A DNA stretch of 64,000 bases, from contig JAYKHY010000039.1 of assembly GCA_035285025.1 (NCBI GenBank), positions 21,018 through 85,017 of the forward strand, written 5' to 3'. Positions within the stretch are counted from its first letter, which is position 1; each line of letters opens with the position of its first letter. Source of the DNA: Vampirovibrionales bacterium (lineage in GTDB: Bacteria; Cyanobacteriota; Vampirovibrionia; Vampirovibrionales; JAJTHC01). A model generated the notes under the pieces. The model searched no databases. It was not told the origin of the DNA and saw only the letters and a list, made by a program, of their open reading frames with translations. A program made the translations under genes and the position numbers. Positions 1-64,000 of this stretch are shown here, in pieces.

Positions 1-1020
1 AATTTTCTGGAAAGCACCGTGATGCTAGGCTGGCTGGTGCCGTTTTTACAGAACACCATTGGCGCCGTCATCTCGCAGGATAGCTTGGTGTATCAAATTC
101 TGGCCGGAGAATTCGGCGTAGTTACACTAAGTTTCCAGTACATTGTGGGCGTCCTGTTTCCGCTGGTTTTAGGGTTTTACGCATATTTATCCATTCTGGA
201 AGATTGCGGCTATCTGCCCCGCCTGGCGGTTTTGATGGATGGCTTGCTGAGCCGCGTTGGGCTAAACGGGCGCGCGATTATCCCGATGATTTTGGGGTTG
301 GGCTGCGTCACCATGGCAACCGTATCTACACGAATGCTTAACAGCAGCCGCGAGCGAACGATTGCCGCCGCATTGCTTGCCATAACGATTCCGTGTTCGG
401 CGCAATTGGGCGTGATTATGGGCCTGATGGCCGTTGCAGGCGGCTTAAGAGGCTGGCTATTATTCTTGGGCGTTTTGGCTGGCGTTTTTGGCCTAATGGG
501 CACAGTACTTAACCTGATTTTACCGGGGCAATCCAGCGCAATGATTATGGACTTGCCCCCTATTCGGCTGCCAAAACTTAAAAATGTGGCGCAAAAAACC
601 TGGATTCGGACGAAGGGCTTTGTGCTAGAGGCTGCACCAATATTCGCGATTGGGTCGCTTGCGGTAAGCCTGTTGCACGCCACCGGCGGGCTTGCACTAG
701 CGCAAAAATGGCTCGAGCCCGTGACCATGGGCATGCTCAAACTCCCAGCAGAAACTGCTCAGGTGTTTGTAATGGGCATGGTTCGGCGGGATTTTGGCGT
801 AGCAGGGCTTTATGCCCTCTCTAAACAAATGAGCGCGCTCCAGGTGCTGACCTGCCTGATTACGATTACCCTTTTTGTGCCGTGTTTGGCCTCCGCCGCT
901 GTTCTCTGGAAGGAGCGCGGCCGCCTTGAGGCTGCAGCGATTCTTGCGGGCTCTTGGGCCGGTGCGTTTTTAGTCGGCGCCTTGGTCGCACACTTGGGCG
1001 CGCTGTTGAGCCTGATTTAA
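1..1020 (+). CDS. feoB: Ferrous iron transporter FeoB, C-terminal membrane part. The 5' end of the gene lies upstream of the window.
   Basis: The ORF runs from base 1 to 1020. The translation matches the FeoB gate-domain region, for example GRAIIPMILGLGCVTMATVSTRMLNSSRERTIAAALLAITIPCSAQLGV, which resembles FeoB GxAxIPLLSSFxCxxPxIMATRTxExxRDRLxTxLxxPxMSCSARLPV. Confidence 0.8.
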   Translation, partial: NFLESTVMLGWLVPFLQNTIGAVISQDSLVYQILAGEFGVVTLSFQYIVGVLFPLVLGFYAYLSILEDCGYLPRLAVLMDGLLSRVGLNGRAIIPMILGLGCVTMATVSTRMLNSSRERTIAAALLAITIPCSAQLGVIMGLMAVAGGLRGWLLFLGVLAGVFGLMGTVLNLILPGQSSAMIMDLPPIRLPKLKNVAQKTWIRTKGFVLEAAPIFAIGSLAVSLLHATGGLALAQKWLEPVTMGMLKLPAETAQVFVMGMVRRDFGVAGLYALSKQMSALQVLTCLITITLFVPCLASAAVLWKERGRLEAAAILAGSWAGAFLVGALVAHLGALLSLI

Positions 1021-1041
1021 TCGCTTTTTAAGCACTTAACG

Positions 1042-2247
1042 CTAAACAGGCTCCACGTAGCGGTATTCTTGCTGCTTGTAATTGCGCAGCACTGTTTCCT
1101 GCTCATTCTGAGAAAGCACGTATTGCGGCCCCACCGGAATTTTACCGCCGCCGCCAGGCGCATCAATCACAAACGTCGGTATGCAATAGCCGCTCAGGTG
1201 ACCGCGCAATTGCTCCATTAGTTTAATGCCGGTTTCCACGCGTGTTCTAAAGTGCCGCGTCCCCTGTACCGGGTCGCATTGATAAATATAATATGGCCGC
1301 ACGCGAAGATTAACTAACTTGCGCATCAGCGGCTTCATCACGTCGATCGTGTCGTTTACGCCATTCAGTAATACTGTTTGGCTAAACGTCATTACGCCTG
1401 CATCGGCAAGTTTGTTGCAGGCTTGTTCAACCTCGGGCGTAATTTCATCGGGGTGTAAAAAATGGATGCTTAAATACATGGGCGCGTATTTTTTGAGCAT
1501 CGCCACAAAGTCATCGGTAATGCGTTGCGGCATAACTACAGGAATTTTCGTGCCGATGCGCACTAGATCAATGCTAGGGATTTGCTTTAAGCGCGCGATG
1601 ATTTTCTCAAGTTTAGCATCCGACATTACCAACGGATCGCCGCCCGAAATCAGCACATCGTGAATTTCGGGGTGTTGTTCCAGGTAGTTATAGGCTGCCT
1701 CAAGGTCAACCTCGTGTTCACCGCTGCCCACCAAACGGCTTCGCGTACAGTAACGGCAATACACCGCACAGGTTTCGTTCACCAGTAGTAATACCCGATC
1801 CGGGTAACGGTGCACCAAGCCGGGCACCACCATGGCACCGTCTTCGCCGCAAGGGTCCACCAACTCTTCGGGCGAGGTCGTAAACTCCGAAAGCCGCGGA
1901 ATAATCGTTTTACGCAACGCGGCCGAAGCATTTGGGCCGCTGGCCAGTTGCATGTAGTAGGGCGTAACGGCAAACGGCAAATTTTTACCCGCCGCCTGGA
2001 ATGCTTTTTCTTCTTCGGGCGTTACCGTAACCCACTGCTTGAGCGCATCGAGCGTTTTAATGCGGTGCTTAAACTGGAACGTCCAATCCTGCCAATCCGG
2101 ATGCGCTGGCGTCAGCGGTCGACCATCCTGGGCAAGCGGCGTTAACGCTGGCTCAAATGCCTGAGCATTGTCGCACGCAGAAAGATGCGCTCTTTGCGGA
2201 GCGGTGCCAGGTAAAGTGGTGTTTCCCTGACAAGCCGACGTTGACAT
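1042..2247 (-). CDS. Lysine 2,3-aminomutase family radical SAM enzyme (KamA/EpmB-like)
   Basis: 401-aa ORF with radical-SAM Cys triad CAVYCRYC (CxxxCxxC) and KamA-family blocks (LLLVNETCAVYCRYCTRS, DVLISGGDPL, PYYIYQCDPVQG). Confidence 0.75.
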   Translation of the reverse strand: MSTSACQGNTTLPGTAPQRAHLSACDNAQAFEPALTPLAQDGRPLTPAHPDWQDWTFQFKHRIKTLDALKQWVTVTPEEEKAFQAAGKNLPFAVTPYYMQLASGPNASAALRKTIIPRLSEFTTSPEELVDPCGEDGAMVVPGLVHRYPDRVLLLVNETCAVYCRYCTRSRLVGSGEHEVDLEAAYNYLEQHPEIHDVLISGGDPLVMSDAKLEKIIARLKQIPSIDLVRIGTKIPVVMPQRITDDFVAMLKKYAPMYLSIHFLHPDEITPEVEQACNKLADAGVMTFSQTVLLNGVNDTIDVMKPLMRKLVNLRVRPYYIYQCDPVQGTRHFRTRVETGIKLMEQLRGHLSGYCIPTFVIDAPGGGGKIPVGPQYVLSQNEQETVLRNYKQQEYRYVEPV

Positions 2248-2385
2248 AAGCGTGCTCCAAATCTAATCACCCGGTAACTCGACTTAAGATTGTGATGAGT
2301 TTTAAGGTAAAAAGCAAGTTAAAGCTTTCTTAAGTCGGCCGATTTGAGCGCGAATAAATGAGTTAAGCCCTAAATCTGCTTTTGA

Positions 2386-3300
2386 TTAGGACGGCAAATT
2401 TAGTTTTTTGGCCAGCAACTTGCCAAAGGCAATGTGGCTTGCATGCCCAGCCTGCAGCGCCACAATATGCAACGGTAACTGCAACGGATTCACGTACTCG
2501 CCCATTACCAGGGTTAAATCGCCAATTAAATCGAGCATTTTATGCTTTATGGGCTCATCGTCCATGCGTAACGGGCGCGTATAGCCTCCGGCATCAGTCA
2601 GGCCCAGCGTGTTGTCTTCGGTAACGCCCAGTGCAAGCCCCATCGCCTGCATGGCGGGTAGCTCGCTCAGGTAGCCAAACGTGCCGGCACTGGCAATCGC
2701 CTCGGGCCCGTCTGACGCCGCATCCCAACGCGCGTATCGATTACATAAATCCGGGTGTTTAAAATTGACCGCGTACGTCAGCTGCAAAACTGGCTCAGCA
2801 GCGCTTGAACCGTCGGTTTGGGGCGGCAATGGCATAGCATAGAGCATGATGTCGTCGTTATGGCGGTAACTGCACGCCAACGTTTGCGCATCCAGCGCCA
2901 AAGTCAACGAACGTTCCGAAGCGTCCAAGCGCATTAAAGGCGGTATCCACCCTTGCGCGCTGCCATCTAAAAGCGGCAACTCGAATTTTTTTGTTCCGGC
3001 GGCCATTTTAATTTGTACGCAAACATCCAGCCGATTGGTTAGTGCGCAGGCAGCTAAAAAATGCTCAACAATCGAGAGCGTTACCCCACGCGCGGGATCG
3101 ATCAGCGTAACGCCCCGGCTGGCATCAGCCACTGCCGCAACGCTTGCGGGAATCACGGCCACAGGTAACGCATCAAACGACTCATAAAGTTCAAAAATGA
3201 TGCCTGTTTGATTGGCACGTGATTTTAAAACCACCTCGACAGGTTGGCCAGTAATCAGGCCATTACCAGCAGTGATCATTGCTTCAGATAAAACCGACAT
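2386..3300 (-). CDS. lpxC: UDP-3-O-acyl-N-acetylglucosamine deacetylase
   Basis: 304 aa. Contains the LpxC blocks SIVEHFLAA (cf. STVEHLNAA), PLLDGSAQ (cf. PIMDGSAAPF), KHKMLDLIGDL (cf. RHKMLDAIGDL) and QAGHASH (cf. KSGHALN). Confidence 0.75.
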   Translation of the reverse strand: MSVLSEAMITAGNGLITGQPVEVVLKSRANQTGIIFELYESFDALPVAVIPASVAAVADASRGVTLIDPARGVTLSIVEHFLAACALTNRLDVCVQIKMAAGTKKFELPLLDGSAQGWIPPLMRLDASERSLTLALDAQTLACSYRHNDDIMLYAMPLPPQTDGSSAAEPVLQLTYAVNFKHPDLCNRYARWDAASDGPEAIASAGTFGYLSELPAMQAMGLALGVTEDNTLGLTDAGGYTRPLRMDDEPIKHKMLDLIGDLTLVMGEYVNPLQLPLHIVALQAGHASHIAFGKLLAKKLNLPS

Positions 3301-3352
3301 ATATCAAACAAATCCTGAAGATTAAGCTTTTTTAAAACGACGTTTATTGCAT

Positions 3353-4495
3353 CTACTCCGGCTTACTCAGCGCTGCAAGCTGCTTTTTGAGCGTTTTAAT
3401 ATCGTCGGCCATGTCTTTCAGCTTATTCATGTAAACCATATTGGTCATCGCCTGGCGGCGCGGCATCGCCGGAATCCCTGCGACGATTTCGCGCGGCTCA
3501 ATGTTTCGCATCACGCCCGCTTTCGCCGTTACAATGGCATCGTCGCCAATGCTTAAATGGTCTGCAAGCCCCGCCTGGCCAGCAATCACAACCCGGTTCC
3601 CGATTTTACAGCTCCCGCTGATGCCCACCTGACTCACGATTAGGCAGTTTTCGCCAATCGTGTTGTTATGGCCAATCATCACCAGGTTATCGATTTTGGT
3701 TCCTCTGGCCACACGGGTTTCGCCCAGCGTGGCGCGGTCAATCGTCGCGCAAGAGCCGATTTCGACGTCGTCTTCAATCACTACCGTACCAATAGAATTA
3801 ATGCGCAATAGCGAGGTGTTCTGTGCGGTCGTCTGGTTGCCCACCGCGCCGCCTTCGCGTGCCGCCTCGATGCTACCCGCCTCGGGAGTCACAAAACTAA
3901 ACCCGTCGCCGCCCACGCAGGCGTTATAGTGCAGAATAACCCTGTTGCCAAGCTTAACGCGCTCACCAATACGCACGCCCGATTGTAAAACGCACTGCTC
4001 GCCCAGTTCAGCATCTGCGCCCACCGTCACGTTGGGCATCAGCACCGTACCGTCGCCGATACTGGCCCGCTCGCCCACAGTACAAAACGGCCCAATTACA
4101 GCCGTAGGGGCAACACGCGCCGAAGGCGCAACAACCGCCATTGGATGCACGCCCGCATTAGGCGCCTGAATCGGTAAATTAAACACCGAAAGCAACTCAG
4201 CCATCGCCAAACGCGGACGCGCAACAATGAGTGCGGCCTTTAAACTGGTCGCTTGGCTTAACATGGCGTTTAAGGCTTCTGGCGGCGCATCAGCACTAAT
4301 CGGCAAACCAGCTTCGGGCAAAATTGCGGCCTGCACCGGTGTTTGGCGCAACGCCTCGATAATCGCCAAATCCAGCACCATCACCAGATCATCGGGTTGG
4401 TTTGCATTACGAGGGTGTACCATGCGCGCCACTTCAACCGTGCCATCGCCCACCAGCTTTGCGCCCAGCTTTTCGGCCAGCGCCTGCATCGTCAT
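3353..4495 (-). CDS. lpxD: UDP-3-O-(3-hydroxyacyl)glucosamine N-acyltransferase
   Basis: The stop-to-stop ORF runs to 4672, but an LpxD-like N-terminus [18 protein letters not shown] begins about codon 60, hence the start near 4495. Extensive left-handed beta-helix hexapeptide repeats follow ([42 protein letters not shown]...). Confidence 0.8.
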
Positions 4496-4810
4496 TACAG
4501 GCGGCTTAGAATCTTTGTTGGCGTTAACCAATGGGTTTAACAGGGCATCGCACGCTTGAGACGATGACTTAAGAATGGCGGTTGGCACGATAAAACCCTC
4601 TTGCAAAAAATAAGCTTTAAAACAGCAAAGCATACGCCACTTGCGCAAAGCAGGTCTATTATACCCAGACACCCCGTCAAATCCAAGGTTTAAGCCCGCG
4701 CAGCAATTAAAATTGCTTGTAGTGGGTCAGTCGACTCAAGAAGAAAGAAATGAAAAAAGCGCTAGCTAGGTAGACAGCAGTCCTGCGTGTAAGCAATCAA
4801 TCTTGCCAAA

Positions 4811-5401
4811 CTAATCTACATAATACGGGTTGGCATGATTAATCCATAGCGCCGAAGTGCCATAGGCGCGTACCTCGGCCCCGGGCAAAAAACACGGCGT
4901 TTTCGAATCCTGCTCAATAACTATTGTTGCCTGCCGGCTCACCCAGGGCGAGCAGAACAACGCCGACAGAAATTCGGGGGTGAGCGCAAGCGCATACGGG
5001 GGGTCCATAAAGACCAGATTAAAAGGCTGTATTTCTCCAGATTGAACAACGCTTTCAGGCGAACGGGTCAGCAAAGCCTCGACCCGAGCGGGCAGCAGTT
5101 GCCATTGCGAGGATTCTAGCCCCAGCGTGCTGGCGTTTTTTTTTAAAAGCTTTTGCGCAACCGGCGCAGATTCTACAGCAAGCGCGGTGCTTGCGCCCCG
5201 GCTTAACGCCTCAAAGCCCAGTAAGCCGCAGCCCGCGTATAAATCCAGCACGCGCGCATATTTTACGGCAGGCCCTAAAATCGAGAACATCGCCTCGCGC
5301 ACCCGTGCTGTTGTTGGCCGAAACCCAGGCATTTCGGCTTCGGAAGCGCCGAACCCGGATAATTTACGACCAAGATAGCAACCACCGGAAATCGACAACA
5401 T
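4811..5401 (-). CDS. rsmD: 16S rRNA (guanine966-N2)-methyltransferase RsmD family
   Basis: 196 aa, RsmD-like N6-adenine/N2-guanine MTase motif DPPY (FMDPPY) and SAM-binding LDLYAGCGLLGFEALSRGA. Confidence 0.75.
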   Translation of the reverse strand: MLSISGGCYLGRKLSGFGASEAEMPGFRPTTARVREAMFSILGPAVKYARVLDLYAGCGLLGFEALSRGASTALAVESAPVAQKLLKKNASTLGLESSQWQLLPARVEALLTRSPESVVQSGEIQPFNLVFMDPPYALALTPEFLSALFCSPWVSRQATIVIEQDSKTPCFLPGAEVRAYGTSALWINHANPYYVD

Positions 5402-5761
5402 GAGAGACCCTAATTAAAAACTCATCTGAATAATCGAAGCTTGAGGCAAACACTAGCGCATTTCTGAGCATTTTCCTAGAATGAACTTGTGTGGCGCATC
5501 GTGTATCAAGTCGCTTAAGTTATCGATAAAGTTAAATCCCAGCCTAGTTCTCATTTGTATCATCTGTGTATTTTTGCCCCTCAGTGCCAATCCGGTACTC
5601 CTGTTAAGCGGCGGCGAGAACGTCTTTAATTGTTCAGCCTTGCCTATAACAAGTAGGATATTATGACCTACAAAATACAGTCAGGGTATGTGTTTTCCTA
5701 ACCAAAAGCGCAAGATTAACATTTTTAATAAATAGTATAGTGCTGTCTAGGGTTAAACCGC

Positions 5762-6319
5762 TTGAACGTTCTGTGGACCTCTGCATTTACGGCTATCTTG
5801 GCCCTGGCCTTGTTGGCCTCCGGCTGCGGCGGCCCAAGGCTCGAAAACGGCTACCGCCCAGATGAAACCGCTCAGCTTGAGTTGCTGCTAACGCAAATGC
5901 TGATGAAAGAGCAAGCACAAGACTGGATTGATCTTTACCGAGACCACGCCAGTAACAGCATGCAGCAGCACACCCCCGAGCGCGTTTTTTTGCAGCACGC
6001 GCAATGCTTGACCCAATCCTTCGGTAAGCTAACCCGCCTGCCTAGCCCGTTGCCCACATTTAGTCGCTCCGGGCATCCCACGCTTGGCACCACCGAAACC
6101 GCCAGCACCCTTTTGCATTACGAACGTGGCGAAGTTCTGGCTAAATACGTGTTAATTCCCGCCGGAGACACGTTTAAACTCTGGCAGCTTAACTGGCAGC
6201 CGCGGCTTGTGACTTTACCGCAGAGCAAAACCTTTAAAACCTGCATTGCAAAAACCTCTCGCGAGGCGTTTAACCCTCTGGCGCAACCCGAGACGCAGGC
6301 ATTACCCACGGCACAATAA
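5762..6319 (+). CDS. Hypothetical lipoprotein
   Basis: 185-aa ORF with an N-terminal signal peptide that ends in the lipobox LLASGC. There are no recognisable catalytic motifs. The start codon is uncertain; the track's first start is TTG. Confidence 0.45.
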   Translation: MNVLWTSAFTAILALALLASGCGGPRLENGYRPDETAQLELLLTQMLMKEQAQDWIDLYRDHASNSMQQHTPERVFLQHAQCLTQSFGKLTRLPSPLPTFSRSGHPTLGTTETASTLLHYERGEVLAKYVLIPAGDTFKLWQLNWQPRLVTLPQSKTFKTCIAKTSREAFNPLAQPETQALPTAQ

Positions 6320-6601
6320 CCAAATAACGCACTGCAATTACGTTTATAAACCAACGCCCCAGGCGCCCGCTAAAAAAGGCTTTTAGTCGCCCATAACGGC
6401 CTTAGATCGTTTAAATATTCGCATCAGGTCATTATAAAAATCCGTATTTCAAATATCGGCGCTAGCAATCAAGGGGTTTAAGCCCTATAATTACGCCATT
6501 ATGTCTAAGATTCAGGCTTAACGCGTCTTTTCTTTAAAACGTTTAAACTCATCACTTAAAATCAATATTCTGAGCAGAGGCTATACAGGGTAGAACTTAA
6601 T

Positions 6602-7735
6602 ATGAATAACCGGAAGCATCGCGCCGCATGGGGCCGCCAGCTCAATCAGATTCTGGCGCTCAGTATTTTGGCCTTTTGTGCACTCTCGTTGGGTGTGGGT
6701 GTGTTTAATACCTTTAAAACCCCCGCTAAAAACGTGCCAACCGCACCCGCAGAACTTACAGACGATGCGCCGTTAAGTGCGTTAAAAAGCAAGGTGCTTC
6801 AGCGCAGCCACCTGGTCATGGTGCCCATTCGCGGCATGATTACCAGCGGCGAAGGCGACTCGGGCGTCTTTGGATCCTCGGACAGTATGGCCATTGAAGC
6901 ACGTAACGCCCTGCAAAGCGCGCTAGAAACCGATTCCGTAAAAGGCGTGTTGCTCTGGATTGATTCGCCGGGCGGCACTGTGGGTATTAGCCAAGAGCTT
7001 TACCACACGATTTTAAAAGTTTCCAAGAAAAAGCCCGTTGTGGCTTATCTGGGCGATATTGCAGCCAGCGGCGGTTATTACGCTGCTAGCGCCGCAGACG
7101 AAATTTACGCCACACCAGGCACCCTCACTGGCTCGATTGGCGTGATTATCAGCTCGATGAATCTAAGCGGCTTACTTAATAACAAACTGGGCATTAAACC
7201 CGTTGTGATTAAAAGCGGTAAGTTTAAAGATATTCTCTCGGCGACTCGCGACGCGACCCCTGCCGAAATTGCTTTGCTGCAGGATATTATCGACACCAGC
7301 TATCAGCAATTTTTAGGCGCCGTGCTTCACGGGCGCACAAGACTGATGAAAGATGCAGATAAAATCGCGGCCCGCAAGGCCAGCATTACCGAGGTGGCCG
7401 ATGGCCGCATTGTAATTGGCGAAAAAGCTAAAGCGCTGGGGCTGGTAGATGAAATCGGCTATTACGAAGACGCTAAAGCACGCCTGAATAAGCTCGCCAT
7501 TGAACGCTTTAATTTGCGCAACAATGCCGTGTTACCGCTTGAGGGCGAATCTGAATCGTTCCCCTGGAGCGACCTGTTTAGCATGGCAGCACAACCCGGT
7601 GAGTTTAAAGCCCGTTTTAACCAGCTCCCGTTTGCCTTAAAACAACTGATGATGCCTGAGGCAAACTTAAACCATGGCATGCAAGCGCCGCTTTCGGCGC
7701 AATATCCCAATCAACCGCTGTGGGTGTGGGAGTAA
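6602..7735 (+). CDS. sppA: Signal peptide peptidase SppA (36K type, ClpP/crotonase fold)
   Basis: 377 aa. N-terminal TM segment, then S49 peptidase blocks: GVLLWIDSPGGTVGISQELY, AYLGDIAASGGYYAASAADEIYATPGTLTGSIGV. Confidence 0.8.
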   Translation: MNNRKHRAAWGRQLNQILALSILAFCALSLGVGVFNTFKTPAKNVPTAPAELTDDAPLSALKSKVLQRSHLVMVPIRGMITSGEGDSGVFGSSDSMAIEARNALQSALETDSVKGVLLWIDSPGGTVGISQELYHTILKVSKKKPVVAYLGDIAASGGYYAASAADEIYATPGTLTGSIGVIISSMNLSGLLNNKLGIKPVVIKSGKFKDILSATRDATPAEIALLQDIIDTSYQQFLGAVLHGRTRLMKDADKIAARKASITEVADGRIVIGEKAKALGLVDEIGYYEDAKARLNKLAIERFNLRNNAVLPLEGESESFPWSDLFSMAAQPGEFKARFNQLPFALKQLMMPEANLNHGMQAPLSAQYPNQPLWVWE

Positions 7736-7742
7736 AACCAAT

Positions 7743-8420
7743 ATGAGCGCAAGCACCCAATCTTCGCCCAACTACGGACGGCCTGACCTGGATTTTTTAA
7801 CGCTGTTTTACGGCACCCTGTTTAAACCCATTGAGACGTTCAAAAACGTTGCCGCGTTAACCCAAGACCCGCGTTACGATCAAACAATTAGCTGGTTGCT
7901 GGTGGGTGCGGCGGCATTGGTGGCTGCGGTATCTATCACCTCGCCGCTGGCCGACGTGATGGCCCAGAGCAGCAAGTTAGGCGCAATGGGTAATCCATTG
8001 TTCCAAATGCCTATTGCAGCAATTATTGGCCTGGTTAACTGGGCTGCGCTTGCAGGCGTGTTTGCCTTAATGGCCTACGGCTTTACCGGCCACGCGCGCT
8101 ACAGAATCTTTCTAGTTTTAAGTGGCTTTGCCTTACTTCCGTTTTTGCTCCAGGCTCCCATTGCCCTGCTCTTTCAGGGGCATATTTCTGGCGAAGGCCT
8201 AGGGTTCAATCTGGCGCTGGCGGGCAGCATTATTGGGCTGGTTGCCATGTTTATCGTCTGGCTTTGGAGCGGTATACTATTTATGCTCGCGCTGGGCACA
8301 GCATACAACATGAGCTTTGAACGCACCCTGATTGCGATTTTAACGCCAAACCTTCTGCTGGTTTTAGGCGCTACCGGCTTGATTGCGTTTTTTATGCAGT
8401 TAGCCAGGCTTGTCTCGTAA
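7743..8420 (+). CDS. Yip1-like multi-pass membrane protein (hypothetical)
   Basis: ATG at 7743 (MSASTQSS...) lies inside a longer stop-to-stop ORF that overlaps the sppA 3' end. A soluble N-terminal segment is followed by about five hydrophobic helices. The assignment rests on topology alone. Confidence 0.4.
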   Translation: MSASTQSSPNYGRPDLDFLTLFYGTLFKPIETFKNVAALTQDPRYDQTISWLLVGAAALVAAVSITSPLADVMAQSSKLGAMGNPLFQMPIAAIIGLVNWAALAGVFALMAYGFTGHARYRIFLVLSGFALLPFLLQAPIALLFQGHISGEGLGFNLALAGSIIGLVAMFIVWLWSGILFMLALGTAYNMSFERTLIAILTPNLLLVLGATGLIAFFMQLARLVS

Positions 8421-8903
8421 GCCATTCACCAAACAAGCTGCTTCAAGGCGCAAGTCCGTTTTGATTTTTTGGCGTGATGCCCAAAATGGTCAGGACGGAC
8501 TCTGAAAGGCTTGTTCTGCCAAACGCCAATTTTTACGATTGGGCGCTATAGATCCTCAGATCCTTAAGTCTGAAGATACTCAAGTCTGACTGGCGCTTAA
8601 GCTTCTTGCAGCAGAAGCTCCAGTTACTCTGAAGCAGTTTAAACGTAAACGCTTACAAATAAGCGAACGTGTTAAGCTAAAAAATTCAAGCGGCTGCCCC
8701 TATCTGGCGTACTGCCGGGCCCAAACACCCTTAAGCTACCTTCAGCAAAGTCTCCAGCGCCACTTGCGCCAAAAGTGCTAAAACTGGCCTGCGTATTTTT
8801 TTTCATCACCTGTTTCAACCCAGAAAACTGGGCGCTGGTGGCCATCATCATGCCTGCAAGTGCTGCCAAATCAAGGCCTTCCAATCTAAACTATTTTTAG
8901 GCA

Positions 8904-8921
8904 AACCCGTTAGGGTTTTTT
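8904..8921 (+). terminator. Rho-independent terminator-like hairpin (AAACCC-GTTA-GGGTTT followed by a T-run), with no annotated gene upstream
   Basis: Perfect 6-bp GC-containing stem, a 4-nt loop and a T-run (6 T) read directly from the sequence. The nearest plus-strand gene ends 480 bp upstream. Confidence 0.4.
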
Positions 8922-9026
8922 AAATTAAAAATATACTCAGTCAACTATATAACTACAGGCTACTTTCAGCAAGTACCAAAGCAGCCTGTAGACATTTTTA
9001 TTAACTGATTCTGTACCGACTATCGG

Positions 9027-9446
9027 TTAGCCAACACGAACCGAAATCACGGGGCGACGATTATACCAGCCACCATTATTGTAATAGTAGTTGTTTTGCT
9101 GGTTCACGCGTCCGCGATGGCCATTATGCCAGCCGTTGTTCCAATCATTATCCCAGCGGCCGTTGTTCCAGCCATCATTATTCCAGCCGCCGTTATACTG
9201 CGGTGGCGGGAACCCTGGGCCCGGCTGCCAATAACCCACACGCGGCGGGTAATAAAAATTATTTTGCTGACGCCGACACGGACGGTGGCTGAGTAACACC
9301 GAGCTTGAATCTAAAGTTTGTTGAGCCTCGGCAACTTGCGCCCCTTGCTTATACTGCGCAACAGACCCAAACGCAAAACTGGCTACCGCTGCGGTCGCTA
9401 ACAGCGCCATCGCAAATACAGTTGGGCGTATTAGTTTTTTTAACAC
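9027..9446 (-). CDS. Secreted low-complexity protein rich in Asn/Gly/Trp/Tyr (hypothetical)
   Basis: A GTG start at 9446 is preceded by AGGAGG 5 nt upstream. It gives the signal peptide MLKKLIRPTVFAMALLATAAVASFAFGSVAQ. The mature part is dominated by repeats such as GGWNNDGWNNGRWDNDWNNGWHNGH and NNYYYNNGGWYN. Confidence 0.5.
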   Translation of the reverse strand: MLKKLIRPTVFAMALLATAAVASFAFGSVAQYKQGAQVAEAQQTLDSSSVLLSHRPCRRQQNNFYYPPRVGYWQPGPGFPPPQYNGGWNNDGWNNGRWDNDWNNGWHNGHRGRVNQQNNYYYNNGGWYNRRPVISVRVG

Positions 9447-9556
9447 TTTAGCCTCCTGAGTCAGATGATAAAACAGAACGAACACAGTTTTAGTTTCCGG
9501 TTGATTTAACACTTAAACGCGATGGGCCAGCCAGAGACTGGCCCGCATGCCACGCA

Positions 9557-10066
9557 TTAACCTTGCAAATGGGCCTCTAACAGCCACAGCTGTTTATCTA
9601 AATCACGCGAGACGCCAGTAAATAAGTCAGCCGTGTCTTTATCATTTTGTTGCTCTGCGGCATCAATCTTGGCCCGAATCAGTTTAGCGGCCTCGGCGTA
9701 GCGTTCTGCAAGCACGGTTACAACTTCTGGCCCCGTAAACACATCCACCGGAAACTCCGGTAACGTCGAATGCTCAGACGCCATCCGAACTGTACCCAGC
9801 GCGGTGCCACCTAACGCCGTTGCCCGCTCGGCAATCGCATCAATGTGGGCTGTTAGATCAGCAGCAAACGTATCAAATAGCTCGTGTAGGGCTATAAAAT
9901 TGGGGCCTTTAACGTTCCAATGAGAAAATTTCACCTGAGACACCAGATCCGTCATTAATGCGAGTGCTATATTAAGCTCGCCAATTAAAACCTGGCGCTC
10001 AGCTTTAGAAATATCGATGCGGGTGGCGTGTAACGCGGGTAAATTTGCTTGTAATGTAGCAGGCAT
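9557..10066 (-). CDS. dps: DNA-binding ferritin-like protein Dps
   Basis: 169 aa. Dps family blocks: KFSHWNVKGPNFIALHELFD, AIAERATALGGTALGT, the ferroxidase-centre H/D/E pattern and the C-terminal LWLLEAHL. Confidence 0.85.
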   Translation of the reverse strand: MPATLQANLPALHATRIDISKAERQVLIGELNIALALMTDLVSQVKFSHWNVKGPNFIALHELFDTFAADLTAHIDAIAERATALGGTALGTVRMASEHSTLPEFPVDVFTGPEVVTVLAERYAEAAKLIRAKIDAAEQQNDKDTADLFTGVSRDLDKQLWLLEAHLQG

Positions 10067-10347
10067 GGGGGGTTAGAGTCCTATACAGCCCAGGAATAAA
10101 AAGAATCAACTTGCCGAGCATTTAAAGCAAAGCGCTTTAATGTCGATATCGAACTATAGAATGTAATGCCAGAATCGCTAAATTTAAGTGCAAACCTGGC
10201 CAGCCATTAATGAGATTTGTAAGCTACGCAACCCGAACGATTGCTTTTGATGGTTTGTATGACGCGCTCCCAACGCATCGGTTCCCGTTTATTACGCTTT
10301 TTTTTGCGATTTACCCGAGTAATTTTGGTAAAAAAACAAAAAAAATG

Positions 10348-19659: not shown

Positions 19660-20631
19660 ATGACACTCAAAACAGCCTTTGTTTTTCCGGGCCAGGGGGC
19701 TCAAACCGTGGGCATGGGCGTCAGCCTGCTAGAAGCGTACCCGCAATGGGTTGAACCCATCTACGCCGTCGCCGATGCCGTTATCGGTACGCTTGAAGAT
19801 GGTCGCGCGTTTCGGCAAGCGTTTTTAAACGGCCCCGCCGACGTCTTGCAACAAACGCGCTACACGCAACCCGCGTTGCTCGCCGTCTCGCTTGCCGCCT
19901 GGCAGGTGTTTAACGCCCTAACGCAAAATCAAGTTCATCCCGTTGTAACCGCAGGCCATAGTTTGGGCGAATACGCCGCCATGGTCGCAAGCCAGGCGCT
20001 TACGACCGAAGACGTAATTAACCTGGGTAAAATCCGTGCGCAGCTCATGCATTCAGCCAAGCAGGGTGCCATGGCCGCCGTGCTTGGCCTGCCGGCCTTA
20101 AAAGTAGAACATGCCTTGCTCACGCTGGATGCCGCGCTGGGCCCTGTGGTAATTGCCAACGACAACAGCGCAGAACAGCAAGTTATTTCTGGGACGCCTA
20201 CCGCCGTGGCCGCCGCCGCAGACGTGCTTAAAGCCGCTGGGGCAAAGCGCGTGCTACCACTTCCGGTGGGTGGCGCGTTTCATTCTCCGTTAATGGCCGA
20301 GGCCGCGCTGGATTACGAAACCCTGATTAAAGGCGCAACGTTTAACACGGCAACGCCCCCCGTTATTATGAACGTGGACGCCCAGCCCACGCACGAACCC
20401 GCAGAACTGTGCCGCAAGCTGGCCTTGCAAATGCCCAGCCCAGTGCGTTGGCGAGAAACCATGCAAACCATGATTGAGACCTTGGGCGTTAACTGCGTGA
20501 TTGAATTTGGGCCCGGCAATGTGCTCACCGGGCTGGTTAAGCGCGCCTACCCCGACGTCAAACTGCTAAACGTATCCGATGCGGCTTCGGCGAAGGCCGC
20601 TGCCGAGTCGTTTTCGCTGGCGAATGTCTAG
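19660..20631 (+). CDS. fabD: Malonyl-CoA:ACP transacylase
   Basis: 323 aa, FVFPGQGAQTVGMG N-terminus, active-site GHSLGEYAA, GAFHSPLM block. Confidence 0.9.
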   Translation: MTLKTAFVFPGQGAQTVGMGVSLLEAYPQWVEPIYAVADAVIGTLEDGRAFRQAFLNGPADVLQQTRYTQPALLAVSLAAWQVFNALTQNQVHPVVTAGHSLGEYAAMVASQALTTEDVINLGKIRAQLMHSAKQGAMAAVLGLPALKVEHALLTLDAALGPVVIANDNSAEQQVISGTPTAVAAAADVLKAAGAKRVLPLPVGGAFHSPLMAEAALDYETLIKGATFNTATPPVIMNVDAQPTHEPAELCRKLALQMPSPVRWRETMQTMIETLGVNCVIEFGPGNVLTGLVKRAYPDVKLLNVSDAASAKAAAESFSLANV

Positions 20632-21700
20632 GCTATATCATCAAACCCCGCTTATCGAATCTTTGGCATTAACCCGACGTTGGCAACGCCCCGTCTGGCT
20701 CAAGCTCGAGGCATTGCAGCCCTCTGGTTCGTTTAAATTACGGGGCATTGGCCTCTTTTGCCAGCAACAGGTGTTAAATCACGGTGCACGCGGATTCGTC
20801 GCGTCTTCGGGCGGTAATGCAGGGTTAGCAGTGGCCTATGCCGCTCGGCACCTTGGCGTACCCGCTACCATATTTGTCCCGGAACAAACGCGCGAGGTGT
20901 TTTTATCTCGTTTGAATCTAGAGGGTGCAACAGTGATTAAAGCTGGTCGTGTTTGGGATGAAACCCACGCCGCAGCACTAGCCTTCTGCGATCACGCCAA
21001 CGGCAACAACAATCACGGGCAAGGTGAGCAAGGTCTGATATAGTAAATCAACTTTAGGTTAGGATGCTCTAACCTAAAGAGTACAGTTAGGGCAAGCGCT
21101 TTCCTAACCTAAAGTGCATGATTTACTTTTTTAAATAATTAACTCTATGTGCATCCGTTTGATCATCCCGTATTATGGCAAGGCCATAGCACCATGATAG
21201 ATGAATGCCTGGCGCAAGGCGTAACGCCGGCAAGTGTGCTGCTCTCGGTGGGCGGCGGCGGATTACTCTGCGGCGTTGCACAAGGGCTGCAACAAAACGC
21301 GCTACCTTTAGTACCGATTCTTGCAACCGAAACCGAAGGCGCAGCCTCGATGCACGCTGCACTGCGCGCCGGCCAGCCTGTAGCACTTGAGATGGTTCAA
21401 ACCTGTGCAAGCTCGCTGGGCGCGCGACAAGTGTGCCCGCAGGTGCTTACCGTCTCAAACCAACAAACATTGGTGCCCGTGCTGGCGCAAGATGATCAAA
21501 CGCTTGCGGCTTGTCGCTGGCTACTCGATACGCATCAGTTACTGGTCGAGCCTGCATGCGGCGCAGCACTAGCCCCCCTGGTTTGCCCAACGCCAGAACA
21601 AGCCAAACACGTCGATGCACTGCCTCACGGGCCTGTAGTTGTGATTATTTGCGGCGGCGTCGGTCTGGATGCGCAAACGCTTTTAAAGATTGATGCTTAA
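20624..21700 (+). pseudogene. PLP-dependent serine/threonine dehydratase-family gene (PALP fold) disrupted in frame by an 84-bp TIR element
   Basis: The N-terminal fragment (to 21043) carries the PLP-lysine motif SGSFKLRG and GGNAGLAVAYAA. The C-terminal fragment (from 21149) resumes at the conserved HPFDHPVLWQGHSTMIDE...VGGGGL. Both fragments are in the same frame. They are separated by 105 nt (21044-21148, spanning the 84-bp element) containing 5 stop codons. Confidence 0.7.
21043..21126. mobile_element. MITE-like insertion, family 1. Terminal inverted repeats are GTAAATCAACTTTAGGTTAGG and CCTAACCTAAAGTGCATGATTTAC.
   Basis: TIRs read directly. The element is short with no coding capacity and interrupts the dehydratase ORF. 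One TIR copy (GCAAATCAACTTTAGGTTA) recurs at 52822-52840. Confidence 0.6.
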
Positions 21701-21712
21701 AAACGCCAACGC

Positions 21713-22426
21713 TTATTCCGGGTTAAACGCATCCTGTATTTGGCAACGCATGGCCAATTGCTGATTTAAACGCACAAGCATCTGCGATTCCTGAATCAGG
21801 CGCGCCTGCGCGCTTGGCATCTCGAGTAATTGCTGGCGCAAAACCAGACTGCCTCTTAAGGTATCTGCAACCAGATATGAGAGCGCAACCGGGTCATCGA
21901 CGGGTAACACCGCAGGCAAGCACGTTTTAAAGCACTCCAGTTTACGCGCAAGCCCAATGAGCGTTTGCAATTGATCTGCCACCTGGGCGCACAACATGGG
22001 CAGCGAGGTCTCAGAAACTTCAGCCGAAAAGTCTGCCTCACGAGTCGCCTGCATCAGAGGTTCATCCTTCAACAATACGTATGCAAAGGGGCCTGCGGCG
22101 GCAGGCTGCCAAGAGACGAGTTTAAAGCGCTGTACCCCCGTGATCCCAAGTGCAGGGGCAGCATAATCCGGTTGAGCATCCGACAGCCGAAACAAACACC
22201 CCACCTCGAACGGTTCACCCAGCCCAGAACGTTCGTTGTAGGTTTTGCACAATACCGCGCCCCACTGTATCGGCGCAGCTAAAGGCTGCTGCGCGTGCGG
22301 CAGCGGCGAAAAAACATTCAGCAATCCCGTCGGCAGCATCGTCTGTACGCCCGGCAATACCACCCGATCCGGCACCAGCACCAGACGAATCAAGAAAGAC
22401 TCATCTATAGCAGTGTGTAAAGACAT
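21713..22426 (-). CDS. Lon N-terminal (LON substrate-binding/PUA-like) domain protein
   Basis: 237 aa. The N-terminal motif LIRLVLVPDRVVLPGVQTML is typical of LON_N-domain proteins (LPLFPLxxVLFPG). No ATPase or protease domain is present. Confidence 0.55.
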   Translation of the reverse strand: MSLHTAIDESFLIRLVLVPDRVVLPGVQTMLPTGLLNVFSPLPHAQQPLAAPIQWGAVLCKTYNERSGLGEPFEVGCLFRLSDAQPDYAAPALGITGVQRFKLVSWQPAAAGPFAYVLLKDEPLMQATREADFSAEVSETSLPMLCAQVADQLQTLIGLARKLECFKTCLPAVLPVDDPVALSYLVADTLRGSLVLRQQLLEMPSAQARLIQESQMLVRLNQQLAMRCQIQDAFNPE

Positions 22427-22519
22427 GGCAACCTTTACAATTACTCAGCAACTTGTTACAGCAAAAATACGCGTAGTTCACCATTACATACCAAGCACTT
22501 AACCAGCCGCTTAGGCTTT

Positions 22520-22537
22520 GCATTTAAATGCTTTTTT
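22520..22537 (+). promoter_or_regulatory. Palindromic hairpin GCATTTAAATGC plus T6 in the rpsO upstream region (attenuator/terminator-like)
   Basis: Perfect 12-nt palindrome followed by TTTTTT, 160 bp upstream of the rpsO start. There is no upstream plus-strand gene to terminate. It is a possible leader regulatory structure. Confidence 0.3.
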
Positions 22538-22697
22538 GCTAATTTAGCGATTACGCTTGAACCTTATTACAGGCTTGCGTTGGCATTTTTTATGCAATGC
22601 CTACTTTTATTCTACCTGTATTTACGTTATTTTTAAGCGTTAGCGTTTAGATTTTTTCTGGTTTACCCTTTTTCATCACGCAAGAAGACCCCTTATT

Positions 22698-22970
22698 ATG
22701 CCTCTTTCCCAAGCCCAAGTTGCCGAAACCATTGCCCAATATGGTGCCAACCCTAAAGATAGTGGTAACGAAGCCGTCCAAATCGCGCTGTTAACTGCGC
22801 GCATCAAGCATTTAACGCAACACCTTATCCAGAACAAAAAAGACCATTCTACCCGCCGTGGCTTGCTTAAAATGGTTGGCGACCGCCGCCGCAGACTGCG
22901 TTACCTTAAAACCCGCATTTCGCCCCAAGCTTACGCCGACTTGCTGGCCAAGCTCGAAATCCGTAAATAA
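22698..22970 (+). CDS. rpsO: 30S ribosomal protein S15
   Basis: 90 aa. Contains the S15 signature SGNEAVQIALLTARIKHLTQHL...KKDHSTRRGLLKMVGDRRRRLRYL. Confidence 0.9.
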   Translation: MPLSQAQVAETIAQYGANPKDSGNEAVQIALLTARIKHLTQHLIQNKKDHSTRRGLLKMVGDRRRRLRYLKTRISPQAYADLLAKLEIRK

Positions 22971-23000
22971 CGCTCAAAATAGCGCTTTTAAAACTTCTAA

Positions 23001-23028
23001 AGGCACAGGATTACCCTGTGCCTTTTGT
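23001..23028 (+). terminator. Rho-independent terminator of rpsO
   Basis: AGGCACAGG-ATTAC-CCTGTGCCT followed by TTTGT. It lies 30 nt after the rpsO stop. Confidence 0.7.
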
Positions 23029-23283
23029 ATATATGCCCCCGTGTACTGATTAACGGGCAGTATCACCTGTCAGGGCGCTAATATGTGCTATAATTATAAA
23101 TGTTTATTAACGTCTGGCCCAGAATCACTCCCGTTTTCGGGCCCAGACGAGCATATAAAGAGAGCATTTAAGCTATGTAAAATTGATTAAGCTATATCAA
23201 ACGAACGTACTCGCCCGCCGCGGCGCAGATTAAGCTTTTAGCAAACAGTATAGTTGTGTAAGTTAGCGTGAGGAAGGAAGCTT

Positions 23284-23943
23284 ATGGCCGACTGGTGGAC
23301 GTCGCCAGACAAATTAGATGATTACAGAGCAGACTCCGCACAAGTTTCGGAGCTTGCAGTAGTCGATCAGCCTGTAAAATTAATGGATCATGTCGTGATC
23401 CAGGCTTACACGCAAGTTTCTGCGCACGTTTCCATTGGTCAACAAAGCCAAATTGCCTCGCATTGCGTTATTCCGCAAGGGGTCATCATTGGCAACCACG
23501 TTCGCATCCAGCCTTACGCGCTTTTAGCCACCGGTGTGATTCTCGAAGATGACGTCTATATTGGCCCTTCTGTCGTCTTTGCCCCAATCAAGCGCATGCG
23601 CGGGCAGCTTCAGAATTTATCGCGCGTCAGCCCCACGATTCTTCGAGAAGGCGCAAGCGTTGGCCCGCACTGTACCGTTGGTACCGGCGTCAGCGTGGGC
23701 AAACACGCGTTTATCGAAGCTGGTAGCATTGTGGAATCACCCATCCCCGATTTTGCGATTGCAGGCGGCAACCCGGTACAAATTTTAGCCTGGCGTTGCC
23801 AGTGCGGTGCGGTGCTCAATTTTACCAGTAGCTACAGCATTCGGTGCAGTTATTGCGGTTTGGGCTACAGCAAAATTTCAGAAACGAAAGTTTCGGCAAA
23901 TCTACCAGGCGCAAAATCTATCCGCAGTATCGAACAAGACTAA
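23284..23943 (+). CDS. Hexapeptide-repeat (left-handed beta-helix) acyl/acetyltransferase with a C-terminal Cys cluster
   Basis: 219 aa with hexapeptide repeats (IGQQSQIASHCVIPQGVIIGNHVRIQPYALLATGVILEDDVYIGPSVVF...) and a C-terminal CQCG...CSYCG Zn-ribbon-like motif. Confidence 0.55.
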   Translation: MADWWTSPDKLDDYRADSAQVSELAVVDQPVKLMDHVVIQAYTQVSAHVSIGQQSQIASHCVIPQGVIIGNHVRIQPYALLATGVILEDDVYIGPSVVFAPIKRMRGQLQNLSRVSPTILREGASVGPHCTVGTGVSVGKHAFIEAGSIVESPIPDFAIAGGNPVQILAWRCQCGAVLNFTSSYSIRCSYCGLGYSKISETKVSANLPGAKSIRSIEQD

Positions 23944-24743
23944 ACAGCGGATATCGAACGATATCTCTTTAGTTTATTTTTATAGATATAAACATTTTTA
24001 ATCCATATTCTAATTTCGGCCTCATTCAGATCATAATGAGTCTATAGATTGAACTTAAGGGTGCTTGCCCAGCACCTTAGACCACCTGAACGCCTAACTT
24101 AACCCTCACAAATTATTCGCCAGCCCTAACTGACACCGTGATACTACTGACCGTTTAGAGGCGTTTTTTGCACTTAAATCGTTTCATATATTGAGATTCT
24201 CTAGCCAGAAGCGTGTATGCCCGTGTCGTCGTTTTTGATGCTGTATTTTTCTTCAGTAATTACTGCTCAGATAGTGCTCAGATGATTCGTTACCAATTAG
24301 GTAATTTCATCTTGTCCTCTATTCGATCTCGTTGACCCAGCACAAACTAGACAAACCTTAAGCAACCCCCAATAAACAGGCTTTATAGGTAAAAATCTTA
24401 CAGATGTTTAGCGTTATTCAAGGCTGCGCATTAAAGCTATAATGCCGTAATCAATCGTTAAATCTTGACCCCGGCACATGCTTAAAATCGCTCAGTCACA
24501 GGTTAAACCGTTCGCCATAATCTTTATTAAGGCGCTTTTTAAGCCATTATCCTTAATCCCCGTATCAGACTGATATGGCTAATTTTGCAAGATCCTTCAA
24601 GCATTTTAAAAACTCTTCTAAACTCGTCCTGCCTCAGCCACATAAGCGGTTATTTTTAAGCTAGGCCTAGGCATCAGGTAGCGATACGCTACAGGTTAAT
24701 AGCATCATTCCATTTTTCAGTATATTTTACAGAGAATTTCGCC

Positions 24744-27455
24744 ATGCTCGATATGAATCGCCTTACCGCGCAAGCCCAGCAAGCGCTCAGCAACACCCAG
24801 GATGTTCTGCGGCGTTACGAACAAAACCAGCTTGAGCCCGAACATTTAATGTTAGTGCTCCTCGAGAATGAATCGGCCGAGGCAAACGCCGCGTTTCAGG
24901 CGATTCTGGCGCTTAGCGAGCAAAAGCTCGTCAAAACCCCGGTCGATACGCTTGCGCTGCGCAAACAGCTCGAAGCCGCTATCGCGCAACGCCCCAAGGC
25001 GGGAGTACAATCGCTGCAATCCGGTCAGGTGTTTATGACGCCGCGCTTTAACAAGCTGCTCGAAGCGGCAGGGGCTGAAACCAAACGCCTGGGGGACAGC
25101 TTCATCAGCACCGATCACCTGTTGCTGGCCTGCGCGCAAGAACCCAGCGAACTGGGTAAACTGTTACAAGGCTACGGCATTACCCAAGATGCCCTCTATA
25201 AAGCACTCAAGGCAGTTCGAGGCAGCCAGCGCGTCGATTCGCCAGAAGCCGAATCGCAATACCAATCGCTTAAAAAATTCGGGCGCGATTTAACCGAAAT
25301 CGCCCGAAGCGGTAAGCTAGACCCTGTAATTGGGCGACAAGAAGAAATCCGCCGCGTGATTCAGGTACTCAGCCGGCGTAGTAAAAACAACCCCGTGCTT
25401 ATTGGCGAGCCGGGCGTAGGTAAAACCGCCATCGTCGAAGGGCTTGCGCTGCGCATCGTTCGCGGCGATGTGCCAGAATCCCTTAAAAACCGCAAAGTCG
25501 TCGCGCTCGATATGGGCGCGCTGATAGCCGGGGCCAAATTCAGGGGCGAATTTGAAGAACGCCTGAAAGCCGTGCTAAAAGAAGTCCAGGCCCAGCAAGG
25601 CGATGTCATTCTGTTTATTGATGAGCTGCACACGGTTGTTGGCGCCGGTGCTGGCGATGGCGCCATGGATGCCGGCAACCTGCTCAAGCCCATGCTGGCA
25701 CGCGGTGAGCTGCACTGCGTGGGCGCAACCACGCTGGCCGAATACCGCAAGTACATCGAGAAGGATGCCGCCCTAGAGCGTCGATTTCAGCCCGTTCTCG
25801 TCGAAGAGCCTAGCGTGGAAGATACAATAAGCATGTTGCGGGGGCTCAAGGATCGCTACGAAATCCATCACGGGGTACGGATTCAGGATGCCGCCATTGT
25901 ACAGGCCGCAAAACTGTCGCATCGCTACATTCGCGACCGGTTTTTGCCCGATAAGGCCATTGACCTGATTGACGAAGCCGCAAGCAAAGTGCGCATGGAA
26001 ATTGACAGCATGCCGCGCGAGCTGGACAGCACCGCGCGCAAGCTGATGCAGCTTGAAATTGAAATCGCTGCGCTACAAAAAGAGACGGATTCGGCCTCGC
26101 AAGAGCGTCTGAATAAAATCTCGGCCGAGGCGCAGCAATTGCGCAGCAAAAAAGCATCGTTCGAGGCTCAATGGACCCAAGAAAAAGCGCATATTCAAAT
26201 CGTACGCGATCTTAAAACCCAGATTGATGCGATTAAAACGCAAATCGAGCAAGCCGAGCGCGACGCCGACCTGGGTAAAGCCGCAGAACTTAAATACGGC
26301 ACGCTACCCGAGCTCGAAAAACAGCTTAAGGGCGCGCTAACCGCTCCCGCTCAAAATAGCGCATCTGGCAAACCCTTGCTAAAAGAAGAAGTCGATGAAG
26401 ACGCCGTAGCCGAGATTATCAGCCGTTGGACCGGGATTCCCGTTACGCGCCTGGTTGAACGCGAGGCCGAAAAGCTGATGCGCCTTGAGCAAACCCTTCA
26501 CGAGCGCGTTATAGGCCAGCACGAAGCCGTCGAAGCTGTTGCCAACGCCGTTCGGCGCTCTCGCGCGGGGCTTAAAGCGCCGCAGCAACCCGTCGGAAGT
26601 TTTCTGTTTTTAGGGCCCACTGGCGTGGGTAAAACCGAACTCGCCAAAACGCTTGCCAAAACACTCTTTAACGATGAAGCCGCCATGGTTCGCATTGATA
26701 TGAGCGAATACATGGAAAAACACGCGGTCGCGCGGCTGATTGGCGCGCCTCCGGGCTATGTTGGCTACGATGAAGGCGGCCAATTGACCGAGGCCGTTCG
26801 CCGGCGCCCTTACAGCGTGATTCTGTTTGATGAAATCGAAAAAGCCCACCCAGACGTGTTTAACGCGCTGCTGCAAGTAATGGATGACGGCCGCTTGACC
26901 GACAGCAAAGGCCGCACCGTGGACTTTAAAAACACGATTATTATTTTAACCAGCAATATTGGCAGCCAGGCAATTCTGGAGGCACGCCTTAATAACACGC
27001 TCGATGGCATGGATGCCAACGGCGATATTGACGAAGGCACCAAAGACGCCGTAATGAACGAGCTGCGCAACCGATTTAGGCCGGAGTTCTTGAATCGAAT
27101 TGACGATATCATTTTCTTTAAGGCGCTAAGCCGGGCGCAGCTTCATCAGATTGTAGCTATTCAACTGGAGGCGCTTAATAAACAACTGGCCGAGCACGAC
27201 CTTAAGCTTGTGCTAGACGAAGCCGCAACGGACACCGTTACCAATCTTGGCTACGATCCGGTTTACGGTGCGCGCCCACTTAAGCGCGTGTTTCGCCGGA
27301 TCATCGAAAATCCGCTCTCACAGCACTTGATTCAGGGCGATTTTAAGCCCGGAGACGTCATTCTGGGCCAAATGAGCGATTCGCCAGCCGCAGAAACCTT
27401 GCAATTTAAAGTACAACCGCAAGCGCAATCGCAACCTACTGCGGCTGCACCATAA
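24744..27455 (+). CDS. clpB: Chaperone disaggregase ClpB
   Basis: 903 aa. Clp N-domain repeats, NBD1 Walker [16 protein letters not shown], the long ClpB-type coiled-coil middle domain, NBD2 Walker [13 protein letters not shown], and sensor-2 GARPLKR. Confidence 0.9.
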
Positions 27456-27515
27456 TCGCGCCATTAAATCAGCATAAATGCTTTCTAGCGCTATCTAAAC
27501 GACCCGATAAACAGG

Positions 27516-28703
27516 CTAAACGGGCTGGCCCGAGGGCAAGACCAGATGCGGCTGGGTCATTTCTAGCACCTGGCGTGCAATATTATGGGCCGCATCGGGC
27601 TGTCCATAACGTTTAGCAGCGTTGCGCATGGTTTGCAACTGGTGCGGATTCTCGGTCAGGCTGCGCATTTGCGTCACTAAATCATGCGTGTTGTGCAATA
27701 AACGCCCGGTACCGCACGCTTGAATATAGCTGGCCGTATGCGCTTCCTGAGGCATAGGAGGCGTCAGGCAATCCGCCAGCAACGGCAGCTCGCAAGCCAT
27801 GGCCTCAAACGTGGTCAGGCCGCCCAGTTTACTCACCATCACATCCGACGCCTGCATCCAACGGTGTAAAAGTTGCGTGTGGCCAAAAACCTGCACGGGT
27901 ATATTCGCTTGCGCGGCGCGCGCTTCGGCATAACGTCGAAGCCGATCGTTTTTACCCGCAATAAAAACAACTTCGAGCTTTTGCGTCAGCGGATCATCAG
28001 AACTGAGTCGCGAGAGCGATTCGAGCATTTTTTTAAAATTGCCGCCGCCTGCCCAGCCCGCGTTCAGCACCACGCTTAGTTTATCGTCACTCAACCCCAG
28101 ATTTCTGCGGATCGCAAGCCGTTCATCGCCATAGACCGGCGTAAATTTTGGGTTTACAGGCAAACCCGCGACTGTTATTTTTTCGGCAGGCACGTCATAC
28201 TCTAGTAACTGTTGCTGCGCGCCGTAGCTGGCTACAAAATAATGGGCAACATCGTTACACGCCCAACCGCGCCAAAACCCGTAACAAGGGTCAGTCACCA
28301 CGCTAATCAGCGGCACCCGATCGGAGAGCCGAAGGCGCTTGAGCGTAAACGCAAACAGGTGTTGCAGCATCGGGTGTACCGAAACCAGCGCATTAGGGCA
28401 TACTTTATCGAACAACTGCCGCGTGTAGCCGTACGCCTCATTCAGGATAATTCGGCTTTCGTTAGGGCGCAGCTTGTTAATCAGCCAGTAATAGGCGTGC
28501 ATGGCATCCTGCCGGTGGCGCAGCAGGTAGTTATAAAACGCGCTCATGTTGCGCGTCGCCCCCGAAGCGTTCTCGAGCACGTGCGCAATTTGCACGCGCA
28601 CCTGATCGCTAATGCCTCCAAATCCTTCGGCCAGGGCGCCCGCAGCACTTGCGTGGCCGCCGCCGGTATTGGCACTCAGAATCAAAATGTTTGAAGGGGT
28701 CAT
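27516..28703 (-). CDS. Diacylglycerol glycosyltransferase of the MGDG-synthase/UgtP family (GT28-like)
   Basis: 395 aa. The N-terminal ILILSANTGGGHASAAGAL is characteristic of the MGDG_synth domain. The C-terminal half is a GT-B domain. Confidence 0.65.
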   Translation of the reverse strand: MTPSNILILSANTGGGHASAAGALAEGFGGISDQVRVQIAHVLENASGATRNMSAFYNYLLRHRQDAMHAYYWLINKLRPNESRIILNEAYGYTRQLFDKVCPNALVSVHPMLQHLFAFTLKRLRLSDRVPLISVVTDPCYGFWRGWACNDVAHYFVASYGAQQQLLEYDVPAEKITVAGLPVNPKFTPVYGDERLAIRRNLGLSDDKLSVVLNAGWAGGGNFKKMLESLSRLSSDDPLTQKLEVVFIAGKNDRLRRYAEARAAQANIPVQVFGHTQLLHRWMQASDVMVSKLGGLTTFEAMACELPLLADCLTPPMPQEAHTASYIQACGTGRLLHNTHDLVTQMRSLTENPHQLQTMRNAAKRYGQPDAAHNIARQVLEMTQPHLVLPSGQPV

Positions 28704-29035
28704 GATACGAATAGCTTAACACTGCAAAACACGGAGTTCTAGCGTTTTTTTTGCGAGTTTCTAGATTTTTTTAGCTTCGCGATTTTAATTGATTACATTA
28801 AACGGATTCAGAAATTAAACAATCGCTGTTTAATGGTGCATTTAAGCCAGTAGCAGCCCAGAGAATCCACGGCCCAGCTTAGCTTTAGCAAATCGTATGG
28901 ATTGGTCGAAAGTTTGTTTAAATAATAGCTATCGTTAGTTTAATCTGTTCAAATCAAGTCTTACAAGGCCCAACCGTCTAGGGCTTACCCGAAAATTGGC
29001 TATTAATCAGGCTTAAACTCGGCTTTAATCCTTTT

Positions 29036-29917
29036 TCAAGACCCCGAATTGCCAGGTGGTATGGGCATTTTAAACTCAGGTAAACGCCCAACGGCATCCA
29101 GATCAAGCTCTGGGCCTTGCACTGGCGTGTAAGCTTGCGCTTGTCGAACCGTTTCGGCCGCCTGTTTATACGCTTCACGTTGGGCACTGCGTGGCATGCC
29201 GTGCATCGCCTCAAACGTTGGCACACCCGACATATCGGCCTTAGGCGATTGTAAAACCGGCTTGCGCTGGCTTAGCTCGGGCTTGGCTTTAAACCCGAAC
29301 CGATCGTATAGTTTACTGGCCCTTACGCTGTATTCCGGCGTTTCGCCAACTATATCTACTCGCTTAACGGCGCTGGGCAACACGGCTTCAAACGCGCTCA
29401 CCAGCGCTTTGCCTACGCCGTTTTGTTCAGAAAAACTCACCAGCCAATTGAGCGAGCTATGGCCAGACGTTCCAGCGTTAGAATCAACCCCCTTTAAATC
29501 TTCGGCCAGATTATCATCAAGCATCGAGTAGAGCTTTTCGCCGCTGGGCAAGGCGCGTTCGATGTGCCCCAAAGCAAGGCCCATTAACTGATGCGACTGA
29601 TCCAACGCCGCAATGACAATCGGCCCCTGCTTCAGCGAGCCATTGGCCAAGGCGTTTAACAAACTTAGCGAGCGCTCGAAGGCTTCCTCGCCCAACTCCA
29701 GATGATTCTCGTGGGATTCACCTGGTTTCACCGGAATCACGGAGGTATTTTTACGAGCCTGCGCCTTAAAACTATCCAGCCCCCGCTGTAAAAACGCGCG
29801 ATCTGAAACACTGGGCCCCAACTGCACCAGCCGAATTTTAGAGGCCTGCGGCGCAGACGCATCGAGTACGGCGGTTGCAATGGGTTTTGCCCCAAAACGG
29901 GTTCGATCAATTTGCAT
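29036..29917 (-). CDS. Hypothetical protein with GNAT-like acetyltransferase core
   Basis: 293 aa. Putative GNAT motif A EQNGVGKALVSAFE and motif B LYDRFGF. The N- and C-terminal extensions are unrecognised. Confidence 0.4.
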   Translation of the reverse strand: MQIDRTRFGAKPIATAVLDASAPQASKIRLVQLGPSVSDRAFLQRGLDSFKAQARKNTSVIPVKPGESHENHLELGEEAFERSLSLLNALANGSLKQGPIVIAALDQSHQLMGLALGHIERALPSGEKLYSMLDDNLAEDLKGVDSNAGTSGHSSLNWLVSFSEQNGVGKALVSAFEAVLPSAVKRVDIVGETPEYSVRASKLYDRFGFKAKPELSQRKPVLQSPKADMSGVPTFEAMHGMPRSAQREAYKQAAETVRQAQAYTPVQGPELDLDAVGRLPEFKMPIPPGNSGS

Positions 29918-30249
29918 ATCTGGCGCCCTTTTTAATGCTTGATATACTAGCGTTTGTCACAAGCCTTTCCCGCTCAAACTATCTCGTTCCAGTAGCGCGA
30001 GGCTTGATTTAATAACGCGAGTCAAGACAGAGATTTGCGTGTAGCCTCTGCAACAGGCAACAAACTTTACACAGATCTCGCAAGCAGGCGGCTAGCCCAA
30101 AGCAGGTAAGTTAGCTTTGTTCAGATGTGCGCCAGTACCCGACTAGACGAATTACCAATTGTAATAGCCCGGTTTAGTAGACTAATGCTGACTGCGCCGT
30201 GGTTTATAGGCTATTAGCTATTGGCTATTGGCACCCTTTTTAAAAAAAC

Positions 30250-30768
30250 TTACTCAACGGGCACATTCAGTAGCACGCGCGATTGCGCCCCGCTGGGCGT
30301 AACCCGAAGCACCCACATGGCCACGGTATCGCCCACGGTATTGCTAATGGTGGCATCCAGCTGCTTGCGGTCCATCCCCGAAACCGAACGGCCATCTACG
30401 GTCAGCATCACGTCGCCGGGCAACACGCCCGCCCGCTCGGCCGAACTGCCCGGCATCACCCGGCTAATCCAGGGCGCAGCCGGCATATGGTACACCTCGG
30501 CTGCATACGGCACCCGGATTTCAATCCCTAGCTGGCCTGCGCGCGGCGCAACGCGTTCTGTAACCTGGCCTTGTAACACCATCGCCGGGGCTGGCTGAGC
30601 AAATGCCACGGCAAACGCCAAGGTCACGCAAATCAGCCCTAAACCCAGAGAAACCACAGACAACGCGTGAACCAGCCCGCTAATATCCCCATAACCGGCA
30701 TGGCGCTTAAGTTGTTGGATTAACTTGACCGATGATTTTATAAAAACCGCTGGCCGCATACGCTGCAT
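30250..30768 (-). CDS. Membrane-anchored PDZ-domain protein
   Basis: TM segment LSVVSLGLGLICVTLAFAVAF, then PDZ core MPGSSAERAGVLPGDVMLTVDGRSV. The start is uncertain. Confidence 0.5.
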   Translation of the reverse strand: MQRMRPAVFIKSSVKLIQQLKRHAGYGDISGLVHALSVVSLGLGLICVTLAFAVAFAQPAPAMVLQGQVTERVAPRAGQLGIEIRVPYAAEVYHMPAAPWISRVMPGSSAERAGVLPGDVMLTVDGRSVSGMDRKQLDATISNTVGDTVAMWVLRVTPSGAQSRVLLNVPVE

Positions 30769-30978
30769 ATCCCTCGCGCTAACCGTCCATATCCCGACGC
30801 TTACCTTAACTTTGTCTGATTATCAACTTTGTCTGATTATCCCGATATTCTCTCAGCTCTCTCCAAGTGTGCCTGTTTCCTCGGGATTGTCAGGGCTTAC
30901 CTCTTGTAAAGTAACCAGTTTGTTACATCTCTAAACTTGCGAAACCTCAACAAGCACCCAGCATCGAGATTTACGCGC

Positions 30979-31009
30979 AAAAAAGGCTCTGATAATCAGA
31001 ATCAGAGCC
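30979..31009 (-). terminator. Rho-independent terminator on the minus strand (GGCTCTGAT-TCTGATT-ATCAGAGCC followed by a U6 run)
   Basis: Perfect 9-bp stem read on the reverse complement, followed by TTTTTT. It lies 165 bp downstream of the small minus-strand ORF 31175-31360. Confidence 0.55.
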
Positions 31010-31174
31010 CGATTAAGTTTTTGGCGAGTATCCCGTTAAGACAAGTGAAGCGAATATTAGTCCATACAATCAACGGTCTGGGGCTCTTCACTTGTCGTCG
31101 TGGTATGGACGCGATGTCTTTCAGCACTGACGGCTGAAAAAACGCAAAAAGTAATTTCGCGCCCAACTTGAGCC

Positions 31175-31360
31175 TTAAATGCCCAAACCGACGCGGCGTT
31201 TATCTTCAACTGGCAGCATGTCGTCAATGGTCTGGTAAACCTGCTTCAGTAACGAGCACACATCGGTGGGCGTTAAAGGCTGATTGTGGTTTTTGACGTA
31301 ACTGGCCACGATGTCTTTGGCAGCAGCTAATTTGACTTCTTTGGAAATACGCTCGTCCAT
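31175..31360 (-). CDS. Small hypothetical protein (61 aa)
   Basis: ORF with GAGAGG about 10 nt upstream of the ATG and no recognised domain. A structured region and a terminator follow on the same strand. Confidence 0.3.
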   Translation of the reverse strand: MDERISKEVKLAAAKDIVASYVKNHNQPLTPTDVCSLLKQVYQTIDDMLPVEDKRRVGLGI

Positions 31361-31613
31361 AACGTTAAACCTCTCTAAACAAACACGATTGAATAAAACC
31401 GAAACCTAAAAATCAGCAATGATTGGAATCTTACACCAGGGCCATGGCGCGCAGTGATGCCAGACTGCTTATAAAAAAATTTCTGAATTGCTAAATAAAC
31501 CCTGAAACATCAACTGCCTTTGGTTTAAAATTTACAGCAAACACAGCCGCGTTGCATAAAGCGCACGATATTCGTTTTTTTAATCACTCGGTCGAACAGG
31601 AACCGCACGTTTT

Positions 31614-32621
31614 ATGGAATCTTTAATGACCCTCTCCTCCGCGGGCCCTTTGGGCAAAATGACGGATGGCTTTGATTTTCAGAAGTTGGTGAGCCTGAAA
31701 GGCCGCGACTTTTTAACGATTATGGATTTAACCCCCGAAGAAGGCGCAACGCTGATTGGCTTTGCCCGCCAGCTTAAAATGCTCAAGCGCGGCCGCGTAC
31801 CGCACCGTTTTTTAAATGGCAAAAGCGTGGCCATGTACTTCGAGAAACCCAGCAACCGAACCCGCGTAAGCTTTGAGGTTGGCATTTATGATTTGGGTGC
31901 CCACCCGGTTTATTTACGCAAAGAAGAAATCAACCTGGGCGTGCGCGAAACCATCGCCGACACCGCCCGCACCCTCAGCCGCTACGTAGACGCGATCATG
32001 ATCCGCACGTTTAAGCACGCCGACGTCGAAGAACTCGCAGAATGGGCTACCGTGCCGGTTGTTAACGGCCTGACGGATGATCATCACCCGTGCCAGGTGC
32101 TGGCCGATTTGCAAACAATTCACGAGCATTTAGGCAGTTTTAAAGGGCAAAAACTGGTGTTTACCGGCGATGGCTGTAACAACATGAGCCACAGCCTAAT
32201 GGAAGGCGCTGTACTGATGGGCATGGATTTTGCCGTCGCTTGCCCGCCCGGCCACGAGCCCGCGCCCGCCGTGCTGGCCCGCGCCCAAAAAATGGCCGAA
32301 TACACCGGCAGCCGCATCGAGGTAACCAATCAAATGAGCGAGGCGCTCAAAGGCGCCACCGTGCTTTACGCCGATGTTTGGGCCAGCATGGGCCAAGAGG
32401 CCGAAGCCGAAGCGCGCAAAGCCCTGATGATGCCGTATCAAATCAACGCCGAGGCCATGGCGCAAGCCGACCCCAAAGCCATTGTGCTGCACTGCCTGCC
32501 CGCGCACCGCGGCGAAGAAATTACGCACGACGTGCTGGAGCGCTTTGCGCAGGTGATTTTTGACGAAGCCGAAAACCGCCTCCACGCGCAAAAAGCCCTG
32601 CTTGCGGCAGTTATGGCGTAA
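31614..32621 (+). CDS. argF: Ornithine carbamoyltransferase family (OTCase fold)
   Basis: 335 aa. Carbamoyl-phosphate site SNRTR (STRTR-like), HPCQ, DVWASMGQE and HCLPAHRGEE blocks are typical of OTCase rather than ATCase (HPTQ). Confidence 0.7.
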   Translation: MESLMTLSSAGPLGKMTDGFDFQKLVSLKGRDFLTIMDLTPEEGATLIGFARQLKMLKRGRVPHRFLNGKSVAMYFEKPSNRTRVSFEVGIYDLGAHPVYLRKEEINLGVRETIADTARTLSRYVDAIMIRTFKHADVEELAEWATVPVVNGLTDDHHPCQVLADLQTIHEHLGSFKGQKLVFTGDGCNNMSHSLMEGAVLMGMDFAVACPPGHEPAPAVLARAQKMAEYTGSRIEVTNQMSEALKGATVLYADVWASMGQEAEAEARKALMMPYQINAEAMAQADPKAIVLHCLPAHRGEEITHDVLERFAQVIFDEAENRLHAQKALLAAVMA

Positions 32622-32624
32622 ACA

Positions 32625-33662
32625 ATGCCCCTCACAAAATCCTATTTAGATAAAATGGGCGAGCAACTACGCCGTGGCCCAAGCTCGCCCAATTTTGAAG
32701 AGGCCTACGAACAGCTCAAGCTATACCGACAAGCTTTTGCCACCCCGATGACTCGTGTAAACAATCGCGCTAGAGATATTATCAAACAATATAGATTGTC
32801 AAGTACCAATGCACCTGCCATTGTGGCTCAACGGCATAAACGTCTGCAATCTATTGTTTTTAAACTAAATCGTTTTGAAACCACTAACCTAAGCCAGATG
32901 CAGGATATAGGCGGAGTCAGGGTTGTTTTGCCCAATTTGTTTAAAGTACGACTATTTGAACACTACTTCCCTGGGCGGTCGGTGATTGAAATTAAGCGTA
33001 AGAAAGACTACCTTGCAGAATCCAAAAATGATGGGTACAGAAGCCTTCATTTAATGCTGGAGTATCCTAACAAGCTTGAAACTATATATGCTTCCGAAAC
33101 TGTTTCCATTGAGCTCCAAGTAAGAACCAGACTACAGCATTGCTGGGCGACTGCCGTCGAGATGGCGGGCATGATGAACCTACGCTCTTACAAACAGGGC
33201 GATTGGGATGAAGACTGGCAAAAGTTTTTTTTACTCCTCTCGAGATATTTTTATTATAAAGAGCAAGACTTGGAGATGAAGCCACAAGAATTGCAAGCTT
33301 TAAAAGCAATTACGAACGAACTATCAGTTATTGAGAAGTTGCAGGCAACCAGTGCCATTTATTCGAGAGTAGAAGACATTGTAAACTTTAAGAAAGACGT
33401 CCGCTCTATTGCAAAAACGCCAAAATTATTTGTCCTTGAAATTTCTCACGTTAAAAGAAAACTTAACTTTTACCCATTTGAGGAATTAAGCGATGCCCTT
33501 AAAACTCTGAGCATTTTAGAATTTAAGTATCAAAATGTGAATGAAGGACAAGCTATTTTGGCCGATGTCAATGAAATAAAACTCCTGAAGCAGGCCTACC
33601 CAAACTTTTTTATGGATACAAGTGTGGTTGTCAGAGAACTCAAACAAATTTTAAAAAATTGA
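32625..33662 (+). CDS. RelA/SpoT (alarmone synthetase-fold) nucleotidyltransferase domain protein with a cysteine-free C-terminal extension. It is AT-rich and a candidate toxSAS/CapRel-like protein.
   Basis: 345 aa. RelA_SpoT synthetase motifs DIGGVRVV, GYRSLHL and IELQVRT (EIQIRT-like), then a roughly 135-145 aa C-terminal region with no Cys. The gene is visibly far more AT-rich than argF and trmD on either side. It starts 3 nt after the argF stop. Confidence 0.6.
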   Translation: MPLTKSYLDKMGEQLRRGPSSPNFEEAYEQLKLYRQAFATPMTRVNNRARDIIKQYRLSSTNAPAIVAQRHKRLQSIVFKLNRFETTNLSQMQDIGGVRVVLPNLFKVRLFEHYFPGRSVIEIKRKKDYLAESKNDGYRSLHLMLEYPNKLETIYASETVSIELQVRTRLQHCWATAVEMAGMMNLRSYKQGDWDEDWQKFFLLLSRYFYYKEQDLEMKPQELQALKAITNELSVIEKLQATSAIYSRVEDIVNFKKDVRSIAKTPKLFVLEISHVKRKLNFYPFEELSDALKTLSILEFKYQNVNEGQAILADVNEIKLLKQAYPNFFMDTSVVVRELKQILKN

Positions 33663-33674
33663 TAATTAGTCCTT

Positions 33675-34370
33675 ATGCAATTCACTCTTTTATCGTTGTT
33701 CCCCGAGGTCATCTGGCCGTATTTAAACGCAAGTATTCTGGGGCGCGGCCAACAAGCCGGATTACTGACGGTTAACGTCGTTAATCCACGCACGTTTGCA
33801 GACCCGCCCCATTTTAAAGTCGATAACGCGCCCTACGGCGGCGGCGACGGCATGGTGCTCTCTTGCGCGCCGTGGCATAAGGCGGTTGCCAGTTTGCTCC
33901 CACCAGACGCCTCGTGTTTTGGCGACGATACACTCATTTTACTGACCAATCCGGCGGGCGAGCTATACACGCAGGCGCACGCGCGGCGTTACGCCCATCA
34001 AGCCAAGCATCTCATTTTGCTGTGCGGCCATTACGAAGGCTTTGATGAACGCCTGAAGCCGGTGCTGGCAGCTTACGGCGCGCCAGTGCTTGAGCTTAGC
34101 GTGGGCGAATACGTCCTGACCGGGGGCGAACTACCCGCTTTAAGCATAGTTGATTCGGTTGCCAGGCTGGTGCCGGGCGTGGTTCAGAAAGCTGGCTCGG
34201 TTGAGAACGATTCGTTTGGCGAATCCGGCCTGCTGGATTACCCGTGTTACACGCGCCCAGCCACATACGAGGGCTTACCTGTGCCCGAAGTGTTACTGTC
34301 GGGCAATCATTCGGCCATTGCGCAATGGCGCTTGCAGCAATCCAATGCGCGCTCCCAAAACAGACTTTAG
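33675..34370 (+). CDS. trmD: tRNA (guanine37-N1)-methyltransferase
   Basis: 231 aa. TrmD blocks: LSLFPEV, NAPYGGGDGMVL, CGHYEGFDERL and LTGGELPALSIVDSVARLVPGV. Confidence 0.85.
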   Translation: MQFTLLSLFPEVIWPYLNASILGRGQQAGLLTVNVVNPRTFADPPHFKVDNAPYGGGDGMVLSCAPWHKAVASLLPPDASCFGDDTLILLTNPAGELYTQAHARRYAHQAKHLILLCGHYEGFDERLKPVLAAYGAPVLELSVGEYVLTGGELPALSIVDSVARLVPGVVQKAGSVENDSFGESGLLDYPCYTRPATYEGLPVPEVLLSGNHSAIAQWRLQQSNARSQNRL

Positions 34371-34384
34371 GCAGCTAAACAGGC

Positions 34385-35425
34385 CTATAGCCAGCGCCGC
34401 CGCTTGAACAACAGCAACATGCTCAGGGCCAGCGCCAGCATCACGCCCAGAATCATCCAAAAGCCAAACGGGTGATTCAGCAGCGGCATGTGCTTAAAAT
34501 TCATGCCATATAAACCCGTCACCACGTTCAAGGGGAGTAGCATTGTAGTAAGCATCGTTAAAAACAGCACAATCTGGTTGACTTTGGTGCCGTTAAGCGA
34601 CAGCTGAATCGTAAGCGCCTCGCGCAGGTTTTGTTGATACTGATCCGACAACTCGACCATCCGCAGCAGGTGATCGTAAACATCTTTAAAATAGCGCGCC
34701 TGTTGCTCGTCAATAAACTCCAGGCTGGCGTGGCTTAGTTGGTAAAACACCTGCTGGTTTCGCACCGAAATGCGCCGCAAGAGCTGGAGCTGACGCGTCA
34801 TTTTCAAGTACGCGGCCGCTGCGTGGCGCTTCAGGTTACTGGCAAATAACTGCTGTTGCAGCCCGTCCAGCCGATCTTCAAAATAATCTAGTACGGGCGC
34901 TTGTAAGTCCACAAATCGATCCAGAATCTCGTAGGCTAACGTGGCCACGCCCTGCCGAATTTGACTATTACGGTTAGCGACGTGCTTGAGGGTTACATTT
35001 ACGGCCTCGGCGGGGTGCCGATGATGGGTGACTAAAAACCGCTCGCCAATGTAGCAGTTAAGTTGTACCACCTCGAGCTTTTGGGGTACCACGCCGTCGG
35101 CCTCGTCGGTGTTAGGCTCTGGGCCCGCAAAAGGCTCGTCTAGCATTTGCTCGGCCCTGCGCAAGGCTTTAACCAGCACAAAATGGTACGCTTCGAATGT
35201 TTCGACCTTAGGGAGTTGGCGCGGGCTCAGGCAGTCTTCAAGGGTTAGCGGGTCTAACTCAAGCGCTTCGCCAATGGTCTGAAGTTCGGCAGGGTCATCG
35301 GTTTGGCAATCGATCCAAAGGTGCGTATGCGCGTCGGCTAAAAGGGCAGGCAGCGCCGCTAGCCCCGCAGGCGTGCTGTAGGTTTGCGTTTGGGTGTTAT
35401 ACGCGTGAATTTGGAGCAAGAACAA
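34385..35425 (-). CDS. corA: Magnesium/cobalt transporter CorA
   Basis: 346 aa. Two C-terminal TM helices carry the signature YGMNF (GMN motif). The first start in the stop-to-stop frame is TTG, so the true start is uncertain. Confidence 0.85.
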   Translation of the reverse strand: MFLLQIHAYNTQTQTYSTPAGLAALPALLADAHTHLWIDCQTDDPAELQTIGEALELDPLTLEDCLSPRQLPKVETFEAYHFVLVKALRRAEQMLDEPFAGPEPNTDEADGVVPQKLEVVQLNCYIGERFLVTHHRHPAEAVNVTLKHVANRNSQIRQGVATLAYEILDRFVDLQAPVLDYFEDRLDGLQQQLFASNLKRHAAAAYLKMTRQLQLLRRISVRNQQVFYQLSHASLEFIDEQQARYFKDVYDHLLRMVELSDQYQQNLREALTIQLSLNGTKVNQIVLFLTMLTTMLLPLNVVTGLYGMNFKHMPLLNHPFGFWMILGVMLALALSMLLLFKRRRWL

Positions 35426-35992
35426 TTATCTTTCAGAAGATTTACCCATAATTTTTTGACACGAATCATTCACGTGAAGATTCTCTAGTTTCCATTGAAA
35501 GTCTATCCACTGGAAAACCAATTCTATACCATCAAGCTTTGCTTTCATTTGATTAAGTGAAGTAAAAGAAAGCCGCTTTGCCATAACTACAAAGTCGGGA
35601 TGCTTTTGGGTAGTGCTTTCTTTTGTGTTTTGAGAAGAGAGCTGGTTTGAGTGTTCTCTTATCGCAAATTGAAGTCCTTCAGGGCTAACATAAGAATCAA
35701 CAAGTGAATTTAACATATTTTGCATTAAAGGCATGAACATTAATGCAAAAGGATTATCTTTGATGTCTGGATCGTTGTTATAACTTTCCATAATACAATT
35801 TGTCATCTTTGACTTTAAAGATTTTCTAATTTTTTCAAAATTAATGCGTTCATCGTCAGCGCTCAACTTTTGTTGATAAATGTCTTGGAACAGAAAATAA
35901 ACTGATGTATAAGCATGACCAAAATAAAGGCCTATCAAAATAAAACCAATAAGGAACAAGTTTAATGGTTTGAAGATGGCTTTTACTTTCAT
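35426..35992 (-). CDS. AT-rich hypothetical membrane-anchored protein
   Basis: 188 aa with an N-terminal TM helix (LNLFLIGFILIGLYFGHAY), AAGGG about 10 nt upstream, and no recognised domain. The gene is strikingly AT-rich. Its stop codon directly abuts the corA start. Confidence 0.4.
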   Translation of the reverse strand: MKVKAIFKPLNLFLIGFILIGLYFGHAYTSVYFLFQDIYQQKLSADDERINFEKIRKSLKSKMTNCIMESYNNDPDIKDNPFALMFMPLMQNMLNSLVDSYVSPEGLQFAIREHSNQLSSQNTKESTTQKHPDFVVMAKRLSFTSLNQMKAKLDGIELVFQWIDFQWKLENLHVNDSCQKIMGKSSER

Positions 35993-36043
35993 CTTACGAG
36001 ACCCTTCATATGTATTTTAATAGCTTAAATTGCCCGTAAACCT

Positions 36044-37642
36044 TTATTTAGTAGCATTTATTAACCTTACCGCGTAAATCCCCACGCCGATGGCAAACCA
36101 CGCCAGCGTCAGCACCCAGCACAGCGCGCCCAACCCGGCAGACATCACCGCGCAACCCAGAATCCCCAACCACGGAATCACCGGGCCAAACGGCACCGTA
36201 AACGGCCTGTGCCGGCTTGGCTGCGTCTTGCGTAAAATCAGCACCGCCGCGCACACAACGGCATAAATCGCAAGCGTACCCAGATTACACATTTCGGCCA
36301 ACAGGTTAATCGGCAACAGCGCGCCACCTACGGCCACCAGCACGCCCGCGGCAATTGTGGCCACGTGCGGCGTTGCAAATTTAGGGTGAATTTTGGCCCA
36401 GCTTTTCGGGAAAAACCCGTCGCGCGCCACAGCGTAAAACACGCGCACCGTCCCAAGCTGAAACACCAGTAAAACCGACGTGAGCGCCACCAGCGTCCCC
36501 AGACCAATCACCCACACCGCCCACGGATACCCCAACGCTTGCAACGTGCCCATGACCGGGGCCGACACGTTAATCTGGTTCAAGGGCGTAATCGCGGTGA
36601 CGGCAATCGCCACCAAGCAGTATAAAACGGTACACACCGCAAGCGCGCCCGCAATGCCAATCGGCAAATCGCGCTGGGGGTTCTTGCTTTCTTCCGCCAC
36701 GGTCGAAACGGCATCAAAACCAATGTAGGCAAAAAAGATCAGCGCGGCCCCGCCCAGTATGCCTTTAAAACCACCGGGGGCAAACGTTTGCCAACCGCCC
36801 GAAAACCAGTTTTGCGCCCAGACGTCCATATGGCCGTTAAACAGGTAATACAACCCCACGGCGGCAAACAGCAGAATCACGCCCGCTTTGGTCAGCACCA
36901 TAGCAGTGGCCATGCGCGCGGATTCCGAAATGCCCAGCACCAACAACCACGTTGCGGCAATCATAATCAGAATGCCCGGCAGGTTAAATCCGGCTTGTAC
37001 CAGCAAGTAATACTGCTGCGCCACAAACGGCAGCTTGAACGGCAAGACGTTCAGCACACCGCTAGCAGGCACGTCTGACAGCGCAGATACGGTATCGAGC
37101 GTGTTGCGCGTCATCCAGTCGGGCAAGGCAATGTTGAAGGTTTGCTGCAGAAACGCCTTGAGCGTACCCGTCCAGCCGACCACCACCGCCATGTTGCCCA
37201 CGGCGTATTCCAGCACCAACGCCCAGGCCACCAGCCATGCCGGAAGTTCGCCCATAGTAGCCAGCGCGTAACTGAACGACGAGCCCGACAACGGCAACAT
37301 CGCCGCCAGTTCTGCAAAACACAGCGCGCAAAACCCGCTAATAATAGCCGTCATCACAAACGAGAGCAAAATGGCTGGGCCTGCACCAACTTGCGTGGCA
37401 CTACCCACGGCGGCTGCCCCGGTAATCACAAACACGCCCGCGCCAATCATGGCACCAATGCCAAAAATCACCAGATCAAACGCGCCCAGGCTTCGTTTTA
37501 ACGCAGGTTGCTGCGCGCTCGCAGATTCATTGGCGGCCTGTTCCGCCAGCAAGTCTTCAATTGGGCGCGGCTGGAACATGCTTTGCATCAGCGATTTAGA
37601 TCCAGACTCGGCCGCAGGCGGCTTTAAGGTAGGCACCGGCAT
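36044..37642 (-). CDS. APC-family amino acid permease
   Basis: 532 aa with about 12 TM helices. The N-terminal signature LKRSLGAFDLVIFGIGAMIGAGVFV is typical of amino-acid/polyamine/organocation transporters. Confidence 0.8.
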   Translation of the reverse strand: MPVPTLKPPAAESGSKSLMQSMFQPRPIEDLLAEQAANESASAQQPALKRSLGAFDLVIFGIGAMIGAGVFVITGAAAVGSATQVGAGPAILLSFVMTAIISGFCALCFAELAAMLPLSGSSFSYALATMGELPAWLVAWALVLEYAVGNMAVVVGWTGTLKAFLQQTFNIALPDWMTRNTLDTVSALSDVPASGVLNVLPFKLPFVAQQYYLLVQAGFNLPGILIMIAATWLLVLGISESARMATAMVLTKAGVILLFAAVGLYYLFNGHMDVWAQNWFSGGWQTFAPGGFKGILGGAALIFFAYIGFDAVSTVAEESKNPQRDLPIGIAGALAVCTVLYCLVAIAVTAITPLNQINVSAPVMGTLQALGYPWAVWVIGLGTLVALTSVLLVFQLGTVRVFYAVARDGFFPKSWAKIHPKFATPHVATIAAGVLVAVGGALLPINLLAEMCNLGTLAIYAVVCAAVLILRKTQPSRHRPFTVPFGPVIPWLGILGCAVMSAGLGALCWVLTLAWFAIGVGIYAVRLINATK

Positions 37643-37852
37643 TGGTTAAAACTCCCAGCAAACAGTCAACAGTCAAAGGCTCATTTTAGGATGTTTTAAA
37701 AACAAGAAATTTGTAAAACCGGAGCCCCGAGCCTAATGGGATTCATTATGGCCAATCGGTGGCATTTTTAAAACGAACCTGGCGCAAAAAGATCAACTTC
37801 TTAACGCAGACGAATCAGCTGAATTTGCCTGTTAAACATCAAATAACACGGG

Positions 37853-39028
37853 CTAAAGCAGGCCTGTACGAATATAAGTGCGCGGTAATCGTACTCGCAA
37901 GGCGCACATAAGCTCGTAGGCAATCGTGTCGTCATTTAAGGCCTTAAGCCAGGTTTCCAGAGAAGGCTCGCCCATTTCGGGGCGACCCAGCAGCGTGACC
38001 GTATCGCCCAGCTGTACCTGCGGCACGGCAGACACATCCAGCATGAATTGGTCCATGGTAATTAACCCCACCTGCGCAACAGGCATCCCTTGCAACACGG
38101 CGCTTAATTTTCCCGAAAGCCGGCGCGGCAAACCATCTGCATAGCCTAGTGGTAACGTCGCCAATCGGGTTTCCGGCTGCGTGGTGGCGTAAGTATGCCC
38201 GTAACTTACGCCTTCGCCAAATGGTAGCGTTTGCAAGTGCGCCACACGCGCCTTTAGCCCCATAACGGGGCGCAAGGTTTCGCCCGCAGGCGCAGGTCCG
38301 TAGCCAAACAGGGGCAACCCAATCCGAACCATGTTCGTATTCAGCGCATCGTCCATGGCAGCGTTTAAAATCACGCCCGTAGAGTTACTGATATGCCTAA
38401 CCGACGGCAGCGGCAAGCTCATCGCCTGAATTTCGGAGAGTACATGCTGCCAGCGTTCAAGCTGCTGGCGGGTAATGCCAGTGTGTTCGGGCGCGGCCAG
38501 ATGCGTCATTAACCCGATGACCTCGAGCCCGTTTTGTTGGCATGCCTGCGCGTAAAATCTAGCCGCCGCCTGCCACGGAAGACCAATGCGGTGCATGCCG
38601 GTATCAATTTTAAGATGCACCCGCGCAGGTAACATCAAGGTGCCTGCGTTTTGGAAACAATTGGCCAGCGCCTCCAGATGATGCGCATCAAAAATCGTCA
38701 GCTGGATCTGTTGCCGGATTGCCAAATCCATGGCCCAATCTGGCGTGGGGCCCAGCACAAGCAGCGGCGCATTACTGTTGGCTTCCCTAATTTGCAGCGC
38801 TTCATCGGCCGAGGCCACCCCAAACTGCGTAAACCCCGCCGATAAAAGCGTCGGCAAGGTCATCACCGCCCCGTGGCCGTAAGCATCCGCCTTAATAACC
38901 GCCATGGCGGCGTGTTGTTGCGGAATCACGCGCCGGATGCATCGCGCGTTTTGCTCCAGCGCATCCAAATCGACGGTCAACCAGGCATCACGGCGCGTTG
39001 GATGCGGCAAGTTTCGAGAGAGTTTCAT
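37853..39028 (-). CDS. alr: Alanine racemase
   Basis: PLP-lysine motif AVIKADAYGHGA (V[IV]KAxAYGHG) and the C-terminal VSMDQ-like ITMDQFMLDV. ATG at 39028 (MKLSRN...). Confidence 0.8.
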   Translation of the reverse strand: MKLSRNLPHPTRRDAWLTVDLDALEQNARCIRRVIPQQHAAMAVIKADAYGHGAVMTLPTLLSAGFTQFGVASADEALQIREANSNAPLLVLGPTPDWAMDLAIRQQIQLTIFDAHHLEALANCFQNAGTLMLPARVHLKIDTGMHRIGLPWQAAARFYAQACQQNGLEVIGLMTHLAAPEHTGITRQQLERWQHVLSEIQAMSLPLPSVRHISNSTGVILNAAMDDALNTNMVRIGLPLFGYGPAPAGETLRPVMGLKARVAHLQTLPFGEGVSYGHTYATTQPETRLATLPLGYADGLPRRLSGKLSAVLQGMPVAQVGLITMDQFMLDVSAVPQVQLGDTVTLLGRPEMGEPSLETWLKALNDDTIAYELMCALRVRLPRTYIRTGLL

Positions 39029-39059
39029 AGCCTGTGTTAATGCTACGATAAAGCACGCT

Positions 39060-40220
39060 ATGCCACTAGACCCCAACTTAGAACAACGCCTGTCGCAGTC
39101 GCTGAACGTGCTACAGTTTCATCGAGAAACGCCCGATGCGCCGGATGCGCCTGATGCATCAAAAGCATCCGGCCTTGCTGCAACTAACAGCAGAGATGCA
39201 CCTACTGCCGCGCACGCACCATTTAATCCGCCCAACGTTGCTGTAGTGGGCTGCGGGCGCTGGGGCAAAAACCTGATTCGGAACTTTGAGAGCCTGGGTG
39301 CGCTCGCCGCCGTGGTAGACGCGCAGCCCGAAAATATTCGAGCCGCATATGATCTTTCAGAGCGAGTCCTGACAGCGCAAGCCGGATTCCCCTCGCTCGA
39401 TGCGCTATTAGCCTCAGATATCGGCAAAACACTTTCGGGCGTTGCCATCGCAACCCCTACACAAACGCACTTCAAGCTTGCGCATCAAGCGCTAGAAGCG
39501 GGCCTGAACGTCTACGTCGAAAAACCCATGGCCACCACCACCGAAGACGTGCAGACGCTCCAGAAACTGGCCCAGCTGCAAAATAAACAGCTTATGGTCG
39601 GCCACCTGCTGCTGTATCATCCGGCCGTGAGGCGCCTGAGGCAACTTATAGTCGATGAACAAGCCCTGGGCCCTGTTTTACACATCGAAAGCACCCGCCT
39701 TAACACCAATGCGTTTCGCCCCGACGAGAGCGTCATCTGGGATCTAGCCCCGCACGATCTCTCGATGATGGCCTACGTCCTGAACGCGACGCCCGCCGCC
39801 TTAACGCACGTTCGGGTCGAGCGCACGCAGGCCAATCTGCCCCAGGGCGATACCAAACCCGATATCGCGTGGCTCGATGTCGCATTCCAGACCGCAAACG
39901 GCCAGCGCATTAACGGCCATGCGCACGTAAGTTGGGCGCACCCCAAAAAGCATGTTCAACTGGTCGTCCGGGGAGAACACCGCACCGCTGTGCTCGATGA
40001 CACGCAAATCGAGGGCAAGCTGCAAGTGTTTAATAACGCCAAACCGCACCAACCCGACTGGCAAGAAGCTATTGAATACCTGGCCATTGAGCCCCTGCGG
40101 CTAGAATGCCAGCATTACCTAAACGTAATGAGCCATGCCAGCAAAATCCAACCCCTGACTGGCGCAGACCACGCGTTACCCATCGTCGCGATTTTACAAG
40201 AGGCCCATGCTCGCATATGA
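39060..40220 (+). CDS. Gfo/Idh/MocA-family NAD(P)-dependent oxidoreductase
   Basis: Start MPLDPN at 39060. Rossmann motif VAVVGCGRWGKN, EKP motif VYVEKPMA, and a C-terminal alpha/beta dimerisation domain. It is divergent from alr. Confidence 0.7.
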   Translation: MPLDPNLEQRLSQSLNVLQFHRETPDAPDAPDASKASGLAATNSRDAPTAAHAPFNPPNVAVVGCGRWGKNLIRNFESLGALAAVVDAQPENIRAAYDLSERVLTAQAGFPSLDALLASDIGKTLSGVAIATPTQTHFKLAHQALEAGLNVYVEKPMATTTEDVQTLQKLAQLQNKQLMVGHLLLYHPAVRRLRQLIVDEQALGPVLHIESTRLNTNAFRPDESVIWDLAPHDLSMMAYVLNATPAALTHVRVERTQANLPQGDTKPDIAWLDVAFQTANGQRINGHAHVSWAHPKKHVQLVVRGEHRTAVLDDTQIEGKLQVFNNAKPHQPDWQEAIEYLAIEPLRLECQHYLNVMSHASKIQPLTGADHALPIVAILQEAHARI

Positions 40221-41029
40221 AGCTCATCTCGTGGAACGTCAACGGTATTCGGGCGGTGCACAAAAAAGGCTTTTTATCGTTTCTGGAAGCCGAACAACCC
40301 GACGTGCTGGGCCTGCAAGAAACCAAAATTAGCGCCGAGCAACTACTGCCCGCGCTTGTGGCCCCGTTGGGCTATACCAGTGTGTTTGCACACGCACAGC
40401 GTAAAGGCTATAGCGGTACGGCCTTGTTTTTTAAACCCGGCGTCACGCCGCTCCAAACCGGCATTGGTATGGGCCCGCATTCGCCCGGCAACGGCCTGCA
40501 AGACTGCGAACGCTTTGACGCCGAAGGCCGCATAACCTGGGCCGAGTTTGACGCCTTCTGGCTGTACACGGTGTATTTTCCGAACGGGAAAAAAGATGCG
40601 TTACGCTTGCAGTACAAACTGGATTTTTACGAAGCCTTCTGGCAAATGATCGAAACACAGCGCAAAGTGTCGGGCAAGCCCGTGATATTTTGCGGAGACG
40701 TGAACACCGCGCACCAACCGATTGACCTGGCTCGGCCCAAAGAGAACGAGAAAGTCTCGGGCTTCCTGCCCATCGAACGCGCCTGGCTCGATAAAATCAC
40801 GGACGCGGGTTACATCGATACGCTCAGGGTGTTTCACCCCGAGGTGCCCGCGCTTTACACGTGGTGGGATCAACTGACTCGCGCCCGCGATCGCAACGTA
40901 GGCTGGCGCATTGATTACTTTTTTACCAGCCCGGACGCCCGCCCGCTGCTTAAAGACGCTAACACGCTACCAATGGTAATGGGCTCAGATCATTGCCCCA
41001 TCAGCCTGACGCTGGCATTAGGCTCGTAA
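40217..41029 (+). CDS. xthA: Exodeoxyribonuclease III
   Basis: ATG overlaps the upstream stop (ATGA). Contains MKLISWNVNGIRA, LQETK and the C-terminal SDHCPI motifs of the ExoIII/APE family. Confidence 0.85.
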   Translation: MKLISWNVNGIRAVHKKGFLSFLEAEQPDVLGLQETKISAEQLLPALVAPLGYTSVFAHAQRKGYSGTALFFKPGVTPLQTGIGMGPHSPGNGLQDCERFDAEGRITWAEFDAFWLYTVYFPNGKKDALRLQYKLDFYEAFWQMIETQRKVSGKPVIFCGDVNTAHQPIDLARPKENEKVSGFLPIERAWLDKITDAGYIDTLRVFHPEVPALYTWWDQLTRARDRNVGWRIDYFFTSPDARPLLKDANTLPMVMGSDHCPISLTLALGS

Positions 41030-41059
41030 CGCTTAACGATTTAAACCCCTTCGCTGCCT

Positions 41060-41916
41060 TCAAGCGTTTAATAAATACCGTGTCGCATCAATGTACTTGG
41101 TCTCACCTTCGCGAGAAGTTACCTTGAAGGCCAAATCGTGTTCTTTGGGGCACTGTAAATACGCCTCAAATAAACCATTAAACCCTTGCTGCAATTGCTT
41201 GCAGGCATCGTAAAGCTTATCGCGGCTTAACGGTTCGCCCGTACCGCCATACTCCAATGAAGATAATCGTCTGGTTAACGCCTTGGGCAGGCGCATCGTC
41301 TCGCCAGGGCCAAACGTAGCATCCAATAAATATCGACCGCCAGAAATCAAACGGTCAAAATGATCTTCAGAATCATTAAAGGGCTTTAACGCCTCAGAAA
41401 CATGTTTTTCGTAATCCCCATTCGCATTTTGCGGGCGCCAAACTAACTGAACCGTATTCCCTGCTTTAGCGGCTTTAAATAATAGTTTTTTAACAGCGCG
41501 GCGCGTTTTAACAACCTAACACTTCCGGATTCCACTCCGACGGCAGTTAAAAAAGGTTTAGATAGTCCGTGATTTGGGTTTAACTTTGCAGGTAAATTCA
41601 TTGCGGGTCTATCCGCATCGAGCGTTTGCGCAACAGTAAAATATTCTGCAAGCGTAAATGGGTTTTTAATGTGGGCAGATTTTGCGTCCGTAGCATTTAA
41701 AGGATTAAGATTTTGCGGCCTGACCTTAAAGGGAATAATTGAATTTGCAAACTAATTTAACGCCCAATTAGGCCTATTGCGATCTATATCCGGCTTCTGC
41801 GGCGTAGGATTATGAGCAGAGACACCATTACCATTCTTTGGCTTTGCGTTAGAGGCGCTAGAAGCGTTCGTATTTTTTTGATTTAAAGTTAGCCAGCGTA
41901 TCGGACGAACAATCAT
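41060..41916 (-). pseudogene. Decayed gene of unknown function in an AT-rich non-coding stretch
   Basis: Reading the minus strand from ATG 41916: 54 codons, then an in-frame TAG (41752-41754), then about 100 open codons. A +1 frame shift near 41490-41520 then joins the approximately 150-codon 3' ORF ending at 41060. This 3' ORF is the track's 41060..41350 TTG ORF extended upstream. It has no usable start codon. The translation is not recognisable (...GGRYLLDATFGPGETMRLPKAL...YIDATRYLLNA). Confidence 0.4.
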
Positions 41917-42304
41917 ATTTAACTCTCATTGAAACAACACGAATTATAATTTTTAAAACAGCTTTATCCGCAACAACATCATCAGGACTTTTTAGTAACA
42001 CTCATTCAAATCACACATCCCTACTTAACATTCACGATGCGCAACAGTTAAAAACAGCGTTTCATCGTGGATGGTTATCCAAAAATTAATCACCCGTTAC
42101 AAACCCAGAAATCCAACAAAAAATAAATGATTCCCAAACCCGGCAAACGTCTGTAATTTAACCCTATAGCACTCAGCAAAAACCTCAGGGAAAACTTAAA
42201 GCATCAAAAGCTTTAAAAATGCGCCCAAACAGTCCTAAAATAGAACTTATAGAACTTATTGTTGCTAACAGACTAAGTGTCTAGAATACAATTTTATCTC
42301 ATTT

Positions 42305-43045
42305 TTGTCGAGATACACGCTTTACGTAATGACCACCCCATCTTACGCTACCCACCTTGAGCCGCAGCACGTTGCCGCACTGTTTAACACCATCGCGCCG
42401 CGGTACGATTTACTTAACGATGTCATCTCGTTTGGCATGCACCGCAGCTGGAAGCGGCGCGCGTGCGCGATGCTAAACCTTGCGCCCGGGCAACCCGGAC
42501 AAACCGTGCTTGATATTTGTACAGGCACCGGCGATCTTGCGGGCGAGCTGCTACGGCTTGTTGGCCCCAAAGGACAGGTAGTTGGCATAGATTTTTCGTC
42601 GCAAATGCTTGCGGTGGCGCAGGCACGATTTGCAGGCCAGCCCAACGTCCGGTTTATTCAAGCCGATGCCTTGCAACTGCCGTTTGAACCAGAAACCTTT
42701 GATGGGGCCATTATTTCGTTCGGGCTGCGGAATCTGGCAAGCGCAGATGCGGGCCTGCGAGCATTTGCCCGCGTACTCAAGCCGGGCGCAAAACTGGTTT
42801 GTCTGGATACCGTGCCGGGCGGCGGCCCGCCGGGGTTTGGGTTTTACTTCAGGCATATTATGCCTAAGGTTGGCACGCTGTTAGGGGCCGATCACGCCTC
42901 GTACAACTATTTAAACGCCTCGACCGAACGATTTTTACCGCCGCCGCAACTAGCCGAACTTTTTACAACCTGTGGTTTTGCCCAACCCCAGGTTAAATTC
43001 ACCGGCTTCGGCGCGGCCGCCATCGTCTGCGGCACAAGACTTTAG
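42305..43045 (+). CDS. ubiE: Demethylmenaquinone/ubiquinone biosynthesis C-methyltransferase UbiE/MenG
   Basis: UbiE signature YDLLNDVISFGMHRSWKR (YDxMNDxxSxGxHRxWK) and SAM motif VLDICTGTGD. The start is possibly at the second Met (MTTPSY). Confidence 0.8.
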   Translation: MSRYTLYVMTTPSYATHLEPQHVAALFNTIAPRYDLLNDVISFGMHRSWKRRACAMLNLAPGQPGQTVLDICTGTGDLAGELLRLVGPKGQVVGIDFSSQMLAVAQARFAGQPNVRFIQADALQLPFEPETFDGAIISFGLRNLASADAGLRAFARVLKPGAKLVCLDTVPGGGPPGFGFYFRHIMPKVGTLLGADHASYNYLNASTERFLPPPQLAELFTTCGFAQPQVKFTGFGAAAIVCGTRL

Positions 43046-43060
43046 GAAGCTTCAGCCCCA

Positions 43061-44791
43061 ATGCTACCCCCTCACGTCTCGATACCCATTGACCCTGATT
43101 TTCCGAAGACGCTCCCAGCGCTGCTTGTAGCCCGGTCGCAAGCCACACCCGAACAACCGTTTCTGTTTTTCCCGGAGCGCTCGGCGCAAACAAACCAGAT
43201 TACCTATGCGCAGTTGGCTCGCCAGTGTTTTGCCTTTGCCAACTGGTTAACGGGGCAAAAATTTCATGGGCAAGGCCAGCCAACCGCCACGACCGTTGGA
43301 CTTTTGATGCCGAACATACCCGAATTTTTGACGGGTTATTGGGGCGCAATGTGCGCGGGCTGTATCGCGGTGCCCATCAACACCTTGCTAAAATCGCCCG
43401 AGGTGCAATTTATTCTGGATAACGCGCAATGCAAGGTAGTTTTAACCACACGGCAATTTTTACCCATCCTTGCGCCCTGCCTGCCTCAGTTACCCCACCT
43501 TAAAACGCTTATCATTGCCGACGATCCAACCGTAGATGCGGGCCTGAGTGACGATGCTAACCTGAATCCTGTAAACATCCACGCACCCCAACAAGCCGAA
43601 ACCTCAAACTTGAGCGACGTGCTGGATTTGGCGAACGTCACCAGTCACAGCAATCTGCCCGAGTTTGCTCGCGCGCTTGCCCCCCAAATTACTCCCGAGA
43701 CTGTGGCCGAAATCATCTATACCTCGGGCACAACAGGTAATCCCAAAGGCGTCATGCTCACGCACCAAAACCTGATTACGGATGCCTATTACATTAAAAC
43801 CTGGTTCTCGCTCACGCCGCACAGCCGAATGCTCTGCATCTTGCCCCTGTTTCACGTCAACGGCGAGGTCGTCACGATGATGACGCCACTGGTGGCCGGC
43901 AGCAGCGTTGTGTTGCACCGGCAATTCAGCGCCAGCCGATTTTGGCAAGATATCGCGCAGTATCAGGTCGAATTGTTCAGCACGGTGCCGACGATTCTGA
44001 GCATTTTAATCAAAGCCAGACCCGACGCTTTTCAAAAACCCGACTCGCTGCGCCTGGGCATCTGCGGGGCCGCGCCCTTACCCCCCGAGGTGCAAACCCA
44101 ATTCGAGGCCTGCTTTAATGTGCCCATTATCGAAGGTTACGGACTCTCCGAAACCACCTGCTACAGCAGCTTTAACCCGCCCGATATCGCACGCCGCAAA
44201 CTGGGCTCCATTGGCCTTGCCGTGGGCAACCAGATGGCCATTGTGAACACGGCTGGCCAGGTTTTACCATCGGGGCAAATTGGCGAAATCGCGATACGCG
44301 GCGAAAACGTAATGCTGGGCTACTTTAACAACCCAGACGCCACACAAAAAGCCCTTTTACTCAATCTTTACAGCGCAAGTAACACGCCAGACACCCAACA
44401 ACATTACCCCGGGCCGTGGTTTTTAAGCGGCGACTTGGGCGATGTTGACGACGCCGGCTTTTTCAGGATTTTAGGCCGCAGCAAAGAGATGATTATTCGG
44501 GGCGGCGAAAATATATACCCCAAAGAGGTGGATGATTGCCTGTATCTGCACCCAGCGGTAGAGCACGCGGCTACAGTGGGTATCGAAGATACTAAATACG
44601 GCGAAACCGTTAAAAGTTTTGTAGTGCTTAAACCCGGGTTTGAGCCCACCGAAGCCTTAGCCGAAACGTTAATGCAATGGACGCGCACGCGAATGGCCGA
44701 TTTTAAATGCCCCGAAGCCATCGCGTTTGTGGACGAAATCCCGAAGGGGCCCACAGGTAAATTGCTGCGGCGAGCGCTAAAAACGCTCTAA
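43061..44791 (+). CDS. AMP-dependent synthetase/ligase (acyl-CoA synthetase family)
   Basis: 576 aa. AMP-binding signature IIYTSGTTGNPKGVMLTHQNL, the GYGLSET block and the C-terminal PKGPTGKLLRRAL. Confidence 0.75.
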   Translation: MLPPHVSIPIDPDFPKTLPALLVARSQATPEQPFLFFPERSAQTNQITYAQLARQCFAFANWLTGQKFHGQGQPTATTVGLLMPNIPEFLTGYWGAMCAGCIAVPINTLLKSPEVQFILDNAQCKVVLTTRQFLPILAPCLPQLPHLKTLIIADDPTVDAGLSDDANLNPVNIHAPQQAETSNLSDVLDLANVTSHSNLPEFARALAPQITPETVAEIIYTSGTTGNPKGVMLTHQNLITDAYYIKTWFSLTPHSRMLCILPLFHVNGEVVTMMTPLVAGSSVVLHRQFSASRFWQDIAQYQVELFSTVPTILSILIKARPDAFQKPDSLRLGICGAAPLPPEVQTQFEACFNVPIIEGYGLSETTCYSSFNPPDIARRKLGSIGLAVGNQMAIVNTAGQVLPSGQIGEIAIRGENVMLGYFNNPDATQKALLLNLYSASNTPDTQQHYPGPWFLSGDLGDVDDAGFFRILGRSKEMIIRGGENIYPKEVDDCLYLHPAVEHAATVGIEDTKYGETVKSFVVLKPGFEPTEALAETLMQWTRTRMADFKCPEAIAFVDEIPKGPTGKLLRRALKTL

Positions 44792-44858
44792 AAAGCGTGT
44801 TTTTTAACGCATTTTTGATGCTTTTTTGCGTGTTTTTAACGCTTTTTTTGCGCATTTT
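44792..44858. terminator. Array of three short GC-clamped hairpins separated by T-runs, between convergent genes (bidirectional terminator region)
   Basis: GCGTG-T6-AACGC, then T5, then GCGTG-T5-AACGC, then T7-GCGC-AT6, read directly. The array lies between the acyl-CoA synthetase stop and the stop of the convergent methyltransferase. Confidence 0.5.
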
Positions 44859-45527
44859 TTATCGTTCGAGCGGCGAGTCAAAAACTTTCTCGAGTACCAT
44901 CAGCCATTCTTTTGCGCTGCGGTCCTGGCCGTGGGTGCCATTGCCTGCGTACGGGTTTGGCGCAAGCCAGATAATCTTAAAGGCGGCCGTAAACAGCGTT
45001 TGCAACGCCTCTAGCGTGGTGCTAAACGGCGGCCCGCCCGGCTTGCCGTGCAACCAGAAAATCCCGTACAGCCGCCCGCCCGGCTTTAGCCAGCGCAGCA
45101 CGGCTTGCAGGTACGCCGCGTGGTGCGTAGGCTCGATGGCGCAAAAAAACGTATGCTCAATCACGGCATCAAAGCTGGCTGGAGGCAGCGCGGTTTCATC
45201 GAACGCATCGGCTACAACAAACCGGGCGTGCGAGCCGTATTGTTGCTGTGCTTGCGCAATGGCCTCTGCCGAAAAATCCAGCCCCGTCACCTGATGCCCC
45301 GCACGGGCAAAACACGCAGCATCGTGGCCACGGCCGCACCCCGGCACCAGCACTTGCACCGAATCTGGCAAGTTTAGCCGCCCCGAAAACCAGCCCTGCG
45401 TGGCCAACGCCTCAAAGGCGCGGGCGGGTTGGTTTAAATCCCAGGGGGTGTTTTGCGTGCAATAGCGCGTCTGCCAATCGGCTTGCGTTAAGCCCTCGTG
45501 CGCAAGTTCGCCCGCAAGTTCGTTCAT
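44859..45527 (-). CDS. Thiopurine S-methyltransferase (TPMT)-family SAM-dependent methyltransferase
   Basis: 222 aa. TPMT-like N-terminus ADWQTRYCTQNTPWDLNQP and SAM motif VLVPGCGRGHDA. Confidence 0.65.
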   Translation of the reverse strand: MNELAGELAHEGLTQADWQTRYCTQNTPWDLNQPARAFEALATQGWFSGRLNLPDSVQVLVPGCGRGHDAACFARAGHQVTGLDFSAEAIAQAQQQYGSHARFVVADAFDETALPPASFDAVIEHTFFCAIEPTHHAAYLQAVLRWLKPGGRLYGIFWLHGKPGGPPFSTTLEALQTLFTAAFKIIWLAPNPYAGNGTHGQDRSAKEWLMVLEKVFDSPLER

Positions 45528-45644
45528 GGTTTAGATACCTTTTAATACCTAAGTAATGCCCTGTAATGCCGACCGAGACGATTGAGAACCGTTAACCAAG
45601 GTTTTTAAATCTTGAAAACGCTTGCCCAGAAGGAGTGATTTTTA

Positions 45645-45782
45645 TGGTAGTGGCTTAGTCTGGTGGGTTCAATATCTCCTGAAGCGAGTGCCCTAGCTTT
45701 TTACTGGTAAAAAGCGTTTTTTCAAGCGCTTTTCAAGCGCTATCTTTAGCGCTCCCTGAACGAACCAAACTGACCCACTCCC
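45645..45782. mobile_element. MITE-like element family 2, copy A
   Basis: Right TIR CCAAACTGACCCACTCCC. The left end GGTAGTGG...GGTGGGTTCAATAT is partly degenerate. Internal motif CTGAAGCGAGTGCC and internal hairpin GCTTTTTAC-TG-GTAAAAAGC. Confidence 0.5.
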
Positions 45783-45785
45783 TTT

Positions 45786-46868
45786 TTATACTGCGGTGGT
45801 GGCAGTAGAAAGCACGCGCGCAACCCCTTGCTGCGCCGCCTTAAGCGCTTGCGACGGGGGTACAGGATTCAAACCACCGGAATCCAGCGCCAGATACGGC
45901 CAAACCACCTGGCGCGCAATTGTGCCGGCGGCTGCGCCCGCAATAAACCCGTAAGCTGGCTGCGCTAAATACTGCCCGGTAAACGCGTTTACCCCGCCCG
46001 AAATCGTCAGCGGAACACCAAAACGTTCAAGCCAGGGCTGATGCGCGGCCCATACCTGTTGCGCGTGCCTGAGTGCGGGCAACGTCGCTTAGGCGTCAGG
46101 CGTGCCAGACATGGGCTGGCCATCGACCTGAAACATCAAGCCCGCCCATTGCGGCAGCCACTGTTCAAGCTTCGTCAGGGCGGCGTTTGCCTGCGTGGCA
46201 TTGGCGTTGGGCCGAAAACAAATCGAAACCAATTTACCTGCCAGCGCATCGCCCAGCGTGATTAATAAAGGCGCCAGCGTGGTGGCGTTCAGGGCCTCGG
46301 TGTGCAGTTCTACCGCGCCAACGGCTGGGTGTTGCAGCAGCGCAACCATGGCTTCGGGCAGCGTTTCGGTTTTTTGCAGGGTCAGGGCCTCTACCGGGCA
46401 AACCGGAATACACCGGCCGCAGCCGTAGCAATCGGGCAGATGATACTGCAACTGCGCGTGTTCGCCCGGCGCGCTTGAATCGGTTAACTGAAAGGCTCCC
46501 GTCGGACAAACCGGAATGCACGCCTGACACGTCGTGCAGACGTCAGCATCTAGCGCCGCCTTCCGAAAATGAGGATCGCCGTCAACATCCAGGCTCACCA
46601 TAAGCAAGGGGGGCGATTCTAGCGTTTGCAGCACCTGATGCGCCGCATTAACCACCGCCCAATCGGGAGCCACGTCGATGCACGCAACGCGCGCTGGCGC
46701 GAGCGCGCCGTAAACTTGGGCCAGCGCCGCAACAGCCCGAGCGTTGGTCAGGCTTGCACCGGCAATAAGCTTAAAATATTGCTTGCGATCAAGTGCAGCC
46801 AGCGCGCGAGTAATCGACGCCTGAACGGTATTGCTGCACGGGATGGCGTTAGTGGGTTCCGATAGCAT
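45786..46868 (-). pseudogene. Iron-sulfur protein with two 4Fe-4S ferredoxin motifs (cyanobacterial LdpA-like), interrupted by one in-frame TAA
   Basis: The 259-aa ORF (46089-46868) has CTTCQACIPVCP and CYGCGRCIPVCP. The 98-aa ORF (45786-46082) is in the same frame. The two are separated only by TAA (46089-46091) plus two sense codons. Their combined length of about 360 aa fits a single gene. Confidence 0.5.
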
Positions 46869-48459
46869 TAATCTTAAAATTGTTGGTAAGCCAGTCCTGA
46901 ATGGTTTTTAATTGCGCCTGGCATGTTGCTTCGGCCTCGGGCGACGATGCGCCGGTGCCCTCGCTGTAAACGCGCAACAACGGCTCGGTGCCACTGGCGC
47001 GCAACAGTACCCATCCACCGTTGGAGAGGTAAAATTTAAGGCCATCGCGCGTACCAAATTTGGTTTGCAGTTTTTCGGCCTCCGCCACCGAGGATTGCGT
47101 ATCAACAGGCAAGGCCGTGGTAATAAACGCCTGTGCTTGATCAAGGATTTTAGCGCCATCGGGCGTGCGTACCGCGATTTCGTGGAACGCATAGCGCTGG
47201 GGCAGACTGGCGTTGATTTCAGAAATCAGGCGGCTGAGCGGGATTTTTGCTTTTGCCATGGCCTCAAGGACTAAAAGATTCGCCAGGATGCCGTCTTTTT
47301 CGGGGATGTGTCCGCCAATGCTCAGGCCGCCCGAGCTTTCGCCGCCCAGAATAATCTCGGGCAGGCCTTGTTCTTCCTGCTCGATAAAACATTCGGCAAT
47401 GTATTTGTACCCAACGGGCGTTTGGATCACTTCGATGGCGGTTTGTGGTATTTGCTTGAGCAAGGCATCCAGTTTATGGCTGGTCGCCTGAGAACGCAGC
47501 ACGGTGCCCGTCAGCGGACGATCAACCAACCGGTGATTGAGCTGATGCCATAGCACCAGCAGCAGCACATCGTTAGCGTGGACAAACTGGCCGTTTTCAT
47601 CAATCACCCCAAACCGATCGGCATCGCCATCGTTGGCAAGGCCAACAATGCTGCCTGCGGCAGGGCTTGCACCTTTAACCGCGTGAATCAGGGGTTCGAG
47701 TTCTTCGGCCACTGGGTTGGGCATGCCGGTATAACCTTGCGGGCGATCGGCGTCGCCTTGAAGCATATGAATCTGCACGCCTTCATCGGCAAGTAACGGC
47801 GGCAAATACCGACGGCCCGTGGCGTAAAGCGGGCTGTAAAACACTTGCAAGCCGGCGTGCGTAATACTGGGGAAGTTTATCTGAACCTGCTCAATCAAAT
47901 GCCGACGGTAGGCCATGTAGGCCTCGAGCGGTTTAAGCTGCCCCTTGCGATTCAGCTTGAGAGCCTTGGGGTTGGCCTGCAGCGCTTCAAAGGCTTGCGT
48001 CATGGCGCTGGGCGCAACCGCTCCCTGATTGGTTAAAAAATTATACCCGCCGTAGGGCCAAGGGTTATGGCTGGCCGAAAGCAGCACCGCGCCGACGCTG
48101 TGCGCGTGCATCAGGCCCAGTTTATCCAGATGGCTTGCGGCAAAGGCCAGCACCGGCGTCGGGATATCGTCTTCGGCAAGCGCAACATCAAAACCGCGTT
48201 CGAGGAGCAAGTTTGCAACCAGAGGTGCAAACTTAATGGTTTTCTCGCGCGTATCACCACCTACCAACATTGTGGCGGCGCAATCGCCCAAGCCCAAGCG
48301 CTGCAATTGGTCGATAAAATAATCCGCGATGGCGCCAGTAATCTGGCGCACAACGGCCTCGTTAAAACCGGCGTCCGTATCGTTGCGATACCCTGAGGTA
48401 CCGAATTTATAAATTACGGGCGTCGGGGCGGTCGTAACGGTGTTGGTTTCGGTGGGCAT
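46849..48459 (-). CDS. Phosphoglucomutase/phosphomannomutase (alpha-D-phosphohexomutase superfamily)
   Basis: 536 aa. Active-site Ser loop SASHNP, metal-binding GLANDGDADR, and the sugar-binding GGESSGG block. Confidence 0.8.
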   Translation of the reverse strand: MPTETNTVTTAPTPVIYKFGTSGYRNDTDAGFNEAVVRQITGAIADYFIDQLQRLGLGDCAATMLVGGDTREKTIKFAPLVANLLLERGFDVALAEDDIPTPVLAFAASHLDKLGLMHAHSVGAVLLSASHNPWPYGGYNFLTNQGAVAPSAMTQAFEALQANPKALKLNRKGQLKPLEAYMAYRRHLIEQVQINFPSITHAGLQVFYSPLYATGRRYLPPLLADEGVQIHMLQGDADRPQGYTGMPNPVAEELEPLIHAVKGASPAAGSIVGLANDGDADRFGVIDENGQFVHANDVLLLVLWHQLNHRLVDRPLTGTVLRSQATSHKLDALLKQIPQTAIEVIQTPVGYKYIAECFIEQEEQGLPEIILGGESSGGLSIGGHIPEKDGILANLLVLEAMAKAKIPLSRLISEINASLPQRYAFHEIAVRTPDGAKILDQAQAFITTALPVDTQSSVAEAEKLQTKFGTRDGLKFYLSNGGWVLLRASGTEPLLRVYSEGTGASSPEAEATCQAQLKTIQDWLTNNFKINAIGTH

Positions 48460-48817
48460 AGGTAATCCTGAATGGTTAAAATCCCGAGATAAAACAACAA
48501 AAAGGCGTGTTTGGAATCAGCAATTTAATAGACTCTGAATTGCGCTAAAAAACGCAACCCTAACCTCACTCTAGCACTTGAAACGCTAATCAACAAATTG
48601 CGCTGCGATGAGGCGACTAAATCTCATTATAAGCTTTTAAAGGCGCTCAATAATAAAGTTTTTTTATACCAAAATGAGCGTTTAATCTTACTAGCGTCTA
48701 GCTTTAAGCAGCTTGCTTGAACAAGTTGAGCTTCGATGGAATGAGCGCGCAAAAAAGGCAATCGCCCTGTGAGTTAATATCTTACAGATAATAAATTTAA
48801 CAATTCAATGGGCGACT

Positions 48818-48908
48818 GGTAGCGGGTCAGTTTGGAGTGTGCAAGATCCTGAAGCGAGGGCCGTTCCCTCCCTCGCGCTCCCTCCCTGCGCAAAACTGAC
48901 CCGCTACC
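48818..48908. mobile_element. MITE-like element family 2, copy B, with perfect 18-bp TIRs
   Basis: The TIRs GGTAGCGGGTCAGTTTGG and CAAAACTGACCCGCTACC are exact reverse complements over 17 positions. Internal motif CTGAAGCGAGGGCCGTTCCC. Flanks GGGCGACT and GGGCGATT suggest a 6-8 bp target duplication. The element lies 15 nt from the dgt stop. Confidence 0.6.
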
Positions 48909-48922
48909 GGGCGATTTAATGT

Positions 48923-50032
48923 TTATCGCGATTGCGGCAAGAGTTGATCGATGTAAAACCCGATGGCAAAGCGATCGGTCATGCCCGCGATATAATCGGC
49001 CACTTGCAGAGGCAACGGGGTGGCCTGCGCCAGGTAAATCGCTCGGCTGGCCTCGGGCATACGCTCGGGGTGGGCCACAAAATAACGGAACAATCCGCCC
49101 ATTACCTGGCTCACGCGCGTATCCTGTGCCAGCTTAGGCGTAGACTGGTACACATTACGATGCATCCAGGCGCGCAGTTGCATGGTGGATTCGTACACCC
49201 CGGGCGACATGGCAATGCGGGGTGTTTGGGCATCGAAGCACTGTTGCGAGGTGTTGATGATATCGATAATCATGGTCTCTAGCCGGTGAGAACGCGTTTG
49301 GCCAAGCGTCTCCAGAATCGGCTCAGGCAGATCGGTGTCGTTCATCAGGCCCGCGCGGGTTGCGTCCTCAACGTCGTGGTGCAAATATGCCACGCGATCG
49401 GCGAGTTCAACGAGTTGGCCCTCAAGGGTTTCGTGGACGGGCGCGCCTTCTTCGGTATGGCCTTGCGCACTCAGCCCGTTCAGGGTTTCGTGCGTCAGGT
49501 TTTTAGGCTCGAGTTGCGTGTAAATGCGCAGCGTATGCGCCGTATGAGAAAACCCTCGGCCAGCGTGCAACGCAGCTTGCGATGTATCGGCCGATATTTT
49601 TTGGGAGCTGCGTGCAGGCTCGTAATAGCGCGCAAGTAACTGGTTCAGTTCGGCCTCGCCGGCGTGACCAAACGGCGGATGACCCACATCGTGCCCCAGC
49701 GCAATGGCCTCGGTTAAGTCTTCGTTTAAGCGCAGGGCCCGTGCCATGGTACGCGCGATTTGAGAGACCTCGAGACTGTGCGTTAGACGCGTTCGGTAAT
49801 GATCGCCCGAAGGAGCAATAAACACCTGCGTTTTGTGCTTAAGCCGCCGAAACGCCTTGCTGTGCAAAATCCGGTCGCGGTCGCGCTGAAACTCGGTGCG
49901 TACCGGGCAAGGCTGCTCGGGTTTGGCACGGCCTTTGCTTTGCACACTTTTAGCCGCAAGCGGACTAAGCTCGGTCAGCTCGCGGGTTTCGGTATTCGCG
50001 CGAATACATACGCTGGCTTGCTGAACAGACAT
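48923..50032 (-). CDS. dgt: dGTP triphosphohydrolase-like HD-domain protein
   Basis: 369 aa. Contains FQRDRDRILHSKAFRRLKHKTQVF, the HD motif GHDVGHPPFGH and DHYRTRLTHSLEVSQIAR. Confidence 0.85.
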   Translation of the reverse strand: MSVQQASVCIRANTETRELTELSPLAAKSVQSKGRAKPEQPCPVRTEFQRDRDRILHSKAFRRLKHKTQVFIAPSGDHYRTRLTHSLEVSQIARTMARALRLNEDLTEAIALGHDVGHPPFGHAGEAELNQLLARYYEPARSSQKISADTSQAALHAGRGFSHTAHTLRIYTQLEPKNLTHETLNGLSAQGHTEEGAPVHETLEGQLVELADRVAYLHHDVEDATRAGLMNDTDLPEPILETLGQTRSHRLETMIIDIINTSQQCFDAQTPRIAMSPGVYESTMQLRAWMHRNVYQSTPKLAQDTRVSQVMGGLFRYFVAHPERMPEASRAIYLAQATPLPLQVADYIAGMTDRFAIGFYIDQLLPQSR

Positions 50033-50082
50033 TACGCCTGATTAAACTCCGGCTGAAATACATTTAAAACTATTTTTAAAGC

Positions 50083-50418
50083 TTACCGGAGTGGCTGCTC
50101 GGCTTGCATGGCCACGCCCAGAATATCGGTATCTAGGAATGCGACTTTTTTGAGCGGGCCAACACCAGGTTTTTCGATTAACCTGGGTGCGCCGGGTTTT
50201 GCGCTGCTGATAATGCCTTTAAGTTCTTCGTAAAGCTGCGTGGGCACGTCGGCATAAAGCACAATGGGTGTGGCTAAAGATTTTAACAACACCAGAATGG
50301 CCATATTGGGCATTTGTTGTTGGCCTCCTGCAGGGCCGCCAGCCGCGGGCGAAGGATTTGGGACAGCCTTGGGCGCAAAACCACCCCCTGTAAACGGAGA
50401 TTTAGGATCGTTAGACAT
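50083..50418 (-). CDS. Hypothetical protein with Gly/Pro-rich N-terminus
   Basis: 111-aa ORF with no recognisable motif. Its coding status is uncertain. Confidence 0.3.
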   Translation of the reverse strand: MSNDPKSPFTGGGFAPKAVPNPSPAAGGPAGGQQQMPNMAILVLLKSLATPIVLYADVPTQLYEELKGIISSAKPGAPRLIEKPGVGPLKKVAFLDTDILGVAMQAEQPLR

Positions 50419-50719
50419 AATGCAATTACACTACTGCGATTAATACTTTAAACACCTGTAGTTTAGCATAACTCTTGCAGCCACAACCCAGAGGATTCAA
50501 CAAGCGCGCATGGATGCGCACCGAATTTTTTACGCTATTCCTCCCCAAAACATCGACATGTTTTATGCCAACACGTTAACTGGTGTTGCGTCTCAGTCGA
50601 TATTTACAGGTATTAAGTGTTTATTTAAGAAATGCAGCAACCGCGCAATGAAGTTACAGGCCAGATTGCCCAGAAGAGGGCGAGACGGGGCAGCCAAAAG
50701 CCATGCAAAGCGCAGGTAA

Positions 50720-50760
50720 AATGCCTGACTTCAGGTCCTGACTTCAGGTCCTGACTTCAG
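50720..50760. repeat. Tandem repeat, 13-bp unit CCTGACTTCAGGT in three copies
   Basis: Read directly: cctgacttcaggt cctgacttcaggt cctgacttcaggg. It sits about 100 bp upstream of the cysteine desulfurase start. Confidence 0.6.
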
Positions 50761-50857
50761 GGCCCGGCATCATACGGCAACACGCCACTAACAGCCCCAA
50801 TACCTCAATCGTAAACTGCTGATAAGCATTGCTCCAGATTCGCGCTACGATAAACCC

Positions 50858-52087
50858 ATGGGCATATACCTAGACCACGCAGCAACAACCCCCATGGCGC
50901 CAGAAGTTCTGGCGGCGATGACGCCATATTTAACGCAAGACGCCTTTGCAAACCCCAACAGTTTGCATAGCAGTGGCGTGCGCGCAAAACAGGGGTTGAT
51001 TGAGGCCCAGAAAACCGTGGCCGAATGCCTGAATACCACACCCGAGACGCTCATTTGGACCAGCGGCGGCACAGAAAGTAACAATCTGGCGTTATTTGGC
51101 GTGGCCGAAACGCTTGCGACCGCCTTTCAACGCGAATGCGCAGCCGAAACGCCCGGTACACTCATTACCAGCCCAACAGAACATAGCGCCGTGCTGGCAC
51201 CAGCAAAAGTGTTATCGCAACAATACGGTTGGGCGCTGCATTACGTTAAACTCGATTCCGAGGGCTTAATCAATCTGGATCATCTGGCGCAATTGCTGGC
51301 CAATGCGCCCGAAAACGCACCAATATTGGTGAGCCTGATGCACGGTAATAACGAAGCCGGCACGTTGCAACCCCTTGCGGCCATTGGCGAGCTTTGCCGC
51401 CGTTACCGCGCAAAATTCCATACCGATGCCGTGCAAACACTCGGTAAGCTGCCACTGGATTTATCCACGTTGCAAATCGATTATTTATCAGGCTCGGGGC
51501 ATAAATTATACGGGCCTAAAGGCATTGGACTGCTTTGGGTGCACCCCGAGGCCCCCAAGCCGTCGCCGCTGCTTTTTGGTGGAGATCAGCAAGGTGGGCT
51601 GCGGCCTGGCACCATTAACGTCGCGGGCTGCGTTGGGTTTGCCCAGGCCCTTACGCTTTACCGCCAGACGATGCAGGCCGAAACAAACCGGCTACAAAGC
51701 CTGCAGCAATATTTGCTAGACGCACTTTCCAACGCTTTTGGAGCAGGCTTTAATCTGAATATGCACACGGAACAGGCGCAAACGCCCGCCATTTGGCTGA
51801 ACGGCCCAGCCGATGTGCGCGCCCGGATTCCGGGGAATATTCATTTAAGTTACAGCAAGCCGCTGGCGGCAGAAGCGTTACTACTGAGGCTGGATTTGGC
51901 AGGCTTTTACGTTTCGAGCGGTTCGGCGTGTCATAGCGGCCGCATAGAGCCATCGCACGTGATACGCGCAATGTTTCCAGACAATCTGGCGCGCGCAGCG
52001 CAAACCGTGCGGATTACCATGGGCCGCAGCACCACAGCAGCTGATCTTGACGCCTTTGTGCAAGCCTTTAAACAGATTCTGGATTAA
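50858..52087 (+). CDS. Cysteine desulfurase (IscS/NifS family, class V aminotransferase)
   Basis: 409 aa. PLP-lysine block SGSGHKLYGPKGIGLL and active-site Cys loop SSGSACHSG. Confidence 0.85.
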   Translation: MGIYLDHAATTPMAPEVLAAMTPYLTQDAFANPNSLHSSGVRAKQGLIEAQKTVAECLNTTPETLIWTSGGTESNNLALFGVAETLATAFQRECAAETPGTLITSPTEHSAVLAPAKVLSQQYGWALHYVKLDSEGLINLDHLAQLLANAPENAPILVSLMHGNNEAGTLQPLAAIGELCRRYRAKFHTDAVQTLGKLPLDLSTLQIDYLSGSGHKLYGPKGIGLLWVHPEAPKPSPLLFGGDQQGGLRPGTINVAGCVGFAQALTLYRQTMQAETNRLQSLQQYLLDALSNAFGAGFNLNMHTEQAQTPAIWLNGPADVRARIPGNIHLSYSKPLAAEALLLRLDLAGFYVSSGSACHSGRIEPSHVIRAMFPDNLARAAQTVRITMGRSTTAADLDAFVQAFKQILD

Positions 52088-52263
52088 ATTACTCGAATTG
52101 CATGGCCTTACCCCGCGATGATGTGTTTTATCGAGTTTCCTGGCGTTTTCTGGGGTTTTCTCTCGCCTCGTGAACGTTCTTGCAGTACACAGGCAAGACG
52201 TATCCCAAAAAAGTGTTTTGATTTACTTTTGCCGATCTATCAATCTGGTTTAGATAGACTTCA

Positions 52264-52300
52264 AAGCCCCTTAATCGCTTCTTAAGGGGCTTCGTTTTTT
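52264..52300 (+). terminator. Rho-independent terminator (AAGCCCCTTA-loop-TAAGGGGCTT followed by CGTTTTTT)
   Basis: 10-bp stem and a T6 run. It overlaps the stop codon of the convergent minus-strand membrane-protein ORF, so it may act bidirectionally. Confidence 0.55.
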
Positions 52301-52674
52301 GCGTCTTGATCGGGCGTGGCATCAGGAGAGGTTTCTGACGTTTCGGCGGCGGCGCTACGTTTTTTACTGGGCAGTTGTGGCAAAGCCTGATTGTCGGGCG
52401 CCATGTTGCTTGCACCCGCAGCTTGGCTTGCAAGAGGAACCGTCGGCCGTACCAAAGGCGCTTTACGCCGGGCAGGTTTGGGGTGCGTTAAAATCATGCC
52501 GATTAAACGGCCAATCAGGCCCATAATCAGAGCGGCCCCCACGCCAATCGCCAGCGATTTTAGCAGGTCGTAGTGCATGGTGGGGTCTAGCGCCTGAGTA
52601 AAAAACGGCGGTAACACCACCGCCATAAATGCGGCGCTGGCAAACCCGAGCGATAATTTTCCTGCAAGCTTCAT
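52282..52674 (-). CDS. Hypothetical small membrane protein
   Basis: Two predicted TM helices and a Pro/Ala/Ser-rich C-terminal tail. The start is taken at MKLAGK (52674). Confidence 0.35.
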   Translation of the reverse strand: MKLAGKLSLGFASAAFMAVVLPPFFTQALDPTMHYDLLKSLAIGVGAALIMGLIGRLIGMILTHPKPARRKAPLVRPTVPLASQAAGASNMAPDNQALPQLPSKKRSAAAETSETSPDATPDQDAKNEAP

Positions 52675-52821
52675 GCCAATTCCAATAACACAATTCCAAA
52701 AAGCATTTGAGCGCAAATAGCAAACACCGTTTAGACCCGAAGGCTAGCGCGTCAAAACAATCCATTCAACGCCCTATTATTCTCTGCGCGCCTGACAGCG
52801 CATAAACGTTTGCTTATTATA

Positions 52822-52968
52822 GCAAATCAACTTTAGGTTAAAACAGAATGCTTGTTTAGGTGGTGGGTATAGGTGATGGGTCAATTTGGCAGGCATAACA
52901 GCCTGAACTGAGGACTGAAGCGAGAACCGTTCCCGTGCACATTATCCCTGAAGCAAACTGACTTATTA
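52822..52968. mobile_element. Composite repeat: a family-1 TIR fragment (GCAAATCAACTTTAGGTTA) joined to a family-2 MITE-like copy D
   Basis: 52822-52840 matches the family-1 TIR. 52873-52889 GGTGATGGGTCAATTTGG and 52953-52968 GCAAACTGACTTATTA are family-2 TIR-like. The internal motif CTGAAGCGAGAACCGTTCCC is shared with copy B. Confidence 0.45.
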
Positions 52969-53004
52969 TCTTTTTTTTACTGGCTAAAGTGATTGATTCG
53001 CTTG

Positions 53005-54168
53005 CTAAGTTTGTTCAAAAGGCGAGCGCGGCTGTTTCTGTAAATCCGCGATAATGGCATGATTTGCCTTGGGGAAGGCGTAATCGGCAAGCTCGGCAAC
53101 CGTGACCCACTTAAGTTGCTGTGCCGCGTGCGGCTGGGGCTCGTCCGAACTGTACTTGCAATAAAGGCAATGGTAGGCGTGCAGGGTAATTTTAAAATGC
53201 GTAAACGCGTGCTTCACCACCCGGATTTTTTCGCCAATTAGCGGCGCAATGCCCAGCTCTTCGTGCAATTCTCGGGCGAGGGCTTGTTCCAAGGTTTCAT
53301 CGGGGTGCTGCTTACCGCCGGGAAACTCCCATAAGCCTGCGAGTAAACCTTTTTCGGGGCGCTGCTGAATCAGAATCCGGTGGTCAGCATCCCAGATGAC
53401 GCCGGCTGCGATAGCGTAATGCGGCACCGCTGGCTTTTTAACCGAGTAAGGGCACTCTTGCTGCGTGCCGCGTTGCCGCGAGAGACACGATTGCGCAACG
53501 GGACACACCAGACAGCGCGGCTGCTTGGGCAGGCATACCGTTGCGCCAAGCTCCATAAGCGCCTGATTAAGCGCGTTGGGGTCTTTCGCGGCGGAAACTA
53601 CCGCCTGAGACGTTGCCCAGAGGCGGGCTTCGGTTTGGGCGGGTGGGCGAGGGTCATCCAGCCAGCGAGACAGCACGCGTTTTACGTTACCATCCAGGAT
53701 GGGCGCGCGAAGCCCCAGCGTAAAACACGCGATTGCGCCAGCGGTGCTTTTGCCCACGCCGGGCAGGGCGTGCCAGCCTTCGACGGAGTCCGGGAAGGCG
53801 CCGCTTTGGGCAATTATGGTTGCGGCTTTATGCAAATTACGCGCGCGACTGTAATAGCCGAGGCCCTCCCAGTGTTTTAAAACTTCATCGAGCGGCGCGG
53901 CGGCAAGCACTTGCACAGACGGGAAGCGTTGCAAAAAACGATGATAAAACGGCAGCACGGTATTCACCTGCGTTTGCTGGAGCATAACCTCGGAGAGCCA
54001 AATGCGGTAAGGATCGTGAATGCCGCGCCAGGGTAAATCTCGGGCGACGGTGTAGTACCACGCAGTTAAATGCTCGGCGAACCAGGCGGCATCCAGGTCA
54101 TCAAGCGTTTCTGCCTGATTTTGAGTGAACTGCTCAGCATCCGAATTTTGTTGAATCATGGCATCCAT
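53005..54168 (-). CDS. mutY: A/G-specific adenine DNA glycosylase MutY with C-terminal NUDIX-like domain
   Basis: Start at MDAMIQQ (54168). HhH-GPD block LPGVGKSTAGAI, 4Fe-4S cluster loop CxxxxxxCxxCxxxxxC (CLPKQPRCLVCPVAQSC) and the C-terminal MutT-like GLWEFPGGK. Confidence 0.8.
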   Translation of the reverse strand: MDAMIQQNSDAEQFTQNQAETLDDLDAAWFAEHLTAWYYTVARDLPWRGIHDPYRIWLSEVMLQQTQVNTVLPFYHRFLQRFPSVQVLAAAPLDEVLKHWEGLGYYSRARNLHKAATIIAQSGAFPDSVEGWHALPGVGKSTAGAIACFTLGLRAPILDGNVKRVLSRWLDDPRPPAQTEARLWATSQAVVSAAKDPNALNQALMELGATVCLPKQPRCLVCPVAQSCLSRQRGTQQECPYSVKKPAVPHYAIAAGVIWDADHRILIQQRPEKGLLAGLWEFPGGKQHPDETLEQALARELHEELGIAPLIGEKIRVVKHAFTHFKITLHAYHCLYCKYSSDEPQPHAAQQLKWVTVAELADYAFPKANHAIIADLQKQPRSPFEQT

Positions 54169-54595
54169 CAAGGCAAGCAATCTTGTCCGCAGGTTTTTAA
54201 AAGGGCAAAAAAACAAAAAACGCGGACAGTAAAATCGTGTTTATGCTTCGCCTATGCTAACGCATCACGGCGGCGGACTAAAGCATTTGAGCAAGTTAAT
54301 TTTTTTTGTGATTTCTAGTTTTAAAGATGCTCGAGCGCAGCAACGGCCCTCGCTTCAAGTGAATTAATCATTTAAAGCGAGCACGCTTAGGCGTTTTACG
54401 GTGATTTTTGGGAGCAATTATTCCGTGACTTACAGCATGCCAAATTTTTGTCAGGCAGAGCAAACAGTTCAGAGCCCTTAGGGTAAGATGTAGATACAAA
54501 ATTACTTTTATTGCCTATAAAGCCTGTTCAAACGTTTAATTCAAACGTGCGTTGGCTCTGGTGCAAGCGCGATATGGATTTGCTATAACCCTATT

Positions 54596-54952
54596 ATGTT
54601 TGAAGTCATGATCGAAGGGCACTTTTGTGCCGCCCGCCATTTGCTAAACTATCAGGGCCCTTGCGCGCAAATCCACGGGCATAATTTTAAGGTGCAGGCA
54701 TACGCGCAAACCCGCACGCTTGATGCCGCCAACGTGGCCATTGATTTTAACGTGATGCAGGCGGCGCTCAACAAGCTTTTACAACACCTGGATCATCAGG
54801 ATTTAAACGCGCTCGAGGCGTTTAAAGGCGTGAGCCCCAGCACCGAATTTTTATGCCAATGGCTTTTTGAGGCGCTGTTGCCCAGCGTGCCGCAACTCAG
54901 CAAAATCACCATTTGGGACATGCCGGGCAGTTGCGTAAGCTACTGGCCCTAG
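54596..54952 (+). CDS. queD: 6-carboxy-5,6,7,8-tetrahydropterin synthase (6-pyruvoyl-tetrahydropterin synthase fold)
   Basis: 118 aa with the QueD/PTPS zinc motif CAQIHGHNF (CxxxHGH). Confidence 0.75.
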   Translation: MFEVMIEGHFCAARHLLNYQGPCAQIHGHNFKVQAYAQTRTLDAANVAIDFNVMQAALNKLLQHLDHQDLNALEAFKGVSPSTEFLCQWLFEALLPSVPQLSKITIWDMPGSCVSYWP

Positions 54953-54991
54953 CTCGCCTTGGCATATTATAAAACACGCAGCGCAAGCGTG

Positions 54992-55618
54992 TTAAAAACC
55001 AACTTGGCGTCGGCCTTCCAGGGCGCGTGCCAGCGTCAGGCTATCGGCGTACTCCAGCTCGCCGCCCACGGGTAAGCCAAACGCGATTCGGGACAGTTTA
55101 ATGGGCAGTGGCTCCAGCAAACGGCTCAAGTATAGGCTGGTGGTATCACCCTCGACGGAAGGCGCGAGCGCCAGAATCAGCTCCTGAACATCTGGGGCGT
55201 GCTTGAGTCGGCCCAGTAAAGCTTCGATGCTCAAGGATTCGGGGCCTATGCCATCGAGCGGCGAAATCAGTCCGCCCAACACGTGATAACGGCCTTTAAA
55301 ATGCCCGGCGCGCTCAAGCGCAAACACGTCGCTACTTTCGGGGACGATACAAATAATGCTGTTTTGGCGCGCGTCATCGCGGCATAAGGCACACGGTTGC
55401 GCATCGGCCAGGCAGCCGCATACCCCGCAAGGCTGGATAACCCGCTTGGCCTGCACCAGCGCATCGGCGAGCAGGTGACTATAAGCTTCGGGTTGTTTAA
55501 GCGTGTGTAACGCTAACCGCATGGCAGATTTTGGCCCCACGCCGGGCAGCTTCTGGAAGGCTTCGATAAGCGCGGCGAGCGCTTGCGGTATCACCGTCGT
55601 GTTGGCCAACATGGTCAT
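54992..55618 (-). CDS. recR: Recombination protein RecR
   Basis: HhH motif LPGVGPKSAMRLALH, C4 zinc finger CGVCGCLADAQPCALC and a Toprim domain. Confidence 0.85.
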   Translation of the reverse strand: MTMLANTTVIPQALAALIEAFQKLPGVGPKSAMRLALHTLKQPEAYSHLLADALVQAKRVIQPCGVCGCLADAQPCALCRDDARQNSIICIVPESSDVFALERAGHFKGRYHVLGGLISPLDGIGPESLSIEALLGRLKHAPDVQELILALAPSVEGDTTSLYLSRLLEPLPIKLSRIAFGLPVGGELEYADSLTLARALEGRRQVGF

Positions 55619-55875
55619 AAGATGACGCTCATATTGATTGCATGACGTCGCGAGTTAAACATCATGTAGCAACCCTTTTTACTGCATATCCTCATCGCCG
55701 GCGTTATGGCAACTTGTGCAAATTAACTTTTTTTTGAATGAGCCGTTTTGAGCGGCATTTTTTAGCCAGAGGCGACGTTTTTATTCAAAAGTTTATCATT
55801 TGCAAATTAGTACGAGTTTATATTGCCGTTTAACGCCAAGCATTAGCGTATCAAAAAGAGAATAATTTTGCTTAA

Positions 55876-56973
55876 ATGGCGGGTATGCGCCTTAAATCCT
55901 GGGTACACCTGCAGCATTACACCGTGCCAACACTCGGCTGGATGGCCTTGACCGCCGTACCGACGCTGTTTTACCAGCTTGCTGTTTTACTGCGCAACGC
56001 AGCGTATCAGTCTGGGCAAATTAAGCGTATAACTGCCCCTTGCCCGGTGATTAGCATTGGCAACCTGACCACTGGCGGCACGGGTAAAACGCCGGTAACG
56101 CTAGCAATAGCTAAAGCGCTACACACTAAAGGGTTAAGCTCTATAATTTTAAGCCGCGGGTATGGCGCTAAAACACCGCTTGCCTATGGCGAACCCGAAG
56201 GCGCGCACCACGGCGACGAGGCCTACGAGCTTAAACTGGCGCTTGCGCAAACCAAGGCCCGCGTAATTGTTGGCCAGCAGCGGGCTAAAAACGCCTTAGC
56301 CGCCTGCAAGCAATACGCCCCCGATGTGGTGTTACTGGACGACGGCCTGCAATATTGTAAGCTGGCAGGGGAACCCCGGCACGATATTGTGCTGATTGAT
56401 GGCGAATACGGCCTGGGCAATTACAAGCAGCTCCCCATGGGCCCGCTTAGAGAATCTGCACAAGCTGCGCTGGCCAGGGCCTCGGTGATTTTAGTGACTC
56501 GTGTCAATTCGGATGCCGCCGCGCGCTTAAAGCTGGAGGCGCTTGGGTTAAACGTTCCCGCTAACCGGCCCTTGGCCGTGCATGCCTGCCCGATTGTAGC
56601 GGTTAATCTTACGCATATACTCTCGGATGAACGACAACCCTTGCAATGGCTGCAACACCAGCCGATTATGGCGTTTTGCGGCATTGCCCAACCCGAGCGG
56701 TTTATGATTAGCCTGATTGCCCAGCAAGCCGTTTTGAATCAGCAAAAGATTGTCCCGGATCATCATGTGCTGACGCCCGAAGACTGGCACAAACTGATGC
56801 AATCGCGTCAATCCCTGCCCGTCATTACCACGCAAAAGGACGCCGTTAAACTGCAACAAATGGCGCAAAACAACCCCAAAATGCGCAAAACACTAGACGA
56901 TGTTTGGGTGCTGAACATTGAGGCGCAACTACCCGAGGGCGTGTTAGACCCTTTGCTAGGAACGACTCATTAA
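55876..56973 (+). CDS. lpxK: Tetraacyldisaccharide 4'-kinase
   Basis: 365 aa. The N-terminal membrane helix is followed by the LpxK P-loop ISIGNLTTGGTGKTP. Confidence 0.8.
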   Translation: MAGMRLKSWVHLQHYTVPTLGWMALTAVPTLFYQLAVLLRNAAYQSGQIKRITAPCPVISIGNLTTGGTGKTPVTLAIAKALHTKGLSSIILSRGYGAKTPLAYGEPEGAHHGDEAYELKLALAQTKARVIVGQQRAKNALAACKQYAPDVVLLDDGLQYCKLAGEPRHDIVLIDGEYGLGNYKQLPMGPLRESAQAALARASVILVTRVNSDAAARLKLEALGLNVPANRPLAVHACPIVAVNLTHILSDERQPLQWLQHQPIMAFCGIAQPERFMISLIAQQAVLNQQKIVPDHHVLTPEDWHKLMQSRQSLPVITTQKDAVKLQQMAQNNPKMRKTLDDVWVLNIEAQLPEGVLDPLLGTTH

Positions 56974-56975
56974 AC

Positions 56976-57686
56976 TTAAACCACCGTAAGCGCGCGTACT
57001 ACACCGCCAAGGACGCCGTTAATGAATTTAGGGCTTTCGGGGGTGGCGTAAAGCTTGGCCAGCTCCAGGGTTTCGTTTATCGTAACAGCGGCATCTACGT
57101 CTGCTATGTATAGGATTTCGGCCAACGCTAACCGGAGCAAGGTTTTATCCATCGCCAGTATCCGGTCCAGGCGCCAATCCTGGCTAAAAGCTGTAATTTT
57201 TTCGTCTAGCGCGTCCTGATTTTTAATAGCAAGCTGCACAAGTTTTAACGCATACTGCTGAACATCTTCGTGGGCGGCGTGCATCGCCAACTCAGGCATG
57301 GCCAACGCATGCCCAAGTTGATTTAGCGCGTTCAGGCAAGCATCCAGGTCTGCGATAAACGCATCGGTTTTAGGCATGGGCACGGGCACAAGTGCCGCAT
57401 CAACCGGCGTGTGGGTGTTTGCCGGATCGTTCATCTGATGCTCTAGTGCCATCTCGCGCAGCTTAACAAATTGCGCCGCCGTCGTCTCGAGTGAATCTTC
57501 GGCGGATTGACTCAAGGAGCGCACGGCATCGAGCATCAGGCGTTGCAGCTCTGGCGCGGGCGGTAATTGGCAGGCGGCGGCTTCAGAAGATTCTGAGGCA
57601 TCTGCGCCAGCCTGGATTTTAAAAACCTGCTCGGCCTGAAACAGCGTTAATAACGCCAATTCGCGCGCAGCACGTCGTGCTTGCAT
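56976..57686 (-). CDS. nusB: Transcription antitermination factor NusB, extended form with an insertion of about 90 aa
   Basis: N-terminal RRAARELALLTLFQ. The C-terminal block DRILAMDKTLLRLALAEILY...INETLELAKLYATPESPKFINGVLG matches NusB. A middle Ala/acidic-rich segment has no counterpart in the 140-aa enterobacterial NusB. Confidence 0.7.
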   Translation of the reverse strand: MQARRAARELALLTLFQAEQVFKIQAGADASESSEAAACQLPPAPELQRLMLDAVRSLSQSAEDSLETTAAQFVKLREMALEHQMNDPANTHTPVDAALVPVPMPKTDAFIADLDACLNALNQLGHALAMPELAMHAAHEDVQQYALKLVQLAIKNQDALDEKITAFSQDWRLDRILAMDKTLLRLALAEILYIADVDAAVTINETLELAKLYATPESPKFINGVLGGVVRALTVV

Positions 57687-57701
57687 AAGTTCGTGCCTAT
57701 C

Positions 57702-57956
57702 TTAAGCCTTTTGACCTGCTTCGACCGCTTTTTGCGTTTTTAAGGCTTTGGATTTTTCGAACTTTTTCATGAATTTTTCGACACGGCCTTCGGCATCGAC
57801 GTAGGTTGTACCGCTTGAGCCCAAGAAGGCCGCGTGGCACTTGTTGCAAATGCTAACATCCAAGCTGGGCAACACCGAGCCCGTCTCGATGACGTTTCCG
57901 CACTTGCTGCAGGTAATGCTGAGCTTGTAATACTCTGGATGAATCTCGGCTTGCAT
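57702..57956 (-). CDS. rpmE: 50S ribosomal protein L31
   Basis: 84 aa. Contains MQAEIHPEYY...CSKCGNV...STTYVDAE...CNKCHAAFLG, a type A L31 with the C4 Zn ribbon. Confidence 0.85.
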   Translation of the reverse strand: MQAEIHPEYYKLSITCSKCGNVIETGSVLPSLDVSICNKCHAAFLGSSGTTYVDAEGRVEKFMKKFEKSKALKTQKAVEAGQKA

Positions 57957-58159
57957 AATAAAAACTTTCAGAACGTAAAAAAACGAACGGCAATCAGTAC
58001 GCTATTGCACTGGCTGTAACATACTATACCGCGCAAACCAGTTCTTCAAGTCTCTCAATCGCCCGGCCAAGGCGCTGGGCCTATTAAGGTAAGGGATTCC
58101 ATTGTTTGTCGCCAACCCCGCGAATTTTAATATGCATGCGACCTTATGCTGTTGGCTGG

Positions 58160-59809
58160 CTAGCCCAATGCGGTTTCGATGCGGTTGCGGCCTTTTTTCT
58201 TGGCCATATAAAGGGCATCGCTTGCGCGTGAGAGCAAATCAGAGGCGGTTTCTTCGCCGTGACGAAGCGTCGCTAGCCCTAAGCTAATCGTGGCCTGGAT
58301 TTTATGCTCCTTCCAGAGCAGCGGGTTGCGCTCTACAGCCTGGCGCAGGCGCTCGCAACCGATTCTGGCGTTATCGAGGTCGGTTTCGGGCATCAACGCT
58401 ACAATTTCTTTACCGCTAAAACGCGCAATAACGTCGACGTTACGGAAGTTCTCGATGGCAAACTGCGCGGTCTGGCGCAAAATCTCGTCGCCCAGCAAGT
58501 AGCCGTGGTTATCGTTGTACGATTTAAGCTCATCAACGTTAATCAGCACCAGCGACATGGGTACTTTGTAGCGTTGCGCCCGGATGAATTCTTTTTCGAG
58601 CATGGCCATAAAGTAACGGTAGTTATAGAGGCCCGTCAACGGATCGGACAGGAAGTACGTTTCGGCCTGACACGCCAGGTGGCGTTGATTCATGAGCCGC
58701 TGGAGCTCTTGCTCGATGAGCTTAATCGGGAAGATGTGCTCGTAGTGGATTTCGCTGCGCGAAAACAGCGCCAGGCCACCAATTAGCTCGTTATTATGAT
58801 AAAAGGGCCTTAAATACGTCGAGGCAAAATCGCTTTTTTCGGCAAACCGCAATTCTCCGTTGGCCGACGAGATTCCCGCTGGCTGAATTTGGCCAATTAC
58901 TTCTGGAGGAACCAGTTCCGAAAGCTCGCTTTGCGTAGGCATTGAGGGATTAAGCGGCCGGACGTTGGTGTGTTCTATATTCTCGAACATGTAGTGCTGA
59001 AGCTGGCTTAAAGTCGCCTGAGTAATAGGCGGCTCCTGACTGGGTTTAACTTTGGACGAAAATCCGTACGGTAAAATATCTTCTGGTTTTGAAATGTGAA
59101 ACGTAACCTGTTGCGGCATCCGGCGCGGGGCTTTAAAGTAAATCGCCGCGGCGTCGTACGTAATCACGCTTTCGAGCAGGCTAAACAATAAATGATTGAG
59201 CAGACTAATATCCTGCGTTAAATCGGACAACGCCCGAAACTCGTTCATCAAGGTCGATTCCATGAGGGCTTTATCGAGCATTTGCTTAAAGCGCAACTGC
59301 ATGGCCGATTCTAAATTGGCGGGGTTAATTTTGGGCGATAACGGCAGCGATTCTCTGAGCGTGTGATCAAAGAGCTCGAGCACGGTTTTAACTTCGGTCA
59401 AGGCAACCTGCACGCCCGCGGATTTATCGATAAATCCGTCGTTGCCAGACTTGAAGCCCCAGAAGCGGTTAATATTCTCGTCAAATTCCGAAATCAGCAA
59501 AAACGGAATCCCGCTCACCAGCGGATCGTTTTTAAGAATGCGGCACAACTGATAGCCGTTTAAATCAGGCAATTGCAGATCGCCCAGAATCATTACGGGA
59601 AAATGCTGAAACACCATCGGCATGGCCTCTTCGGCCGATTTTGCCGTAAGCACTTCAAAGCCGGCTTTCGTAAACACCTGACGGTAGTCTTGACGAAGCA
59701 ACTCGTCTGACGTAATCAGCAGCAACTTTTGGTTTGGCAGCTTAGAATCTCGCATCCACAACTCCGCGGGCTTGCCTTGTTGGTCGGGCGTCTGTTTTGC
59801 CAAAGACAT
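58160..59809 (-). CDS. Response regulator receiver domain fused to a GGDEF-fold domain with a degenerate active-site motif
   Basis: REC domain with acceptor Asp in VMILGDLQLPDLNG. The C-terminal GGDEF fold (DPLTGLYNYRYF...LVLINVDELKSYNDNHGYLLGDEIL) has SGKEI in place of GG(D/E)EF. Confidence 0.7.
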   Translation of the reverse strand: MSLAKQTPDQQGKPAELWMRDSKLPNQKLLLITSDELLRQDYRQVFTKAGFEVLTAKSAEEAMPMVFQHFPVMILGDLQLPDLNGYQLCRILKNDPLVSGIPFLLISEFDENINRFWGFKSGNDGFIDKSAGVQVALTEVKTVLELFDHTLRESLPLSPKINPANLESAMQLRFKQMLDKALMESTLMNEFRALSDLTQDISLLNHLLFSLLESVITYDAAAIYFKAPRRMPQQVTFHISKPEDILPYGFSSKVKPSQEPPITQATLSQLQHYMFENIEHTNVRPLNPSMPTQSELSELVPPEVIGQIQPAGISSANGELRFAEKSDFASTYLRPFYHNNELIGGLALFSRSEIHYEHIFPIKLIEQELQRLMNQRHLACQAETYFLSDPLTGLYNYRYFMAMLEKEFIRAQRYKVPMSLVLINVDELKSYNDNHGYLLGDEILRQTAQFAIENFRNVDVIARFSGKEIVALMPETDLDNARIGCERLRQAVERNPLLWKEHKIQATISLGLATLRHGEETASDLLSRASDALYMAKKKGRNRIETALG

Positions 59810-60104
59810 GGTTATAAACTCTTATAAAGTAGGTTTCAAAGCATGTGTTGCTATTGATTTAAGAGGTAATGACGGGTAAAAACGAGCCAGTTTAGGCTGT
59901 TTTTTAAGTACTGCGACTAGTTAACGTACCAGACGAGACCTAAAATTACTTCGTCAAGACTTATTGGGGAGATATTATGAATTGGGTGGGGAATTTTTAT
60001 GCCGCAACCCAGCACAAAATTTAGGGCGCTATACCCATCTATCGGTATATTTAAGCAAACATTAAGACCTTAACTTATAGCGCCTGCAAAAAAGCTGTAG
60101 AAAG

Positions 60105-64000: not shown

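What the first reader, a model, noticed from the sequence alone, without database searches (positions are those of the whole stretch)
20624..21700. PLP-dependent serine/threonine dehydratase gene split in frame by an 84-bp inverted-repeat element
The two ORF halves share a reading frame. Between them lie 105 nt containing five stop codons. These 105 nt span an 84-bp element with 20-bp terminal inverted repeats (GTAAATCAACTTTAGGTTAGG / CCTAACCTAAAGTGCATGATTTAC). The split falls between the conserved GGNAGLAVAYAA region and the HPFDHP block of the PALP fold. This is therefore a recent insertional inactivation, or a split gene, not a pair of genes. One TIR copy recurs at 52822-52840, so the element is repetitive.
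Basis: seen in the sequence. Interest (0 to 1): 0.6.

Follow-up and report, generated by a model that had tools for sequence, protein, structure and literature searches.

The report
Small palindromic repeat splits dehydratase gene
A roughly 106-base mobile-looking palindromic repeat has landed inside a serine/threonine dehydratase gene of an uncultured Vampirovibrionales bacterium and cut it into two open reading frames; this is an ordinary kind of gene disruption caused by a repeat family not described before.

Summary
A PLP-dependent (SDS-type) L-serine/threonine dehydratase gene is cut into a 139-codon N-half (20624-21043) and a C-half (open from 21143; annotated GTG start at 21149). Both halves are in the same frame.

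The intervening AT-rich segment (32% GC, against 54-57% in the halves) is closed in all six frames. It carries a 21/24-nt inverted repeat that folds at -38.7 kcal/mol (z = -6.6) and is followed by T6.

- **Repeat family.** The segment belongs to a dispersed family with four copies in the window. One copy has a second, unrelated palindromic repeat nested inside it.
- **State of the gene.** All 120 best homologues are single 301-380 aa proteins. The repaired protein scores like intact homologues, keeps all 56 invariant positions and folds confidently. The insertion lies in its only poorly modelled loop.
- **Source.** The window comes from a Vampirovibrionales MAG. NCBI annotates the halves as two separate CDS.

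My best reading is a fairly recent insertion of a MITE-like, terminator-like element that truncates the enzyme. Whether two fragments are still made and reassemble is untested. The exact ends, any target duplication and the transposase are unresolved. This is a new member of a known kind and of low interest.

The parts
19660..20631 (+). fabD (malonyl-CoA-ACP transacylase). Its stop overlaps the start of the dehydratase gene (ATGTCTAG), so the two are probably co-transcribed.
   Evidence: Pfam Acyl_transf_1.
20624..21043 (+). N-half of the SDS-type L-serine/threonine dehydratase (139 codons plus TAG). It holds the Schiff-base lysine motif GSFKLRG and the SSGGNAG loop. NCBI annotates it as MEB3245376.1.
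   Evidence: Pfam PALP 3-122, E 1.6e-30; alignments; annotation.
21036..21142 (+). Inserted family-1 palindromic repeat (copy c21k). Positions 21036-21137 are shared with copy c61k. The insert must reach at least 21142 (TAA at 21140-42) for the frame to be repairable. The simplest repair removes 108 nt, flanked by CT at 21035-36 and 21143-44.
   Evidence: GC is 32% against 54-57% in the halves, and all six frames are closed.
21043..21063 (+). Left arm of the inverted repeat, GTAAATCAACTTTAGGTTAGG.
21069..21079 (+). Internal copy of CTAACCTAAAG. It can pair with the left arm (21052-21062) as an alternative 11-bp hairpin.
   Evidence: D1, I2.
21103..21126 (+). Right arm of the inverted repeat, CCTAACCTAAAGTGCATGATTTAC, with a 3-nt bulge (TGC) relative to the left arm.
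21127..21132 (+). T6 tract directly after the long hairpin. Hairpin plus T-tract has the form of an intrinsic terminator on the gene's strand.
   Evidence: Sequence; fold.
21143..21700 (+). C-half of the dehydratase (LYVHPFDHP... to the stop). It holds the GGGG phosphate loop and the EPACGAA and CGG motifs. NCBI starts it at GTG 21149 (MEB3245377.1, 183 aa). The Logan gene call starts it at ATG 21194.
   Evidence: Pfam PALP 132-295, E 7.7e-27.
61633..61741 (-). Family-1 copy c61k, 82% identical to c21k. It is intergenic, 117 nt after the stop of a 420-aa gene and 16 nt before the aroA start. It points the same way as both genes.
5630..5734 (+). Family-1 copy c5k, 77% identical to c21k, with a decayed left arm. 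It is intergenic, between rsmD (-) and a 185-aa ORF (+).
52816..53003 (+). Family-1 copy c52k. Its left end is TATAGCAAATCAACTTTAGGTTA and its right arm is CTAAAGTGATTGATTCGCT, with the same 3-nt bulge. A family-2 repeat is nested at 52872-52969. It lies between mutY and the next gene.
   Evidence: The relative has only 18 nt at this spacer.

Best explanation
A non-autonomous, MITE-like palindromic repeat inserted into the loop-coding part of a single-copy SDS-type L-serine/threonine dehydratase gene. The insert is about 106 nt, or 108 nt if a possible CT duplication is counted. The gene lies downstream of fabD in a Vampirovibrionales genome.

**Shown**
- The element brings stop codons in every frame. 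TGA, TAG/TAA and TAG cover all three forward frames within its first 22 nt.
- Translation from the fabD-coupled start therefore ends at TAG 21041, after 139 codons.

**Inferred**
- The 22-bp hairpin plus U6 probably terminates or destabilises the transcript, which would leave the C-half poorly expressed.
- The catalytic lysine is on the N-half and the PLP-phosphate glycine loop is on the C-half. Neither fragment can therefore be active alone, and the enzyme is most likely lost.
- The insertion is probably recent, because both halves are still undecayed.
- The in-frame relation of the two halves is incidental. It is a 1-in-3 outcome of the insert's length.
For: - **One gene in two pieces.** Pfam PALP positions 3-122 and 132-295. 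The joined protein aligns end to end with PDB 4h27 and 1pwe. All top-120 homologues are single proteins of 301-380 aa.
- **Foreign insert.** 32% GC against 54-57%, and all six frames closed.
- **Repeat family.** Four copies in 64 kb, at 74-82% identity among the three uninterrupted copies, and none expected by chance.
- **Hairpin.** -38.7 kcal/mol, z = -6.6, followed by T6.
- **Arm complementarity is maintained across copies.** T-A in c21k becomes G-C in c61k. By my own reading of the sequences, T-A also becomes C-G in c52k.
- **Signs of mobility.** One copy has another repeat family nested in it. The orthologous mutY spacer of a related MAG is 18 nt, against about 330 nt here.
- **Recency.** All 56 invariant columns are kept. 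The NF006094 score is 208.5 bits against 194-219 for intact homologues. The repaired protein folds at pLDDT 92.8, and the insertion site lies in the only weak stretch, residues 121-140.
- **Known precedent.** MITE insertions that inactivate genes, and terminator-like MITEs, are established (review PMC10969869).
Against: - No target-site duplication could be established. A TA duplication, as in Correia or IS630-type elements, does not restore the frame if the ends are those shared with c61k.
- No transposase or cognate IS lies in the window.
- No copy was found outside this genome, whether in genome, metagenome or viral collections or in plasmids. The exact-pattern scans were stringent, and this genome itself is not in those collections.
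- The Logan k-mer assembly runs straight through the element. This suggests that no near-identical sister copy exists in that sample, which is unexpected for a very recent copy-and-paste event (inference).
- Loss of function is not shown. Most genes here lack a Shine-Dalgarno sequence and start after AT-rich leaders like the element's tail, so the C-half could be translated.
- No read-level data are available.
Confidence: 0.62

Rival explanations
1. Functional split gene. The insertion converted the dehydratase into two separately translated polypeptides: the N-half of 139 aa, and the C-half from GTG 21149. These reassemble non-covalently. The element supplies the stop, an AT-rich initiation region and perhaps its own promoter.
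For: - Both halves are completely undecayed.
- The cut lies in the only disordered loop of a confidently folded model, at the end of helix 111-125.
- GTG 21149 sits exactly at the first conserved residue block, 11 nt after the element's tail.
- Genes in this genome generally lack a Shine-Dalgarno sequence and follow AT-rich leaders.
- Copy c61k ends 16 nt before the aroA start, and c5k ends about 27 nt before an ORF start, both in the same orientation.
- The left ends of c21k and c61k read TGATATAGT, which resembles an extended -10. A transcript starting just after it would lack the base of the terminator stem.
- NCBI annotates two CDS.
Against: - The hairpin plus U6 would stop transcripts coming from fabD.
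- No sigma-70-type promoter was found by the scan.
- None of the 120 closest homologues is split.
- Intact halves are equally expected shortly after any insertion.
- GTG with no ribosome-binding signal is a weak start.
- There are no expression data.
Confidence: 0.22
2. The repeat is primarily a host regulatory module rather than a transposon, for example a portable terminator/promoter or a small structured RNA. Its presence in the gene would reflect recombination rather than transposition.
For: - Hairpin plus T-tract.
- The central motif CAGnnAGGGnAnGnGnTTT is conserved across three copies.
- Complementarity between the arms is maintained.
- Two intergenic copies sit just upstream of start codons, in the gene's orientation.
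- Sequences resembling an extended -10 lie at three left ends.
Against: - No Rfam family matches.
- The flanking genes (aroA, a hypothetical ORF, mutY, the dehydratase) share no function.
- One copy points the other way relative to its neighbours, and one has lost an arm.
- The element is absent from 26 kb of the nearest relative.
- A position inside a coding sequence is hard to explain without mobility.
Confidence: 0.08
3. Assembly artefact or minority variant. The insert is not present in most cells of the population.
For: The source is a metagenome-assembled genome and no reads could be inspected. The two assemblies that agree may share the same reads.
Against: - The insert, about 106 nt, is shorter than a typical read (my assumption; the read length of SRR13425446 was not checked), so single reads would span both junctions.
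- The Logan and NCBI contigs are identical across it.
- The sequence is a diverged member of a family present at three other sites, not a copy pasted from elsewhere in the window.
Confidence: 0.04
4. Recoding. Ribosomes bypass the insert (T4 gene 60-type hopping), or the RNA is processed, so that a full-length enzyme is still made.
For: A stop codon sits directly at the foot of a strong hairpin, which superficially resembles the gene 60 take-off site.
Against: - The codon before the stop is AUA. No AUN codon lies in frame after the last stop (21140). The AUA at 21136-38 is out of frame (sequence).
- Five in-frame stops exclude readthrough.
- There is no intron-like or intein-like feature, and no Rfam hit.
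Confidence: 0.02

Closest known systems
Correia repeat-enclosed elements (CREE / nemis) of Neisseria
   Same: - Small palindromic non-coding repeats of similar size (104-108 or 153-157 bp; PMC2649163).
- Terminal inverted repeats that form an mRNA hairpin.
- Ends that begin TATAG. Ours reads TATAGTAAATCAAC against TATAG[CT]GGATTAAC, 11 of 14 by my own comparison of the two sequences.
- Sequences resembling -10 boxes at the termini.
- Often found just 5' of genes, and sometimes disrupting coding sequences.
   Different: - The published CREE search patterns fail at up to 3 mismatches.
- The host is a different phylum.
- A TA target duplication is not supported here.
- The right end carries a T6-AAATA tail that has no counterpart in the left end.
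[quoted passage not shown]
   Same: A dispersed small repeat whose transcript forms a stable hairpin followed by a U-tract (PMC10969869).
   Different: I have no evidence of sequence relatedness, which was not tested. The host is different. Termination has not been tested here. One copy (c52k) lacks the T-tract.
Rickettsia palindromic elements (RPE)
   Same: A palindromic repeat of about 100-150 bp inserted inside a protein-coding gene, at a surface loop, with a length that keeps the downstream frame.
   Different: RPEs are open in frame and are translated as part of the host protein. This element is closed in all six frames, so it truncates the protein.
Cyanobacterial MITEs that inactivate genes (for example mcy genes of Anabaena)
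   Same: Insertional disruption of a metabolic gene by a MITE in the cyanobacterial lineage (PMC10969869).
   Different: This is a different element family, and the host is a non-photosynthetic Vampirovibrionales. No phenotype is known.
REPIN / REP doublets mobilised by RAYT transposases
   Same: A hairpin-forming doublet of about 100 nt made of inverted short repeats, with arm complementarity preserved between diverged copies.
   Different: REPINs are extragenic. No RAYT gene is in the window. I saw no conserved GTAG head. The arms are AT-rich.

Membership tests
MITE (miniature inverted-repeat transposable element) | Small (50-800 bp) and non-coding | tested here: met
   About 102-108 nt, with all six frames closed.
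MITE (miniature inverted-repeat transposable element) | Terminal inverted repeats | tested here: met
   21/24-nt arms in c21k. They are also recognisable in c61k and c52k, with the same 3-nt bulge. The inverted repeat is subterminal on the right, where a T6-AAATA tail follows it.
MITE (miniature inverted-repeat transposable element) | Multiple dispersed copies in the genome | tested here: met
   Four copies in 64 kb. The genome-wide number is unknown.
MITE (miniature inverted-repeat transposable element) | Target-site duplication | tested here: inconclusive
   The only frame-restoring direct repeat is CT/CT (21035-36 and 21143-44). It is not seen at the other, decayed copies. TA does not fit.
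MITE (miniature inverted-repeat transposable element) | Cognate autonomous IS / transposase with matching ends | tested here: not met
   No transposase in the window. The rest of the genome could not be searched.
MITE (miniature inverted-repeat transposable element) | Presence/absence at orthologous sites | tested here: met
   Every homologue of the dehydratase is uninterrupted. The relative's mutY spacer is 18 nt against about 330 nt here. The resolution is coarse, because the relative is distant.
Correia element (CREE) | Match to the published CR terminal patterns at up to 3 mismatches (PMC2649163) | tested here: not met
   No matches for the two of the four patterns that I tested.
Rickettsia palindromic element type (in-frame translated insert) | Open reading frame continuous through the element | tested here: not met
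   Five in-frame stops.
Intrinsic (rho-independent) terminator-like element | Stable hairpin immediately followed by a U-tract on the transcribed strand | tested here: met
   c21k folds at -38.7 kcal/mol and is followed by U6. c61k keeps only the outer stem (z = -1). c5k has lost an arm. c52k has no tail. Function was not tested.
Programmed translational bypass (T4 gene 60 type) | Matching take-off and landing codons that restore the downstream frame | tested here: not met
   The take-off codon would be AUA (21038-40). No in-frame AUN lies after 21142.
Known RNA families (Rfam 15) | Score at or above a family's gathering threshold | tested here: not met
   No hit in the window. The best sub-threshold E-value is 0.7.
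SDS-type PLP fold-type II L-serine/threonine dehydratase (the interrupted gene) | PALP domain with the Schiff-base Lys (SFK), the GGGG phosphate loop and full-length similarity to solved L-serine dehydratases | tested here: met
   The NF006094 score of 208.5 bits is below that model's cut-off of 331, as it is for the intact homologues (194-219). The substrate (Ser or Thr) was not determined.

The most novel reading that the evidence does not exclude
The repeat acts as a portable 'stop, terminate, restart' cassette. It ends translation in all frames and terminates incoming transcription with its full hairpin plus U-tract. It then launches a new transcript from its own TGnTATAGT box; that transcript lacks the base of the stem and so reads on into the next ORF. 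In the dehydratase, this would produce a working two-piece enzyme cut in a disordered loop. The same design would explain why other copies sit just upstream of start codons.
Probability: 0.1. Interest if true: 0.55.

Novelty: new member of a known kind. Interest (0 to 1): 0.25.

Why it matters
**Annotation.** The two 'pyridoxal-phosphate dependent enzyme' CDS in the public record (MEB3245376.1 and MEB3245377.1) are halves of one interrupted gene. They should not be counted as two enzymes, or as a working serine/threonine dehydratase, in metabolic reconstructions of this Vampirovibrionales lineage.

**Genome biology.** The window shows that this poorly known, uncultured group carries at least two families of small palindromic repeats, one nested in the other. 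I found no description of small repeats in this group in two targeted literature checks.

**If the two halves still work.** That would be a natural example of a PLP fold-type II enzyme tolerating a backbone break, and of a mobile element that insulates and restarts expression. Nothing here shows that.

Tried and rejected
**Searches for copies elsewhere**
- An exact gapped-pattern scan for the element in genome contigs found nothing.
- The same scan in metagenome contigs gave one hit, L002. It is an AT-rich chance match with an unrelated interior.
- Two viral-contig scans found nothing.
- blastn against plasmids found nothing.

**Searches for relatives and context**
- The search for related loci with fabD in genome contigs found no relative. 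This genome and its close kin are therefore not among the GTDB representatives held.
- No close orthologue of the dehydratase exists. The best, P0001, is 56% identical, and its contig DNA could not be fetched. The native junction therefore could not be read off an alignment.
- Extending the window through Logan contigs added only 6.8 kb and no new copy.
- 26 kb from the nearest relative holds no copy.

**Ideas tested and dropped**
- Rfam gave nothing.
- The sigma-70 promoter scan found nothing in or next to the element.
- TA target-duplication model. The only TA pair that restores an open frame would put the element's right end 10 nt beyond the last base shared with c61k, and its left end inside the shared TGATATAG. 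I rejected it.
- Gene 60-like bypass. There is no in-frame landing codon, so I rejected it.
- The long aroA (503 aa) as a second in-frame repeat insertion. Its roughly 55-aa acidic insert has normal GC, and the relative's aroA is of similar length (492 aa), so I rejected this.
- Literature searches for the run accession and for MITEs in Melainabacteria found nothing specific.
Full report
**1. What is in the sequence.**

fabD (19660-20631) ends inside ATGTCTAG. The ATG at 20624 opens an ORF of 139 codons that stops at TAG 21041-43. A second ORF in the same frame is open from 21143 and runs to 21700. The first start codon in it is GTG 21149.

In-frame stops lie at 21041, 21044, 21110, 21119 and 21140. 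The segment 21030-21150 is closed in all six frames. It has 32% GC, against 54% and 57% in the two halves.

The N-half matches Pfam PALP positions 3-122, and the C-half matches positions 132-295.

- The arms are at 21043-21063 and 21103-21126, matching over 8 + 14 perfect pairs with a 3-nt bulge.
- An inner copy of CTAACCTAAAG (21069-79) can pair with the left arm instead.
- As RNA the segment folds at -38.7 kcal/mol. Shuffles give -18.4 +/- 3.1, so z = -6.6 and none of 200 shuffles folds as well.
- The hairpin is followed directly by T6 (21127-32).

**2. The two ORFs are one gene.**

Joined as ...GEQG-LYVHPFDHP..., the protein aligns end to end with human and rat L-serine dehydratase (4h27, 1pwe, 1p5j; E about 4e-67).

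It also finds 7754 homologues. The 120 best are all single proteins of 301-380 aa, so no relative carries a two-gene arrangement. The junction falls in an indel-rich loop just before the YVHPFDHP block.

The repaired gene shows no sign of decay:
- In a 36-sequence alignment it keeps all 56 invariant columns. These include the SFK lysine (N-half) and the GGGG loop (C-half).
- It scores 208.5 bits on NCBIfam NF006094, inside the 194-219 range of five intact homologues.
- AlphaFold2 models it at mean pLDDT 92.8 and pTM 0.91. The only weak stretch is residues 121-140, the coil that holds the insertion site.

**3. The insert belongs to a dispersed repeat family.**

Pattern searches, alignment and an nhmmer profile find further copies:
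- 61633-61741 on the - strand, 82% identical to the copy in the gene.
- About 5630-5734 on the + strand, 77% identical, with a decayed left arm.
- 52816-53003 on the + strand.

Because TAA 21140-42 is in frame, the inserted DNA must reach at least 21142.

The simplest repair removes 108 nt bounded by CT/CT (21035-36 and 21143-44). That gives ...QGLYVHPF.... It is an inference, not a demonstrated target duplication.

The copy at 52.8 kb looked like a lone left end. A whole-window repeat search then showed a second, unrelated palindromic family:
- Its termini are GGTAGYGGGTCAGTTTG...CAAACTGACCCRCTACC.
- It has five copies in the window.
- One of them, 52872-52969, is nested inside the family-1 copy.
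- With it removed, a family-1 element of about 91 nt remains. It has the family's central GGGTAT..TTTT motif and a right arm with the same 3-nt bulge.

Complementarity between the arms is kept through changes on both sides. T-A becomes G-C in c61k. T-A becomes C-G in c52k (read).

**4. Source and relatives.**

ClpB and aroA from the window are 100% identical to proteins of a Vampirovibrionales MAG on an 87,273-bp NCBI contig. The next relative, GCA_035285385.1, is 75% (ClpB) and 65% (aroA) identical.

NCBI annotates the two halves as separate CDS, MEB3245376.1 (139 aa) and MEB3245377.1 (183 aa).

A Logan assembly of SRR13425446 reproduces 19533-22794 exactly, insert included.

In the relative, the mutY stop and the next gene's start are 18 nt apart. 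In the window they are about 330 nt apart, and that spacer holds the nested repeats. This is a coarse 'empty site'. No family-1 copy occurs in 26 kb of the relative.

Neither the genome, metagenome and viral collections nor the plasmid set hold a true copy. The window contains only housekeeping genes and no transposase.

**5. How it most likely works.**

*Shown:* translation of the dehydratase stops at TAG 21041, at the first in-frame codon wholly within the sequence shared with copy c61k. The catalytic lysine and the PLP-phosphate loop end up on different fragments.

*Inferred:* the long hairpin plus U6 on the sense strand acts as a terminator, or as an RNase target, for transcripts coming from fabD. 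The C-half would then be poorly expressed and the enzyme lost.

The undecayed halves and the near-perfect arms point to a recent event. The shared frame is a 1-in-3 accident of insert length.

**6. Rivals.**

*A functional two-piece enzyme cannot be excluded.*
- The cut is in a disordered loop.
- GTG 21149 sits at the first conserved block.
- Most genes here lack a Shine-Dalgarno sequence and follow AT-rich leaders like the element's tail.
- Two other copies end 16 and about 27 nt before start codons, in the gene's orientation.
- The left ends of c21k and c61k read TGATATAGT, which resembles an extended -10. A transcript started there would lack the base of the terminator stem.
- Against this reading, no sigma-70-type promoter was found, and no split homologue exists.

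*Other rivals.*
- Bypass or readthrough is rejected, because there is no in-frame landing codon and there are five stops.
- A purely regulatory, non-mobile element fits poorly with a position inside a gene and with mixed orientations.
- An assembly artefact is unlikely for an insert of about 106 nt, shorter than a typical read (read length not checked here), but no reads were seen.

**7. Comparison with known systems.**

The element behaves like a bacterial MITE. Its closest analogues:
- **Correia elements:** similar size classes, TATAG-type termini, an mRNA hairpin, promoter-like ends, frequent placement 5' of genes and occasional gene disruption (PMC2649163).
- **SPRITE:** a terminator-like MITE (PMC10969869).

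It is not a Correia element by the published patterns. It is not RPE-like, because it is not translatable. It matches no Rfam family.

Target duplication and the mobilising enzyme remain unknown, so the transposon superfamily cannot be assigned.

**8. Verdict.**

The biology is ordinary: gene disruption by a small repeat. The repeat family is undescribed, as is a second family nested in one of its copies, and the host group is little studied. This is a new member of a known kind, with interest about 0.25.

Noticed in passing
window 45674-45730, 48818-48905, 52872-52969, 54300-54360 (-), 63253-63335 (-): A second dispersed palindromic repeat family, about 90-110 nt. Its termini are GGTAGYGGGTCAGTTTG ... 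CAAACTGACCCRCTACC and its core is TCCTGAAGCGAGGGCCGT. All copies are intergenic, and one is nested inside the family-1 copy at 52.8 kb.
   Followed up: partly
window 52674-53007, compared with L006 13829-13848: The spacer from the mutY stop to the next gene's start is about 330 nt here and 18 nt in the related MAG GCA_035285385.1. The downstream ORF's true start is probably ATG 52674, not the TTG at 52716 listed mechanically.
   Followed up: partly
window 21036-21044 (+), 61733-61741 (-), 52816-52824 (-): The motif TGNTATART, which resembles an extended -10, occurs six times in the window against 2.3 expected. Three of these are at family-1 left ends. The one at 52.8 kb is a perfect TGCTATAAT pointing outward, toward the downstream gene.
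   Followed up: partly
window 60105-61616 (-): aroA is 503 aa. It carries an acidic insert of about 55 aa (…EAEWPTREDGDYDDFDDEHGEASQ…) with normal GC. The relative's aroA is of similar length (492 aa), so the extra length is probably lineage-specific rather than a repeat insertion.
   Followed up: partly
window-wide: 40 nt upstream of about 50 start codons: Almost no gene has a Shine-Dalgarno sequence. Upstream regions are AT-rich instead (for example ttaaact, tttaaagaac).
   Followed up: no
window 20985-21035: The dehydratase loop next to the insertion (NGNNNHGQGEQG) is about 9 residues longer than in every homologue, including the closest one (P0001: CHENPSAAYVHPFD). Its origin is unknown.
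   Followed up: no
window 50724-50772: A short tandem array of three 13-nt units, CCTGACTTCAGGT, upstream of the class-V aminotransferase gene (50858-52087).
   Followed up: no
window 19660-21043: fabD is followed directly, with overlapping stop and start, by the dehydratase gene rather than by fabG or acpP. This is an unusual neighbour for a fab gene.
   Followed up: no
L003 301-771 and 15158-17007 (beyond the left end of the window): Genes for a flagellar rod protein, flagellin and FliH lie next to the window.
   Followed up: no

Follow-up and report, generated by a model that had tools for sequence, protein, structure and literature searches.

What does the RelA/SpoT-domain gene between argF and trmD of a Vampirovibrionales bacterium encode: a housekeeping alarmone synthetase, or a toxic small alarmone synthetase (toxSAS) that carries its antitoxin in the same polypeptide? 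The gene lies in a 64,000-nucleotide stretch of DNA that is referred to here as the window.

The gene and its neighbors

The locus contains the following genes, the first three of which form an apparent operon:

31614..32621, + strand: argF, ornithine carbamoyltransferase, upstream in the apparent operon (NCBIfam E = 1e-124)
32625..33662 including the stop codon, + strand: fused CapRel-type toxSAS gene (a single chain predicted to combine toxin, antitoxin and sensor), an ORF of 345 aa with an ATG start
33675..34370, + strand: trmD, tRNA m1G37 methyltransferase, downstream in the apparent operon (NCBIfam E = 1e-74)
34385..35425, - strand: corA, convergent with trmD

Read directly from the sequence, the argF stop codon (TAA) occupies 32619-32621 and is followed by the three nucleotides aca and then by the ATG of the CapRel-type gene at 32625. 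The TGA of this gene is at 33660-33662, leaving 12 nt before the trmD ATG at 33675. These coordinates agree with the initial annotation, which had placed the ATG 3 nt past the argF stop. We favored this start over the downstream ATG (M11) chosen by the automatic caller (P0001, 335 aa) because the alignment with the homologues and with CapRel^SJ46 begins at residue 4 and because M1 hardly varies across the aligned family.

No terminator-like site was found between the CapRel-type gene and trmD, no dedicated promoter or terminator for the gene stood out beyond chance at the locus, and the gene has no Shine-Dalgarno sequence of its own. From the spacing we infer that it is co-transcribed with argF and trmD. 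Most likely, again judging by the spacing, it would be expressed by read-through from argF, possibly with translational coupling, and such read-through would provide the constant low supply of protein that a sensor needs. An assembly chimera was rejected in view of a 1,525-bp assembly from run SRR13425446 that is 100% identical to the window over both gene junctions and that could stem from the window's own reads.

A separate antitoxin on either strand was considered and rejected. The 3-nt and 12-nt spacers leave no room for one, the antisense ORFs match no known family, and searches for tandem repeats and for Rfam families were negative. The absence of a separate antitoxin ORF, as had been claimed earlier, is therefore borne out by the locus.

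Domain architecture and relation to CapRel^SJ46

The product contains all three of the motifs DIGGVRVV, GYRSLHL and IELQVRT. By Pfam search its sole domain is RelA_SpoT (PF04607) at aa 69-177 (E = 1.3e-18, 67.7 bits against a cutoff of 27), while HD, TGS and ACT domains are absent. This search had been suggested in the initial annotation, and its outcome supports the description given there of synthetase motifs unaccompanied by hydrolase, TGS or ACT domains. The protein has a single cysteine, C173, and its C-terminal ~170 aa are cysteine-free. The earlier description of a cysteine-free C-terminal extension was thus correct as to composition but not as to length: 135-145 aa had been proposed, whereas in the AF2 model the non-catalytic part, made up of anchor helices and a sensor domain, spans aa 196-345 (~150 aa). 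The features of the polypeptide are as follows:

32625..33209, + strand: N-terminal toxSYNTH (toxin) domain, aa 1-195, with the Pfam core (aa 69-177) at nt 32829-33155
32832..32834, + strand: R70, equivalent to the ATP/adenine-coordinating R79 of CapRel^SJ46 by alignment; invariant in 120/120 homologues
32919..32921, + strand: R99 within DIGGVR, equivalent to the ATP-coordinating R116 of CapRel^SJ46 by alignment; invariant in 120/120
33036..33038, + strand: Y138, equivalent to the G-loop Y155 of CapRel^SJ46 by alignment; invariant in 120/120; codon tac read directly
33210..33398, + strand: helical linker or "anchor" joining toxin to sensor, aa 196-258 (AF2 helices 196-213, 220-232 and 235-258)
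33399..33596, + strand: cysteine-free pseudo-zinc-finger domain (pZFD), the predicted antitoxin/sensor core, aa 259-324, by AF2 topology
33597..33608, + strand: putative hinge/neutralization motif Y325-P-N-F328, counterpart of CapRel^SJ46 Y352-x-x-Y355; codons tac cca aac ttt read directly
33609..33659, + strand: C-terminal helical extension (helix aa 333-344), which packs back onto the anchor helices, from the AF2 models and the description of CapRel^SJ46

The full-length AF2 model was confident (pLDDT 87.5, pTM 0.82), as was that of the C-terminal domain alone (pLDDT 82). It shows an SAS alpha/beta core with strands E66-71, E96-102, E122-128, E141-148 and E159-168, followed by anchor helices that agree with alpha7-alpha9 as described for CapRel^SJ46. 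The pZFD is modeled as strands 268-274, 279-285 and 308-314, with helix 288-303 between the second and third strands and helix 315-324 at the end. At aa 326-328, within the hinge motif, pLDDT falls below 50 between two confident helices, as might be expected of a conformational switch.

CapRel^SJ46 (Salmonella phage SJ46 and E. coli prophages; PDB 7ZTB, 9ERV), type member of the fused CapRel toxSAS, was the best sequence match among solved structures, in a full-length alignment of its residues 16-364 with aa 4-337 of the present protein (E = 9e-24). BLASTP against the real SJ46 protein gave 27% identity over the full length (E = 8e-28), and phage SJ46 was the best match among 50,697 phage records. 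With a profile of the 120 homologues in the family alignment, CapRel^SJ46 scored E = 4.7e-78 (266 bits), compared to 1.5e-23 for the best SAS among solved structures, which matched over the core only. In the structure search with the full-length model, the top three PDB matches were all CapRel^SJ46 (E = 6e-20 to 5e-19, ~360 columns, TM 0.62-0.66), and SAS enzymes followed at E = 1e-9 over ~200 columns, with RelQ/RelP structures aligning to the toxSYNTH part only.

The C-terminal domain required the family profile and the structure model for its placement, since a single-sequence PDB search with the C-terminal 146 aa returned nothing significant (E = 0.37, hinge region only). Out of 350,542 PDB chains, the C-terminal model alone matched only those of CapRel^SJ46 (E = 4-7e-6, TM 0.57-0.63; next match E = 0.4). 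This was the outcome of a structure comparison that the initial annotation had suggested, and, together with the full-length sequence and fold matches, it supports the CapRel-like fused toxSAS reading proposed there. Placed by pairwise and profile scores rather than by a tree, the protein is a divergent but recognizable member of the known, very large CapRel family. Of the toxSAS subfamilies, CapRel is described as the one with the widest distribution, which takes in Cyanobacteria, and most of its members as fused (PMC9712102).

The two proteins share a single ORF composed of toxSYNTH, anchor helices, cysteine-free pseudo-ZFD and C-terminal helix, as well as the R79/R116/Y155 equivalents, the A-Y-P-N hinge block and a variable sensor core. 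On the other hand, the present protein is 28 aa shorter. The segment PSLDGGATNN that SJ46 carries as an insertion behind the first core helix is missing from it, and the beta-hairpin of its pZFD is reduced in length. Its hinge reads YPNF instead of YPNY, and it has Asp at the position equivalent to A341. Its gene lies on the chromosome of a Vampirovibrionales bacterium, in an apparent operon with argF and trmD, whereas CapRel^SJ46 is prophage-borne in an enterobacterium and has its own promoter.

Stand-alone pZFD antitoxins are found in the bicistronic toxSAS toxin-antitoxins PhRel/ATphRel (mycobacteriophage Phrann), unfused CapRel/ATcapRel and FaRel2/ATfaRel2. These have the same class of toxin and a YXXY-bearing pZFD that is reported to block the ATP-donor site (PMC11782079; PMC9712102). 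In the present case, by contrast, toxin and antitoxin form one polypeptide and there is no second gene; sequence searches against solved structures brought up none of the PhRel, unfused CapRel or FaRel2 proteins at a significant level.

The protein also matched the PADLOC-DB v2 HMM PDC-S33 over nearly all of its length (E = 9.9e-82, 273 bits; aa 4-343 align with positions 9-342 of the 349 in the profile). PDC families were nominated for members embedded in BREX, DISARM, type I R-M or Hma systems. PDC-S33 is such a phage-defense candidate family, with members embedded in known defense systems; the present copy is in none. A literature search on "PDC-S33" found no paper. Our results indicate that this candidate corresponds to the fused CapRel family, an equivalence that would be a useful annotation clean-up.

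Proposed mechanism and genomic setting

We consider it probable that the gene was acquired horizontally and specifies a toxin and antitoxin of the CapRel subfamily fused in one polypeptide, which would be held off until a phage trigger appears and would then pyrophosphorylate tRNA. The toxicity, tRNA pyrophosphorylation, autoinhibition and phage protection ascribed to it are transferred from homologues that are 27% identical. At rest, the hinge motif would occupy the donor-ATP pocket, between R70 and R99, and hold the enzyme inactive. In an infected cell, a freshly synthesized phage protein, or a complex of phage and host proteins, would bind the variable sensor domain and keep it clear of the active site. 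Once released, the enzyme would move pyrophosphate from ATP onto the 3' CCA end of tRNA, and the resulting block of translation would abort the infection. Neutralization at the donor site, in cis or in trans, by a pZFD/YXXY element is reported as the hallmark of tRNA-targeting, as opposed to (pp)pApp-producing, toxSAS (PMC11782079).

The sensor is the part that varies. Mean column conservation is 0.39 at aa 251-310, the lowest in the protein, compared to 0.67 in the catalytic core and 0.74 in the hinge region; a variable sensor has likewise been reported for CapRel (PMC9712102). In a single-sequence search the sensing core bore no significant resemblance to that of SJ46 (E = 0.37), and the trigger is presumably a different one. 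Capsid sensing is known from one homologue and cannot be assumed for the present gene. Other triggers of characterized CapRels are a small non-capsid protein (PMC11578894) and a complex of a phage protein with FtsZ (PMC13423816); CapRel^Ebc needs the host factor FtsZ for activation (PMC13423816).

It could be speculated that the protein is a genuine fused CapRel toxin-antitoxin that is selfish, stress-responsive or set off by a non-phage cue, and that gives this host no protection against phages. We think this unlikely. No defense island or prophage is recognizable around the gene, which is solitary among housekeeping genes like several of its homologues; PDC-S33 is only a candidate family, and the FtsZ requirement of CapRel^Ebc makes host inputs conceivable (PMC13423816). 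However, each of the three fused CapRels examined in experiments gave protection against phages (PMC9712102), and hypervariability of the sensor is as expected at a host-parasite interface. Furthermore, a fused polypeptide could not, we reason, act as a classical addiction module, which needs differential stability of two parts.

Composition and synteny bear on how the gene reached this position. Its GC content is 0.401 (GC3 0.408), ~3 SD below the mean of the 49 ORFs of the window (GC 0.540 +/- 0.047, GC3 0.594 +/- 0.069) and well below that of argF (0.566) and trmD (0.572). GC is 0.46 at the 5' end of the gene and declines along it, reaching 0.33 over the final 290 nt, and the pZFD stretch has the lowest GC of all. 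The AT-richness noted earlier, greatest in the 3' half, is thus confirmed. In a genome scan with ArgF, none of 25 Vampirovibrionales relatives had a gene of the CapRel kind after argF, the position that this comparison covers. Synteny with the nearest relative (L001) stops exactly at the argF stop, position 4395 of L001 corresponding to 32621 of the window. In none of the 25 was trmD within 6 kb of argF, and no relative displayed an empty argF-trmD site; a metagenome scan with TrmD for relatives with an empty site returned proteins of at most 49% identity, too distant for synteny. No insertion scars, tandem repeats, tRNA genes or Rfam families were present at the locus beyond chance.

The protein is at most 42% identical to anything in a collection of 5.8 billion proteins. 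Its homologues occur in unrelated housekeeping contexts, several of them solitary, with unrelated neighbors in every genome examined. One context adjoins an IS1595 transposase, and homologues are carried on plasmids of Nostoc, Psychrobacter, Acinetobacter and E. coli and on phage SJ46. The two nearest are AT-skewed relative to their own flanks. Horizontal acquisition, as argued in the initial annotation, fits the outlying GC content, the AT-skewed homologues and the plasmid- and phage-borne ones. We infer from the composition and the break in synteny that the gene was inserted here, having been acquired horizontally by this Vampirovibrio-like member of the Vampirovibrionales.

Two side observations concern similar placements: a DUF2939/PDC-S55 gene lies 1.7 kb from the CapRel-type gene, and homologues lie directly downstream of ogt, recG and serS. 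The present gene, the DUF2939/PDC-S55 gene and these ogt-, recG- and serS-adjacent homologues may reflect a scar-less seeding of single AT-rich defense genes into housekeeping operons.

A related possibility is that the CapRel is no free-standing defense cassette but an integrated part of a predatory bacterium's argF-trmD operon, with a sensor that would respond to a host factor, a host-phage complex or the state of arginine/tRNA metabolism. We regard both this and the seeding of single genes as very unlikely. If the CapRel were integrated in this way, a tRNA-pyrophosphorylating toxin would be functionally coupled to a tRNA-modifying enzyme encoded 12 nt downstream.

Unlikely readings: housekeeping synthetase or inactive remnant

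A further reading is that the gene encodes a non-toxic housekeeping SAS of the RelQ/RelP/RelV type that makes (p)ppGpp, its C-terminal domain being a metabolic regulator that is possibly linked to arginine or tRNA. The protein does have a bona fide RelA_SpoT domain, and in single-sequence searches its similarity to RelQ/YjbM is weaker than that to CapRel^SJ46 but real (E = 1e-13 to 1e-15, best SAS 1.4e-15; long RSH no better than 1e-11). The gene is co-directional with two core genes at spacings of 3 and 12 nt, and databases label the homologues "putative GTP pyrophosphokinase". RelQ/RelP (YjbM/YwaC; PDB 5DEC, 6EWZ, 6FGK) share the synthetase core fold and the catalytic motifs. However, they are single-domain enzymes of ~210-240 aa whose likeness is confined to aa ~45-180 of the present protein; they make (p)ppGpp, and RelQ, the one case tested, does not bind tRNA (PMC11782079).

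Against this reading, the protein scored 63.7 bits with the NCBIfam RelQ/YjbM equivalog, for which the cutoff is 320. Housekeeping RelQ/RelP was therefore rejected by score as well as by architecture, the protein having 345 aa and an extra 150-aa domain. Long Rel/RelA/SpoT was ruled out by the lack of HD, TGS and ACT domains, and the score with TIGR00691 (long RSH) was 32 bits against a cutoff of 499. SAS structures cover the core alone while CapRel covers the full length, and in its C-terminal domain the protein shows the antitoxin fold of CapRel together with the hinge motif. The gene is a compositional outlier, and the unrelated neighbors of the homologues indicate that there is no conserved metabolic linkage. 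The score, along with the lack of any such gene after argF in the 25 relatives, sustains the earlier view that this is neither a housekeeping Rel/SpoT nor a typical SAS, and we give the housekeeping alternative very little credence.

Conservation in the family bears on whether the protein could still work as proposed. Among the 120 homologues the A-Y-P-N block (A324, Y325, P326, N327) is invariant. R70, R99, Y138 and L312 are conserved along with it, as is A68, which lies two residues before R70 and is equivalent to A77 of CapRel^SJ46. The present protein retains all 27 family-invariant positions, including the catalytic and ATP-binding residues. The roles of R79, R116 and Y155 in CapRel^SJ46 are defined, and Y155A abolishes defense (PMC9712102). 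In that protein, Y355A is constitutively toxic and A341K is de-repressed (PMC9712102). The present protein has F328 at the position of Y355, D314 at that of A341 (Ser in most homologues) and I311 at that of V338. Position 328 is Tyr in 106/120 homologues and Phe in 14/120 (12%). F328 keeps the aromatic ring and, given this recurrence, appears to be a natural variant and not a lesion. As a natural Y-to-F change in an autoinhibitory motif, it offers a ready-made probe of what the motif requires.

That the gene is an inactive remnant, a CapRel acquired and then tolerated as dead or unexpressed after loss of autoinhibition or catalysis, would fit these three departures at the SJ46 interface and the lack of an own promoter or Shine-Dalgarno sequence, but it is hardly probable given an intact, full-length frame with 27/27 invariant positions kept, a model confident for both domains, the recurrence of F328 and the identical copy in a second assembly, possibly from the same reads as the window.

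The fused CapRel toxin-antitoxin is thus the reading that we prefer. The present gene leaves the current understanding of CapRel action unchanged; it extends the known set of fused CapRels by a divergent member, from the Vampirovibrionales, non-photosynthetic relatives of cyanobacteria, some of them predators of algae, whose phages and immune systems are little known. It also provides a clear case of a defense-type gene that lies outside islands, in a housekeeping operon, where neighborhood-based discovery would miss it.

Family membership of the protein encoded between argF and trmD

The CapRel-type open reading frame was found exactly where the initial annotation had placed it:

31614..32621, + strand: argF (ornithine carbamoyltransferase; NCBIfam E 1e-124), TAA stop at 32619-32621
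32625..33662, + strand: CapRel-type gene, ATG start, TGA stop, 345 aa
33675..34370, + strand: trmD (NCBIfam E 1e-74), convergent with corA

Read directly, its ATG lies 3 bases past the argF stop, as had been described, and 12 bases separate its TGA from the trmD ATG at 33675. A 1.5-kb contig from sequencing run SRR13425446, which may share reads with the window, is 100% identical to it across both gene junctions, and an assembly artefact is therefore unlikely. The automatic gene call on that contig begins at M11. The ATG at 32625 is the better start: the alignments with homologues and with CapRel^SJ46, the type fused CapRel of phage SJ46, begin at residue 4, and M1 hardly varies across the family.

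The product contains the three motifs recognized earlier (DIGGVRVV, GYRSLHL, and IELQVRT), and its C-terminal part is indeed free of cysteine: the sole one is C173, and none follows the catalytic core. Consistent with the proposal of a synthetase that is not a housekeeping Rel/SpoT, RelA_SpoT was the only Pfam domain detected (aa 69-177, E 1.3e-18, 67.7 bits against a cutoff of 27), with no HD hydrolase, TGS, or ACT domain in the 345-aa protein.

Against all PDB chains, the best sequence matches were the CapRel^SJ46 entries 7ZTB and 9ERV (aa 4-337 against 16-364, E 9e-24); RelQ/RelP-type enzymes ranked next, at 1e-15 or weaker and over the catalytic core only. A profile of the query and 119 database homologues matched CapRel^SJ46 over profile positions 6-343 (E 4.7e-78, 266 bits), compared to 1.5e-23 for the best small alarmone synthetase (SAS). 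BLASTP against the CapRel^SJ46 gene product taken from the phage record aligned the full length at 27% identity (E 8e-28), and in a search of 50,697 phage records the best full-length match was SJ46 itself.

The AlphaFold2 model of the full-length protein (pLDDT 87.5, pTM 0.82) had CapRel^SJ46 chains as its top three PDB structure matches (E 6e-20 to 5e-19, about 360 aligned columns, TM 0.62-0.66), followed by SAS structures at E 1e-9 over about 200 columns. Its C-terminal part is modelled as follows:

aa 196-258: long helices before the sheet
aa 268-274, 279-285, and 308-314: beta-strands
aa 288-303: helix between strands 2 and 3
aa 315-324 and 333-344: two terminal helices, with a low-confidence hinge (aa 326-328) between them

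This predicted topology matches the published CapRel pseudo-zinc-finger domain (pZFD) and its anchors (PMC9712102). The structure comparison suggested in the initial annotation pointed the same way: when aa 196-345 were modelled alone from their own alignment (pLDDT 82) and compared to 350,542 PDB chains, only three CapRel^SJ46 chains fell below E 0.001 (E 4-7e-6, TM 0.57-0.63 on the query), and the next match was at E 0.4.

The family is very large: a search of 1.84 billion representatives with a profile of the C-terminal domain retrieved 3,217 clusters (50% identity), and 2,331 of these reached E <= 1e-10. Most of the best matches are proteins of ~350 aa in which the domain spans residues ~195-350, the arrangement of a fused protein. 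Shorter matches, of 145-215 aa, are in the minority and may be stand-alone antitoxins or gene fragments. Sequence, fold, and the residues described below are three independent lines of evidence that the protein belongs to the fused CapRel subfamily of toxic SAS (toxSAS), and the original CapRel-like reading was essentially right.

Lock motif, proposed mechanism, and alternatives

Residues of CapRel^SJ46 are numbered here as in PMC9712102, which agrees with chain 7ZTB_A. The two arginines that bind donor ATP in CapRel^SJ46, R79 and R116, and its G-loop tyrosine, Y155, correspond to R70, R99, and Y138, all invariant in 120 of 120 homologues. At the autoinhibition interface, A77, V338, L339, A351, and Y352 correspond to A68, I311, L312, A324, and Y325. 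In contrast, A341 is replaced by D314 (Ser in most homologues) and Y355 by F328, such that the YXXY motif reads YPNF. Phe occupies position 328 in 14 of the 120 homologues, which makes F328 a recurrent natural variant; the A-Y-P-N block is invariant in the family. Column conservation peaks at the hinge (0.74), followed by the catalytic core (0.67), and is lowest in the sensor core, aa 251-310 (0.39), the same pattern as in CapRel, where the sensor core was reported as the least conserved part (PMC9712102).

Domain architecture, intact catalytic and ATP-binding residues, a CapRel-type antitoxin/sensor fold with its hinge motif, a hypervariable sensor, and accessory status are thus shown for this protein. 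By analogy with experiments on CapRel^SJ46 and CapRel^Ebc (PMC9712102; PMC11578894; PMC13423816) and on FaRel2/ATfaRel2 (PMC11782079), the hinge motif would at rest occupy the ATP-donor pocket, lying between the two arginines and blocking catalysis. A protein made during infection would bind the sensor domain and stop the hinge from recoiling. The freed enzyme would then pyrophosphorylate tRNA 3' ends, halting translation and aborting the infection. Family membership and a published donor-site rule suggest that the substrate is tRNA and not a nucleotide: neutralization at the donor site by a pZFD/YXXY marks tRNA-targeting toxSAS, while producers of (pp)pApp are neutralized at the acceptor site by Tis1-like domains (PMC11782079). 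Known CapRel triggers include a major capsid protein, an unrelated small protein (PMC11578894), and a phage-protein/FtsZ complex (PMC13423816). The trigger here presumably differs from that of CapRel^SJ46; in a single-sequence search, similarity between the two sensor cores alone was not significant (E 0.37).

Along its whole length the protein matches PDC-S33 (E 1e-81), a candidate phage-defence family of PADLOC, and the match suggests that this family and fused CapRel are essentially one. PDC families are candidates, nominated because their members sit within BREX, DISARM, type I R-M, or Hma systems (bioRxiv 10.1101/2024.01.29.577857), and membership is contextual evidence for a defence role, separate from the CapRel literature. 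A genuine CapRel-type toxin-antitoxin protein with no part in phage defence in this host is an improbable alternative, though the best of those considered. It is very unlikely that the gene encodes a housekeeping (p)ppGpp synthetase: RelQ and RelP match its core only, and its score of 63.7 bits against a cutoff of 320 for the NCBIfam RelQ/YjbM equivalog is too low for a housekeeping SAS. An inactive remnant is just as hard to credit, as the frame is intact, none of the 27 family-invariant positions has changed, and both domains are modelled confidently.

Composition and genomic setting

The gene has a GC content of 0.401 and a GC3 of 0.408, compared to means of 0.540 +/- 0.047 and 0.594 +/- 0.069 for the 49 window ORFs. 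GC drops along it from 5' to 3' (0.46, 0.42, 0.40, 0.33), and the sensor-domain part is the most AT-rich, bearing out the earlier remark that the skew is strongest in the 3' half. This drop could mean that toxin and sensor parts have had different histories. The nearest homologue has a similar trend (0.267 in the last 300 nt, 0.345 for the whole gene) and the second-nearest barely shows it (0.337 and 0.352).

The host belongs to the Vampirovibrionales: its ArgF shares 89% identity with the protein of a MAG from this order and 60-68% with those of Vampirovibrio chlorellavorus and further members. In that MAG (JAYKJM01, locus L001), homology covers argF (L001 3388-4395 against window 31614-32621; 89% aa, 82% nt identity) and a small upstream ORF (window 31175..31360). 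It ends exactly at the argF stop (L001 4395, window 32621), and the L001 sequence beyond has no match anywhere in the 64-kb window. The CapRel-type gene therefore sits at a synteny breakpoint and is not a conserved feature of the locus. A conserved argF-trmD position among relatives, which the initial annotation had said would speak against its reading, is the opposite of what was found: none of the 25 relatives recovered has trmD or a CapRel-like gene within 6 kb after argF, nor was an empty argF-trmD junction seen among them. Composition and breakpoint together suggest that the gene was inserted. Neither repeats bracketing the gene nor tandem repeats, tRNA genes, or integrase genes were found, and no promoter-like or terminator-like signals rose above shuffled expectation. 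The simplest reading of the 3- and 12-nt spacers is that argF, the CapRel-type gene, and trmD are co-transcribed.

The usual place of trmD is the rpsP-rimM-trmD-rplS cluster. Here the gene for this tRNA-modifying enzyme starts 12 nt after the end of one for a predicted tRNA-pyrophosphorylating toxin, an adjacency that is probably a coincidence.

A defence island was ruled out by the ordinary housekeeping functions in the surrounding 20 kb (ClpB, glycosyltransferase, PDZ protein, CorA, amino-acid permease, alanine racemase). Two other genes nearby were noted:

29036..29917, - strand: 293-aa ORF, host-like GC 0.543, flanked by an AT-rich intergenic stretch (28750-29050, GC 0.38); no match in Pfam and PADLOC searches
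35426..35992, - strand: DUF2939 protein, 188 aa (Pfam E 9e-12), N-terminal hydrophobic helix

Besides the CapRel-type gene, only the DUF2939 gene (GC 0.326, GC3 0.307) stands out in composition from the 49 ORFs, and its product matches PADLOC candidate PDC-S55 (E 1.3e-16). It is tightly packed, with the amino-acid permease gene upstream and corA abutting downstream. The two AT-rich candidate defence genes lie within ~3.4 kb, with trmD and corA between them.

Homologues elsewhere and significance

The two nearest homologues (41% and 39% identity) lie just 3' of, and co-oriented with, ogt and recG in otherwise housekeeping neighbourhoods, and both are AT-skewed relative to their flanks (0.345 against 0.43; 0.352 against ~0.45). 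Together with a third, they are arranged as follows:

L027 8001-9059: 112-nt gap after ogt
L029 2867-3928: 64-nt gap after recG
L113 10001-11038: 31-nt gap after serS

No mobile-element genes are visible near these three. In this small sample, the arrangement mirrors that at argF and suggests that read-through expression may be common in the clade.

Further homologues adjoin an IS1595 transposase or reside on Nostoc, Psychrobacter, Acinetobacter, and E. coli plasmids; in 87 records of a plasmid collection, a match spans 80% of the query or more. Elsewhere, then, homologues behave like a mobile single-gene cassette. One, on the 35-kb cyanobacterial plasmid6 of Nostoc commune HK-02 (AP018332.1 12744-13787; 33% identity, 99% coverage), is annotated only as "hypothetical protein", has a PilT/PIN-type gene and an integrase in its vicinity, and probably represents a further fused CapRel that has escaped annotation.

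PMC9712102 describes CapRel as the toxSAS subfamily with the widest distribution and its fused form as the predominant one. The Vampirovibrionales member therefore adds to an already known family, and the finding is less surprising than the grading in the initial annotation implied. Its interest is modest and lies in its divergence (the closest sequences found are at most 42% identical), the natural YPNF variant of the lock motif, the operonic site flanked by two core genes and away from any defence island, the fact that PDC-S33 and fused CapRel appear to be equivalent, and the presence of a second AT-rich candidate defence gene, that for the DUF2939 protein, nearby.

Follow-up and report, generated by a model that had tools for sequence, protein, structure and literature searches.

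An interrupted minus-strand frame between xthA and ubiE of a Vampirovibrionales genome, possibly a pseudogene of an orphan gene

The xthA-ubiE gap and its surroundings

The locus lies in a 64-kb stretch, called the window here, of an 87,273-bp contig from a metagenome-assembled genome of an uncultured member of the Vampirovibrionales. It occupies the gap between xthA (exodeoxyribonuclease III, 40217-41029, plus strand, matched to MEB3245394.1 by exact look-up), whose stop is at 41029, and ubiE (UbiE/MenG methyltransferase, 42329-43045, plus strand), whose ATG is at 42329, and these are the genes that a first-pass annotation of the DNA had named on either side. An adenylate-forming enzyme (MEB3245397.1, 43061-44791, plus strand) follows, and the neighbours in general are housekeeping genes, namely OTCase, trmD, CorA, a permease, alr, an oxidoreductase, xthA, ubiE, the adenylate-forming enzyme, and a methyltransferase. 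That no intact ORF lies between xthA and ubiE had been stated before, and six-frame translation together with the ORF list bears this out, the longest ORF in the gap being 96 aa. What the gap does contain is an orphan frame on the minus strand, divergent from ubiE and convergent with xthA, that is gene-like and carries exactly one in-frame TAG and one frameshift.

The region had been described as much more AT-rich than its surroundings. Its GC content of 0.36-0.48 is indeed below that of the flanking genes (about 0.54-0.60), but the description does not hold against the other spacers, since all 30-odd intergenic spacers in the window have a GC content of 0.32-0.48, compared with 0.54 in coding sequence, and the spacer GC of this region, 0.39, is typical of them. 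AT-richness is thus not special to this region. Where all spacers are AT-rich, AT-richness alone is no sign of foreign DNA, so the argument from an AT-rich pocket to foreign DNA carries no weight here, and the proposal of a foreign gene found no support in a tRNA, integrase, repeat boundary, or other hallmark of an island.

No tRNA gene was detected in the 64-kb window, and no Rfam family reached the gathering score anywhere in it. At the region itself, Rfam returned a lone tracrRNA match at chance level (E = 0.85), and identity as a non-coding RNA was rejected on this basis. Repeats in the region are limited to chance-sized ones of 13-15 nt, no second copy of the region exists in the 64-kb window, and no integrase, transposase, flanking direct repeats, or other hallmarks of mobility were found at the locus. 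An IS or repeat element was likewise rejected, since terminal inverted repeats are lacking and the region occurs just once in the window.

Some other parts of the window are also low in GC. A 345-aa protein with a RelA_SpoT domain (32625-33662, plus strand; PF04607, E = 1.3e-18), similar to small alarmone synthetases, is encoded between ornithine/aspartate carbamoyltransferase and trmD with a GC content of 0.40, compared with a coding mean of 0.54; this atypical composition suggests a foreign origin for the gene, and it is conceivable that the product is a toxSAS-type toxin. A 188-aa DUF2939 protein (35426-35992, minus strand), adjoining CorA and an amino-acid permease, has the lowest GC content of the long ORFs of the window (0.326). 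Spacers of 0.8-1.4 kb also occur elsewhere in the window. Another AT-rich gap, of 1.36 kb and GC 0.42, extends from 18301 to 19659; it contains a 78-aa SecG-like membrane ORF (19035-19271, plus strand), which a 90-aa cut-off would miss, and elsewhere in this gap no ORF exceeds 76 aa and Rfam gives no match.

Anatomy and coding statistics of the interrupted frame

Read on the minus strand, the frame opens at an ATG (41916-41914) that is preceded, 6 nt to its 5' side, by an SD-like GAGAG (41923..41927). Further upstream of this putative start lies a perfect -10-like hexamer, TATAAT (41943..41948, minus strand, read from the sequence), which has no good -35 element, is absent from the promoter-scan list, and could be a chance occurrence in AT-rich DNA. 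Neither of the two internal candidates for a start (ATG 41601, TTG 41350) has an SD-like motif or TATAAT comparable to that of ATG 41916. A divergent spacer (41917..42328) with a GC content of about 0.36 separates the orphan start from the ATG of ubiE at 42329, and in it promoter-like hexamers face ubiE at 42212-42241 and 42265-42292.

From ATG 41916 the frame is open for 54 codons, which form an N-terminal segment (41755..41916, minus strand; the ATG and 53 codons, MIVRPIRWLTLNQKNTNASS...NRPNWALN) that is of low complexity and rich in N, P, K, and A. An in-frame TAG at codon 55 (41752..41754, minus strand) ends it according to six-frame translation. Beyond this TAG, the same frame is open for 102 further codons up to a second TAG at 41445-41443, as the first-pass annotation had seen, with about 100 codons given there. 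The middle segment (41488..41751, minus strand) belongs to this part, and its first canonical start is ATG 41601.

A second minus-strand frame provides 151 open codons from 41515 to a TGA at 41062-41060, in agreement with the roughly 150 codons noted earlier, and corresponds to a C-terminal segment (41063..41515, minus strand) with a predicted alpha/beta domain. No ATG, GTG, or TTG is found in its first 55 codons. Its last 96 codons, from a TTG, are annotated as the hypothetical protein MEB3245395.1 (VKJ06_05350, 41060..41350, minus strand), which is the only gene annotated by NCBI in the region and forms a singleton cluster by exact look-up.

The overlap of these frames spans 24 codons (41443-41515), and as both are open together only there, the frame change must sit in it. 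The shift is -1, as if a single nucleotide had been deleted, and not the +1 shift near 41490-41520 that had been proposed. The sole homopolymer in the overlap is an A6 run (41491-41486) that forms part of the canonical -1 slippery heptamer A_AAA_AAC (41485..41491, minus strand; TTA AAA AAC in the upstream frame), and this is the most likely location of the change. Joined at the A6 run, the frames amount to 285 codons, which replaces the earlier estimate of about 305.

The window segment from 35153 to 43109 is 100% identical to the 7,957-bp Logan contig SRR13425446_706371, which includes the TAG at codon 55, so that the TAG and the frameshift are not peculiar to one assembler. Both lesions are reproducible across the two assemblies, which may share reads.

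The openness of the frames was compared with dinucleotide-preserving shuffles of the sequence (n = 2000). An open frame of at least 151 codons somewhere in the region appeared in 49 of the 2000 shuffles (p ~0.025), and a 157-codon stretch with at most one stop within 41443-41916 in 4 of them (p ~0.002), while the longest open frame in shuffles of the region averaged 95 codons. In the other long spacers of the window, the longest open frames reach 46-99 codons. As both open stretches share a strand and adjoin directly, they are jointly unlikely to have arisen by chance; the open frames exceed chance, each piece alone being only moderately significant.

Codon usage was scored as log-odds, with 36 long ORFs of the window as the training set. 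At +0.17 bits per codon, the C-terminal frame lies near the bottom of the range of real genes, compared with -0.27 and -0.65 in the other two frames; its total is +25.6 bits against -41 and -97 in those frames and -47 to -54 on the opposite strand. The N-terminal segment has a weak score of -0.30 per codon, yet both other minus-strand frames score lower, and the middle segment is likewise negative with the proposed frame the best of three on its strand, one plus-strand frame scoring about equally well. Host-like and frame-specific codon usage is therefore confined to the C-terminal part. This part deviates from typical genes in its GC3 (0.44 compared with 0.61) and its GC content (0.48 compared with 0.54), an atypical composition that also marks two further genes of the window, both of them intact.

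The 49 long ORFs of the window end in TAA (29), TAG (17), or TGA (3), in a sequence of 52% GC, and the orphan frame thus closes with a stop that is rare there. Reassignment of TAG to a sense codon was ruled out, given the 17 of 49 long ORFs that end in it, and recoding of either TAG or TGA was ruled out by stop-codon usage and read-through translations. In the window TGA still terminates, with read-through leading to further stops or into an overlapping xthA start (ATGA). Since TAG is an ordinary stop here, the TAG at codon 55 truncates the protein.

Searches for relatives and predicted structure

The repaired 285-aa protein gave no match at E <= 1 in Pfam, NCBIfam, PHROGs, or PADLOC, and none better than E = 0.6 among PDB sequences. 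A word-indexed search of 5.8 billion proteins returned nothing, and when 1.84 billion representatives were searched exhaustively by phmmer, with the 151-aa C-terminal frame as the query, the one genuine match was its own annotated 96-aa fragment. Two other phmmer matches of this frame, in 11 and 4 stretches, are to proteins rich in repeats, and their summed scores were dismissed as artefacts. No relative was found among the GTDB species genomes, IMG/VR, and JGI metagenomes (back-translated scans with tblastn confirmation), nor did blastn and tblastn give a match in the phage and plasmid collections. On the evidence of these profile, sequence, and structure-based searches, the frame appears to belong to no recognisable family, in line with the first impression of the sequence. 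The suggestion that it might be a toxin, effector, or defence remnant found no backing in PADLOC or PHROGs, or in the fold matches. The first-pass annotation had staked its decayed gene on a homologue with an open frame turning up elsewhere, and no homologue of any kind was found.

Judging from sequence identity, the host lineage is isolated, with the flanking housekeeping proteins only about 54-56% identical to those of the closest genomes, from which the orphan gene is absent: the closest xthA relatives are at most 56% identical and mostly from unrelated phyla, and the closest UbiE relatives are at most 54% identical. In three of the nearest relatives, other genes surround ubiE, and nothing there resembles the orphan frame. 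In one of the three, GCA_046328025.1 (JAXLXK010000004.1, 3961-4839), whose UbiE is 51% identical, a 292-aa protein without a Pfam match is encoded divergently from ubiE. It matches the broken frame in position, orientation, and size, with no detectable sequence similarity to it (BLASTP E > 1), and its C-terminus looks receiver-domain-like by eye.

In single-sequence AF2 predictions, the C-terminal segment adopts a compact alpha/beta topology (pLDDT 56.7, pTM 0.52), and the middle segment is mostly unstructured (pTM 0.19). A predicted helix that ends the middle segment runs on into the helix that opens the C-terminal segment ('...SVRLLKRAALLK|KLLFKAAKAG...'), and a helix and strand upstream of TTG 41350 (residues 2-28 of 151) are modelled within the fold. 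Fold searches gave only weak, generic matches and no homologue; the RbcS-like alpha+beta two-layer sandwich and the YfbM (DUF1877) fold are counted among the closest known folds.

Possible origins of the interrupted frame

We give about an even chance to the reading that the locus is a young pseudogene of a lineage-specific (orphan) gene that formerly encoded about 285 aa. The N-terminal half of the protein once encoded on the minus strand, about 140 aa long, would have been of low complexity and probably disordered, and an alpha/beta domain of about 145 aa would have followed at the C-terminus. One lesion would be the nonsense TAG at codon 55, and the other a 1-nt deletion in the A-run (A7 to A6, 41491-41486) that puts the C-terminal domain in the -1 frame. 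Homopolymers are the usual site of 1-nt indels, and the frame change coincides with one. We infer that the three pieces formerly made up one gene with this domain layout, and we likewise take the lesions to be mutations, not features. A single former gene is supported by the small number of lesions, only two, by the retained start signals, by the helix predicted across the junction, and by the 55 start-less codons that open the C-terminal frame, which are expected if translation originally entered from upstream. The stop depletion relative to shuffles, the host-like codon usage of the C-terminal frame, and the identical second assembly also speak for this reading. Against it, no homologue was found from which to rebuild an intact ancestor, the codon scores of the N-terminal and middle segments are negative, each open frame taken singly reaches only p ~0.002-0.03, the two assemblies may share reads, the 96-aa gene called by NCBI could be functional, and the GC3 and the rare TGA are atypical for the genome.

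One alternative is that the real gene is only the short C-terminal ORF, which would give 96 aa when read from TTG 41350 and 78 aa when read from ATG 41296. The open frames upstream would then be a 5' leader, or the dead rest of an older, longer gene with an expressed tail. PGAP annotates exactly 41060-41350, the ORF is inside the C-terminal frame, which is the sole segment with a positive and frame-specific codon score, and a promoter-like site on the minus strand (41358-41329) overlaps the TTG start. This start, however, has no SD-like motif, the 55 open codons without a start upstream of it have a chance probability of about 0.05, the AF2 fold includes the helix and strand that precede it, and the 96-aa protein is a singleton without a homologue; we consider the short gene rather unlikely. 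Somewhat less probable still is that there was never a gene, and that chance open frames in a 1.25-kb AT-rich divergent spacer led to over-annotation of the 96-aa ORF. The lack of a homologue in the collections searched, the shuffles that already average a longest open frame of 95 codons, the other 0.8-1.4 kb spacers in the window, the negative codon scores of the N-terminal and middle parts, and the low AF2 confidence are all consistent with this. It would nevertheless require the joint stop depletion (p ~0.025 and ~0.002, same strand, abutting) to be an improbable coincidence, the +25.6 bits of the C-terminal frame stand against negative totals in all compared frames, the single-sequence pTM of 0.52 and the compact alpha/beta topology are protein-like, and the other long gaps reach only 46-99 open codons.

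The source is a metagenome-assembled genome and one lesion is in a homopolymer, so the gene could be intact in the organism, with the TAG, the missing A, or both being artefacts of sequencing, assembly, or consensus. We regard this as very unlikely, since both lesions recur in the separately built Logan contig (SRR13425446), whose 7,957 bp match without a difference. A consensus is also unlikely to contain two independent errors less than 270 bp apart, with one being a substitution that creates a stop, and the flanking genes have no frame problems. A marginally lower probability is assigned to a programmed -1 slip on A_AAA_AAC (41491-41485) that fuses the upstream ORF to the C-terminal domain, as in InsAB' of IS1, with ATG 41601 as the start of the upstream ORF, or ATG 41916 in the event of a leaky TAG. 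The layout is that of classic -1 PRF: the heptamer has the phase required in the zero frame (TTA AAA AAC, 41493-41485) and lies within the 24-codon overlap, with the zero-frame stop 14 codons downstream. In bacteria, A_AAA_AAC has been proven to work as a -1 PRF motif, and IS1 employs it without a known stimulator (PMC4066793). Against a programmed slip, the 121-nt RNA downstream shows no excess structure (-24.5 kcal/mol compared with a shuffle mean of -28.0, z = +1.08), there is no SD-like motif 8-14 nt upstream of the heptamer, ATG 41601 has no SD, the TAG at codon 55 is left unexplained, and a mutation in the A-run makes such a heptamer automatically. No relatives were found in which conservation of the motif could be compared, and there is no transposase homology and no terminal inverted repeat.

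The pseudogene reading can be set against the comparative definition. Pseudogenes are normally defined by comparison with an intact homologue. At this locus the disrupted frame in an otherwise gene-like stretch is present, with the TAG, the -1 shift, and the stop depletion, and homology to an intact gene elsewhere was found in none of the collections searched. The locus falls outside the comparative definition because nothing comparable has been sequenced, and since no homologue was found anywhere searched, its pseudogene status is argued from frame statistics, from which decay cannot be proven. Of the first-pass description as a decayed gene, the TAG and the frameshift in a gene-like frame are retained, and the intact ancestor is an extrapolation from these statistics. 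The locus resembles a unitary ORFan pseudogene in its nonsense codon and homopolymer frameshift within about 285 codons, the SD motif kept at the start site, the atypical GC3 and stop codon, and the intact housekeeping genes on both sides. It differs from ordinary pseudogenes, which are set against an intact homologue, in that it is assigned statistically and not comparatively. The locus is neither an IS element nor a known RNA, and nothing marks it as a defence gene, an effector, or a toxin.

The locus matters little beyond annotation, and its novelty is limited to unassigned sequence in a poorly sampled lineage. Homology-based pipelines are blind to pseudogenes of orphan genes, and NCBI annotated just the 96-aa tail here.

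The closest known parallels to the frameshift site are insA/insB' of IS1 and orfA/orfB of the IS3 family, which like this locus have an in-phase A_AAA_AAC in a short overlap of a zero-frame and a -1-frame ORF, the IS1 heptamer being identical (PMC4066793). Unlike these cassettes, the locus has no transposase or other Pfam/NCBIfam similarity, no terminal inverted repeats, no second copy in the 64-kb window, and no predicted downstream structure, and it has an extra TAG upstream. It would be a long shot to see in it the founding member of a new family, in which a non-mobile chromosomal gene of a deep-branching member of the Vampirovibrionales makes a fusion protein of about 20-31 kDa by -1 frameshifting without a stimulatory structure; the TAG at codon 55 would then be leaky, or it would terminate a leader peptide of 54 aa in its own right. 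A programmed frameshift here would add a rare case of non-mobile bacterial -1 PRF, and the evidence for it is weak. A 12-nt inverted repeat (41486-41497 and 41543-41554, TTTTTTAACAGC and GCAGTTAAAAAA; 92% complementary, with a loop of 45 nt) matches the A-run at the frameshift site to a T-run that lies upstream of it on the mRNA. Such pairing may be due to chance, and its effect would be to mask the slippery site, not to stimulate slippage from downstream.
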